A stretch of DNA of 64,000 bases, from assembly GCA_951406725.2 (NCBI GenBank), contig OX597814.1, forward strand, positions 6,200,001 through 6,264,000, read 5' to 3'. The notes beneath the pieces are model-generated. The model did not search any database, had not been told where the DNA came from, and saw only the letters and a program-made list of their open reading frames with translations. This document shows, piece after piece, positions 1 through 64,000 of the stretch (within the stretch, counting starts at the first letter, position 1; the number at the start of each line of letters is the position of its first letter). Origin of the DNA: Octopus vulgaris. Lineage: Eukaryota. The translations under genes were made by a program, and so were the position numbers.

Positions 1-660
1 TTCTTAACATCTTCAAAATGGAAGGATACACAGGAAACTGCAGACTTGGATAAATACAGACAGAAGATAGTTATGGCTGGAACACAATTGATTATCCATG
101 TGCTGGATGAGGGCTATCCCAGGGTTAAACACCACCAACAACCAAGAATAAGGTGACAGACTCTATCCCACCATTATTGAATATATTGGATATTCTGGAA
201 AGCAGAAATATTTAGAGTTTAATAGAGAATTGGTCTCAGCTGGATTGAAAGGGAGCCAAGGTCATCAGTGATGGTTAGCGTCAACAAAAGATGTGGACAG
301 TAGGAAGAGGTGAGTTCTAGTCTCAGACAAGAATAGTTTGAAAGTGGTCAACCTTTGAGCCAATTTGTTAAAGTGTCTCCAACGAAACTTCTCTGGGATT
401 GGATAGCCATGGGAGTAAAGGCTACTTTGTTGATGAGCAGCATTGAAAAGTTATGTGCTTGAGGAAGTTTCTGATCAGTTGCAGAGAAAGGATTTAATGG
501 TGAGGAGAAATTCTTGTAAAATGTCATTCTATTTTGTTCACCAAGTAGCTTTCTTGAACAATCAACATTGTCCTTCACAGACTTCCATTTAGATGTTCTA
601 AGAGGACAATGGAGTTGATTTAGCTTGGATATTATTATTATTATTATTGTTATTTTTATT

Positions 661-1071
661 ACTCTCTTTTCTCTTTTACTTGTTTCAGTCATTTGACTGC
701 GGCCATGCTAGAGCACCGCCTTCAGTCGAGCAAATCGACCCCGGGACTTATTCTTTGTAAGCCCAGTACTTATTCTATCGGTCTCTTTTGCCAAACCGCT
801 AAGTAACGGGGATGCAAACACACCAGCATCGGTTGTCAAGCAATGCTAGGGGGACAAACACAGACACACAAACATATACACACACACATACATATATATA
901 CATATATATGACAGGCTTCTTTCAGTTTCCGTCTACCAAATCCACTCACAAGGCGTTGGTCGGCCCGGGGCTATGGCAGAAGACACTTGCCCAAGATGCC
1001 ACGCAGTGGGACTGAACCTGGAACCATGTGGTTGGTTAGCAAGCTACTTACCACACAGCCACTCTTGCGCC
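661..1071 (-). mobile_element. tRNA-derived SINE, family A (abundant octopus-type SINE), full length
   Basis: Reverse complement begins GGCGCAAGAGTGGCTGTGTGGTAAG (A box) ... GGTTCAGTCC (B box), has an internal TA/TG tract, and ends CAAATGACTGAAACAAGTAAAAGAG. Near-identical to about 10 other copies in the window. Confidence 0.9.
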
Positions 1072-2239
1072 TATTATTATTATTATTCTCTTCAAAAGAA
1101 ACAAAAATATCTCTCAACAAAATTCAGAACCTTCAGCTGAGTGGATTGAAACTGGAATATTAAGAGCATGTGCCACACTGGACTCATTTGTGTTCTCTTT
1201 AAACATATTCCAAAGGAAATGGCAAGCTCTCATGATGAGGTTCCATCAAAACAATGTGCTCAAAGAAATGGTTCCACTGTCAATGTGTCCAAGAATAGTT
1301 TCTAGTTGAAGTCATGAAAGGAATGTTTACCGAGTTTCAGTGAAATAAATTAGTATTTTTAGAAACAATTGCCAAGAATTCATCATTTTTATCTGAAATG
1401 TTCTATCTCAGTAGTTCAGGTACAGCAATAGACATGGTGTCTTTTATTAGAAATGGTGGCATTAACCTTCAACAAAAAAAGACCACAAGGCAGCAAAACC
1501 AAAAGTAAAGCACAACTAAATAATAAACAACCAGAAAGGAGTAAGAACTGTGTTGTCGCATGATGGGTGAGAAACACAGATGCTCCTTGCCCAGGGGCTC
1601 AGTGACCATAGAGACAACTGTTTACTCTTTTGCTGGCTTCACTCATTGGATTGCAGCCATGATGGAACATTACCTTCAGGGTTTCTACCCACTCACTACA
1701 CTGACTCCAGAATTTGATTTAGTCAGATAATTATCATAATGATCTCTATTGCTACATTAATTACGAATCAAGGTAATTATCAGGTAGATATAAATCAATT
1801 AAACACGAAATTAATTATTGTTACCTTGAGTGTTGGTCCTGTATTCAAAACTGGTTTACTGCCACAATAGAAGCTTACAACTATGATAATGATTTGCTCT
1901 TTCTCTCTCCTTCTCATATATATATATACACATACATACATACATACACATACATACACAATCTCACTTGCCCTCATTCACACATAGACACACACACCAT
2001 TCTCACATACACACACATGCTTGCATACCTCAGTTCGTTTGGATCACCATTATTATCTCCCTTTCATTCGACCTCTTTTTTTCCCCAGTCATCTCACCAT
2101 GTTGGACTGCTGAACTCAGCACAGTTTTTCTCTCCCCATTTTTTTCCCTCTTATTCCTTTCTGTCAAAGAGCACAGACTCAAAATGTGAAAGACTTTTCT
2201 ATTTCTCCCAAGTGTTAAACTCATACACCTGTTTATTGT

Positions 2240-2790
2240 TCATCATCATCATCATCATTTAACGTCCGCTTTCCATGTTAGCATGGGTTGGATGATTTTG
2301 ACTGAGGTCTGGCGAACCAGATGGCTGCACCAGGCTCCAATCTTGATCTGGCAGAGTTTCTACAGCTAGATGCCTTTCCTAATGCCAACCACTCCGAGAG
2401 TGTAGTGGGTGCTTTTTACATGCCACTGGCCAGTCAGGCGGTACTGGCAATGACCTTGCTCGAATCCTTTTACACATGCCACCGGCACAGGTGCCAGTAA
2501 GGCGACACTGGTAACGATCACGCTTGAATGGTGCCCTTTTACGTGCCACCGGCACGGAAGCCAGTTGGCTGCTCTGGCAACGATCATGCTCAGATGGTGC
2601 TCTTGGCACCCTACTAGCATGGGGCATGAGTGCCAGTAAGGCGATGCTGGTAACAATCACACTCGAGTGGTGCTTTTTATGTGCCACTGGCATGGATGCC
2701 GGTTAGCTGCTCTGTCAACGATCACACTCGTATGATGCTCTTTGCACCCCGCTAGCACGGATGCCCGTCATCGAATGTGATTTTGGTTGT
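2240..2790 (-). mobile_element. RTE-clade LINE 3' UTR/tail (5'-truncated) with internal ~60-70 bp tandem units and (GAT)n tail
   Basis: Shares TTTAACGTCCGCTTTCCATG..GGATGCCCTTCCTAATGCCAACCACTCC with the tail attached to the RT ORF at 17899-18886; (CAT)n at the left end. Confidence 0.8.
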
Positions 2791-3337
2791 TCCTACACCT
2801 GTTTTTGTCTTTTATATACACACACACATACACACACAAACACATGTATCAATATAAAATGTGTGTGAATTATTCAGTGGTTGTTGTGGGGCTGTGAGCT
2901 GTTGTATGCTACGAAGCTTAAGTCTGAGACAAACCATGCAGCACTTTCATCCACTTCAGATGACATACATTAACAGTTTATGATGTGTGTGTGTGTGTGT
3001 GTGTGTATGCGTAAATACATACAGACATATACATGTGAACACACATGTAACATTAAATAAAGCCTGTCAGTTGCATTTTTAAACATGAAGCAATTCTATT
3101 CAGTTTTACACGTTTCATGACTGAAGACAAGCAACGATACATTTGTTGTTTCTATGAATTATTCAATAGTTGTTGTTGTTGTTGTTGCAATTATTTTAGG
3201 TTTTTTTTGCCTCCAAAAACTGCAATACTTTTAATGTGAGGATTTATGACAAAACATGTACCCCTCTTTCTCTTTTTATGTCCAACCCACTCTACCCTAC
3301 ATCCAGTGAGTCTTCCATGATATATTCATTCCATGTG

Positions 3338-3392
<55 letters not shown>

Positions 3393-3459
3393 GTACATGG
3401 TGTTTCAGTTAAATTTGGTTTGCCAAAAACAAAATCCCATCCAAAACAAAAATTATTTT

Positions 3460-5425
3460 TAGAAAATCAAAAAAATATGAAAAGGCCATTTAGAGTGAAG
3501 CAACAGGCCTGGAAAGGATTGGCAGGTAGCTAGGGTTATTAGGGCCAGAAGACAGATATACTTAGCCAGGGGAGAAGCAGAAGGTGGGGAAGTTTGCCAC
3601 TGTTCTGCAGCATGAGGACCAGGGGCCTTTAGGTGTTTTAGATTACAAGACAGTGTGCGAGAGAGAATTGTGATGTGGTAGGAGAGAAGTGTGTCTGCAT
3701 GGATGACGGGTCACTTGCAGTTAGTGATTCTGCAAAGAAGGAGGGTTCAAAGTGTTACTTTGAAAGGCTGCTAAATGTAGAGAATGCATGGGAAAAAGGG
3801 GGCCTGCCCAATGTGGAGCCAACGGAGGGGTTGGCTATTCGAATTGACAGTAGCTGAGTAGATAAAGCAATTAAGGATATGAAGACAGGGAAAGCCTCCA
3901 GCCCACTAGAAGTCATTGCTGAGATGCTTAAAATATCTGGTATAATGGGATATGGACCTTATCACCCATACAGTTAATCAGGTTGTCCATGGAAGGAGTC
4001 ATACCCAACGATTGGTGTGGCAGCATCAAAGTCAACTGTTACAAAGGAAAAGTGATGTCTCAGACAGGAATAGTTAGAGCAACACCAAATTGCTGAACCA
4101 GGTAATGAAAGTTGCAGAAAGGGTCACAGCTCAATTAATCAGGAAGAGAGCAGAGATGAGATGCAGTTTGGATTTGTGCCTCTTGGAGAGGCAACTACAG
4201 AAGTACTTGACCAAAAAGTAAACCTCTATTTCTAACTTTTGTTGACATGGAGAAAGCCTTTGATAGGGTTTCCCTTTCCCTTATCTCATGGGCAATGTAG
4301 AAGATAGGAATAAATGGATGGCCAGTGAGAGCTGTACAAGCCATGTACAGGGATGCTGTCAATAAGGTGAAGGTCATCAATGAGCATAGCAAGGAATTTA
4401 GTGTACAAGTAGGAGTCCACCAAGGATCAGTTCTCAGCCCCCTCTTGTTTATCATGGTCCTCCAAGTTATAACGGAAGAATTTAAGGCTGGCTGTTCTTG
4501 GGAGCTCCTCTATGCCAATGACCTTGTTCTTACTGCTGAATCACCACCAGAACTAGAGAAGAAATTTAAGGTATGGAAGCATGGACAGAAATCAAAGGGA
4601 GTTAGAGTTAATTTAGCAAAGACCAAAACCCTAATAAATAAGAGAGCAGACAAATCACTGATCCCTTCAGGCTGATGCCTCTGCTTGATGTGTAGAAAAG
4701 GTGTCAGGAGAAACTCCATACAGTGTACCAAGTGCAAGCTATGGGCACATAACAGGTGCAGTGGTATCACTGGAATATTAACAGAGAATTTAGTCCTTGC
4801 ATGTGGTAGATGTACAGCTACATTAAACATCAAGGAATGTAAGGAAAATAGACCCCCTCAAAAGTCAGTGGGGATCCTCAGAAGTAGTAGAGGGTTTCTG
4901 TTACTTAGGTGACCAAGTTAGCAGAGGTGGAGGTTGTTCTGAAAGCATAGCTGCTAGAATGAGAACAGGCTGGGCAGAGGTTAGAGAGCTACTACCTCTG
5001 TTGGTAACAAAGGGCCTCTCTCTTGGAGTGAAAAGCAGATTGTATGATGCCAGTGTATGAACAGCTATGCTACGTGGCAATGAGACATGTGAAGGTTTGA
5101 AAGAAAGGAAGCCAGTGTGGTTAGCTGGATGGGTAATGTCAATGTGTATATATATATGGCAGTGTGTATATATGGCAGATTTGAGAGAAGAACTCGGTAT
5201 ATGAGACATCAAATGTAGTGTGCAAGAGAGGAGACTGCACTGGTATGGTCATGTAATGCGTATAAATGAAGACAGCTGCATCAAGAGGTGCTGATCTCTA
5301 ATTGTGGAGGGAAGGAGTAGACCCAGGAAGACATAGGATGAAGTAGTGAGAAAGGATCTACATATACTGGGATTCACAGAGGGGATGACAGGGGACCAAG
5401 ACTCCTGGTGGTTTGTTGTGCTTGT
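3460..5425 (+). mobile_element. Degenerate RTE-clade LINE, reverse transcriptase region (pseudogenised)
   Basis: RT motifs FVDMEKAFDRV, GVHQGSVLSPLLF, ELLYANDLVL (YADD-like); Cys/His cluster CRKGVRRNSIQCTKCKLWAHNRC; C-terminal LHWYGHVMR and RPRKT. Many stops and frameshifts. Confidence 0.9.
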
Positions 5426-5522
5426 GTGTGTGTGTGTAAATCTTTGTTGTCATAAGAAATGAGAAGCTTCAAGAGAATGTGAAGTAATTAATTTTAACTG
5501 GTTGAACTTGAAGCAGAAAAGC

Positions 5523-5914
5523 TCTCTCTTTTACTTGTTTCAGTCATTTGACTGCGGCCATGCAGGAGCACCGCCTTTAATCGAGCAACTCGCCCCCGGA
5601 CTTATTCTTTTTGTAAGCCCAGTACTTATTCTATTGGTCTCTTTTGCCGAACTGCTAAGTAACGGGGACATAAACACACCAGCATCGGTTGTCAAGCGAT
5701 GCTAGAGGGACAAACACACACACGCATATATATATATATACATATATACAACGGGCTTCTTTCAGTTTCCGTCTACCAAATCCACTCACAAGGCTTCAGT
5801 CGTCGGCCCGAGGCTATAGTAGAAGACACTTGCCCAAGGTGCCACGCAGTGGGACTGAACCCAGAACCATGTGGTTGGTAAACAAGCTACTTACCACACA
5901 GCCACTCCTGTGCC
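5523..5914 (-). mobile_element. tRNA-derived SINE, family A
   Basis: Same sequence as 661-1071 with scattered substitutions. Confidence 0.9.
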
Positions 5915-6098
5915 TGTATATAAGCTATAAATAATAGGATGTAAATAAGGTATTAAAAAATGCTTTGGATAAAAAAAAGTTTAAGGCTGCCCCTTTATAC
6001 ATCATTTGTAAGCGTCTTAATATGTAAGCAAGTCTGTCACTGTCTCTGCAGGTTCTCCTGTTAAGAAGTGATTAGCAATTGTTAATAATAATAATAAT

Positions 6099-6762
6099 AG
6101 AGAAATACCTAAGGGTATTTGAAGGGGACGGGGACTTGCCCCATGATAAAAACTGGTGGGAACACAATCCACCTCCAGTGCTTGAAAATGACCACATCTC
6201 ACTCCTCTGGAACTTCACCATTCAAACTGACAGAAAGATAGATGCAAATATGCCAGACATCATACTGAAAGACTTCAGACAAAGAACATGCCTCCTCATT
6301 GATATGACTGTCCCAATCTATATAAATGTATCTGTCAAGACCTACCAAAAACTGAGCAAATATAAAGATCTTGAAATAGAAATCAGCAAAATGTGGAACC
6401 TGAAGACTAAAACAATACCTGTTGTCATAGGTACCCTGGGAATGATAGTAAAAGGGGCTGATTGCTACCTAGCTCAGATACCAGGAAACCCCAAAATGGC
6501 AGAAATTCCAAAGATAGTGCTCATGGGAACTGCCCATATCCTACACAAAATACTTTTTATGTAATCTCAAGTTTTAAAACAAACACATAATTTTCGTATG
6601 GTTTCTTAGGCATTCACTAGTACAACACTAAGTACAAAACCAAATATATGGTACCCTAGGCATAACACCAACATGAACTTCTAACTTGTTGTCTCTTGAG
6701 GTATCTGGGTGAGACTTGGAGCCAACTTGTACAAATGCAAAGCAAAAGTCAAACATAAAATA
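6099..6762 (+). mobile_element. 5'-truncated RLE-type non-LTR retrotransposon (R4/Dong-like): restriction-like endonuclease domain plus 3' UTR
   Basis: ORF 6079-6564 has LLWNFTIQTDRKIDANMPDIIL..CLLIDMTVP..KLSKYKDL..IPVVIGTLG (PD..D..K pattern). Flanked by (TAA)n/(TAC)n on both sides, as expected for microsatellite-targeting Dong/R4 elements. Confidence 0.85.
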
Positions 6763-7235
6763 CTACTACTACTAATAATAATCTATACTATAATGAAGAA
6801 AGCTGCTTATTAATTAGGAATGTAGCAATTACTAAAAGTACTAAAAAAAGCAATTATTAAAAACTTGACCATCTGGAAATATTTTTATAAACCTGTTTTA
6901 AAAAATTGCCTATAATTTAGATTTCTGAAGTTTATTGAATTTTTTAAACTCAAAATTCTCACAAATTTAAATATTCATAGCATTCACTGCAGAATAGATT
7001 TTAATGCTTAACAATAAACACTATTAATTCGTTGCAGGCAACAGTTTACGCTTTTATTTGCAACTGTCTCTCATTGTCACTCACCTCTATTTTCATTAAT
7101 GAAAATTTAATAACAGGCTATTTAACTTCGATACGAGACACAATTTCCAGAATATTATCAATTTCCGGAGTTTGTTAAATTAATATTTTTGATAAAATGA
7201 AAATTCTTTAATATACCAATAAAACTTTTTTTTAA

Positions 7236-7454
7236 CCCTTTCATTACCAACCCGGCTGAAACCGGCTCTGGTTCTAAATACAAATGTCTTGTTTTCATAA
7301 GTTTTGAATGAAAATCTTCCACCAAGCCTTAGTCACAATTTATGTTACTAACACTAGCTTAATGATAACTAAGTTATTTTCTAAATTCTCTGTTATATTT
7401 AAAGTAATTGAAAGAAACACAGAGCATCTCAACAGAAATACAGTAACGAAAGGG
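7236..7454. mobile_element. piggyBac-type MITE (~220 bp)
   Basis: TTAA|CCCTTTC...GAAAGGG|TTAA: TTAA target duplication and CCCTTT terminal inverted repeats. Four more copies in the window. Confidence 0.85.
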
Positions 7455-8699
7455 TTAAATGAAGAAGTGATTTTGTTGGTATGGCTACTTGGAACGCTAT
7501 AAGCTTTTCGATAATAACTATGTGATCGCTGCTATTTCTAGCACGCTAAAGAAGATTAATTTTTAACAAGCTTTCATTTACATAAAACACTAGACTTACT
7601 ACCCAGCATTGCCCAGTAATGCATTCATGGAATTGTTTGCCATTTTGTAGAATGGGAATTCATGGTACTTATGCATGTATATTTATATATCTAACCTAAC
7701 TTCTGGACTTATTTAATTGGAACTGTCCAAACAATAGTAATCAATTTACACGAGTTGAAGCTTGTCCGGAAAATCACCTGTGACTTTTGTTTTAAAATAA
7801 AAGAGAGGAGAAAGTGAAAGATGTATGAACGTGTATATGAGGGAGAGAGAAAATGTGAGAAGGAGAATGTGTTACGTACACATACATGAGAACACACACG
7901 TTCACTCATTCACACTCTCTCTCACCCTCACACATGCACACGTACATACAAAAAAGATGTATGCATATGCATGTACGTATAAATGACAACACACCCCTTC
8001 ACTCACTCTCTTTTCTCTCTTTCACACGCACACACATCCATTTCATATACACGTCCATTCGTCTTTCACTTTAAAACAAAAGTAAAGAAATAAAAATTTT
8101 TTACGGAAATTAACAAACTCCGGATGATGAAATCACATTGTTAAAAATATTTCTAAATGATTAAAATATTGTGTATGTCAAAAGTCGATGGTTTATTTTC
8201 TTCTTAGAGAGCACAAAGACTGTGTGTGTGTGTGTGTATATGTCACAGATAGTGGACGTGTGTTTGTGTTGATTGACAAGCCATGACATTTATTATATGT
8301 GTGTGTATTCTGTATGCATGTATGTGTGTTGATGTCATGGAAGTCATGTATTTTTTCATCAAGAAATAACAAAAATTGTGTTTAATCATTTAAACAGAGG
8401 TCCAAATGTCACAAAAAATTGTACTGCACTGCTGAAGGTAAGTATGAAAATAAATATGTAAAAAATTAAGATAAAATATACTTTTACTGAGATTTATCAA
8501 TTACATACAAACAACTCTAGAGTTTTAGTATTATCAAGATGTGACTGAAAAAGAAAATTTAGCAGCAAAGGCACAACGGCAGAGAGAAAGACGAGCAACT
8601 GAATCGGATGAAACCAGGGCAAAGCGACCGAAACAGATATCCTGAATATGCACGGAGACGTAGACACGATTCTGTTTCCACTACACACGACCAATTGGT

Positions 8700-9340
8700 T
8701 AGGGTACCTTGAGAGGAGAATATTCTACTTCAAAATAATGGTGTTAGATCACAAATTATTGATGCAACACTAAAGAGATCTTTTCTTTGCGATCATGTGG
8801 AAGTAGTGGAGTTGACAACCAATCTAAGACTTCTTACAGAAGGTCATTCTAATCAAAGAGAGTTTGCTAATTACCTTCTTGATGTAGGAAATGGTAACAT
8901 TTCTGTTGAACAAAGCCTAGGTTTAATTCAAAATCAAACTACCCAATGACCCTTGCTTTGAAAGGAGTGCTCTTTCAGATCTATGTGATTTTGTATATGC
9001 TGACCTCAAAAATAACTTCACAAACCCTGTGTGGCTTGCAAATAGAACCGTTGTTACTCCACCAAATGAATCAGCACAATTTGTGAATGATTTTCTGTTG
9101 ACCAGGATCCCTGGTGAGCGAAAAATATACAGAAGCTCAGTTGATAATGAAACTCTGTACCTAATTGCATTCATCAACAAACTTACACCATCAGGGTTTC
9201 CACCACACATTCTCAAACTGAAGGAAAGAAAATGATGCGTAATGCTTCTGAGAAATTTAGATGCTACTAACGGACACTGCAATGGCACCGTGCTACATCA
9301 TTGTCAGTTTACATGATCATGTGGCTGAGGCTGAGGTTGT
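8700..9340 (+). mobile_element. Helitron PIF1-like helicase fragment (degenerate)
   Basis: Translation includes VELTTNLRL..EFANYLLDVGNG, DFVYADL..WLANRTVVTPPN, FINKLTPSGFPPHILKLK and VMLLRNLDATNGHCNGT, typical of the Helitron RepHel C-terminus. Contains stops. Confidence 0.85.
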
Positions 9341-9906
9341 TAATCCCCAAAACATCATAAAAATGATTAGAATTGGGAATCAAATGTGGACATATTATCA
9401 AGTAGCTAGCAGAAAACATGTGGCTTCAATGTCTGAAGGCTTCAAAAGATTGCAGAAATTGTTTTTGTTTCAGGTACAGAAAACAGACCCTAACCCATTC
9501 ACCCAGTCTGTTTTCTGCCTGGCTCTCTTTTTTAGGAACCCTACAGTCAACATCATCAAGATGAGCAGTAAGGTCATCGAGATGGTAGAATTGCCACAGC
9601 GGGAATGTGTACTGTGTGCAAGAGGTGAAATGGAATGGGGGCATTTGGCAAATTCTTCACAAGTGAAAACGTAATGACATCAATCCATCTGGGTGAGCAG
9701 CAGGAATCCTCATGATCCCCACTGTCGCCACCATCATTGTTTCTAATGTCCACTTTCCCATGCTTATAAGGATCTAATGGGATTTATTGAGGCAAATTCC
9801 CTGCCACTGGATGTTCTCCCTCTCAGCAACCTTCACCTGATTCCAACCAACGTAACATTTTGTGTTTATGTAGAATATTGGAAATGAATGACCTTACTTG
9901 TATATA

Positions 9907-10320
9907 TTTCTTTATTACCCACAAGGGGCTAAACACAGAGAGGACAAACAAGGACAGACAAATGGATTAAGTTGATTACTTCGACCCCAGTGTGTAACTG
10001 GTACTTATTTAATCGACCCCAAAAGGATGAAAGGCAAAGTCGACCTCGGCAGAATTTGAACTCAATGTAAAGACAGATGAAATACCTATTTCTTTACTAC
10101 CCACAAGGGGCTAAACACGGAGGGGACAAACAAGGACAGACAAACGGATTAAGTCGATGATATCGACCCCAGTGCATAACTGGTACTTATTTAATCGACC
10201 CTGAAAGGATAAAGGCAAAGTCGACCTCGGTGGAATTTGAACTCAGAACGTAGCAGCAGATGAAATACTGCTAAGCATTTCTCCCGGCCTGCTAACGATT
10301 CTGCCTACTTGCTGCCTTTG
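9907..10320 (-). mobile_element. SINE family C, with the 3' portion present twice in tandem
   Basis: Two consecutive copies of TTTCTTTA.TACCCACAAGGGGCTAAACAC...GGCAAAGTCGACCTCGG..GAATTTGAACTC. Further fragments at ~27855-27952 and ~30770-30920. Confidence 0.75.
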
Positions 10321-10929
10321 ACCTCACTTGTATAACCACACAGAAACACCATTTAATGAATTACATTTTGGTTTGTATCTATTTGCAGGGTGATACATAT
10401 TTATGGTGTAATTGATTGGCACCAAGCTGTTGTTTATCTAAAAATGCCATTATTTCTTATAATGAAGACCGTTTGCCATTGTTTTGTTATATCGTATTTC
10501 ATTAGTGTCATTTAATGTAACAAACGAAAAAGAGAGAGAAACAACCTTTGTAAATATGGAACAACACCTGACAGTGGCAGTTCGTTCGTTCGTTCTTGAA
10601 AGATGAAACACACACAAAAACAAAATAAAAACATGTTCCTACAAGTTTCAATGGAATTGCAAACATAAGAAGCAGCTGAGAGAAGCAACAATCAGAAAGT
10701 TTATGAAAACATTTCACAAGCAAGAAGCATGCAGCAGTAAGAGAAGAAACCATTCTCTACATAACTCTGCTGAAATCCTTTCTCACTCAGGCTGTAATAA
10801 GACGACTGCATTTAGAAGCCTTCGTTAGACAATAAGGAATTGTGCAAAACACTTTGGAACAACGAAGAAAATACAAAAATATTAAGACAACTGGATGAGG
10901 AAACTAAATACTTTCCCTCTCTCTCACAC

Positions 10930-11160
10930 ATCATCATCATCATCATCGTTTAACGTCTGTTTTCTGTGCTAGCATGGGTTGGACGGTTCGACCGGGGTTT
11001 GGGAAGCCAGGAGGCTGCACCAGGCTTTAGTCTGATCTGGTAGTGTTTCTACGGCTGGATGCCCTTCCTAACGCCAACCACTCCGAGAGTGTAGTGGGTG
11101 CTTTTTACATGCCACCGGCATGGGGCCAGTCAGGCGGTACTGGCAACGACTTCGCTCGAA
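10930..11160 (-). mobile_element. RTE LINE 3' tail fragment
   Basis: (CAT)n followed by the conserved tail sequence. Similar copies at ~11470-11870, 14285-14388, 16828-17135, 17255-17410, 22515-22680, 28175-28340, 29110-29270 and 34038-34385. Confidence 0.8.
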
Positions 11161-11164
11161 TATG

Positions 11165-11195
<31 letters not shown>

Positions 11196-11931
11196 TTTTA
11201 ATTCCTAAACACTGAGATAAGTTATTTGGTTGAGACTTCAACAGTCCAACTTGTTAGGGATACACTTTTTAAAATATCAATGAGACAAAAATTATGATGA
11301 AGGCAAGCAGGCCAAAACTTCAAAGTCACTGTCAGATTTTTCTGTACAAAAGTTAATAAAGACTACTAAAAAGTTTTAATTTAATGTTAAATTATCTTTA
11401 TAAATAGCATGACATAAGAACAATGTGTGTGCGTGTGTGTGTGTGTATATATATATGTATATATCATCATCATATCATCATCATATCATCTAATGTCTGT
11501 CGTCCATGCTGGCATGGGTTGGACGGTTTGACCAGGGCTGGCACGCTGGAAGGCTGCACCAACCTCCAGTCTGATTTAGCATGGTTTCTACAGCTGGATG
11601 CCCTTCCTAATGCCAACCACTCCAGGAGTGTAATGGGTGCTTTCAGGTGCCAGCGGCATCTGCCACTTTGCCCCCTTCAGGCTCAATGGTCGAAAGGTAG
11701 TTTTTATGTGCCATCAGCATTTCACTTGGTCTGACAGGTCTTCTCAAGCACAGCATTTCACCAAAGGTCCTGGTCACCTGTCATTACCCCTGAGGCCCAA
11801 AGTTCCAAGATCATGCTTCACATGTTTTCCTGGGTTTGCCTCTACCACAGATTCCCTCCACAGTTAGAGATTAGACGACAGACATTAGAGATTCTTTACA
11901 TAACTCTCTTTCTCTCTCTCTCTACACACAT

Positions 11932-13199
11932 ATACTGATAATAAGGAAAATGAAGAATTTGAACATTCAGACTTTCTACTTGGTTTATTCAAAGTAACTG
12001 TCCGACACGTGTTTCGATTGTATTAATTGCAAATTGCTGCATATTTCTATGCTGGGATTTATGCCTAATTTGTACGATCTTTTGAGGGTCAATAAATATG
12101 TCCTTGTTCAAAGAGTAATTCTCCCTGTAAATCAGGCTTGGTAGTAGTAGTAGTAAATTATGTTGTTCAACAATGAGTTGCTATTCACAACTGTAAAAGT
12201 GTAAAATCTACTGAAATACCACAAGACTAGAAGGAATGTAGAATGATTCAAAGGGAAAATGTTCTAAAATTAACCACTCCGAAATGGTCCAGTAAAATTT
12301 GTCAACGTCCACAAACACTGCTGTTGGTGCTCCCAGATTTTTACACAAACAACCAAATCAAAATCAAATTCGATGACTGGTATCTGTGCTAGCGGGGTGC
12401 AAAGAGCACCATACAAGTGTGATCGTTTGACAGAGCGGCTAACCGGCTTCCGTGCCAGTGGCACATAAAAGGCACCATTCGAGTGTGATCGTTACCAGCG
12501 GCGCCTTACTGGCACTTGTGCCCGTGCTAGTAGGGTGTCAAGAGCACCATCCGAGCGTGATTGTTGCCAGAGCAGCCAACTGGCTTCCGTGCCAGTGGCA
12601 CGTAAAAGGGCACCATTCAAGTGTGATCGTTACCAACATCAACTTACTGGCACCTATGCCGGTGGCATGTGTGAAAGGATTCGAGCAAGATCATTGCCAG
12701 TATCGCCTGACTGGTCCCTGTGCCAGTGGCTCGTAAAAAGCACCCACTACACTCTCGGAGTGTTTGGCATTAGGAAGGGCATCCAGCTGTAGAAACTCTG
12801 CCAGATCAAGATTGGAGCCTGGTGCAGCCATCTGGTACGCCAGCCCTGAGTCAAAATCATCCAACCCATGCTAGCATGGAAAGTGGATGTTAAACGATGA
12901 TGATGATGATGATGATGATGAACCAGTTGTGAACAGCAACTCATTGTTGAACAACATGATTTACTCCTACCTTTGCCAAGCCTGATTCAAACTAATAACA
13001 GGGGTGTGGGGTCACTCCTTCAACAATGGCATATTTATTCGTCCTGAAGAGATCGTACAAAGATCATGCAGAAGTCCCTGCATAGAAATATGCAGCATTC
13101 TGCAGTTGAAATGACCAAAACTCTTGTCAGACAATTACTATGAACAAACCAAGTGGAAAGTCTAAACGTCTGAATTCTTCCTTTCCTTATTATCAGTAT
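11932..13199. mobile_element. Diverged ~260 bp inverted-repeat pair (Penelope-like element remnant) interrupted by an RTE tail
   Basis: 11932-12195 is the reverse complement of ~12924-13199 (e.g. ATACTGATAATAAGGAAA / TTTCCTTATTATCAGTAT; TGTTGTTCAACAATGAGTTGCT / AGCAACTCATTGTTGAACAACA). The arms carry degenerate hammerhead motifs. Confidence 0.6.
12356..12920 (+). mobile_element. RTE LINE 3' UTR/tail with tandem units, (GAT)n tail and AACCA target duplication
   Basis: Highly similar to the reverse complement of 2240-2790; AACCA occurs on both sides. Confidence 0.8.
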
Positions 13200-13364
13200 C
13201 GTAATTTTACACTCTAAGCAGCCGGGAAATAAACCATAACATCGGATGGCAGTTTTTAGGAAATATGTCTTAAAATGGTCCACTGGAAGAGACCAGCCTT
13301 GGCCCTATATCGAGAGAGCAACACGTTATCTGCCTCCTTGGTATTCATATGCCTACTCTTACTC

Positions 13365-13438
13365 TATACACACACATACATATACAAACACACATATATA
13401 TATATATATACATATATACATACATATATATATACATA

Positions 13439-13522
<84 letters not shown>

Positions 13523-13541
13523 TATGCATACATATATACAT

Positions 13542-13586
<45 letters not shown>

Positions 13587-14006
13587 TATACATACATATA
13601 TACATATATTTATATATACATATATATACATACATATATACATATATTTATATATATATATACATATATATACATATATTTATATATATACATACATATA
13701 TACATATATTTATATATATATATATATATACACACATATATACATACATATATGTATACATATATATATATATATATATACATACATATGTATACACACA
13801 TATATATATATATATATATACATATATACATATATACATACATATATATATACATATATACATATATATATATACATACATATATACACACACATACATA
13901 AAGATACATACATATACATACATATATATATATATACATGCACACACATACACATATATACATGCACACACATACATACATACATATATACACACACACA
14001 TACATA
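13365..14006. repeat. Compound (TA/CA)n microsatellite
   Basis: Directly visible ~640 bp TATA/TACA array. Confidence 0.98.
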
Positions 14007-14544
14007 CAGTTTCATTTATTGGACTGTGGCCATGCTGGGACACCTTGAAAGGCTTTGGTCAAATAAACCAATTCCAGAACTTTCTTTACATTTCCTACTT
14101 ATTCTATCAGTTTTGATTTATTCTTCACAGTTCCTTAAACTGGCCATTTTTTTCAATGCTCCAATTTGTTCACATTTTGTCTGAGCTGCCATATTTAATT
14201 AAAGCTAAACAGTAAAATAAAATAATGTTTATTTTTGTGGTACAGCTCATGAGGTACCCACTTCCCTTCTCTATATACATTGTCAATCTGACTGGCCTGG
14301 TGCAGCCTTTGGGCTTGCCAGACCCCAGTTGAACCGTCCAACCCATGCTAGCATGGAAAGCGGACGTTAAACGATGATGATGATGATGAATCTGCTTCAG
14401 ATGACCTTCCACAATGCACAAAGGTTTATTAAACCTCCAGTACGTGTCCCCACCCCATTACTCCCCCAGTACTTTGATGTCTACATTGTGTCATTGAGAA
14501 GAGTTGGTCTTTTTGGTCGATTCCCATCTAAAAGATCAAAATCA

Positions 14545-15240
14545 CGTATAGATTGTAATATGGGTGATTTTGTTTTCTGAAAACCCTAGCTTTCTCAAAT
14601 TGTCCCCTAGACATTTATTCACAAAACCAAGTGTACCAATTATTATCAGTATAAACGCAAACGTGCAGCCTGGACACAAAGCAGTTGTCCACAGTTTTCC
14701 TCTTCCTCTTTGATTCACATCAGCAGAGAACTGGTCTCCATGACAGCACAAACTGTTCTTTGTCTCTCACAAACAACAACATCAGACCTTCCACCAATAG
14801 TCTTCACGCTGATGTGTACGTATTCAATAACAGGGGCATATTTATTCCAGGACAGTCCTTTTTGCAAATGGCACTGCTGCAACAACTTTGTGTTGCACAA
14901 GGAATTTTGCATCTTGGAAGCCCTTGGAGTTCCAAGATGGCTCTCTTCTTTATTAGGTGTTTAGTAACAACCTCCTGTGCTTCTATTGAAAAGGTACAAT
15001 CTTCAAAGTGTGATGTAGTGCTTACAAGTTCAAGAGGGGCTGCCCTTTATGCTGATATGATGGTAATCTTCAAGTCTTTAGGGAAGATATCCATGCGCAG
15101 TCTACTTTTGATATGGTGAATGTTCCACATCCAGGTCTTCTATCAGATGTCTTCATGTTAGTCCAGCTGTTTTGGGGTTGTATGGGAGGCGACCAGGAAG
15201 AGAGAACTTCCTGGTGCTCTCACTGGCAAGGATGTTGTTC
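14545..15240 (-). mobile_element. Highly degenerate RLE-type non-LTR retrotransposon C-terminal region
   Basis: Minus-strand pieces FSIEAQEVVTKHLI, SADVN, FILIIIGTLGFVNKCLGDNLRKLGFSE resemble the end of an RLE endonuclease domain (IPIIIGxLG). Multiple frameshifts. Confidence 0.55.
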
Positions 15241-15253
15241 TATTCACATTTCA

Positions 15254-15285
<32 letters not shown>

Positions 15286-15589
15286 CACGTGATTACGTGA
15301 CTGACCAGACTATCAGATATTGTTACACATCCCTGGTCACAATGCGTTCGCATTGTTTTAGCCCTCGAATGACGCCACCCCCGCTGGCTAAGTGAGCAGG
15401 CCAACAGAAAAAAGAGTGAGAGAAAGAGTGGTGAAAGAGTACAGCAGGGATCACCACCCCCTGCCGGAGCCTCGTGGAGCTTTTAGGTGTTTTCGCTCAA
15501 TAAACACACACAACGCCTGGTTTGGGAATTGAAACCGTGATCCTATGGCCGTGAGTCTGCTGCCCTAACCACTGGGCCATTGTGCCTCC
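15286..15589 (-). mobile_element. tRNA-derived SINE, family B (tail type 1)
   Basis: Reverse complement begins GGAGGCACAATGGCCCAGTGGTTAGGGCAGCAGACTC..GGTTTCAATTCCC (A/B boxes). Same element at 38874-39158. Confidence 0.85.
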
Positions 15590-16409
15590 ACAAATATATA
15601 TATAATTGCATGTAACCTTCAGATTTGTTCTTCAGAGTAATTGGTTTCAAGATATTTAGCTTTCTGAGAATGTTAGGCACAAAAAAAAAAAAGCCCCACA
15701 ATATTCCATATGTTAAACAAGAACTGGAATCAATTGTGAATTTCTGCAATATTTTGAGAGAAACTCCAGAAAGTTACCATTTTCTTAGTGCAGCAGAAAT
15801 GCTTGAATAGTCTGAGTTAGAAAAACTTGGTTCAAAGTTAGGAAACTTTTCACAGAAAATGAAACATTTCTTTAATATAAAAATAATAGGAATAATGATA
15901 GAAATAAAGAAAATAGAGGAAACGGAACAGTGAAAACATTTTGAAAAGGTTTTGCCAAGAACATTATCTTTTGAAAGAACGCACAAACTAGCTGTGTGTG
16001 TGTGTGTGTGTGTGTGTGTAACAGTGCAGTTGTTTAATCTGTAGACAGCCGTATTAAAAACTTCTCTTCAGTTTGGTCAATGTGTCTCAAGTGTATAGAT
16101 TCAGAAATTGGTCTCTCTTTTATGGAATCGGCAGTCTGACAGTCATTGTTTTCCAAGTTTGCAACTCAGTTTTATGGTATTGATCAAGGAGCAGGAAAGA
16201 AATTGTATGAACATTTGTAAATCCCTTTTGCAAGTGATGTTAGAGTTAGCAATAGGAAAAAGTATTGATCTTTACAACCAAGAATCAATTGGTGTGCGAT
16301 GGGACACACTGGGAGTGATTGGCCCTCAAGCAGCAAAGCGAAGAATTTCAAACAACATCTCTGTTAATAATGAACAATGTGATCACTAACCAAACTTTGT
16401 TTAAAATTA

Positions 16410-16412
<3 letters not shown>

Positions 16413-16500
<88 letters not shown>
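16413..16500. repeat. (GA)n microsatellite
   Basis: Directly visible. Confidence 0.98.
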
Positions 16501-17824
16501 TGGAAATTGATTTAGATACATATGAGGAATTGCAACGAGAAATATAGCTGCTTCTATGTATGTATGTATGTATGTATACCTACATGTACATCTGTATGCA
16601 GGTATGTATTTATATGAGGAGAGGTGTAACTTGTTTGAAGCATTGTGATACAGAAGTCAACAACCATTGTTTGGTCGTTGACTTCTGATGATGGGCCATT
16701 GTGCATCCAGCCATAGAAACTTTGCCAAAGCAGACATTGGAATCCCATGCAACCAATAAGCATGGTTAATGTTGATGATGATGATGACGACAATATATAC
16801 AGACATGGAGATATATGTATGAGATATCATCATCGTTATTTAATGTCAGTTTTCCATGCTAGCATGGGTTGGATGGTTTGACTGAAAACTGGTGAGTCAG
16901 AGGCTGCACCAGGCTCAATCTGATCCGGTAAAGTTTCTACAGCTGGATGCCCTTCCTAATGCCAACCACTCCAAGAGTGTATTGGTTGCTTTTACGTGCC
17001 ACTGGCATGAGAGCCATCAGGCAGTTCTGGCAATAACCATGCTCAAAAGGTGTTTTTTTTTATGTGCTAACTGCATGGGAGCAGTCCGGCGGCACTGGCA
17101 ACGACCAAACTCGGATGTTGTTTTTCACATGCCACACTTACCAAAAAAGAATTTTACTAAGTATCTTGATTAAACTGTATTAATAAGATTTAATTAAGAC
17201 ATTCAGTAACGAAGCTATTTAAAAGCGCTCTACCAATACTGCTTGGAGCAAATATCATCATCATCGTTGTTTAACGTCCGTTTTCCATGCAGCATGGGTT
17301 GGACGGTTCGATCGGGGTTTGGGATGCCAAGAGGCTGCATCAGGTTCCAGTCTGATCTGGCAGTGTTTCTACAGCTGGATGCCCTTCCTAACGCCAACCA
17401 CTCCGTGAGTGGTTCCTCTTTCATAATCTATATTTGATGATTCTGATTCAGAATCTTCCCAGAAAATTTAGAAGAGCATCTTTCGATTATTTTCAACCCA
17501 ATCTCGAAAAGTAGTCCGAGAAACTTAGAAATAATCACGACAGAAATGTCCAAATTGCTGTTTTGGAACACTGTGTCCATTGAACTGATATTGAGATCTT
17601 TCTCACTCCCCACATCATTTTTCTCCTCACCCCCCTGCCCCACCCCCACTAACTCATGCCATCTAATCGGATTTCTTTTATAACCAACACTCCAAAGAGG
17701 TTTTACGTTTGATCAAAGTTCTGATATGGAATTAACAGAAAATAAAGAAAAAACTACTTTTTTTTAACAGCATTCAAGATGTAAATAACTCATATTCTCT
17801 GATGAAATACTTGACACAAAGGAG

Positions 17825-17864
<40 letters not shown>

Positions 17865-17898
17865 ACACACGGTGGAACCTTCATTTACAAACACTTCT

Positions 17899-18910
17899 CA
17901 TCATCATCATCATCATCATCATCATCGTTTAACGTCCGCTTTCCATGCTAGCATGGGTTGGACGGTTCAACTGGGGTCTGGGAAGCCCGAAGGCTGCACC
18001 AGGCCAGTCAGATGTGGCAGTGTTTCTACAGCTGGATGCCCTTCCTAACGCCAACCACTCCGAGAGTGTAGTGGGTGATTTTATGTGCCACCGACACAGG
18101 TGCCAGACGAGGCTGGCAGACGGCCACGCTCGGATGGTGTTTTTTATGTGCCACCGACACAGGTGCCAGACGAGGCTGGCAGACGGCCACGCTCGGATGG
18201 TGTTTTCTTATGTGTCACCGACACAGGTGCTAGACGAGGCTGGCGGACGGCCACGCTCGGATGGTGTTTGTTACGTGCCCTCAGCACGGAGGCCAGTCAT
18301 TGCGGTACTGGCTACGGTCACGTTCGGATGGTTTTCTTATGTGCCACCGGCACTGGTACCACAAGGATACAAATTCCATTGATGTTCATCTATTTTGATT
18401 TGGTTCGATTTGATTTGATACGATTCGATTTTCACTTGCCTCAACAGGTCTTCACAAGTGTCACAAGAAGGAAGGTATGCACAGGTGGACTGACTACGTC
18501 CCAGGTAGGGGCCACGGATTATGGCTTCACTAGTCTTGCCGGGTCTTCTCACGCACAGCATACTTCCATAGGTCTCGGTCTCTAGTCATTTCCATGGTGA
18601 GACCTAACGTCCGAAGGTCGTGCTTCACCACCTCGTCCCAGGTTTTCCTGGGTCTACCTCTTCCACGGGTTCCCTCAACTGCTAGGGATTGGCACTTTCT
18701 CACACACCTCTCTTCATCCATTCTCGCCACATGACCATACCAGCGCAATCGTCTCTCTTGCACACAACAACTGATGCTTCTTATGTACAACATTTCTCTC
18801 AAGGTACTAACGCTCTGTCGAGTAAGTACACTGACATTACACATCCATCGGAGCATACTGGCTTCGTTCCTCACGAGCTTGCGCATGTGAGGAACGAAGC
18901 CAGTATGCTC
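17899..18910 (-). mobile_element. Young 5'-truncated RTE LINE: RT C-terminus, 3' UTR with ~65 bp tandem units and (GAT)n tail; short 5' inversion
   Basis: Open ORF 18530-18886 (RNEASMLRWMC..RLRWYGHVARM..RGRGRPRKTWDEVVKHDL) is joined to the common tail. Perfect 24 bp inverted duplication at 18851-18910. CTCATCAT on both flanks. Confidence 0.92.
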
Positions 18911-19196
18911 ATCATAAACAAATCAGTTTATGAACAATTTTATTGAACAAAAAGTGTCTTGGATAAGGAAGAGTGTCTTGAGTAATAAACAGGCGAATGG
19001 CAACCACAGCTGGTTACAGTCTGGCAATATGAATGGGAGGTGAGTGTCAGTTATGGGTTAGTCTTAGCTTAGTGCACATCCCTGTACAAATTCACTGGGT
19101 ATTCTCTTGAATTTCTGGTGGGAATAATCGTCTTAGTTTACAAGTATTTTGGGTGAGGAATGGCCCTTCAGGAATGAAGTAAATTCTGAGATTCTA

Positions 19197-19310
<114 letters not shown>

Positions 19311-19989
19311 ATGTATGTATGCAAAGTTTAGGTTAAACCAAATATGCTTGTGACATATTCCAACTGCTAAAAGGCAAATTCACTGCAGTTACCATCCATG
19401 GAGAAAATTTTCTTTTATGGTAAAAAAGTGCAAAAACACCATAATCTGTCCAGTGTCACCCCCTGTCAGGATTCAGAGATATCAATGGTTCTAGCTCCCT
19501 AGCTGTTATCAATGGGAAATACTTAAGAGAGGCAACTCTGTACAGACCTTATCAAAGCTAGAGGTTTAACTAAAATACAGTCAACAAGATGGACTGATTT
19601 GTGCCATTAGACCACCAGGTCATGGGGATTACTGTAATATTAGCATCAAGCTGTGTTTAGACATAATCACAACTTAGGACAGTTACAATCTGTTTCTGAC
19701 ATATTTCAGCTCCTAAAAGGCAAATTCACTGCAGTTACCAAGAAGAAAAATTTCTCTTATGGTAGAAGGTGTAAAAATACCATGTGTGTGTGTGTGTGTG
19801 TGTAATAATGCTTGATTTTCAAGGAGAAATCCAGAGGAAAAGTTACCAGAGCAGCCAAAGGTCGCTTAAGCACTTAAAGATATTAGCAGCCACGTGTACA
19901 TGGGTAATAATTCCAAGAAGAAGTGAGACGTGTTTTGGAGAATGTAAGAGAAATGGAAAATAACATATTTTGTGTTTGTCTCCATTTCT

Positions 19990-20686
<697 letters not shown>

Positions 20687-21215
20687 TATAAAGAAGATTG
20701 AAAAGAAATACACGAGTAAAAAAGAGACAGAGACAGGCAGAAAAATGGAAAATGTCCCTTGAATTTGAAAACATGGAAATATGTATATATATATTTTTAA
20801 AAACATTTCAATTAATTTGTCCACAATTTAAATGTTTTTCTTATTTTACTCTGAGTTGAAAAAGTCTAAAAGATGGAAACCGGTACTAAAATGTTCTTCA
20901 TGATAAAATCATTTTAGCATTTTCTACCTTGTCTTATTTTTCTTTATACACACACACATATATATATATATATATACGTTTTTATTATTATTATGCAATT
21001 TACATAATCATCAGTATATTATTGTTATTTTAATTTTTATATTTCTATTATATGTAATTTTCTAGATGGTGTGATTGAATTGATCATTTTGAATTGATAA
21101 AAGGTGGTTTTTTTCTAATTTTTATATATATATATATTATATTTTGTGAAATTTGATTTAGATTTCTAAATTGAATTTTCCCCTGTAAGTTAGGAATAAT
21201 ATTCCCTCAAATAAT

Positions 21216-21268
<53 letters not shown>

Positions 21269-21403
21269 TATATGTATTTATGTATGTATGTTTGTATGCA
21301 TGTATGTATGCATGCATGTATGTATGTATGTATGTTTGTATGCATGCATGTATGTATGTATGTATGTACAAATGGGGCCATAACTAATACTTTGAGTCAC
21401 ATA

Positions 21404-21826
21404 GGCGCAGGAGTGGCTGTGTGGTAAGTAGCTTGCTAACCAACCACATAGTTCCGGGTTCAGTCCCACTGCGTGGCATCTTGGGCAAGTGTCTTCTGCT
21501 ATAGCCCCGGGCCGACCAATGCCTTGTGAGTGGATTTGGTAGACGGAAACTGAAAGAAGCCTGTCGTATATATGTATATATATATATGTATGTATGTGTG
21601 TGTTTGTGTGTCTGTGTTTGTCCCCCTAGCATTGCTTGACAACCGATGCTGGTGTGTTTACGTCCCCGTCACTTAGTGGTTCGGCAAAAGAGACCGATAG
21701 AATAAGTACTGGGCTTACAAAGAATAAGTCCCGGGGTCGATTTGCTCGACTAAAAAACGGCGGTGCTCCAGCATGGCCGCAGTCAAATGACTGAAACAAG
21801 TAAAAGAGTAAAAGAGAGTAAAGAGT
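21404..21826 (+). mobile_element. tRNA-derived SINE, family A, full length
   Basis: GGCGCAGGAGTGGCTGTGTGGTAAG..GGGTTCAGTCCC ... GAAACAAGTAAAAGAGTAAAAGAG. Confidence 0.92.
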
Positions 21827-24549
21827 ATAGTTTGTCTTCTCTCTTCCATGCTGTGATACATTTGTTGTCAAAATTGCTGCATAGCAAACAATAAAGAAGG
21901 AGAATGGGTTATGTTGTGAGCATGTGTGTTTTGCACCTGTAGGTACTAAGCACTAAGAATCTCAAGTGCCAAGTCTTGGAATATGCCATCTATCCCATTT
22001 GGGTTAATGCCCCCCCCCCACTGACACCACCGCCACCACCACCACCTATTGCCAATGGAGTTGATGTCTGTGTAAAACAGGCAAACAGAAGACAATTTGG
22101 TGTAATTAGAATTCTAAATATAACAAAGCTGATAGTTCTTGAAACAGAGGGGGAGGGGGGGAGTATGAAGTAGAGAGCCATGTGTAGTAGAGCTAATTAA
22201 TTAGGTATTTCACATATTTATAACAGTTCTTCGTTAGCTACATCAGGTTTCTAAATTCGATACCCCACATGAACACAAGCAGAAATAGAAAATCGTATCA
22301 AATTTTCTTTTTAGTGGTTTTTTTTCTTACATATTTTTGATTTGGTCATAAAACAGGGTGTTCCCAGGCCATAGCCGTTTACAGTGGATTGTCACTAAAG
22401 AGGTCAGGTACTTAGTCTTTAGTTATGAGTTATAAGGAAAATATGGTGTGGGAAGGATACAGTTGTGTGGTAGAAGGACTGGGATATGGTCTGCGAGATA
22501 ACAGCATTAAAGCACTGGTGCTGGCACTCTGTAAAGTGGTTAACATTAGGAAGAGCAACCATCTGTAGAAACCATGCTGAAACAATGGAACCTGGTATGA
22601 CTCCTGGCCTTTTAAGCTCTGGTCAAACTGTCCAGCCCATGCCAGCATGGAAACAGATGTTAAGTAAAGATAATGATGATGCTATCCGTGTTCCTTTTGA
22701 TTGCGAATATTTTACCATCATGCCATCGATCAAGAGAGTTTTCTTCCAAACTTAAGAGTTATCTGTCTTGAGTTTGTCTCATAGCTCCCCTCCACTCCTT
22801 TCTCTCTCTACTCTCCCTCCACTTCCCTTAGCTTTTACTCAATGGCAAATACAAGCCCAGCCACTTAACATGTTAAATGTTATACATGAAATAACATATT
22901 TAACATTAAACACATCAAATCAATAGAAAAATCTTTGAGAAAATTCCCAGAAAACTGCGCTTTATTACTGGTAGGAATGGGAGAATATTTAGATATCATT
23001 ATCTTTAATTAATTACCAATCAGAGTTTGAGATATAATGAGCTATATTGAAAAATGCAGCAGAAGTGGTTGGTATAAAGTTTTGCTGACCAAGAAAGTGT
23101 TCTCTGGCTGCTGCTGCTGTCTGGGATGATAACAAAATAAAAGAACAATTGTAGAGAGGAGAGTAAACCATTCCATGGTGGAGGGTCATGGAGAAACAGT
23201 TGTTATTTCACACAAGACTCATTTGTTTAAAACTTCTTGAAGTAGATTTTGGCATTGCAAAAAATGTGAAACTTGTACAATGAATTCTGAGTTTCATCAT
23301 CCTCATCATCATCATCATCATTGTCATCATTTTATGCCTGCTCTCTATGCTACCATGGGTTTGGTGATTCAACAGACATGCTTTCTATGGCTGGCTGCCC
23401 TTCTAAACACCAACCACTTTACAAAGTGTACTCGGAGCTTTTCAGGGCACCATGACTAGTGAGGGTCACCTTGCTCCTTCTCTATGACTGAAAAGGGAAT
23501 AGGGGACAGAGTGATGATTTGAAGAGATGTCATTAGAGAAGATAACGTATGTTGAGAAGAAGGGATTTACTGTTGTGATAAGATAATTGTGGAGAGGATA
23601 ATAGGGAAGGAGGGAGGAAGAAATGGTTATAATGTGAGATCCTCGTCCATTTGTATGTTATTGATGGCACTGTAACATTCTTGTGACCACTATTATGTTG
23701 TGACAGTATTCTGCATCTTACTATCTTTGACTTGTCTATCATGCTATCGCTGACAGCTCTGCAATGACTTTAAAATGACAGTAATGATTTTAAAATGTCT
23801 GCTTTGATGGTAATTTGAACTCATATGTATCACATAACTGACACTGACTCCAACTGAGAGATTGTACAATGACTCTACTATTACTGATCACCTACAATGA
23901 CTGACTTTATAGTGGCTGGGCCATACCACTTTGTCACATGGGGAGGGGAGTACCATTTTCACTACAACAAAAATGGAGAAAAAATGTACTGTTTTCTTTT
24001 CCATTTAGGCTAAGCGCAATTAATGTTTGTAGGGAAAGAATTAATAGTTTTAGCAGATTACTTATTAATCTGGAGAAATGAAAAACAGAATAGAACATAG
24101 TAAAAATGTTGAAGAATTAAACGTAAAAGTGAAATGTAATTTATCTGGTTCTGTATGGTGTCTGTCATTTCAGCAGGTTCTTTCACATCAAAAGTGTCAG
24201 GTATTTTGGTATTTCAATTCTTTACCAAAAACTGTCAGAATATCTCCACAATGGGGAAATATTGAGAGTTTCCATTGTTAGAAAGAATTTCAAAGACACG
24301 AGAGAAGAGAGCTTTGTGTCACCTGGAGAGGAATGTGTAAAGTTGATAACAGAGCAGCAAGATCAACAGGGAAATGAAAAAGGGGAACAGGGAGATCCTT
24401 AAGGGGATACTGAAATAGAAAAGGCCAGACAGCTCCTAGTCTACAACCATTGAGACATTGAACCTTACAAACTTTATAGCCAAGTGATTAACACCAAATC
24501 TCTAAAAGAAGAGATTTTTAGCCAGGATTCTTTGCCAAAGAATAAATTA

Positions 24550-24731
24550 AAGTACCATAACAGCCAATTATAAACCCACGTGGGTTTGTTTACATTTCTG
24601 AAGAAAAAAAGAAACCCTTTTCTCCCACCCCTAATCCTAACCCTCCATATATATATAAAAAAAAAACTTTACGGAGAGTGACAGTCTTCTTCTTCAAATG
24701 TAAACAAACAGACGTGGCAGTTATGGTACTT
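24550..24731. mobile_element. Small MITE with terminal and subterminal inverted repeats
   Basis: AAGTACCATAACAGCCA / TGGCAGTTATGGTACTT and GTTTGTTTACATTT / AAATGTAAACAAAC; internal CCCTAATCCTAACCC. Confidence 0.6.
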
Positions 24732-25552
24732 GTACCGAAAGATGGCCAATTAAAGTCATCAAATGTTTATGTACATCATTAACAACAATGTTTATTAATG
24801 ATGAAAATTAGAAAAGATTTTTCAGTAATTATTCAGGGAATTACTAGATGGAATTACATTTCTTTCTTTCTGTCTGTCTGTCTGTCTTTTCACTTATTGT
24901 ACATAGATTTGCAAGACAAGAAAAGGCAGCATTAATGAATTGCAATCAAAATCTGGAAAGTAATCAAGAAACCACTTTGTTAGGGTCACTTGTATACAGT
25001 GTGAGCTGACTATTTGTGAACCCAATTTACTGGGCCCCAAAACGAAAGATGTCCCAACATAATGTCGTGTGGTAAGGTAAAAAATTTGTACTTTCTAATT
25101 CCTCTTTCAGATAATATGACGATGATATATAATTAGCATAAACATGGCAGATTACTATCTGGGAGAGGAAATGAAAAGGTATCTCAGGTTCATGGCTCTT
25201 GCTACCAATCCCAGTAAAGCAGACATCATCAGCTGCTTGAACCAAGCCGGTTCCTTTGTGTTCAGGATTACGGAAAGAGCTGGAGCCCTTTAGCAAGGAC
25301 ATGCCATCTGTGTGAAAGAGAGAGAGTAGCATTAGCGACAGCGTGACACTATCAGGACAGCTGCGTTTGCCCAGCAAGTTTAGCACATCACCAACAACAT
25401 CCCTGGTGGGGGGTGGTGTGTCAAGGGCCATCACTTAGCAGTATAAGGGGTAGGAGTCCAGGATTGAATTTGTGGCGCATGAGGACATCAGGGACCAATT
25501 CTATAAACTACAAATAAAATGAAAGAAATTCCTGACTGACAAAACCTAGGAG

Positions 25553-25662
25553 AATGTGACCATGTGACTTCCAACATGTGATCACGTGACTTCCAACATA
25601 TGATCATGTGACTTCCAACATGTGATCACGTGACTTCCAACATGTGATCATGTGACTCCCAA
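25553..25662. repeat. 22-bp minisatellite x5 made of E-boxes (CATGTGATCACGTGACTTCCAA)
   Basis: Five tandem units directly visible. Confidence 0.9.
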
Positions 25663-26526
25663 TTCTCGTTATTTGAATTCCCTCGACTGCTGTGCTGATA
25701 GAATCATTGATGGTTGGGCCAAATTACAGTTCCACAATTGTTGGTAGGAGTTCACCTGAATGTGGGATACAGTCATTCTCGTAGTCTCATAGGGACCATT
25801 GTAGACAGTGAGGGTTGTTCTGTTAAATAGTCTGTTTCTTTAGTCTATCCTACTTGAATATGGCTGCAGTTTTTAGCTGGGAGTATGTTTTCTTTTCTTT
25901 GATTCGTCTTATTCTATTCTGTGTTTTGTCTCCAAATAGCAATGGGCCTTACCCTCCTCCATATATTTCGATGACGCTTTCAGAAATGAAGACAATAAAA
26001 AAACAAAATCATTGGCTTCAACTAATACCATGTTCAGTAACCTTGCACTCAATTTCGATTTCTTTTTTTTTCTTTTAAATTAAGAGTCCTGATTCTATTT
26101 CAAATTATCCTTTAATTAGATTAGTTTGTTTCAATGAAAGAACGATATGTTTGGTTAGAGACAGCAGTTCCTTGTCAATTAGGATTAGTCACCGTAGATC
26201 ACTTAGTTCCATAAATACAAACAGAAGTAGAATGCTTGTAATGTGGGATTACGGACTACAGAGTGAGCAATCCACATCTTGTTAAAGTTGCTGAAGTAAG
26301 CCTTGCCGCCAACACCGTGGACCAGGCTTAGGAGTTGAAGGATTTCCTCTAAAACTGTAATGAAGTTGAAAAACAGCAGTTCTATCGATATATGCAAAAA
26401 AGCCAATTTGGAAAAGTAGCCAACTCACAGAAATGAGGTGAAAATAGTAAAATGGGAAATAAAAATAGAAATGAAAATGTTTGCTTAGTTATTCTGAAGA
26501 AATGTTTCTAAAATAATATTACTTAC

Positions 26527-26623
26527 CAACAAAACCAATGCCAGTGGTCCCAGGTAAACAATGAAAGCGAAGAAAAGGATCATGAGCCAAGTAAATATGC
26601 CACGGATAACCCAGTTCCTCCAT
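26527..26623 (-). CDS. CDS: CDP-diacylglycerol synthase (phosphatidate cytidylyltransferase, CDS1/CDS2-like), internal exon
   Basis: tttctaaattacag|A TGG AGG AAC TGG...TTG|gtaagt; 97 nt encoding (R)[32 protein letters not shown], which matches metazoan CDS RWKNWWVRGILTLAMIAFFFIIIYLGP. Phase-compatible with the exon at 29415-29536. Confidence 0.93.
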
Positions 26624-27134
26624 CTGTAATTTAGAAATCAAAAATCAGTTTGGAACATTGGAAATCCATTATAAATATTGGAAGACATCAAGCCGACAAC
26701 TGTTAAGCAAACATCAGAACAACATAAGAAATACAGAAGGAAAAAAAAAAAATCTAAAAAAAAAACAAAAAACAAACAAAATCAATTAGGTTAGACAAAC
26801 ATAACAACGTTTTGTGAATCCATTAGAGAGGATAAAAGAGAGGAGGAGGAGGCATGGCTGGAGAGACACTCACTCACTGATGCACTTTTCAAAGAAGCTC
26901 CACTTCCATTTAAGAAATAAATGGCAGTTCCAGTCTGCATGTATCAGAGTTTTCTTTAAGAACAGCCACGGCTTGTTTGGCAGATGGAATTCTTGAAGAA
27001 ATAACAGACACTCGTTGATTCCTTTCAAAACATTTTGTATTGCATTGAATTCCACCAAAATAATTGACGACACAGTTTTGGTTTACTTTGCCCGTAATTA
27101 TATATATATATGCGGATGTGCACATATACAATGT

Positions 27135-27173
<39 letters not shown>

Positions 27174-29414
27174 TGTGTATGTGTGTGTGTGTATGTGTGT
27201 GTGTATGTGTGTTTGTGTGTGTGTATGTGTGTGTGTATGTGTGTGTGTGTGTGTGTTTGTGTGTGTGTACACTTTTTCCTGTCTTATAAGAATTAAATAC
27301 TCAATCTTTCTGCTATTTTCACAACTATACTCTGTTTGAAATTTGCTTTCTTGTCTGTAATACACACACACACACACACATACACACACATGATGGAACA
27401 TTGGTTTACAAGTTAATTTGTTCCTGAAGGCTGTTTGTCATCTGAAATGTTGGTAAATCGAAGAGAAGGCAATTCAGGAGACGAAGGTAAATTGGATCAG
27501 TGATGTGCACCGAGAGAAAGCATAAAAGCTACGACAGTAAGAGATGCTCCCTCACCCCACAGACACAGCCAGCCTGTCCCCAACAGTTGTTGCCACCTTG
27601 CATGTTCATTACTCGAGACACTGCTACCTAAGATATTGTTTGTGATGTGTTTGTAAACGAAGGTTTCACTGATTGTATATATGTGTGTATATGTATGTAT
27701 CATCATTACCATCCCAACTCCTCCCACCCCCACATCCACTCTTTCAACCCTTCCCAATCTTTACAAAGGTTGTCTACTTCTCTTTCTCCCATTTCTCTTG
27801 TCTCTTTCTCCCTAAACATTTTTGCAAACCCCACCCATGACTAGTCATCTACTACCTATTTCTTTACTACCCACAAGGGGCTAAACACAGAGGGGACAAG
27901 CAAGGACAGACAAACGGATTAAGTCGATTACATCGACCCCAGTGCATAACTTACCTTGAGATGCCATCTGGACACCCCATCACTGCTATTTATCTCTTCA
28001 GAGATCCACCAATTTATTCTCTTTTGCAATGTAGCTCCTCTACAACAAAACCCCGCTCTACCCCAACCATTTCTCTTATACGTTGCCCCAATCTAACATA
28101 GAGACACTGTCCTCTGCTTGGGTTTTGTGTTCTTGCTAGCTGGATGGCAACCTCACTGCTACTGGTGCCACATCATAAAAAAACACCCAGTCCATGCTGT
28201 GAAGTGGTTGGTGTAAGGAAGGGCACCCAGCTGTAGAAACCATGTGAAAGAGGACACTGGAGCCTGATGTAGTTCTTGGGCCTATTGGATCCTGTTGATC
28301 CTATGCTAACATCAAACATGGATGTTAACTGATGATGGTGGTATGTATGTTGCTCCAGCATGGCTGCAGTCATATGACTGAAACAAGTAGTGAAATAATA
28401 GAATACATATGCACACACACACACACACACTTACTTCCATAGGGCGCTGGCCCTTCTTTCTTTCTGCCCCATCATGCATTGCTCACATCTCATCTCCTCA
28501 CACTCTTCAATCTTTCAATCTGTCGTAGGACTTGGCTGCCATAAAACCTGTGAAGACGGCACAATTGCCACGTATTAGATCTCCTTCCCCCTTGTTTTGC
28601 TCTTCTGGTTACTGCCCTCTCTTCCCTTTCCCCTGGAACCACTTCCATCCCTCATTATCATCCCTGCCCACACTATTTCCACCAATTACTATAGCCTCTT
28701 TTGTACCTCTAGATCTGCCCACCTCTCCTACTTCTTGCACATCATCCCACTGCTTTCTGCTCCGGTCCCTTTCCTGAACTGCTAACATTTCTCTGCAACA
28801 GCACTTCCACCCTTGTTCATCACTCTCCTCCCCACTCACCCCCTTTATGAAAATACCCATTCTCTCATTCTCCCTCCCACCACCCTCTCTTATGCTCCCC
28901 TTTTCCTTCCTTCAGAGTTTGCCCTTTGACCCTATCGCAAGGCTTCCTCTCTACCTCCCTTAGCTATGTCTCTCCTCTATTGCCGTGTAAGCCTCCCAAC
29001 ACCCAGCATAAATCCATAGAACCACTCTCCCTCCTCCCACTTTTGAATACGCACCCCCACCTCTTTTAGTTGAGGGGGTCCTTTTCCATTTTCTGTCTTC
29101 TTTTCTAGGAAGTCAACTGGTGACCTCACAAGGGCCAATGACATGGAAAAAGCATTGAAACAGAGGAACCGTGCCAAAGTTGGCATTGGAGTTTGCTGTA
29201 GCACCGTGGCCTGCCGGGTCGTGTCAAACTGTCCAATCCATGCCAGCATGGAAAATGGATATTAAATCATGATTCACACACACACACACACACATGCATT
29301 TATATACATATAGTAATGTAACAAGATTATGTTTTAAGGATGATTATGATGATGATAGTAGTGGTAATGATGCTGATGATTATTGGTCTCAACAACAACA
29401 AGAATTACATTTAC

Positions 29415-29536
29415 CTTGGATTGAGATTCGCCAATGCAGAATCTAAAATCTCTGTAGTTTTGTCGCTTCCTTGTGGAAGACTGCCAGCGGCACCAAGGTC
29501 TTGCGGTAATGGTTCTGCATCATCTTCCTCAGAGCG
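29415..29536 (-). CDS. CDS: CDP-diacylglycerol synthase, upstream internal exon (N-terminal acidic region)
   Basis: gtgtttttctttgcag|CGC TCT...CCA AG|gtaaat; 122 nt encoding RSEEDDAEPLPQDLGAAGSLPQGSDKTTEILDSALANLNP(R), like CDS DDTPEVLNRALSNLSSR. Splices in frame (phase 2) to 26623. Confidence 0.9.
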
Positions 29537-31595
29537 CTGCAAAGAAAAACACACAATTTCTAAGACACAGATACAACTATTGGAAGCAGGCACAAACATT
29601 TTCGGTGCTCGGTCACCACTTTTGATAATTTTCAAATAACTTTTCATAATCTGAATGATTGTATTGCTGAAATTGTCAAAAGGAAGGACCAATGTGCAGA
29701 GGTATGACAGAACAACAACAACAACAAACACACACATAAACACCAAAAATGAAAAAAAAAAACCCCAAAACCCAACCACAACAAATCCTCAACCATTGTT
29801 TGGTGAGGAGTTCCATGATTTTAGAAACTGTTTTAAGTGAAGAAATAGACTTTCTTCCAGCTGACCGACCCTTCTTTCAGAGAAACATTGAAGAAGGGAC
29901 AGCTAAAAGGAGGAGAGGCGGCACCATTACTAGACTGGTACTTATCTCAGCTGAGCAGACTGAAGCAACATGAAATGAACTAACTTGCTCAAGGATATAA
30001 TGAACCACTCAGTGTAGGAATCAAAACTGACAACACATGATCTTGAGCTCAACCACTGGGCCACACATGCATGCACACACACAAATTACATGAAGATGAG
30101 AAAAGCTGTGGGTCCTTTAAATACTGTCCGTGATATTCTGAAGGAGACTAGCAAAATAGGGCTTGAGATAATCCCTGATATAGTGAACCAGGGAACAGAG
30201 GTGGGTGTCGTTATCTAATGACTAGTTTGATAGCAGTAAAATAATCAAGTGTTAATGAGAGCAAAGGAGGGTCTTTAGAAAGAAGCAGCCACAGAGACAT
30301 CAAACGGATGGAGGAAGTTTTGAAAGGAAGAGGTGTGTTGTAGCATCACTGATGCAGTTTGGATTTCACCTGGGTAAGAGTAGCACTGGTCCTCTATCTA
30401 CAGAGAGATGTTAGTTAAGAGTTGGCCTCTCTCGCATACGCTGATGTGGAGAAGGCCTTCAACAAATGCCATGGTCTACAGTCAGGTGGTCTTTAAGAAG
30501 ACAAGTTATCCAGTGTACAGAAGAGACAAACAGAAAACGAGAACTCACTCTGGTGTATCCAGGGTGAACCCTGGACAGACCAGAAAGAACGGAAAAGTCA
30601 ACCTTGGTGGAATCTGAACTGAGAACATAAAAACAGATAAAAGGCCCCTAAGCATTTTGTCCGACACCCTAAGGATTCCACTGGGTTGCCAACAACAACA
30701 ACAGCAGCAGCAGTAATAATAATCTTTTCTGCTTTCGACATAAAAAAGGAAATTGTAGGGGAGGGGATAATTAATTATGTCTACCCCAGTACTCAACTGG
30801 TACTTACAGACCCTGAAAGAATGAAAGGTAAATGTGACTCCCAGCAGAATTTGAACTCAGACCATAAAGAAGGAGTAAATGCCTTTTGTCTGGTATGCTA
30901 ATGATTCTGCCAGCCTGCCATCTTAGCCGCGGCATTGGCAGCGGCATGGTAATGGATGACATTGTCAACAGCAACGAAACAGCTGTCATCAGAAGGAAGC
31001 TGCAACTAATTCATATCTCTGTAACCATTGAAGTTGTAGACTGAACACCAACCTGTTTGGTCATAGCAACCCTTCACAAGCAGACGATTCAGTCTTTGCA
31101 GTCCTCATGACACATTGCATCATACATTAGTAAATAAAATTACGTAAATCGGAGAAGATAACACCAAAATTTTAGTAGGTTTCCTCAACAATTAGTCATG
31201 GAAGCTATATTATAAGTAAAATACAATAAAAGTTAGTGACAGCACAGTATCAAACTAATTCCACTTTTTACTGCAAAAATAAACCTGGAATTAAAGATAA
31301 AAAGTTTGAAATTCTCTGATATTGATATCAATGTAATTGCAACATTATTCTCATGATTACTGCTTCACAGAAAATGGCAAAAACACACACACAACAGAGA
31401 GATGCTTCATTCGGAAGAGAGGAAGAAGAAGATTTAGAGACATCAATACAGCAAGGAACTTTATTATTGCACCTGTTGAAATATAACGGATTAATAGAGA
31501 AGTGTATGAAACATCGTTAAATTAACGAGAAAGGCTGTCTCTTGTATATACTGGATGTATGTGTGTATACTGAACTCACATGCTCAGCATGTCAT

Positions 31596-31640
<45 letters not shown>

Positions 31641-32359
31641 AGAGAGAGAGAGAGAGAGAAGAAAGGTGATATGGAAATAGATTCTGAGTAATACTTTCTG
31701 ATAACAAAACCATTTGTAACTGTGCAAGAGATTTTCCAATTGATTGGTGATAATCTGCTTCGATTAACAACTCCTTCCATGTTAACAAAAGCTATCATCA
31801 GCAATATGGATTATTAGATCCTACGCACCACTGTGACCCAATTCCTTCTCACAGTTTAACACAATTTCAACATGGCTCCTTCCTGCAAGCTGATCCTCCA
31901 TCCCAGCCCTAAAAAATGTGGGTTCTTCAACAGCTTTTTAAAGGAGAGAATCAACTGTAAAGATGTCTTGTAGAAGTGAATTCGTCTGAGAGAGATGAAA
32001 ATATAAGTCTTACAAATCTGTGCACAACACAAATGTTTATGGTTATCAGCATGAGAAGGTTCATGCTCGTTACTATTAAGGGCACAAGGTAAAGGAATGG
32101 GTTGTTGGGTTTATTTAATGAAAAAAAGATGTCCATAACCTACAGAAACACTTGTTTAAAATCATTCCCACTCTTCTGTTTATGCTTTAAGATTACAATA
32201 TAAAGCGGCAAGCAGAATTGGTGGGGTTGCTGGTGGAGAGAAAGGCTGGGTGGCATTTTCCTCTGTCTTCAGTCTCTTACCCTCCTCCCCCACCCCACCA
32301 AAAGGTGACTTTGTGCCAGACTTTGAAACACCCCCCCCCCACCTGCACTGCTGTCCCTG

Positions 32360-32785
32360 TTGCCCTTCCACAAACTACCTCCTCCAGGTACTTGATGTAG
32401 GCCTCTGTATTGGTTCTGAGGCCATACTGGAAGATGACTGAAGGCATTACGTTGCCCTCACTGGTGATCACTCCAAACACCATGATGTTGACTGGATGTT
32501 TGATTTTTATCACTCTTGGTACATGTTTTGGGGACACAGTAAGACCTCAGATCCACACCCAAACACTCTGAAATGTTAATATTGGAGCTTCCGGTGTGAA
32601 TGCCAAGCAGTACAGCAAGTTGCTTCCAAATTTTCGGCAGAGTGAATTGCATCACGGTGCTGTTGTCTTCACAGATAGTCCCCAACTGACCCTACTATAC
32701 TGTGTAGTCAACAAAACAAAAACAGACAGTGTGCATGCATGAAATTAAAAATATAAAATGACGACAATTTACCCATTGCACCGTG
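32360..32785 (-). mobile_element. Tc1/mariner-superfamily transposase remnant
   Basis: KHPVNIMVFGVITSEGNVMPSVIFQYGLRTNTEAYIKYLEEVV resembles the KHPxxVMVWG..Y..L segment of the DD(E/D) domain. TA-flanked end near 32785. Confidence 0.7.
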
Positions 32786-32804
32786 TATGTATATATGTAT
32801 ATAA

Positions 32805-33550
32805 GAGACCAAGACCTTTGGAGGTACGGCTGTGATTGAGAAGACCCAGCAAGTAAAGTGAGATCACAGCTGTGACCGATACTAGTGTCACATAACCAGT
32901 CCACTTAGCCCTTTCGTTACTACCCCGGCTGAAACCGGCTCTAGATCTGAGTACAAATGTCTTATTTTCATAAGTTTTGAATTAAAATCTTCCACCAAAC
33001 CTTAGTCACAATTTATGTTACTAACACTAGCTAAATGATAACTAAGTTATTTTACTAAATTCTTTGTTATATTTAAAGTAATTGAAAGAAATACAGAGCA
33101 TCTCAAAATAAAAACAGTAACGAAAGAGTTAAAAGTACCCTTGAATTGTTGGGCGATATGCTGTGCTTGAGAAAACATGTGGCATCAGGTGAAATTGTAG
33201 TCATGGCTGATGCCAGTGCCACCTGACTGGCACACATGCTGGTGGCATGTAATAACCACCATTCAAGTGTGGGTCAATGCCAGTGCCACCTGACTGGCTC
33301 TCTATGCCAGTGACACATAAAAAGCACCATCCAAACGTGGTCGATGCCAGTGCCACCCCCACCCCCCACTGGTGGCATGTAAAAACACAGACTACACCCT
33401 CAGAGTGGCTGGTGTTAGGAAGGGCATCCAGCTATAGAAACCATGCCAGATCAGATTGGAACCAGGCGCAGCTGCTCTCTGGCTTGCCAGTCCTCAGTCA
33501 AACTGTCCAACCCATGCCAGCATGGAAAGCAGACGTTAAATGATGATGAT
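32805..33550 (+). mobile_element. RTE LINE 3' end with a nested piggyBac MITE
   Basis: RDQDLWRYGC.. followed by the common tail and (TGA)n. Confidence 0.7.
32909..33128. mobile_element. piggyBac-type MITE
   Basis: Homologous to 7236-7454; TTAG/TTAA flanks. Confidence 0.85.
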
Positions 33551-34395
33551 TTATCAATACACACACATATATATCTATGTGTGTATGTGTGAGTGTGTGA
33601 ATATTTACATTTGTTTTTAATTTAAGCACAAGGCCAGCCATGTTGAGGGGGAGGGGGTTAGCTGATACTGTTGACTCCAGTGAGATTTGAACACGGAAAC
33701 TTAGAGCCACAACAAATAGCACAAGACATTTTGCCAACACTAACGCTTCTGCCAATTTGCTGCCTCAGAAACCATTAATAATAAAAGCTGGGAGTTGTGC
33801 AAATTATGGGCTGCACAGAAATTATACAAGAAGTCAAGAGACATGTTGACCATGGCATGTTGTTGTTACATTTGAGAAAGGTGAGTTGGCAGGGAGGGGT
33901 GGGTGGGGTGGAAAGAAAACAACCCCTGCTGCCACCATGTGGATTGGACTTTTGAAGTCTAAATCAATATGGCTAAACTGGAGCCTTGAGGGTGGGAAAT
34001 GTGGGCTTTCATGAATAAACTGACTGGATCAAGGGACATCATCATCATCATCATCATCATCATCAACATTTAGCGTCCGCTTTCCATGCTAGCATGGGTT
34101 GGACGGTTCAACTGGGGTCTGGGAAGCCAGAAGGCTGCACCAAGCTCCAGTCTGATCTGGCAGAGTTTCTACGGCTGGATGCCCTTCCTAATGCCAACCA
34201 CCCTGAGAGTGTAGTGGGTGCTTTTTACGTGCCACCTGCACAGGTGCCAGACGGAGCTGGAAAACAGCCACGGACGGATGGTGCTTTTTACGTGCCACCG
34301 GCACGGGGGCCAGGTGAGGCTGGCAACGGCCACGAACGGATGGTGCTTTTTACGTGCCACCAGCACGGAGGCCAGTCGGGGCACTCAATAATAAA

Positions 34396-34433
<38 letters not shown>

Positions 34434-37400
34434 ATACTTTTTCCTTTTTCTCTGTCTTTCTTCCCCTTTTCTCTATCACATGACTTTGTAAATGAACAAT
34501 CTGCTGTGTTTATTTTAATGGCCTACCTACCAATGTATACAGTGTGTTTTTCTGCCCTAGGTGTCAGGAAGACACTTGGCAAGAAATGGGAACAGAAGTG
34601 AAAGATGATGACAATGATGATGATGATAATAATAATAATAATAAAAATAACAACAACAACAACAACAACAATTGTTCCAAATTTTGAATAACAAAGAAAA
34701 TGAAAAAAAAAACAGGATGAGTGTGAGGATGGCTACGTGGTGAGAGCAAAATTCCTGTTGATTGTAACATTACTGAGTGAACTTTATTAGATGTAGAAAA
34801 CACTTCAAAGTGTTTTTCAAGTGTTGGGGGGTGGGGGTGGGTGTGCCGACACAGCCATAAATTCTCGTTATCTGACTTGTTTGACCTTAGCAGAGGTGGA
34901 AATTATAAAAGAGAAGATTCAATCCATTCTACTTGTGACAGATAAAACCTTGTTAAGTTAGGAATAAAACCTTGTTAAGACAGGAAAACAGCTGTTGTGT
35001 GGAACCAGAGGTCATTTCTCAATGACAATATCATATGGAGCTGTCTTCACTAAACTGGACCAGAGAAACAGTATTAAATCAAAGGTGGAGACAAAACAGA
35101 GGCGCCATGAAAATATCTCTAATATCAAATAGTTGAGACACTACTTCTACAGCACCGTTTAAAGGAAGGATGAACATTTTGTCTGAAGAAGCAGACATGA
35201 TGGTCTTTAGTCATTGCTACCTGTGTTCTTAATCAACGATAATGAAGAAGAAGGAGATTTCAAATCAGAAAGAATATTTCACTGGAAAATTTACAATTTT
35301 TTTTTTGTCTAATAATAAAACATTTTGGTTTAGAGGCTATTTCAATGACAGAGGGTATAATTAATTAGTGTCATTTACATTAATTATGGTTGTTATTCTC
35401 ACTTGCTCTCATCACCTTGTCCCAAAGTAGAAAGAAAACAAATGGAGTAATTTGTATTTTGTTTAGAGAAATGAAAATCCTGTATTTTTGGTTTCTAAAA
35501 TATTTCACTCGAAATAAACGTTTGAATAAACACTTAAGAAGAAACTGAGAAACTGTCTGCAGAGCAGTTTCCTGTTAGCATCAAAATCTGATCATTAATA
35601 TAGGTCTGTACAATTACATTGAATATATTCGTACACATTCAAATGTAGAAAGAAAGCATGCGAAAAATACAGCACTGGGCCATGAATTATGTTACTGGAG
35701 TGTAGGAGATGCTTTTCTGCGTTGTTAGGCATCATCAGTTATGGGCAGTGAATCTGTTGTTTGGAGCCCATTAACAACTGTTCTTATATTTAAATAGCAA
35801 ACAATATATTTGCTGATGTGTGCAAAGCTTTGTCAAGCTAGAATTAATAAATTAAAAATGAACTAAACATGGGGTTGATTGGAATATAGATGTGTACAAT
35901 ATTAAATGCTTTGTGTGGACTTGAAAGTGGAAAGACCTTTGCTGGTAATTAAACATTTAGTTGAATTTAGAGACAACGGCTAGCATTCTGCTTCTCACAA
36001 GGTTTAGATCATTGCTGTGACACAACCAGAATTAACTGATTCAAGCCAAATATATTATTGAGATATAACTTATTTACTTCTGGAGTGATATGCAACCAAA
36101 TTGATTCTGGTAAATTCAGAACTCCAGACAAGGAGTTAATGGAATTAGTTAAACAGATTCATATTTTCTTTCAGTGGCTATTTTTGAGGGACTTAAAATA
36201 AAATATTAATTAATTATTAACAAAAGAGTAAATCCTTAATTGGAAATTATGAATATGGAAATACTTATGAAAAATTAAAACAAAAAGAAGGTTAGTGAAA
36301 TTTTGGGAAGCCCATAGCCCTCTGTGAACTGTATTATTGTTTTTAACCCTGAGTAAACAGAGCTGCTTAGCTCTGGGTCAACTGTGTTGTTTAGTTGTCT
36401 GGGTTAAACAGAAACATTTCAGTGTTACAGATGACCCCTTCTATGAATGCCAGTTTTTACTAAGTTGTGGTCAATGAAAAGTCTTGGAGATGTTAGGAGA
36501 ATTAATATCCAAGTGTCTAATCATCACAGCTGTTTGAGTGGCAGCAGCAGATGGTTTCACTCATTGCCAACATCAAATATTTATGAACAACTGCACACAA
36601 GACGAAATATCATCAATCTAGATGACAGCAGAAATAAATTTAATTATTTAATTTGTTTTGATTAAAATCAATGGATGTTTCGACCGATGAACTGACAGCG
36701 ATTTCAAGAACTAATGGTCACAAACTGCTGCCATATAAAGGATAGAAACCAAAAAAGGAAACAGTTTGCTTAATCTGATTAGATTGAAGTAGAAATCAGA
36801 AAGAGTGTAAAGTTGATTAAAAGTTGATGACAAAACCCTAGATTTTCGTTTCTAGATTCTTTTGATAAAAAAAAAATTTTTTAAATTGTGAAATTGTTGG
36901 GATTCGTTCTTGTATATAATTAACCTGAATTTGGCTGGAATAAAAGTTGATAATTAGAATTGCTGACCCAGTTTGTATAGTTTGATGTAAAGATTGAATG
37001 TTACGGTTACTTTACTGAATGAAAAGAGTAAACGGTTGATCAAAAACGAAACAGAACAAAACAAGGATCACGTCAGACATCTGCCGATCACTGCAATTGA
37101 CCCTCTTGATGGAATGGAAATGAAATAATCACCTGGTTTACAAGAGGAATATTGTAGCAAAAATTATTTGGAAGATAAATCAGAGAAACTCCATTATTTG
37201 TAGTTATCTTTCAACTGGCACTGAGACAACCTATTTTTAACATTGGTAATATAGGGACTACTGTCATCAACCAATCTTATATTACACACCTGTAGTCATA
37301 GATTACAGGTGTGTAAGTCATTCATCTGAAAAGTATGGTAACCATATTAGTTGTGAGAAAGCCAACCCTCCATTAATACAGAGCTTTGGCTCATTAACAA

Positions 37401-38241
37401 TTAAGCAACGATGCTAATTTTTACAGTTGTTAACCTTAGAAGCTATTTTCAACGAAGGCTGCCAATTCTCATGGCAGTGTTTGCAGTGTTGAGATAGTTT
37501 TCGAAGAGAGAGGAACTGAATGAGACGGAGGAATTGGTTTGCAGTTCAACAACACAAAAGAAACGATTGTGTAGAGTTTGTGAAAATGGTTTTATGAGTG
37601 GAGTGATGGGGGTTGTAAGGATGTGGAAACGGACAGAAGATGAAAACAGTCCCTAGGCATGGAAGTGAGCTAATAGTCAAGGTATGGAGTGCATCATAGC
37701 AGTTACTATTCCTGAAATATATACTTATGGTGCTACAAGATAAGGCAGTGGGCGGGGTGGGTCGGGTGGCAGTGGTGGTGGGGGAAAAATATATTTCAGC
37801 ACTAATAAGACGAAAATAGTTTTCTAGGAAATGTAGCAGTGGTGATAGGCAGTAGTAGTAGTAGCAGTGGTAGAAAGTAAGTTGAAATGAATACAGAAGA
37901 GAGATTTCATAGTTAACAATAGATGAGTTCATAAAGTCCAGATGTGTGCAACACACACACACACACACACACACCTGATACATACATCGTATATATATTA
38001 CACTGCATCTATCATTCCACACACACACACATGTACTATAAACACACCACAGAAGTTATTGCAAGAGAAATATAATCTTGATGGAGAGAGAGGGGGGTGG
38101 AAGATCCTTCAACACAACGAAGCAATGAAGTGTTTAGTAAATATTAATGTTTTATAATGAGAGGATTAACGAGGAAGAGAGGAGGAGAGAAGTGAAGAGC
38201 AAAAGGAAATCAATGGGAAATAGAATAGAGTTGTTTGGTAA

Positions 38242-38835
38242 TCATCATCATCATCACCATCATTTAACATCTGTTTCCCATGTTGGCATGGGTTGGACAG
38301 TTTGACCAGAGCTGACAAGGCCAGGGGCCATACCAGGCTCCATTGTTCTGGTTTCTATGCCTGGATGCCCTTCCTAATGCCAACCACTCCACAGAGTGTA
38401 CTGGGTGCTTTTTTTTTATGTGGACACTAGGACTGGTCCCAATTCTGTTGTGGTAGACAGGTATTCTTGAGTACAGCAAGGTGCCAGATATCTGGGTCCT
38501 TTGTCATCTCCTTTGTAAGGCTCAGTGTTTTCAGACTGACCCTTCAATACTTCAATACTCTCTCTCTCTCTCTGATGCATGATGCATGTATATGAATGAC
38601 AATGCTACATGGTAGTGAGACATGGACCCTGAATGCAGAAGGTGCACAAAGTTTAGAGAGGAATGAAGCTAGTATGCTCTGCTTGATGTGCAATGGAGTG
38701 CATTGAGAGAAAAGTTGGGCATAAGAGGAATTGGATGCAGCGTGCAAGAGAGAAGAGTTTACTGGTTTGGTGATGTGATGCAAATGGATATCGACAGTCG
38801 CATACAGATCTGCCTGTCACTTAAAGTGGAGGGAG
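38242..38835. mobile_element. Old RTE LINE with an inverted 5' segment (38577-38835 on +, 38242-38553 on -)
   Basis: The plus piece encodes MLHGSETWTLNAE..LERNEASML..LSLKVEG. The minus piece continues with the downstream RT end and the tail. Confidence 0.65.
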
Positions 38836-38873
38836 ACACAGTATGATAATAATAATAATAATAATCATCACCA

Positions 38874-39158
38874 TCACGTGACCGACCAGTCCATCAGATG
38901 TAGTTACACATCGCTGGTCACAATGCGTTTGCATTGTTTTAGCCTTCAAATGACGCCACCCCACTGGCTAAGCGAGCAGGCCAACAGAAGAAAGAGTGGT
39001 GAAAGAGTACAGCAGGGATCACCACCCCCTGCCGGAGCCTCGTGGAGCTTTTAGGTGTTTTCGCTCAATAAACACTCACAATGCCCGGTCTGGGAATCGA
39101 AACCGCGATCCTACGACCGCGAGTTAGCTGCCCTAACCACTAGGCCATTGTGCCTCCA
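38874..39158 (-). mobile_element. tRNA-derived SINE, family B (tail type 1)
   Basis: Matches 15286-15589; sits in (AAT)n. Confidence 0.85.
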
Positions 39159-42100
39159 CAATAATAATAATAATAATGATGATGATGATGATGATGATAA
39201 TAATAATAATGATGAAAGTTTTAAGCGCTTGATAGACTCTTGAAAGCTTGTGGATGCCTAAGGTTCGAGGTAGTAACCCAGTACCCACATAAATTCTACC
39301 AGGAATAAGACCGAACCTGAGTAAAATCCTCAATAATATTAATAACGATTGTATTGAACTTCCTTTCATATCTTTGCATAATTATCCAGTGAGAATCTCA
39401 CATCTTCATTATACCAGGTCTGAGGTAATTACTGCACATGGTGAGAATTGTTATGAAGATAGTGACTGACTGGCTGTTATTTAGCCCCAGATCAAACTGA
39501 ATTGGACAAAATTGTGATAAAAAAAGTTCCAACCATGACCACCCCATCCTTTTTGCATATGCAGGATTGTACTGTCTGGTGTATTTTTAAGATGGTAGGG
39601 CATGATTTGAGGAGTGTTTGGCTGTTATTTCAACAGACCATTCAGATGTTATGATGTTAGGTGTCTGGAAAGTGATCTAAACTTGAAGAATGTTATCAAC
39701 AACAGCTGATTGTTAGTGGCGAATTGAATTATTCCATTTATAAACCACATTACAACATAAAAGAGAACTAGATGCAAATTCACTGAGGCTTGTATATACA
39801 CACATAGCCAAATGTCTGTATGTATATATATAGCCAAACGTGCATGTATACAGATATTTTACAGAGTGACAGTGCCAAGCAGTGATGTGTATAAAGACAC
39901 TCACTACCTGTCCAAACATGCTTCAGGTACAATTTCTTGACCTATTTCTTGTCTACAGTGGGAAATTTTCTCCCTGACGAAATACAATGAGTGGCTTTGC
40001 TATGGGTTCAAATGTCCGTCAAGCATGTTTGGACTTGTAACGAGTTTGTACATATATGTTAACATGCCTAGCCATGGTTACACATGTGTGAGCATACATC
40101 CATAATGAAACCTGCCAACAAACAGAGAGAAAGTGGAAGTGTTGACATGAGCAAGTGAGAACAGCCCCCCCCCCCATGGAGCTGGATTCCAAACACATGC
40201 AGAATCATAGACATTTGAGTGTTCAATAGAAAATCAATGAATGTGAAGAGGAAGGAGATAGTGACTGGCTGTTATTTAGCCCTAGATCAAACTGAATTGG
40301 ACAAAATTATGATAAAAAAAGTTCCAACCATGACCACCACATCCTTTTTGCATATGCAGGATTGTACTGTCTGGTTTTTTTTTTTAGATGGTAGGGCATG
40401 ATTTGAGGAGTGTTTGGCTGTTATTTCAACAGACCATATGTAAGATATATAATAAAAGATATAGACCAGCACCACATTTACCATTATTTGGAAGATTCAA
40501 AGAAGATTCATAGATGAGACATTGTTGTCTTGTCTATGTTTTGGCTGCAACTAATCCAGTTCCAGTCTCAAAGATTAACCCCAGTCTTCATATCAGTTCT
40601 ACGTTTGACTACTGAGATTAGGTGACTCATAGAAAGATCAATTATCTCGTATATTTGCTGATAATACATTGAAGAGAATAGCAAAAAGAAAAAAAGAAAA
40701 AAAAGGCGTAAGAAAAAATTTCCTGAAAGCAAATCTCACTTGGATTATATGATTTGTCTTCTCAGAGCTGTTTGTAAAGTTTGAAAATATAGAGAGAAGA
40801 CAATTATTCAATAAGCTTATTATGGTGGGCAAGAAAGCTAAAATGTTGTGCCTGCTTGCTCTCTCTCTCTCTTTCTCTCTCTTTCAACAGACTCACATGA
40901 AGCATATGATAGGCTTCTTTCAGTTTCCATCAGCCACAACACTTTGATAGGCCTGGGGCCTAGAGTAGGTGTCACACAGTGGGACTGAACACGAAATCCT
41001 ATGACCAGGAAGTAAACACCTGCATCTTACTATCCTAACAACTGTTGATGGTGACACAATCCTACATCAACCTTAACACAAATAGCCATTTAGAAATAGA
41101 TTAAACAAATTTTACAGCTAAAGCTTAATTAAAATTATGGCGATTTACTAAAATTTATTAAAATTTCAAATAAAAGAATATTCTTTATATTTGTGCAAAA
41201 CTTATTTTTATTAGTATTTTTATTAATATTTTTATTAGTACCTTTATTAGTACTTTTATTAGTATGGTCATTCGTTGTACAAATGAATAAATTACGACAT
41301 TTGACTATTCTTGCTTTCTTTCAACTTGTTTAGTACAAAAATCAGATAAAATTTTTAAAAGAAATTTTAATAAAAATGATGTTGAATGTGTGAAGATAAT
41401 TATATAATTTCACCATATTTCCAGATAGAAATGCTCAATATTTTACCTGGCTTATATTGTATCAATAATCAACATATAAGATATTTATTGATTTTTATTA
41501 TTAGCCAAAGCACAACACTAACTTTTTAATAGACCAATATTGATATTTTGTTCATGATGGTTAACGACTGAGATGCTATTAGAATTTTATCAGAAATAAA
41601 CAAAAAGTTTATTCTTGGAGAAGCACGGAATTGAAGAGGTTCTTTAAAGTAAGCAGTTTATGCCGAGAAAAGAACATTTTGAAACCATTTTGGTTGAAGA
41701 TAAAACTGCTTGTACAAACGATAAAAGAAAGAAGCTTGCATGGAATAGCAGACAAAAACATGACCGCTTTTAACTAACATTTTCTATTCTTTCTGCTTAA
41801 TTGGATGAAATAAGTTGGTTAACACTAGAATATCGACACTTTGATGTTTATGAAATGAAATTTTAGATTCTATTTCACACACATTTTGAACATTTTTTTC
41901 TCTTCAAAATAAAGAAAAAACAAAATAATTTCTAAGAAGTTTTCTTTTATGAAAGAAAATTAGGAAATCAAGTATTTAAGTGTCTGATAAAAGATTCTTT
42001 CTGCCAGTTGTGAATACATCAATAGACATGGCACAATTTCCATAGTTTAATATGGAAAACAACTGCAATAACAACAACAATGGCAGTAATAAACAAAAGT

Positions 42101-42645
42101 GTACTGAAATGGGGTGGGTGGGTGTTGTTCTTTGGAAGGATTTCAATCTAAGAAGAACAACAAAATGGTTATCAGAGCAGATTACTGGAATTCATTGATA
42201 AGAAAAATATTTGGTATGTAAAACACAATGAGGAAATTTTGTTGATCAAATTTCTTAACCGAAATCAAATTTGAGCAGGAAGCAAAAAAAGATGGGCTGC
42301 AACGAAACACTGATCATAGAATTTCTCAGAGTTGAACTTTGGTTTTTGTGTAGAGAACTGCAGTATGTTGCAAATCAAAATTTCATCTTTGCCAATCAAT
42401 AAATGCTACAGAAGTCAGCTTCTTTTGTCTTTCATGTTGAGAAGTGTGCATGGGTGTGTGTGACACATTGAAAATGACTTGCACAAACACAACATATCTA
42501 ATTATCTAGAAAAAAAAATTAATAAAGATAAGACCACACCTCTCTCTCTCTCTCTCTCTGCACCACATCAATGAAACACACTTGCATGCATGTCTGTATA
42601 TTATATCACAGCAATTACTTTCCCCATTGAAGTGTATACAGGAAA

Positions 42646-43027
42646 GAGGCGCAATGGCCCAGTGGTTAGGGCAGCGGACTTGCGGTCATAGGATCACGGT
42701 TTCGATTCCCAGACCGGGCGTTGTGAGTGTTTATTGAGCGAAAACACCTAAAAAAGCTCCACGAGGCTCCGGCAGGGATGGTGGTGATCCCTGCTGTACT
42801 CTTTCACCACAACTTTCTCTCACTCTTACTTCCTGTTTCTGTTGTACCTGTATTTCAAAGGGCCGGCCTTGTCACTCTGTGTCACGCTGAATATCCCCGA
42901 GAACTACGTTAAGGGTGCACGTGTCTGTGGAGTGCTCAGCCACTTACACGTTAATTTCACGAGCAGGCTGTTCCGTTGATTTGGATCAACCGGAACCCTC
43001 GTCGTCGTAACCGACGGAGTGCTTCCA
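42646..43027 (+). mobile_element. tRNA-derived SINE, family B head with a different 3' half (tail type 2)
   Basis: GAGGCGCAATGGCCCAGTGGTTAGGGCAGCGGAC..GGTTTCGATTCCC. The first ~180 bp are shared with the 15286 and 38874 copies; the rest is unrelated to them. Confidence 0.85.
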
Positions 43028-43299
43028 TTCAGTAAACAGGAGCATGTTAAAGACAAGTGTACACAGCTCCACATTGATAATGTTTCTCGTTTTCTCTACT
43101 TAGGAACAAAAGTTCCATCTTAGTTCCAAGTGAACATCAGTCACAGATATATGATGTCACAAATCATGTTATGTCATATATGATCTGTCCAATCCAGACA
43201 TTCCAGCCTGTCCACTTCACTTCTTAACTCCAATTCTCAACCAACGACAAACATGTTGCTATTAACATGACAGGAATCAAGACAATACTCTCTCTCTCT

Positions 43300-43664
43300 C
43301 TCTCTTTTACTTGTTTCAGTCATTTGACTGCGGCCATGCTGGAGCACCACCTTTTAGTACTTATTCTATCGGTCTCTTTTGACGAACCGCTAAGTGACGG
43401 GGACGTAAACACACCAGCATCGGTTGTCAAGCAATGCTAGGGGGACAAACACAGACACACAAACATATACACACACACTTACATATATATATACATATAT
43501 ACGACAGGCTTCTTTCAGTTTCCGTCTACCAAATCCACTCACAAGGCATTAGTCGGCCCGGGGCTATAGCAGAAGACACTTGCCCAAGATGCCACGCAGT
43601 GGGACTGAACCCGGAACCATGTGGTTGGCTAGCAAGCTACTTACCACACAGCCACTCCTGCGCC
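43300..43664 (-). mobile_element. SINE family A with an internal ~40 bp deletion (left boundary of the duplication)
   Basis: CACCACCTTTT|AGTACTTATTC lacks the ATCGACCCCGGGACTTATTC segment. The same deletion is in the copy at 49495-49848. Confidence 0.9.
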
Positions 43665-43679
43665 TTATATATATTATAT

Positions 43680-43944
43680 AATAGTGTACATTTAAACACA
43701 AAAGAAAACTACCCTTTAACAGGTAATTTTTACATGCTAGAAAGAGCAGCCAACATGTCAAAACCACGATTTAATAGCAATTTTCGAAGTAAATGAAAAA
43801 TAAAAAAATAACAAGGTAAAAGTTTTTTATTTACTTCGAAAATTGCTATTAAATCGTGGTTTTGGCCGTGTTGGCTGCTCTTTCTAGCATGTAAAAATTA
43901 CCTGTTAAAGGGTAGTTTTCTTTTGTGTTTAAATGTACACTATT
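43680..43944. mobile_element. Foldback MITE / palindrome with ~115 bp arms (second copy 49864-50130)
   Basis: AATAGTGTACATTTAAACAC...TTTTCGAAGTAAAT is mirrored by ATTTACTTCGAAAA...GTGTTTAAATGTACACTATT. Confidence 0.88.
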
Positions 43945-44672
43945 TTAAAATATGAATATGTTGTCTGTTGACCATTTATACATGCTAGGTTACTGGTGGT
44001 GATATTTTATAACGAATATTCACTACCCTATATATGTATGTATATATATACGGTTAAGTAATTGAGATTCAAGTGAATTCTAATGAATTCACATGAATAT
44101 GGTCCTTAACTAGGATGCACCGGAAATCTATATGGTGTTAACCATACGACAAGTGGGGTGATTACAAATAGGAAAAAAGCAACAAGAATGGATTAAAATC
44201 TCGGTACAATCGTTTCGTACGAGGACATCTTTAATAAGCTACAAAAAATGCAGTGAATACAGATGGCTCGTACTCGTCAGCCGAAAAAACATCAGAGAAT
44301 TCCCAAACATCAAAAGGAGTAGATACAAAAGAGGGTGTAAGATTAACTGCATTGAAGAAAGTTCGATTCATGGAGATCCGATGAAAGGTTTTAAACTTAC
44401 AGAATTTGTGCATGTCTACATATAGCTCATATTGAATTGCTAATCAAGTTGTGTGAAGAAATTTTCGGATAAAGTCATGCAAAATTTCTGAAAATCCGAG
44501 TAAGAAGCAAAGTGACTGTCATATTGTGTAGAGGAACAGATTGTTATTGAAATTTACAAGAATCGCAGATAAGTTCGATTCTTGGAGATCCGATGAAAAG
44601 TCTTGAACTTACAGAATATGTGCATGTCCTTATAGTTCATAATCCAGTTTTGTGAGGAGATTTAGGGTACAA

Positions 44673-45223
44673 TCATGCAAAAATATCAGGGAATCCGATT
44701 CCCTGATATTTTAGCATTTCATCATTAATATGGTGAACAGTTTTATTCCTCGGGGCCAGTATAGCCTTTTCGCCAATCCAATCCATATTCTGATAATTAG
44801 CTTGTAGATCTGGGAACACTGCATCTCTGAGATCAGAAGGGGTCTTAACAATGTTACAAATGGAATCGATGGCAATATTACCATTTTCATCCCCTGGTAT
44901 TTTGCCTTCGCCAAGTGCAAGGAGGGTGTGAGGAAATGCTGCTGATGTGATATTACGTCGCATATGAGCACGCATATTGGTGTGAAGTTTGAGAGTTACT
45001 TCCCTTTATTTAAAAAAATATGCATTAAAAAGGAAAAAAATGATGGTAAATTATTTGTAAACTCATAGACTCATCGTAGACGTGCGCTAATACCCAGAAG
45101 GGCTCGATATGAATCACGACTATAAGATACCCGGTTTTGGTTAAACTGCATCGCAAAATGTGGGAGTAGTTAGGAATCTAAATCGGAGTAGACAGACACA
45201 CAACCTTTCTTTTATATATAAAT
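44673..45223 (-). mobile_element. Internally deleted Helitron: 5' end plus PIF1 helicase fragment (second copy 50864-51413)
   Basis: NMRAHM..AAFPHTLLALGEGK..LRDAVFPDLQANYQNMDWIGEKAILAPRNKTVHHIND is a Helitron helicase segment. The minus-strand start TTTATATATAAAAGAAAGGTTGTGTGTCTGTC resembles Helitron 5' ends. Confidence 0.8.
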
Positions 45224-46011
45224 ATTTTCGTCCTAAAAAACTTTGTATGGATTGAATGGTTACCTCTATGGAAATATATACACGTACATCATACATACAT
45301 GTGTGTATAGATGAATATATAAATACATTTAAATATCTATATACACTTTTGGGCGATCTTTCTGTTTCTTAGAGATAACTTTATCCCGTCCGATTCGCTC
45401 CAAAATTTACAAGGACATGTAGAATGAGGTGACAATGCTCGTGGGCTACCTTAGAAATCCCTATCTTAAAAGGTGTGGTTGCTAGGGGCCATCTTCCTCA
45501 CTCACCCTATTTCCTCCAGTACCCTCTCACTCCTCTACATATGACAGGCCACTACGGTTATTTAATGTAAAGTCTTCCTCAAATCATTCTCTCGCTATTT
45601 ACTCTCTTCCAAGAACATTTTCACTCACTCTTATCTCTTAGCTTCCCATACATTTTACTCATGTATCTATCAGCGTCATAGACAGAAACAAATATTACAT
45701 CGCCATCGCCTTCTATTGTCTACCTGTCAACACACACACAGTGAATTACTTTCACTTTATTCGTTGCACACTGTGTGTGTGCGTGTGCTGTATCCCACAC
45801 TAAGAAAAGCACTTGACTCATACACCACAATGTGAGTTTTCTCTAAATTTTGCTTAATTGGGGTTGAAATTTTAAAAAGTGGACCTGGCAAGACCCAATG
45901 CATTCTACTCTTAAAAATGCTAGGTAAATTGTAATTGAAGAAATCCTATATTGTAGATTTCTATAAGAGACAAAGGGAGGCAGATAAAATCTGCCTTTTA
46001 TAATAAGAGAT

Positions 46012-46177
46012 ATACAACAGGCTTCTTTCAGTTTCCATCTACCAAATCCACTCACAAGGCTTTGGTCGACCCAAGGCTATAGTAGAAGACAGTTGCCCAG
46101 GGTGCCATGCAGTGGGACTGAACCTGGAAGCATGTGGTTGGTAAGCAAGCTACTTACCACACAGCCACTCCTGTGCC
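46012..46177 (-). mobile_element. SINE family A, 5' half (second copy 52202-52367)
   Basis: tRNA-like head through GGAAACTGAAAGAAGCC. Confidence 0.85.
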
Positions 46178-46668
46178 CTGTTCAGGCTTGGATATAAACA
46201 TGTAGTGTAAAACATTCAGACATCATCATTATCTTCCCATATCCTGTGGTACATTCTTTCGCCATAGCCACAAGAATGATGAAAATAGCTCTTCCTTCCC
46301 ATTTGAAGGAAGGAGGCGTGACAATATTGACGATAGACTTGATTGATAAACCGACTCGTCCCACACACGACAGCAGTCGTTCGACATAGATAGAAAGATC
46401 GATATAGATAGAAAGATAGAAAGATAGTGGGTGGCACAAAGTGTAAAGGACGTAAATAGCGCTATAAGCGAGGGAGATAACTAGAAACATATTTGCGTTT
46501 CTAATAAGTCGAGGAAGTAAACTGTAAATACGGAGACGTACTTGCATAGCAAGTAATTTGATCTGAGATCGTGTGCTGAAACGAAAACAATTGCAGCGTG
46601 GAAGGTGTTTGTAAGCCATTTAAGAAACACACAAAAGCCGTTCGATTCACTTCAACATTTAAGTTTAA

Positions 46669-46718
46669 TTTGTCAAAATATTTTCATCGCTAAAATCCGC
46701 GACCTGTTCACTGATAAA
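46669..46718 (-). ncRNA. Minimal type-I hammerhead-like motif (variant core), copy 1 with two stem substitutions
   Basis: Homologous to 52863-52912; one stem I mismatch and one G-U in stem II. Confidence 0.35.
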
Positions 46719-46774
46719 GTCCGTGCTGCATCTCTGTAAATATTTCCCGCAAAATCTTACGTATTTGAATCACT

Positions 46775-47434
46775 ATGGCAGAAGGTACTTCTGTTAACGA
46801 TGTTGCATCAAGCATGTCTAAAAAGCGGCAAGATTACCTTGGATGGGATGATTACTTCATGTCAGTGGCTTTCCTCTCTGCTAAACGTAGCAAAGACCCA
46901 ATAACTCAGGTAGGAGCTTGTATTGTTAATGAAGATCGACGTATTGTTGGCACCGGATATAACGGTATGCCTCGAGGTTGTAGTGACGATGTTTTTCCTT
47001 GGTGCAATGAAGGTCCCACTGAGCTACAGAAGAAAAGTCTCTACGTATGTCATGCTGAGCTTAATGCTATTCTCAATAAGAACTCTGCAGACGTTCGCAA
47101 TTGCACTATGTATGTCAGTTTGTTTCCATGCAATGAATGTGCTAAAGTCATTATACAATCTGGAATTAAAAAAGTAATATTCTATTCGGATAAATATAAG
47201 GACCGAACTACCTCTCAAGCTTCTCGAATTATGTTTAAAGATGCTAAAATAGACTGTCACCAGTATCAACCTACAGACGAACAAATTGTTATAGATTTTA
47301 CTTCAATAGAAGAAAAGAAAAACCGGATTATAAGTTCAGACAGACAAAATGTTACAGCTTTTACTTCATTAGATAAAAAGAAAGACCGGATTAAAAGTTC
47401 AGATTCACACCTTTTTTCTGAACTTTCATTTTAA
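46775..47434 (+). CDS. DCTD: Deoxycytidylate (dCMP) deaminase, intronless, 219 aa, copy 1 (C-terminal 21-aa duplication)
   Basis: [28 protein letters not shown], Zn motifs VCHAELNAI and LFPCNECAK, and IVIDFTSI all align with metazoan DCTD. Intact single ORF with ACTATGG start context. Confidence 0.95.
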
Positions 47435-47640
47435 TCAGATGCGAACATAAACACTTGGAATTCATTATATTGCCACCATTGCCTTTTCATAATGATATCC
47501 TGTTATATTTTCTAGCTAAAATATTAACTGTTGTATTTTTAACGAACATTTTTATTCCATTTTGTTTTCGTTTGTGTGTACATAACATTTTAACTTCCTC
47601 TTTCTAAGAAAGTGAAACTATCCACATTTGCTCCAATACG

Positions 47641-47828
47641 CAGTAGCGTAGCTGGGGGGTGTGTGTGCATTTTGGGCCGCACTTTTAAAGAGGCTAATGT
47701 GTGTGTGTCTGTATTTATTGTATGTGTGTATAAGTAGTTATATGCTTTATATTATCTATTATAGTAATATTTTTCTGTTGAAATCCGTTTTAAGGCGGTC
47801 AATAGTTTAATTAAAGATGTGTCTATAC

Positions 47829-47881
<53 letters not shown>

Positions 47882-48363
47882 TATTACATATTATATTTTA
47901 TATTTTATATTTCTATTTCCTTGTCTATTTATATTTACTATATATGTTGTATAATGCCTTTACTGATATGTAATGGTGTAATAAAGTATTGATTGAGTAT
48001 CATCTGATGGTTGATGTTTTATTGATTTAAGTATGTTTCTCCATTTTCTAATTTTGTTACATATATATATATATATATACATGTGTATACATATATATAT
48101 ATACACAAGTGTATACATTACACATGAAATGTATTTATTTATAAACTTTAAACTGAACTTCAATTGTTTTATAAACCTAACAGCTTGGTGTACGTAAATA
48201 AACGGCGTAAATTAACGAAAATAAATTAACGGAAATACACGAAGTTGACTACTTTCACTTCTAACAACCAAAGGCATGACTGCCGTTTTTTTTTTTTGTG
48301 AGGGTCCGGGGACAGCAACTAGAAAGGCCTCCCCGGGCAGCACAGATTCTAGCTACGCTAGTG
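47641..48363. mobile_element. hAT-like MITE (second copy 53772-54466)
   Basis: TIR CAGTAGCGTAGCT / AGCTACGCTAGTG (12/13 match); imperfect 8-bp flanks CCAATACG / CCAATATT. Confidence 0.65.
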
Positions 48364-48622
48364 CCAATATTCCCTCTAACTCCATCTAATAAAAAGTTAT
48401 CCGACTTCCACCCAGCATGTTGCGTCTTCTCACTAGCTTTTCTACTACATAGCCACTATTCACTGGAGCTGGTTGATCTCATACCTATTCTACTCAGGAT
48501 CACCCGACTCCCTCTACCCTCTCGTCTCTTATTCATTTGCATAAAACACTACACCTCATCTTTCTCAGACGTTAACTCTTGGAATATCTTTTCTGGAGTT
48601 GTTCAAGAACATCAGTTACATC

Positions 48623-49358
48623 GGTTCTACTAGCGAACTGTGGTCCGGGTGCGCGCAGTCGCGCATCCGCGCTAGCTAGTCGTAAGTAGTCGATCCTACA
48701 ACGACTTTTTAACCCTAACCCTAACTTGTTTATAAAAATAATTTATTTCTTTAGTTTAAAAAAATCATTCACTTTGCATTTTATTTACTTTGTTCGAAAA
48801 ATATTATTTAATATTATTTAATGGTGCGGGAGTGGCTGTGTGGTAAGTAGCTTGCTAACTAACCACATGGTTCCGGGTTCAGTCCCACCGCGTGGCATCT
48901 TGGGCAAGTGTCTTCTGCTATAGCCCCGGGCCGACCAATGCCTTGTGAGTGGATTTGGTAGACGGAAACTGAAAGAAGCCTGTCGTATATATATATGTAT
49001 ATATATATGAGTGTGTGTGTGTCTGTGTTTGTCCCCCTAGCATCGCTTGACAACCGATGCTGATGTGTTTACGTCCCCGTCACTTAACGTTTCGGCAAAA
49101 AGAGACCGATAGAATAAGTACTGGGCTTACAAAGAATAAGTCCCGGGGTCGATTTGCTCGACTAAAGGCGGTGCTCCAGCATGGCCGCAGTCAAATGACT
49201 GAAACAAGTAAAAGAGTAGAAGAGAGTAAAGAGTAAAGAGTAATTTTCTTTGATCTGTATTCAGCCTTGAAATACAAACATACGCGGAAGTCGTTGTAGG
49301 ATCGACTACTTACGACTAGCTAGCGCGAGTGCGTGCACCACTGTTCGCTAGTAGTACC
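48623..49358. mobile_element. Mutator/MULE-type MITE with 9-bp TSD and a nested SINE (second copy 54726-55462)
   Basis: AGTTACATC is duplicated at 48614-48622 and 49359-49367. TIRs GGTTCTACTAGCGAAC..CGCGCTAGCTAGTCGTAAGTAGTCGATCCTACAACGACTT are mirrored at the right end. Confidence 0.85.
48823..49240 (+). mobile_element. SINE family A nested in the MULE MITE (second copy 54925-55344)
   Basis: Full-length match to 21404-21826. Confidence 0.92.
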
Positions 49359-52300
49359 AGTTACATCAACTTAAACAGTTTCGGAGTCGCCTACGAAAGG
49401 TCACCAGTGCAGACCCTCACAGGTCAAACCAAACCATAAAAAAAAAAAAATTAGTCTTATTAGGTTAATTATGTCTTTTTTTTTTATTTTTTATACTTGT
49501 TTCAGTCATTTGACTGCGGCCATGCTGGAGCACCACCTTTTAGTACTTATTCTATCGGCCTCTTTTGACGAACCGCTAAGTGACGGGGACATAAACACAC
49601 CAGCATCGGTTGTCAAGCAATGCTAGGGGGACAAACACAGACACACAAACATATACACACACACTTATATACATATACATATATACGACAGGCTTCTTTC
49701 AGTTTCCGTCTACCAAATCCACTCACAAGGCATTAGTCGGCCCGGGGCTATAGCAGAAGACACTTGCCCAAGATGCCACGCAGTGGGACTGAACCCGGAA
49801 CCATGTGGTTGGCTAGCAAGCTACTTACCACACAGTCACTCCTGTACCTTATATATATTATATAATAGTGTACATTTAAACACAAAAGAAAACTACCCTT
49901 TAACAGGTAATTTTTATATGCTAGAAAGAGCAGCCAACATGTCCAAAACCACGATTTTAATAGCAATTTTCGAAGTAAATGAAAAATAAAAAAATAACAA
50001 GGTAAAAGTTTTTTATTTACTTCGAAAATTGCTATTAAATCGTGGTTTTGGCCGTGTTGGCTGCTCTTTCTAGCATGTAAAAATTACCTGTTAAAGGGTA
50101 GTTTTCTTTTGTGTTTAAATGTACACTATTTTAAAATATGAATATGTTGTCTGTTGACCATTTATACATGCTAGGTTACTGGTGGTGATATTTTATAACG
50201 AATATTCACTACCCTATATATGTATGTATATATATACGGTTAAGTAATTGAGATTCAAGTGAATTCTAATGAATTCACATGAATATGGTCCTTAACTAGG
50301 ATGCACCGGAAATCTATATGGTGTTAACCATACGACAAGTGGGGTGATTACAAATAGGAAAAAAAGCAACAAGAATGGATTAAAATCTCGGTACAATCGT
50401 TTCGTACGAGGACATCTTTAATAAGCTACAAAAAATGCAGTGAATACAGATGGCTCGTACTCGTCAGCCGAAAAAACATCAGAGAATTCCCAAACATCAA
50501 AAGGAGTAGATACAAAAGAGGGTGTAAGATTAACTGCATTGAAGAAAGTTCGATTCATGGAGATCCGATGAAAGGTTTTAAACTTACAGAATTTGTGCAT
50601 GTCTACATATAGCTCATATTGAATTGCTAATCAAGTTGTGTGTGTGAAGAAATTTTCGGATACAGTCATGCAAAATTTCTGAAAATCCGAGTAAGAAGCA
50701 AAGTGACTGTCATATCGTGTAGAGGAACAGATTGTTATTGAAATTTACAAGAATCGCAGATAAGTTCGATTCTTGGAGATCCGATGAAAAGTCTTGAACT
50801 TACAGAATATGTGCATGTCCTTATAGTTCATAATCCAGTTTTGTGAGGAGATTTAGGGTACAATCATGCGAAAATATCAGGGAATCCGATTCCCTGATAT
50901 TTTAGCATTTCATCATTAATATGGTGAACAGTTTTATTCCTCGGGGCCAGTATAGCCTTTTCGCCAATCCAATCCATATTCTGATAATTAGCTTGTAGAT
51001 CTGGGAACACTGCATCTCTGAGATCAGAAGGGGTCTTAACAATGTTACAAATGGAATCGATGGCAATATTACCATTTTCATCCCCTGGTATTTTGCCTTC
51101 GCCAAGTGCAAGGAGGGTGTGAGGAAATGCTGCTGATGTGATATTACGTCGCATATGAGCACGCATATTGGTGTGAAGTTTGAGAGTTACTTCCCTTTAT
51201 TTAAAAAAATATGCATTAAAAAGGAAAAAATGATGGTAAATTATTTGTAAACTCATAGACTCATCGTAGACGTGCGCTAATACCCAGAATGGCTCGATAT
51301 GAATCACGACTATAAGATACCCGGTTTTGGTTAAACTGCATCGCAAAATGTGGGAGTAGTTAGGAATCTAAATCGGAGTAGACAGACACACAACCTTTCT
51401 TTTATATATAAATATTTTCGTCCTAAAAAACTTTGTATGGATTGAATGGTTACCTCTATGGAAATATATACACGTACATCATACATACATGTGTGTATAG
51501 ATGAATATATAAATACATTTAAATATCTATATACACTTTTGGGCGATCTTTCTGTTTCTTAGAGATAACTTTATCCCGTCCGATTCGCTCCAAAATTTAC
51601 AGGGACATGTAGAATGAGGTGACGATGCTCGTGGGCTACCTTAGAAATCCCTATCTTAAAAGGTGTGGTTGCTAGGGGCCATCTTCCTCACTCACCCTAT
51701 TTCCTCCAGTACCCTCTCACTCCTCTACATATGACAGGCCACTACGGTTATTTAATGTAAAGTCTTCCTCAAATCACTCTCTCGCTATTTACTCTCTTCC
51801 AAGAACATTTTCACTCACTCTTATCTCTTAGCTTCCCATACATTTTACTCATGTATCTATCAGCGTCATAGACAGAAACAAATATTACATCGCCATCGCC
51901 TTCTATTGTCTACCTGTCAACACACACACAGTGAATTACTTTCACTTTATTCGTTGCACACTGTGTGTGTGCGTGTGCTGTATCCCACACTAAGAAAAGC
52001 ACTTGACTCATACACCACAATGTGAGTTTTCTCTAAATTTTGCTTAATTGGGGTTGAAATTTTAAAAAGTGGACCTGGCAAGACCCGATGCATTCTACTC
52101 TTAAAAATGCTAGGTAAATTGTAATTGAAGAAATCCTATATTGTAGATTTCTATAAGAGACAAAGGGAGGCAGATAAAATCTGCCTTTATAATAAGAGAT
52201 ATACAACGGGCTTCTTTCAGTTTCCATCTACCAAATCCACTCACAAGGCTTTGGTCGACCCAAGGCTATAGTAGAAGGCAGTTGCCCAGGGTGCCATGCA

Positions 52301-52862
52301 GTGGGACTGAACCTGGAAGCATGTGGTTGGTAAGCAAGCTACTTACCACACAGCCACTCCTGTGCCCTGTTCAGCCTTGGATATAAACATGTAGTGCAAA
52401 ACATTCAGACATCATCATTATCTTCCCATATCCTGTGGTACATTCTTTCGCCATAGCCACAAGAATGATGAAAATAGCTCTTCCTTCCCATTTGAAGGAA
52501 GGAGGCGTGACAATATTGACGATAGACTCGGCTGATAAACCGACTCGTCCCACACACGACAGCAGTCGTTCGACATAGATAGAAAGATAGATCGATATAG
52601 ATAGAAAGATAGAAAGATAGTGGGTGGCACAAAGTGTAAAGGAGGTAAATAGCGCTATAAGCGAGGGAGATAACTAGAAACATATTTGCGTTTCTAATAA
52701 AGTCGAGGAAGTAAACTGTAAATACGGAGACGTACTTGCATAGCAAGTAATTTGATCTGAGATCGTGTGCTGAAACGAAAACAATTGCAGCGTGAAAGGT
52801 GTTTATAAGCCATTTAAGAAACACACAAAAGCCGTTCGATTCACTTCAACATTTAAGTTTAA

Positions 52863-52912
52863 TTTGTCAAAATATTTTCGTCGCTAAAATCCGCGACCTG
52901 TTCACTGACAAA
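52863..52912 (-). ncRNA. Minimal type-I hammerhead-like motif (G3:C8 and U17 variant), Penelope-like
   Basis: Minus strand: TTTGTCA-GTGAACA-G-GTCGC(GGATTTTA)GCGAC-GAAA-ATATTT-TGACAAA. Perfect 7-bp stem I, 5-bp stem II and palindromic AATATT stem III. Confidence 0.45.
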
Positions 52913-52968
52913 GTCCGTGCTGCATCTCTGTAAATATTTCCCGCAAAATCTTACGTATTTGAATCACT

Positions 52969-53511
52969 ATGGCAGAAGGTACTTCTGTTAACGATGTTGC
53001 ATCAAGCATGTCTAAAAAGCGGCAAGGTTACCTTGGATGGGATGATTACTTCATGTCAGTGGCTTTCCTCTCTGCTAAACGTAGCAAAGACCCAAGAACT
53101 CAGGTAGGAGCTTGTATTGTTAATGAAGATCAACGTATTGTTGCCACCGGATATAACGGTATGCCTCGAGGTTGTAGTGACGATGTTTTTCCTTGGGGCC
53201 ATAACAGTCCCAGAGAGCTAGATAACAAATATCCCTACGTATGTCATGCTGAGCTTAATGCTATTCTCAATAAGAACTCTGCAGACGTTCGCAATTGCAC
53301 TATATATGTCAGTTTGTTTCCATGCAATGAATGTGCTAAAGTCATTATACAGTCTGGAATTAAAAAAGTAAGATTCTATTCGGATAAATATAAGGACCGA
53401 ACTACCTCTCAAGCTTCTCGAAAAATGTTTAAAGCTGCTGATATAGACTGTGACCAGTATCAACCTACAGACGAACAAATTGTTATAGATTTTACTTCAA
53501 TAGAAGAATAG
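52969..53511 (+). CDS. DCTD: dCMP deaminase, intronless, 180 aa, copy 2
   Basis: Intact HAE and PCxxC zinc motifs. [16 protein letters not shown] matches the canonical DCTD loop. Ends at TAG 53509-53511. Confidence 0.95.
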
Positions 53512-53959
53512 AAAGACCCGATTATAAGTCCAGTTTCGCACCTTCCTTCTAAAGTTTCACTTTAATCAGATGCGAACATAAACACTTGGAATTCATTATA
53601 TTGCCACCATTGCCTTTTCATAATGATATCCTGTTATATTTTCTAGCTAAAATATTAACTGTTGTATTTTTAACGAACATTTTTATTCCATTTTGTTTTC
53701 GTTTGTGTGTACATAACATTTTAACTTCCTCTTTCTAAGAAAGTGAAACTATCCACATTTGCTCCAATACGCAGTAGCGTAGCTGGGGGGTGTGTGTGCA
53801 TTTTGGGCCGCACTTTTAAAGAGGCTAATGTGTGTGTGTCTGTATTTATTGTATGTGTGTATAAGTAGTTATATGCTTTATATTATCTATTATAGTAATA
53901 TTTTTCTGTTGAAATCCGTTTTAAGGCGGTCAATAGTTTAATTAAAGATGTGTCTATAA

Positions 53960-53995
<36 letters not shown>

Positions 53996-55746
53996 CATAT
54001 TATATTTTATATTTCTATTTCCTTGTCTATTTATATTTACTATATATGTTGTATAATGCCTTTACTAATATGTAATGGTGTAATAAAGTATTGATTGAGT
54101 ATCATCTGATGGTTGATGTTTTTTGATTTAAGTATGTTTCTCCATTTTCTAATTTTGTTACATATATATATATATATATACATGTGTATACATATATATA
54201 TATACACAAGTGTATACATTACACATGAAATGTATTTATTTATAAACTTTAAACTGAACTTCAATTGTTTTATAAACCTAACAGCTTGGTGTACGTAAAT
54301 AAACGGCGTAAATTAACGAAGGTATAAACCTGACGGAAATACACGAAGTTGACTACTTTCACTTCTAACAACCAAAGGCATGACTGCCGTTTTTTTTTTT
54401 GTGAGGGTCCGGGGACAGCAACTAGAAAGGCCTCCCCGGGCAGCACAGATTCTAGCTACGCTAGTGCCAATATTCCCTCTAACTCCATCTAATAAAAAGT
54501 TATCCGACTTCCACCCAGCATGTTGCGTCTTCTCACTAGCTTTTCTACTACATAGCCACTATTCACTGGAGCTGGTTGATCTCATACCTATTCTACTCAG
54601 GATCACCCGACTCCCTCTACCCTCTCGTCTCTTATTCATTTGCATAAAACACTACACCTCATCTTTCTCAGACGTTAACTCTTGGAATATCTTTTCTGGA
54701 GTTGTTCAAGAACATCAGTTACATCGGTTCTACTAGCGAACTGTGGTCCGGGTGCGCGCAGTCGCGCATCCGCGCTAGCTAGTCGTAAGTAGTCGATCCT
54801 ACAACGACTTTTTAACCCTAACCCTAACTTGTTTATAAAAATAATTTATTTACTTAGTTTAAAAAATCATTTACTTTGCGTTTTATTTACTTTGTTCGAA
54901 AAATATTATTTAATATTATTTAATGGCGCGGGAGTGGCTGTGTGGTAAGTAGCTTGCTAACTAACCACATGGTTCCGGGTTCAGTCCCACCGCGTGGCAT
55001 CTTGGGCAAGTGTCTTCTGCTATAGCCCCGGGCCGACCAATGCCTTGTGAGTGGATTTGGTAGACGGAAACTGAAAGAAGCCTGTCGTATATATATATGT
55101 ATATATATATGAGTGTGTGTGTGTCTGTGTTTGTCCCCCTAGCATCGCTTGACAACCGATGCTGATGTGTTTACGTCCCCGTCACTTAACGGTTCGGCAA
55201 AAAGAGACCGATAGAATAAGTACTGGGCTTACAAAGAATAAGTCCCGGGGTCGATTTGCTCGACTAAAGGCGGTGCTCCAGCATGGCCGCAGTCAAATGA
55301 CTGAAACAAGTAAAAGAGTAGAGAAGAGAGTAAAGAGTAAAGAGTAATTTTCTTTGATCTGTATTCAGCCTTGAAATACAAACATACGCGGAAGTCGTTG
55401 TAGGATCGACTACTTACGACTAGCTAGCGCGAGTGCGTGCACCACTGTTCGCTAGTAGTACCAGTTACATCAACTTAAACAGTTTCGGAGTCGCCTACGA
55501 AAGGTCACCAGTGCAGACCCTCACAGGTCAAACCAAACCATAAAAAAAAAAAAAAATTAGTCTTATTCGGTTAATTATGTGTTAACTTCCTTAGTTTTCA
55601 TTATGTTAGTCCCTGAAATAATTGTGCCTATTTTTAATGTTTTATTCTTGTTTTTTTTTTCGTTTAATTCTTAGATTATTCACATTGTAGTCTTTGTTTA
55701 ACTTTCAAGTTTATTTGAATTTTATTCTTTATTTCAAAAATTATTC

Positions 55747-56571
55747 GGCGATGTTTCGCTTGTCGTAGCACACGTTTCCGTCGATTTCCGTAAAAAACTT
55801 TTATTTTTTTACATAAGTAATGAGAGCGAAAGAGACTAAGAGGAAGCGATTTTATGACGAGGAAGTTTCTCTTTGAAGTCTCCGTGTGTGTGTTTAATGG
55901 GGTGTGGGAGACAGAAAGTATGTTGTGTAAGTGAAGTGCTTCTGTTAGTGTGTGTGAAGAGACAGAGAGAGTAATGTGTGAAAGAGAGAGATAACTGAAA
56001 TTTTTTACTCGATGTATGTGTATATGTATGTATGCATGTATGTGTGTGTGTGTATGTATCTATGTATGTGTGTAAGTGTATGTATCTATGTATGTGTGTG
56101 TGTGTGTGTATCTATGTATGTGTGTAAGTATGTATGTGTGTATGTATGTATGCATGGCCGATTCAGTGTAACATACATACATACACACACATACATAGAT
56201 ACATACACACATACATACTTACACACATACATAGATACAGACACACCCACACATACATAGATACATACACACACACATACATGCATACATACATATACAC
56301 ATACACCGAGTAAAAAATTTCAGTTATTTCTCTCTTTCACACATTACTCTCTCTGTCTCTTCACACACACTAACAGAAGCACTTCACTTACACAACATAC
56401 TGTCTGTCTCCCACACCCCATCAAACACACACACGGAGACTTCAAAGAGAAACTTCCTCGTCATAAAATCGCTTCCTCTTAGTCTCTTTCGCTCTCATTA
56501 CTTATGTAAAAAAATAAAAGTTTTTTACGGAAATCGACGGAAACGTGTGCTACGACAACCGAAACATTGCC
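55747..56571. repeat. ~825 bp near-perfect palindrome (foldback element)
   Basis: GGCGATGTTTCG..TTGTCGTAGCACACGTTTCCGTCGATTTCCGTAAAAAAC... is mirrored by ...GTTTTTTACGGAAATCGACGGAAACGTGTGCTACGACAACCGAAACATTGCC; ~20 bp spacer near 56153-56170. Confidence 0.92.
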
Positions 56572-58014
56572 AATTATTAATTCAAATCTTGATAAGCATG
56601 TTATTGTTTGAATTTTTCAACCATAGATTCAAATTCCTATTTCATTATATGTTTGTAATTATGTGTAAATTTTAAATTTCATCCTTAGTGTAAAATCATT
56701 CGTGAATCTAACCCCTATCAGGTTCTTTGTTCGCCCCTTGTGGGTAATAAAAAAACAGGTATGTATGTGTGTGTGTGTGTGTGTGTGTGTAGGGGTCTAT
56801 ATCACCTTAAAACACTGCAACACTTTGTACCACTCAACACACTGCAACACTTTATAACACTCTACACACTGAAACATTTAATCTAAATTCAGGCACACAA
56901 CCCCCCACCTCCCCCGAAATACTTTGTTTCCCTACTGACAAAGATCTTCAAAAGGAATTAGTGTCTTCGGTCAGATTCTGGGTCATTAGGTTATTACATA
57001 GCATCAACAATGAATTATCAGTCAATGTGTTAGTGAACAACACATATACACAACACAAACACACGCACACACACGTTATAATCTGAGACTGGTTATAAAA
57101 TAATATAGGAATGTTTTATTCAAATAAGGTAATTATCAAAAACAACAAATGGAGTAAATAAAATAACAAAACGTTATAAAAACAAAATGATCCTTCTTTT
57201 TACTAATTTTAATGACTTTCAATCAGCCACTCATATTTTCTGATAGATTATCAACCAAGAAATGATAAAGTGTAGAGTCAGTGAAGCATATGATTAAAGT
57301 GTTGAGATGACATCCACTTGTGAAGTGATCACATCCACTTATCTAACCCTCACTTAATATCTTCAGATAACAGATTATTCTCCACAAACAAATAATGAAT
57401 GTAACCTCAGTGGAAAGTGATTGTAGGGACAATGTTGCGTCAAAAAGAGATAAAAGAAATGGGTTCTATACAGCAGTACACAGCAATACCTAGATTAGCT
57501 ATAGCCAATAAGACATAAGAGATAGTTTGGTAAAGGGTCAGCCACCAATCCATTTCAACATCTGGTCACTTACAAATGGGGTGTCTTCTCCCTCTTTCTC
57601 ATAAACATTGCTACAACTGTCTTTGCTTGTCTAAATCATCTGGGTACACACCCCATTCAGCACATGACCAATGAGAACAAGATGCAAGGTAAACATGTTT
57701 CTGTCATATTAAACCTCTTCAGTGCATACCGAGTAATACACATGCAGTAGAATCACCCTATGAAGTTCTTTGTATATATACCCCTTTAAATTCAATGTGA
57801 CCGCGTGTGTACCATTGACGATTTTTTTCCTCTGTCTTCCCTTCCTTGGATCTTTCCTTTTCCTATGTTTCTGACGAAGAGCTCCGCTCAAAACGTTAAA
57901 TCCTCCTTCGTTCTTTCCTTTCCTGAGTGTCCAATAACACTGTACTTGCTCCACGTCCTCGCGTTTTCTCTTTGGGATGCGTACAAGGTAGAGGAATTAG
58001 ACAACGAAGAACTT

Positions 58015-58260
58015 CTCCTTTGTTTCCTATTGATAGTTGGAATGCTTGCTTTAGAACAGAACCAGGTATTCCTTGCACTAATAACCATTTAGAGGGATGT
58101 CACAATGCACACATCCGAATCTATGGAAACTAATTACGGCACTGAAAAAGGAAGAACATTTGGCACAACTGAGAAAGGTTGAATTTGATTGAGGTGAGAT
58201 CTGCGAGAGCCCCCCAAAAATATAAAGATACAAACAAACAGCTGTAGATAATTGTTGAGC
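58015..58260 (+). mobile_element. MULE transposase C-terminal remnant
   Basis: FPIDSWNACFRTEPGIPCTNNHLEGCHN, then (frameshift) HPNLWKLITALKKEE; matches the MULE WN..RTNN..EGWHN..HPN.W.....LK.E signature. Confidence 0.75.
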
Positions 58261-59005
58261 GATCGAGTCCCGAAAATAAAATGGAATTTTTACAAGCAAT
58301 CGCTCAAGACCTTCATCATTATTAAAGCTTTTAGCAATGTTTTTATGCTTTACTATAATTTTTATCATATCTTTATTTCAATGATTTACTTTTTTCTAAT
58401 ATTGGGAATGGAATTATCAGGAGTCAAATTACTGGTCACTGTCTGTCTGTCTGTATGTATACACAAGTATATTACACACACACTAATGTACACACATTCA
58501 CTCAAATCCTTGAGGAAAGAATACATTTCAAGAGAGCAACACTTATAGAAATACTATTTTACTTTTTCTCAGAACATTTAATGAACCATAAACAAATCCA
58601 ACTTCCCCACAAATAGATTTAGATTCCAATTTTTCACATAATAAAGTGCCATGATACTTTGGCAATCCATTCTAGGAAGTGAAATGGAATCTTGCTTGGT
58701 ATGGAATAAATACAACTAATTAGGTTTGGTTTGGCAGAAATTCTTCATTTGAAAGCAATGTAGGAAACAGAAAAGAAAATTTGGTAGAAAGCAAAAATGT
58801 GACATTTTTGTCAAGCTAAAAGAAATGGCACCATGTACTTAATTTGTATTCTCATAGCGGAAGAGTGTCAAGTCAAAATAAGAAACACAGATATAGCTTA
58901 AAAGTATATAAAATATTAATTCAAATATTAATAATAATAATAATAATAACAACAGTACAATATTAAATGAAAGTTTACATCTCTGTGTTGCCATAACTGA
59001 GCAAT

Positions 59006-59419
59006 TCTCTCTTTACTCTCTTTTACTTTTTTACTGGTTTCAGTCATTTGACTGCGGCCATGCTGGAGCACCGCCTTTAGTCGAGCAAATCGACCCCGGG
59101 ACTTATTCTTTGTAAGCCCAGTACTTATTCTATCGGTCTGTTTTGCCGAACCACTAAGTGACGGGGACGTAAACACACCAGCAATGCTAGGGGGACAAAC
59201 ACAGACACACAAACATATACACACACACATATATATATACATATATACATATATACGACAGGCTTCTTTCAGTTTCCGTCTACCAAATCCACTCACAAGG
59301 CATTGGTCGGCCCGGGGCTATAGCAGAAGACACTTGCCCAAGATGCCACGCAGTGGGACTGAACCCGGAACCATGTGGTTGGTTAGCAAGCTACTTACCA
59401 CACAGCCACTCCTGCACCT
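59006..59419 (-). mobile_element. SINE family A
   Basis: Match to other copies, with a small internal deletion. Confidence 0.9.
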
Positions 59420-60457
59420 GTTTTTTTTTTTAATGAGAATCTTATGGCCATTGATGAAAGCCAAAGTGAGCAGTGTCTTGTTAACGTTGTCACAGCTTGC
59501 AGTCTTTCACAATAGGCAACAATGAGAAGCAATCAAATTTAGCTGATAGTAAAATTATTCATTTTATTCCAACTAAAAATATTTATTCAGATCAAAGAAA
59601 TCTAGAAATAAAAATTGGATGAGTGATATTTCCATTTTCATTTCAAATTTCAACCGGAGCAAATAAATCTTCTCCAAATCAATATCCGTGAGTTGTAGTT
59701 TAGATGTAAGTATTTATTGAAAAGGCCCATGATCATCCCGTCTCTTCTTTTTTCAGTCACAGTGGACTGAGGACAACAATACCTAAAGTGACCTTTAGTC
59801 TAAGATGATAGAGTTTCGTTTAAAAGCAATTTAGCTACTGCTTCTAGCTGGTTCATTGAACAATGGCCGCCGCATAGATTTCTATATTATATCTTTAACA
59901 AAATTGGTGAAATAACAGTGAGGAAATAAAGACTTTAGTCCACCCCAAGTTATTTGATTATTGTTGGTTATAAATAGCACCCACCCCTCTCTCTCCTTCC
60001 CCTTTCAGCACCTCCCCACTCGCCTCCAGACCCCACCAATGCCACTTTGATTCACAGACAATCAATGAAAACTCAATTCCAGACACCACTGTTAGCTCCA
60101 TCTTATTTGAATGAGATTATCTCTGTATGGATTACCTGACTCACACTGTGATTTAATCCAGGCATAATGACATAAGACACAAATCACACAAACACCTGCT
60201 CTCATCTCGTTAACCAGTTTCCCAAGGGATTAGAAGGAACTTTCTTCACACAACAAATAATAATCAGATTATCAACTGCGACGCAGTCACCATCTCCTCT
60301 GTGCCTCACAACAACCCTGGCTTCTGACATTAATTAAAGACCCCATTGATTCAGCCATTGTCACCTATGATTGATTTCTGTAATTTCGTACCAGTAATTA
60401 AACATGATGACAGGAAAAGAAAAAAAAAAAAGAATCTTTAATCAGACTCCAGTCCAT

Positions 60458-60788
60458 TGGAATGGCTGTATGGTTAAGAGGTTTGCTTTGCTACCCACAT
60501 GGTTTCAGGTTCAGTCCTAACAAGTGGTGTCTTGGGTAGGTGCCTTGGACCAGCCAAACTTTTGTGAGTGGATTTCGTAGATGGAAACTGAAAGAAGCCT
60601 GTTGTATGTGCATGTGTCCCTCACATCACCACCACTACTTGACAACTAGAGATAGAGCAAAAGAAACTGATAAATTAAATACCAGACTTAAAAAAAAGAG
60701 AAGTCCTTGGGTCACTTTGTTTGACCCTTCAAGGTGGTGCCCCAGTATGGGCACAGTTCAATGACTGAAACAAGTGAAAGATAAAAGA
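60458..60788 (+). mobile_element. Old, diverged SINE family A relative
   Basis: TGGCTGTATGGTTAAG..GGTTCAGTCC..GGAAACTGAAAGAAGCC..ATGACTGAAACAAGT. Confidence 0.75.
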
Positions 60789-60852
60789 TTATAATAGTTA
60801 AAGTATAAATTCAATTTTATCAAACAATACAGGAGTTAAAGTGAAGAATTAA

Positions 60853-61326
60853 CTCTTTCGATATCAACCTGGCTGAAACCACCTCTGGCTCTGCAGTATA
60901 AATGTCTTGTTTCCAAAAGTTCTGAATTAAAATCTTCCACCAAACCTTAGTCACAATCTATGTTCCTAATACTAGCTGAATGATAACTAAGTTATTTGAC
61001 TAAATTCTTTGTTATATTTAAAGTAATTGAAAAAAATACAGAGCATCTCTACAGAAATATGGTAATAGAAGGGTTCAAATATATAATAGAGAAACAATTC
61101 TTAACCCTTTTGATACCAACCTGGCTGAAACCACCTCTGGCTCTGCAGTATAAATGTCTTGTTTCCAAAAGTTCTGAATTAAAATCATCCACCAAACCTT
61201 AGTCACAATTTATGTTCCTAATACTAGCTGAATGATAACTAAGTTATTTGACTAAATTCTTTGTTTTATTTAAAATCAATTGAAAGAAACACAGAGCATC
61301 TCTACAGAAATTCGGTAACAAAAGGG
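60853..61326. mobile_element. Two adjacent piggyBac-type MITEs (60853-61073, 61105-61326)
   Basis: Both are homologous to 7236-7454; the second has TTAA on both sides. Confidence 0.85.
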
Positions 61327-61710
61327 TTAACAAAGCTGTCTGCAATGTCTGGCTCTTAGTAATGAAATATTCTATGAATTACCATAAACCTGAGTTAGAA
61401 AAGAAAACTATTCCAAACACAAAGACAATTCCATCTGAAAGCAGTTACCTAGGTTTTATTTTGTGATTAAATAAAATTAATTCAATGACAGCAGCTGCAA
61501 TGAAAATAAGGAAAATATAACCACTACAGCAATATCAGATATTTTAGTGGAGCCATACCAAAATGGAAATAATTTCCACACAGAATCCAAAAGCGATTTG
61601 TGCCAAGAGGCTGGATTTGGGTTTTAAATTTCGTTTTGCTCTCAATATTATTTCATCTTTGTTTTAAACATTTGATTATATTTAAAAAAAAATATGATTT
61701 TACATTATTA

Positions 61711-62038
61711 CTAGGCAGTATCGCCTGGCGTTGCTCGGCTTTGTTTCGACCCTTTAGAATTGGAATTTTTGAAAAGTAAAAGTTTTGTATTACGTAGCTC
61801 TTTAAGTGAACATAATAGGGATTTTCATAGAAAAAAAGCACCTTTTTGATGTAAATAATTTTTGGTGTTAACATGGTCCAATTTGAAGTTTTTCTTCTAC
61901 GGAAGGAAGAGCAAGCCTTCTTCTATCATACTCTCAATTTTGGTCAACTTGCGCTGCAGGGTCTCGGAGGATATAGTGTTAGTTGAAGGCTACCAAACCT
62001 GCCATACACAGACAACTTCAGCTTTCTATATATATAGA
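61711..62038 (-). mobile_element. Non-autonomous Helitron, apparently complete
   Basis: Minus strand: A|TCTATATATATAGAAAG ... GCCGAGCAACGCCAGGCGATACTGCCTAG|T. Shows a 5' TC, a GC-rich subterminal segment, a 3' CTAG and insertion between A and T. Confidence 0.75.
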
Positions 62039-62397
62039 TTTACAATGGACGGATAGGTCTCCTCACCTTGTTTGTTGTTACCAAGTTTCGGTTGATGTAC
62101 TCTCCAGTCTTCATCAGGTGTTCTGGTGGAATTTTGAACCCAACCCCTTATTTGACTAATGGGGTTCTCTGTTTTCATTCCTAAGGTCTTCTTTTTTTTT
62201 ACTGATGTTATTTTTTCTGTAGATATTATTCTCCCACCCACCACCTAATGTCAAACTGTCAACCCATACCAGCATGGAAAATGGATGTTAAATGATGATG
62301 ATGATGATGACCTGTTCAGGTACTGTTGTTGACTGGTTCACCTCATCAAACAAAATCTCCAAATGTTCCAGCTCTACAACAATCTAAGCCATGTTAA

Positions 62398-62635
62398 CAC
62401 TTTTTTACGGTATTTCTGTTGAGATGCTCTGTGTTTCTTTCAATTACTTTAAATATAACAAAGAATTTAGTAAAATAACTTAGTTATCATTAAGCTAGTG
62501 TTAGGAACATAAATTGTGACTAAGGTTTGGTGGAAGATTTTAATTGAGAACTTTTGAAAACAAGACTTCCATTTTCGCTTCAACTCCAGAGCTTCAGAGC
62601 CAGAGGTGGTTTCAGCGGGGTTGGTATGGAAAGGG
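62398..62635. mobile_element. piggyBac-type MITE, inverted relative to the 60853/61105 pair
   Basis: TTAA flanks; reverse complement of the 7236 family. Confidence 0.85.
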
Positions 62636-63189
62636 TTAAGAAATCTTCAGGAGATTTCTAAGCAGTGAATTCCTTTACAGTCACCACTGATACATTTGTA
62701 ATGAAAATTTGATAAGTCCAACTTGGCTTCTGTTTTGTAGAAGTGTTATCATCAACAGGCAGCCACCAAAGCTGATAAGTTAAGCGACTTTTCTTTATCA
62801 GTTAAAGTGTTTCCTTTCAGGTTGCAAAGAAGGAAATCAGAGTCAAGGAAGGTTACAGCTTCACTTATCTAAAACAAACTTCTCTTACAACTCAACACTG
62901 TGATGGGAAGTGAGGTGGGTGCATGTGTCTGTGCGCGCGCATGAGTGAGTGTATACAAATATGTAACTGTTTTCTGAAACAGAATTGCATATCTAAAGTT
63001 TTGCTATATTATACACCCTGGTGTGTTTTCCTCTTTAATATATATAAAAAATTAAATATATTAAATAGGGGTGTTTATTAATAGCTGCCAGGAATGTATT
63101 ATCTATGCAAATGGATTTATGTGATGTAGTGAGTCCCTTAATAATAGGGGTGACAAAGTGTTAATGTACCGAGGGAGAAATTATGTCCG

Positions 63190-63415
63190 ATGTCATGTGC
63201 AAAGGAGAAGACTGTGCTGGTTTGGTCAGGTGATGCATGCAGATGAGGACAATTGCATAAAGAAGTGAGGGTTACTTAAAATGGAACTTGTGGAAGAGGA
63301 AAACCTAGGAAGAGATGGGGTGAAGACAGAAGGCTGATCTCAAGATGCTAAGCCTCACAGAGGAGATGACAAAGAGCCAAGGCGAATGGTGATTTTCTGT
63401 GCTTGAGAAAACCTG
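63190..63415 (+). mobile_element. Degenerate RTE LINE 3' coding end
   Basis: RRLCWFG.., GTCGRGKPRKRW.., LSLTEEMTK. Confidence 0.65.
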
Positions 63416-64000
63416 TTCATAAAACCAAATACGAGGTCCTAAATCCTAAAAGCATTTTATCAACTCTTATCCAACCCCGTGTACAGCCCCTGCACCATAC
63501 CCCACAATTCAACCATTCCTCCTTGTGTTTCGTTCCTCCCTTCCTACTTCCATCTCTCATTCTGGTCTCCTCCCATTTCTTATCACCCCCTCCCCATTCA
63601 ACTATCATTCCCAGGGCCTCGCTTGTCTGCCACCATACCAATTCACTATATCTACCATTCACATACCTCTACATCTATCTCCCCCCACCTGTCTTGTGCC
63701 TTGATCATCATCATCTCCTACCTCCTACTGCCTGAACTATCATCCCTGAGCCACTCCTACCTCTCTCTCTCTCTTTTCCTATCCTCCCACCCTTGTCCCA
63801 ACTGATATTCCCCATCAAGCCACACCTCCATTCCTCTTCACCACACTCACCTCTACCCCCATCACTTACTGTCCCCTCCTTATCTCCTGCTCAACAACTC
63901 TTGTCTTTTGAGGGGCCTTGCTCTGGCAACCCCTACTTTCATCTTACCTTTTCTCCCAGATTCTCCATCCCATCCATATATAATGCAGGGTGGTCATGTA

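Follow-up and report, generated by a model that had tools for sequence, protein, structure and literature searches.

In a 64,000-nucleotide stretch of Octopus vulgaris DNA (the window), two intact, intronless open reading frames for deoxycytidylate deaminase (DCTD), copies A and B, lie in a 6.18-kb tandem repeat, and we think that they are probably a daughter pair in which repeated positive selection has acted on one loop and one helix of the protein, with two old loop types held apart while the rest has been homogenised. Most animals have one copy of DCTD, a conservative housekeeping gene. In the portion of the literature accessible to us, the tandem DCTD genes of O. sinensis are mentioned once, in passing, and the titles and abstracts searched, drawn mostly from outside the subscription journals, report positive selection on DCTD for no animal. 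The locus is laid out as follows.

43305..49474, no strand: tandem unit A, ~6.18 kb, from self-BLAST and global alignment
46193..56784, plus strand: stretch homologous in patches to the DNA of the parent array (G000:C1:192.80-192.81 Mb), a DNA-level duplication with both flanks included
46531..46733, no strand: young, high-copy element of ~205 bp, ~40 nt upstream of A's ATG; a 9-bp target-site repeat marks the insertion
46775..47434, plus strand: DCTD copy A, 219 aa, intronless, HAE, PCNEC and GYNG intact; nearest relative O. sinensis XP_036365194.1
47003..47041, plus strand: loop type A, codons 77-89, the predicted substrate-response loop or active-site lid by alignment to CDADC1; common to O. 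sinensis
47204..47260, plus strand: second cluster of changes in A, codons 144-162, helix alpha4 and the next strand
47276..47401, plus strand: internal 63-nt in-frame repeat in the tail of A, its repeats differing at 10 nt in 9 codons
49475..49494, no strand: unit junction, free of N gaps; its ~20 nt of T-rich filler sit where a SINE-like repeat tails off
49495..55583, no strand: tandem unit B, from self-BLAST and global alignment
52725..52927, no strand: the same ~205-bp insertion upstream of B's ATG, with 4 differences from A's element
52969..53511, plus strand: DCTD copy B, 180 aa long, codon 181 being TAG; run X1 matches it but for a single silent change
53197..53235, plus strand: loop type B at codons 77-89, departing from A at 13 nt; the codons of unchanged residues are all identical
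53398..53454, plus strand: second cluster in B, codons 144-162, with stepwise replacements at 156, 158, 160 and 162 across organisms
53512..53565, plus strand: former coding tail after B's TAG, the frame still open to the ancestral stop

Both proteins score far above the gathering score of 25 for PF00383 (96.5 and 97.4 bits), the best structure match is human DCTD (2W4L, E 4e-68), and the first-ranked Foldseek hit is also a DCTD. The catalytic motifs of deaminases, HxE and PCxxC (PMC12088426), are present in both as HAE at 93-95 and PCNEC at 118-122, unharmed as the sequence-only reading had said, and the allosteric G(Y/W)N(A/G) motif is likewise intact as GYNG at 61-64. The genome holds seven DCTD copies, all intronless, and five of these form an array on the same chromosome, 186 Mb from the pair; array proteins are 78-81% identical to B and have flanking DNA in common with it, so that the pair is a daughter locus duplicated out of the array at the DNA level. 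No intron-containing parent gene appeared among 12 and 14 scored candidates, in a search that gives a lower bound. The array's intact copies p1, p2 and p5 (pN/pS 0.05-0.45) are under purifying selection, p4 has lost its catalytic Glu, and the ~205-bp element upstream of A and B is absent from the array. A 100-aa flanking reading frame (44673-44975), which we take to be PIF1-type helicase-like, has no Pfam match, and a Helitron origin of the flank is not supported.

Comparing A with B codon by codon over 180 codons reproduced the earlier counts exactly, namely 19 amino-acid differences, six double-hit codons and 26/540 nucleotide differences, with Q128 as the only purely synonymous change. Taken by itself the A-versus-B test is borderline (binomial P 0.012, 0.050 or 0.14 for dN against dS, according to whether 1, 2 or 3 silent steps are counted). 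The differences crowd into loop 77-89 and helix 144-162, and 13 of the 26 sit within 39 nt, a concentration reached by 0/20000 shuffles under each of two nulls. They are rich in transversions (transitions to transversions 9:17, against 31:11 in the flanks) and shun conserved columns (2/19, against 85/145), and the columns changed in A and B also vary among other animals. All nine changed codons in A's internal repeat switch the amino acid. Both copies had been said to carry derived residues, which needs qualifying, as B's G77, D85, Y88 and P89 are common in the DCTDs of other animals (10, 15, 9 and 6, respectively, of 23 outgroup proteins). Derived residues do match other DCTDs more often than expected (21/29 against 11 in A, 25/35 against 13 in B), but we discount this as evidence, since some 'derived' residues may be ancestral and the array derived instead.

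The sequence-only reading had argued from a coding region that outpaced neighbouring junk DNA tenfold since duplication, and this argument does not hold. Its count of 8 substitutions between 43950-46000 and the corresponding copy was confirmed by alignment, and near-identity after the stop is real (0/393 differences at 47435-47827), although it begins only past A's stop: the 57 nt from B's TAG onwards carry 11 differences from A's coding tail. All aligned flank gives 42/5513 (0.76%), making the coding excess about sixfold rather than tenfold (P=4e-11), and divergence is higher in the 775 nt upstream of the ATG than further up (1.55%, 12/775, against 0.36%, 8/2200; P=0.001). More fundamentally, the A/B flank is no clock, because both loop types already existed before the flanks diverged and A and B are mosaic genes. 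The flanks make the loop types look younger than they are, and the distribution of loops B and A together with the mosaic genes indicates that conversion or allelic recombination has probably reset the flanks.

The evidence for this comes from other samples and species. Loop B occurs in 4/4 runs aligned to copy B, under four organism labels (A, B, C and D), and loop A in 0/4 among the pieces and differences listed; none of these runs is recorded as RNA, and their RNA nature is a guess. Loop A, with the 219-aa tail, is present in O. sinensis, whose protein is a mosaic that joins loop A to the B-type residues G20, R43, K152 and D162, and S115, common to A and B, is absent from O. sinensis and from organism C. 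Run X1 carries copy B as a single 611-nt contig with its one silent difference, which disposes of consensus error for that copy; its B body forks into two tails, and both tail types occur in X1 and in X3, which bear different organism labels. In the listed rows for X12 and X13, loop B is the sole loop type and the TAG tail the sole tail; the 431-nt contig of X12 (organism C) keeps loop B unchanged, and of its 12 differences the 10 that are listed comprise nine replacement letters and one silent one. The cross-species dN/dS draws on the run-contig differences so listed. A-to-I editing that led to read-through of B's TAG would leave no mark in such contigs. The replacements elsewhere are stepwise: R>H>D>A at 156, K>E>D at 160 and R>H>D at 162. 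A divergent segment is therefore common across species while the flanks are homogenised.

Positive selection, as first proposed, is supported by tests that leave the A/B flank aside. Our own implementation of the branch-site test, with the window clade as foreground and two codon-frequency models, gave omega 4.4-4.5 at 33-34% of sites under both (LRT 9.5-9.6, P=0.002), and in 43 simulations of the null, run with a mosaic history for A and B, the observed LRT was never reached (maximum 3.0). Amino-acid-changing divergence from the array is 10.5% for B and 8.2% for A, against 4.3% (72/1656) for homologous non-coding DNA (P=4e-6 and 0.003), although the non-coding DNA adjoining the gene, used here as the yardstick, may be constrained; silent divergence, at 7-10%, lies above the non-coding value but insignificantly so. 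The tips have omega 4.7 (P=0.056 against 1) and the stem 0.86, indistinguishable from 1. A class of sites with omega above 1 in the daughter clade is thus found by the branch-site test, whereas the site model is mixed, M8 against M8a giving P=0.004 on seven copies and P=0.20-0.23 once p3 and p4 are removed; per-site posteriors flag every variable site and are uninformative. In a zone drawn post hoc, loop 68-89 plus 144-162, 22/41 residues have changed against 17/123 elsewhere, or, counting variable columns only and with the same post hoc zone, 21/31 against 13/46. We conclude that the 19 replacements against one silent change likely reflect repeated positive selection.

What might such selection be acting on? 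In the homologue CDADC1, K337, K392 and F393 touch the phosphate and sugar of the substrate, and DCTD loops of the 77-89 kind contact alpha4 of the neighbouring subunit (PMC12088426). Positions 43, 87 and 88 of A and B align with those three residues, and on this analogy, with the loop-helix contact taken from the same paper, loop 77-89 is predicted to be an active-site lid and helix 144-162 its partner across the hexamer. The AlphaFold model of B (mean pLDDT 72, under 50 in the loop at 65-78) confirms the fold only. Our preferred account runs as follows: a DNA-level duplication from the five-copy array yielded two intact dCMP-deaminase genes, and the copies would have been freed from housekeeping because the array retains that duty, while their products would remain Zn-dependent deoxycytidylate deaminases. 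Selection would then target the loop and the helix through which nucleotide binding is predicted to activate the hexamer, and likely holds two old loop types apart, with conversion or recombination likely homogenising the rest. As loop and helix appear to face each other between neighbouring subunits, the changes might re-tune the dCTP/dTTP response or the substrate gate, or remodel a surface for partner proteins. Within this account the most likely driver, although we put it somewhat short of an even chance, is recurring conflict with a pathogen, a parasite or their inhibitor, since the same codons have been replaced over several speciations and two forms persist. Copy A may, on the other hand, be decaying, since I43 and S88 lie at predicted substrate contacts and I43 occurs in 0/23 outgroup proteins.

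Several other histories have to be weighed. The one we take most seriously, although we lean against it, is a single locus with two ancient alleles, a trans-species balanced polymorphism of the MHC or R-gene kind, that became a tandem only recently; this is really a version of our preferred explanation, in which the history differs and the selection stays. Flank divergence of 0.76% is below the heterozygosity of O. vulgaris (over 1.1%; PMC6472339), the single O. sinensis protein found for this locus type is a mosaic, DCTD genes of that species lie in hemizygous DNA, and both the single loop and tail of X12 and X13 and the one body with two tails in X1 would fit alleles. The presence of both tail types in X1 and X3 is nevertheless as expected of fixed paralogues, and one O. 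sinensis entry need not mean one gene, given that the window proteins are themselves missing from the protein collection and annotation evidently skips genes here. That the tandem is an artefact, through errors in the consensus or the end-to-end joining of two haplotypes from a single locus, strikes us as very improbable: the flanks do diverge at an allelic level, and the junction and A's private changes are known from the assembly alone, yet the X1 contig carries B, O. sinensis carries loop A with the 219-aa tail, and the junction is gap-free with 20 nt of new sequence. A false tandem would in any case turn the paralogues into alleles and leave the divergence real.

Relaxed constraint on redundant copies, with purifying selection retained in the core, the variable surface drifting neutrally and the low silent count due to chance plus conversion, we regard as unlikely. 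Six or seven copies are true redundancy, B is truncated, p4 lacks its catalytic residue, and the stem omega, the marginal tips and the insignificant five-copy site model all suit it, but relaxed constraint is the very null that the branch-site test rejects, replacement divergence is 2.4-fold the non-coding value, clustering is far above the variable-column expectation, and loop B stays constant across organism labels while codons 156-162 go on changing. Hypermutation, copies derived from edited RNA or a foreign donor of loop B are barely credible and largely refuted; the dense clustering and the likeness of loop B to distant DCTDs speak for them, but no mutation type dominates (A>G is 5/52 in B), flanking DNA was duplicated along with the gene, and codons of unchanged residues in and beside the loop are identical to those of the array, which a diverged donor would not produce. 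The antiviral or new-substrate role raised in the sequence-only reading finds no result in its favour. A dedicated antiviral depleter of nucleotides, switched to dCTP or released from dTTP feedback in analogy with the dCTP deaminases of bacterial defence, seems improbable, although the changed loop gates substrate and allostery in CDADC1, itself a dCTP-deaminating relative of DCTD, DCTD-fold enzymes of PBCV-1 and XP-12 have moved to triphosphates, and recurrent selection is compatible with an arms race: the kinase domain that the bacterial enzyme requires was not found in A or B by profile comparison with bacterial defence deaminases, GYNG is intact, and alignment to CDADC1 gives no sign of a dCTP pocket. 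The five lysine positions of CDADC1 (43, 87, 116, 144 and 146) hold R/I (I in A), K, L, R and T, with 144-146 at the alignment edge, and are basic at three places in B and two in A, a count not exceeding that in the DCTDs of O. bimaculoides and Argonauta; neither copy has gained CDADC1-type triphosphate-binding basic residues, and L116 and T146 are unchanged. We would also call it quite unlikely, if less narrowly drawn, that a spare dCMP deaminase has become a conflict enzyme with lost or re-tuned dCTP/dTTP control, distorting nucleotide pools against a virus or parasite, an antagonist of the loop-helix surface being the opponent in the arms race that maintains the two loop forms from species to species.

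Were that conflict reading true, no animal DCTD before this one would have had an immune role, and bacterial defence by deoxycytidine depletion would have its counterpart in a eukaryote. Whatever the driver, a pair with two natural loop variants and a conserved parent in the same genome, encoding a small soluble enzyme, is directly assayable; it could test in what way DCTD allostery depends on the interface of loop and helix, and it bears on the question, raised by CDADC1 too, of deoxycytidine deamination as a defence recruited by animals.

Among known systems, the direct parent is the Octopus DCTD array (CAI9716572-6; O. sinensis XP_0296 series; O. bimaculoides XP_014791316.1), from which the daughter locus differs in its distance, its new upstream element and altered tails, and in the purifying selection on p1, p2 and p5. 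Canonical DCTD (EC 3.5.4.12; PDB 2W4L; PF00383) has the same fold, single domain and three motifs as A and B, which differ from the family in being intronless, in the seven copies, in omega above 1 and in their two loop types; their activity is predicted. Enzymes of this family are homohexamers that deaminate dCMP, with dCTP as activator and dTTP as inhibitor. AID/APOBEC profiles stay below threshold (APOBEC4_like 19.9 against 26.7, APOBEC_N 20 against 25). The bacterial anti-phage dCTP deaminase (NF041025, PADLOC PDLC02373) has a homologous Zn-deaminase domain but requires an N-terminal kinase domain, whereas A and B are single-domain proteins of 180-219 aa, match only part of the 630-position PADLOC model and reach 74-76 bits where the cut-off is 400, as does an array copy. 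CDADC1, the vertebrate dCTP deaminase (PDB 9HFQ), is DCTD-derived, and its substrate-response loop is the loop changed here, although it has two domains and five phosphate-binding lysines where A and B have one domain and lack that full set. Finally, red and green opsins, MHC and R genes show a peak of coding divergence between flanks of low divergence, with haplotypes common across species (PMC3924837); the octopus pair resembles these islands, whether its members are paralogues or alleles, but is built around an enzyme of nucleotide metabolism.

The window holds a tandem duplication with a unit of 6.18 kb, each unit containing one intronless deaminase ORF, which we call A and B. Both proteins are PF00383 deaminases whose nearest structure is human dCMP deaminase (DCTD; 2W4L), and the catalytic motifs HAE and PCNEC and the allosteric motif GYNG are unbroken in both. 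The pair belongs to a known enzyme family, and any role of its own is putative. The features are:

46775-47434, + strand: DCTD copy A, intronless ORF, 219 aa
52969-53511, + strand: DCTD copy B, intronless ORF, 180 aa
46531-46733, strand not given: young ~205-bp element before A, with a 9-bp target-site repeat
52725-52927, strand not given: the same element before B

The element was inserted 40 nt upstream of the ATG, later than the locus duplication; genome-wide it has 40 scored copies at 99% and 1506 candidates, often within TA runs. Contigs from two runs on other samples, X1 and X3, start inside it and continue into the CDS, so it may be the source of a promoter or 5' UTR. Beyond B's TAG the former tail is still in frame (53509-53565), and a UAG-to-UGG change by A-to-I editing would bring it back; stop and former tail are common to runs of several organism labels.

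Searches found at least seven DCTD copies in the genome (a lower bound), all uninterrupted: A, B and five in a parent array at C1:192.80-192.81 Mb, p1-p5. The array ORFs are identical to proteins labelled Octopus vulgaris at NCBI; the A and B proteins are absent from the protein collection searched. From O. sinensis come several proteins of array type and a single one, of 219 aa, of window type; O. bimaculoides and Argonauta each yielded one DCTD protein. The non-coding DNA both upstream and downstream of the window locus is shared with the array at 4.3% divergence (72/1656), so the locus arose by DNA duplication, probably after O. vulgaris and O. bimaculoides split, given that these differ by roughly 8% (PMC6472339, in part). 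The one published mention that our literature searches turned up, other matches being judged by title and abstract, is a preprint sentence on a tandem cluster of DCTD genes, hemizygous in O. sinensis (bioRxiv 10.1101/2020.09.15.298695).

The array has its own peculiarities. In p4 (G000:C1:192806206) HAG replaces HAE within an open frame, as it does in O. sinensis XP_029642106.2, so this dead-site copy is common to both species. Positions 85, 86, 88 and 89 vary too among array copies (G000:C1:192797216-192811500) of three species, the variants at that stretch being ENKNL, DNKNL, EKKNL, ENKNH, ENKNF and DKKYL. A MITE-like palindrome in the window (55731-56587; arms 409 nt, 89%, simple-repeat core) interrupts DNA homologous to the array, and Hymenolepis diminuta has a 301-aa protein with two DCTD domains in tandem.

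A codon-by-codon count bears out exactly the A/B differences listed by the sequence-only reading: 26 nucleotides, 19 amino acids, six double-hit codons and one purely silent change. Codons 77-89, a stretch of 39 nt, account for half of these coding differences, a clustering reached by 0/20000 shuffles under either of two nulls. Flank divergence is 0.76% (42/5513 sites) and uneven along the unit: 1.62% in the SINE-like start, 0.36% across 43800-45999, 1.55% in the 775 nt upstream of the ATG, 0/393 directly 3' of A's stop and 0.85% farther on. The positive selection proposed from these differences is borderline for A versus B alone (P 0.012-0.14 by path choice), and becomes stronger once the array is brought into the tests. 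With p3 (short tail) and p4 (HAG) excluded, the branch-site model on the remaining five copies assigned 33% of sites an omega of 4.4 (P=0.002), and the plain site model was not significant for these five (P=0.20-0.23); on all seven copies, M8 was better than M8a (P=0.004). Omega was 0.38 in the background, 0.86 on the stem and 4.7 on the A/B tips (P=0.056). The branch-site model is our own implementation (one-ratio likelihood -1200.19 versus -1200.22 in IQ-TREE), and 0/43 null simulations with mosaic history attained its observed value. Measured from the array, B has diverged by 10.5% and A by 8.2% in replacement changes, and non-coding DNA by 4.3%, a comparison tempered by silent divergence of 6-10%. 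In A's tail, a 63-nt repeat contributes a further 9 changed codons, 9/9 of them replacements.

Might these genes simply be decaying? The changes keep off conserved columns (2/19, versus 85/145 otherwise), which rules out neutral pseudogenes, and the mutation spectrum, rich in transversions and with no dominant type, speaks against editing or hypermutation. Nor is B a consensus error, the artefact feared earlier: a 611-nt contig in X1, which carries the organism label of most matching runs, equals B save one silent change, with 0 differences across 112 nt of the TAG tail, and copy A by itself would account for just 39% of B's 31-mers. The pair is real and likely positively selected.

As for what selection sees, in CDADC1, a related vertebrate dCTP deaminase, the consulted portion of PMC12088426 describes residues 373-390 as a substrate-response loop, F393 as roofing the active site and sensing sugar and alpha-phosphate, and K337 and K392 as binding phosphates; in DCTD such loops touch helix alpha4 of the neighbouring subunit, a contact that dCTP is believed to stabilise. 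By alignment these correspond to octopus 68-85, 88, 43 and 87, and alpha4 to helix 145-156 of a predicted model. The two zones (41 residues, set post hoc) hold 22/39 positions changed from the array, and at codons 156, 160 and 162 basic residues gave way stepwise to acidic or neutral ones. We infer that selection may target the surface coupling nucleotide binding to activation, or one that binds another protein, while sparing the chemistry.

With p1, p2 and p5 at pN/pS 0.05-0.45, the array would retain the housekeeping role and so free its daughter locus. Conflict genes typically show recurrent replacement and long-lived dimorphism, and it is from these two features, by analogy, that the suggested antiviral role would draw its sole support. 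A dCTP-depletion model is disfavoured by anti-phage profile scores equal to an array copy's, by no gain of triphosphate-binding lysines in the alignment to CDADC1, and by the absence from A and B of the kinase domain discussed for bacterial defence deaminases (bioRxiv 10.1101/2021.04.26.441389, in part). Both proteins fall under the cut-off of APOBEC profiles. A germline, dietary or modified-base salvage role is possible; dCMP deaminases are treated as salvage enzymes, with octopus unmentioned, in the consulted part of PMC5889660.

The flank had also been read as a clock, and here the sequence-only reading fails, since loop B (the B type of codons 77-89) occurs in 4/4 runs compared, from organisms A to D (with L89 in organism B), and the genes are mosaic across organisms. 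These were 4 of 24 listed runs, compared with copy B over part of their rows; all are contigs, presumably of RNA. In X12 (organism C) one 431-nt contig of depth 5.9 has loop B unaltered and, among 10/12 differences listed, is array-like at G59, G115, GTC134, I135 and Y136 and intermediate at H156, E158, E160 and H162; S115, GTA134, F136 and D160, common to A and B, are absent there. The O. sinensis protein combines loop A, the long tail and G115 with B-type G20, R43, K152 and D162. The 63-nt-duplicated tails in X1 and X3 differ from B at 9-10 letters, and window copy A at 19, which suggests that a third type of tail exists; in X3 there is, besides, a joint reaching back 435 nt.

In loop A, codons 77-80, 82 and 89 are still those of the array, P81 is shared with B, and Q85, K86 and S88 are its own, so neither back-mutation nor recent copying from the array accounts for it. 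The simplest reading is that the two loop types are old, and that conversion or allelic recombination shuffled the remaining gene and the flanks. A and B may be paralogues of long standing or else alleles lately put in tandem; bearing on this are the A/B flank divergence, which is below the heterozygosity of over 1.1% reported for O. vulgaris (PMC6472339), the presence of both tail types in each of X1 and X3, and loop A in 0/4 runs among the rows displayed. The pattern of the octopus pair matches the divergence peaks described, in the portion consulted, for opsins and MHC-like families (PMC3924837).
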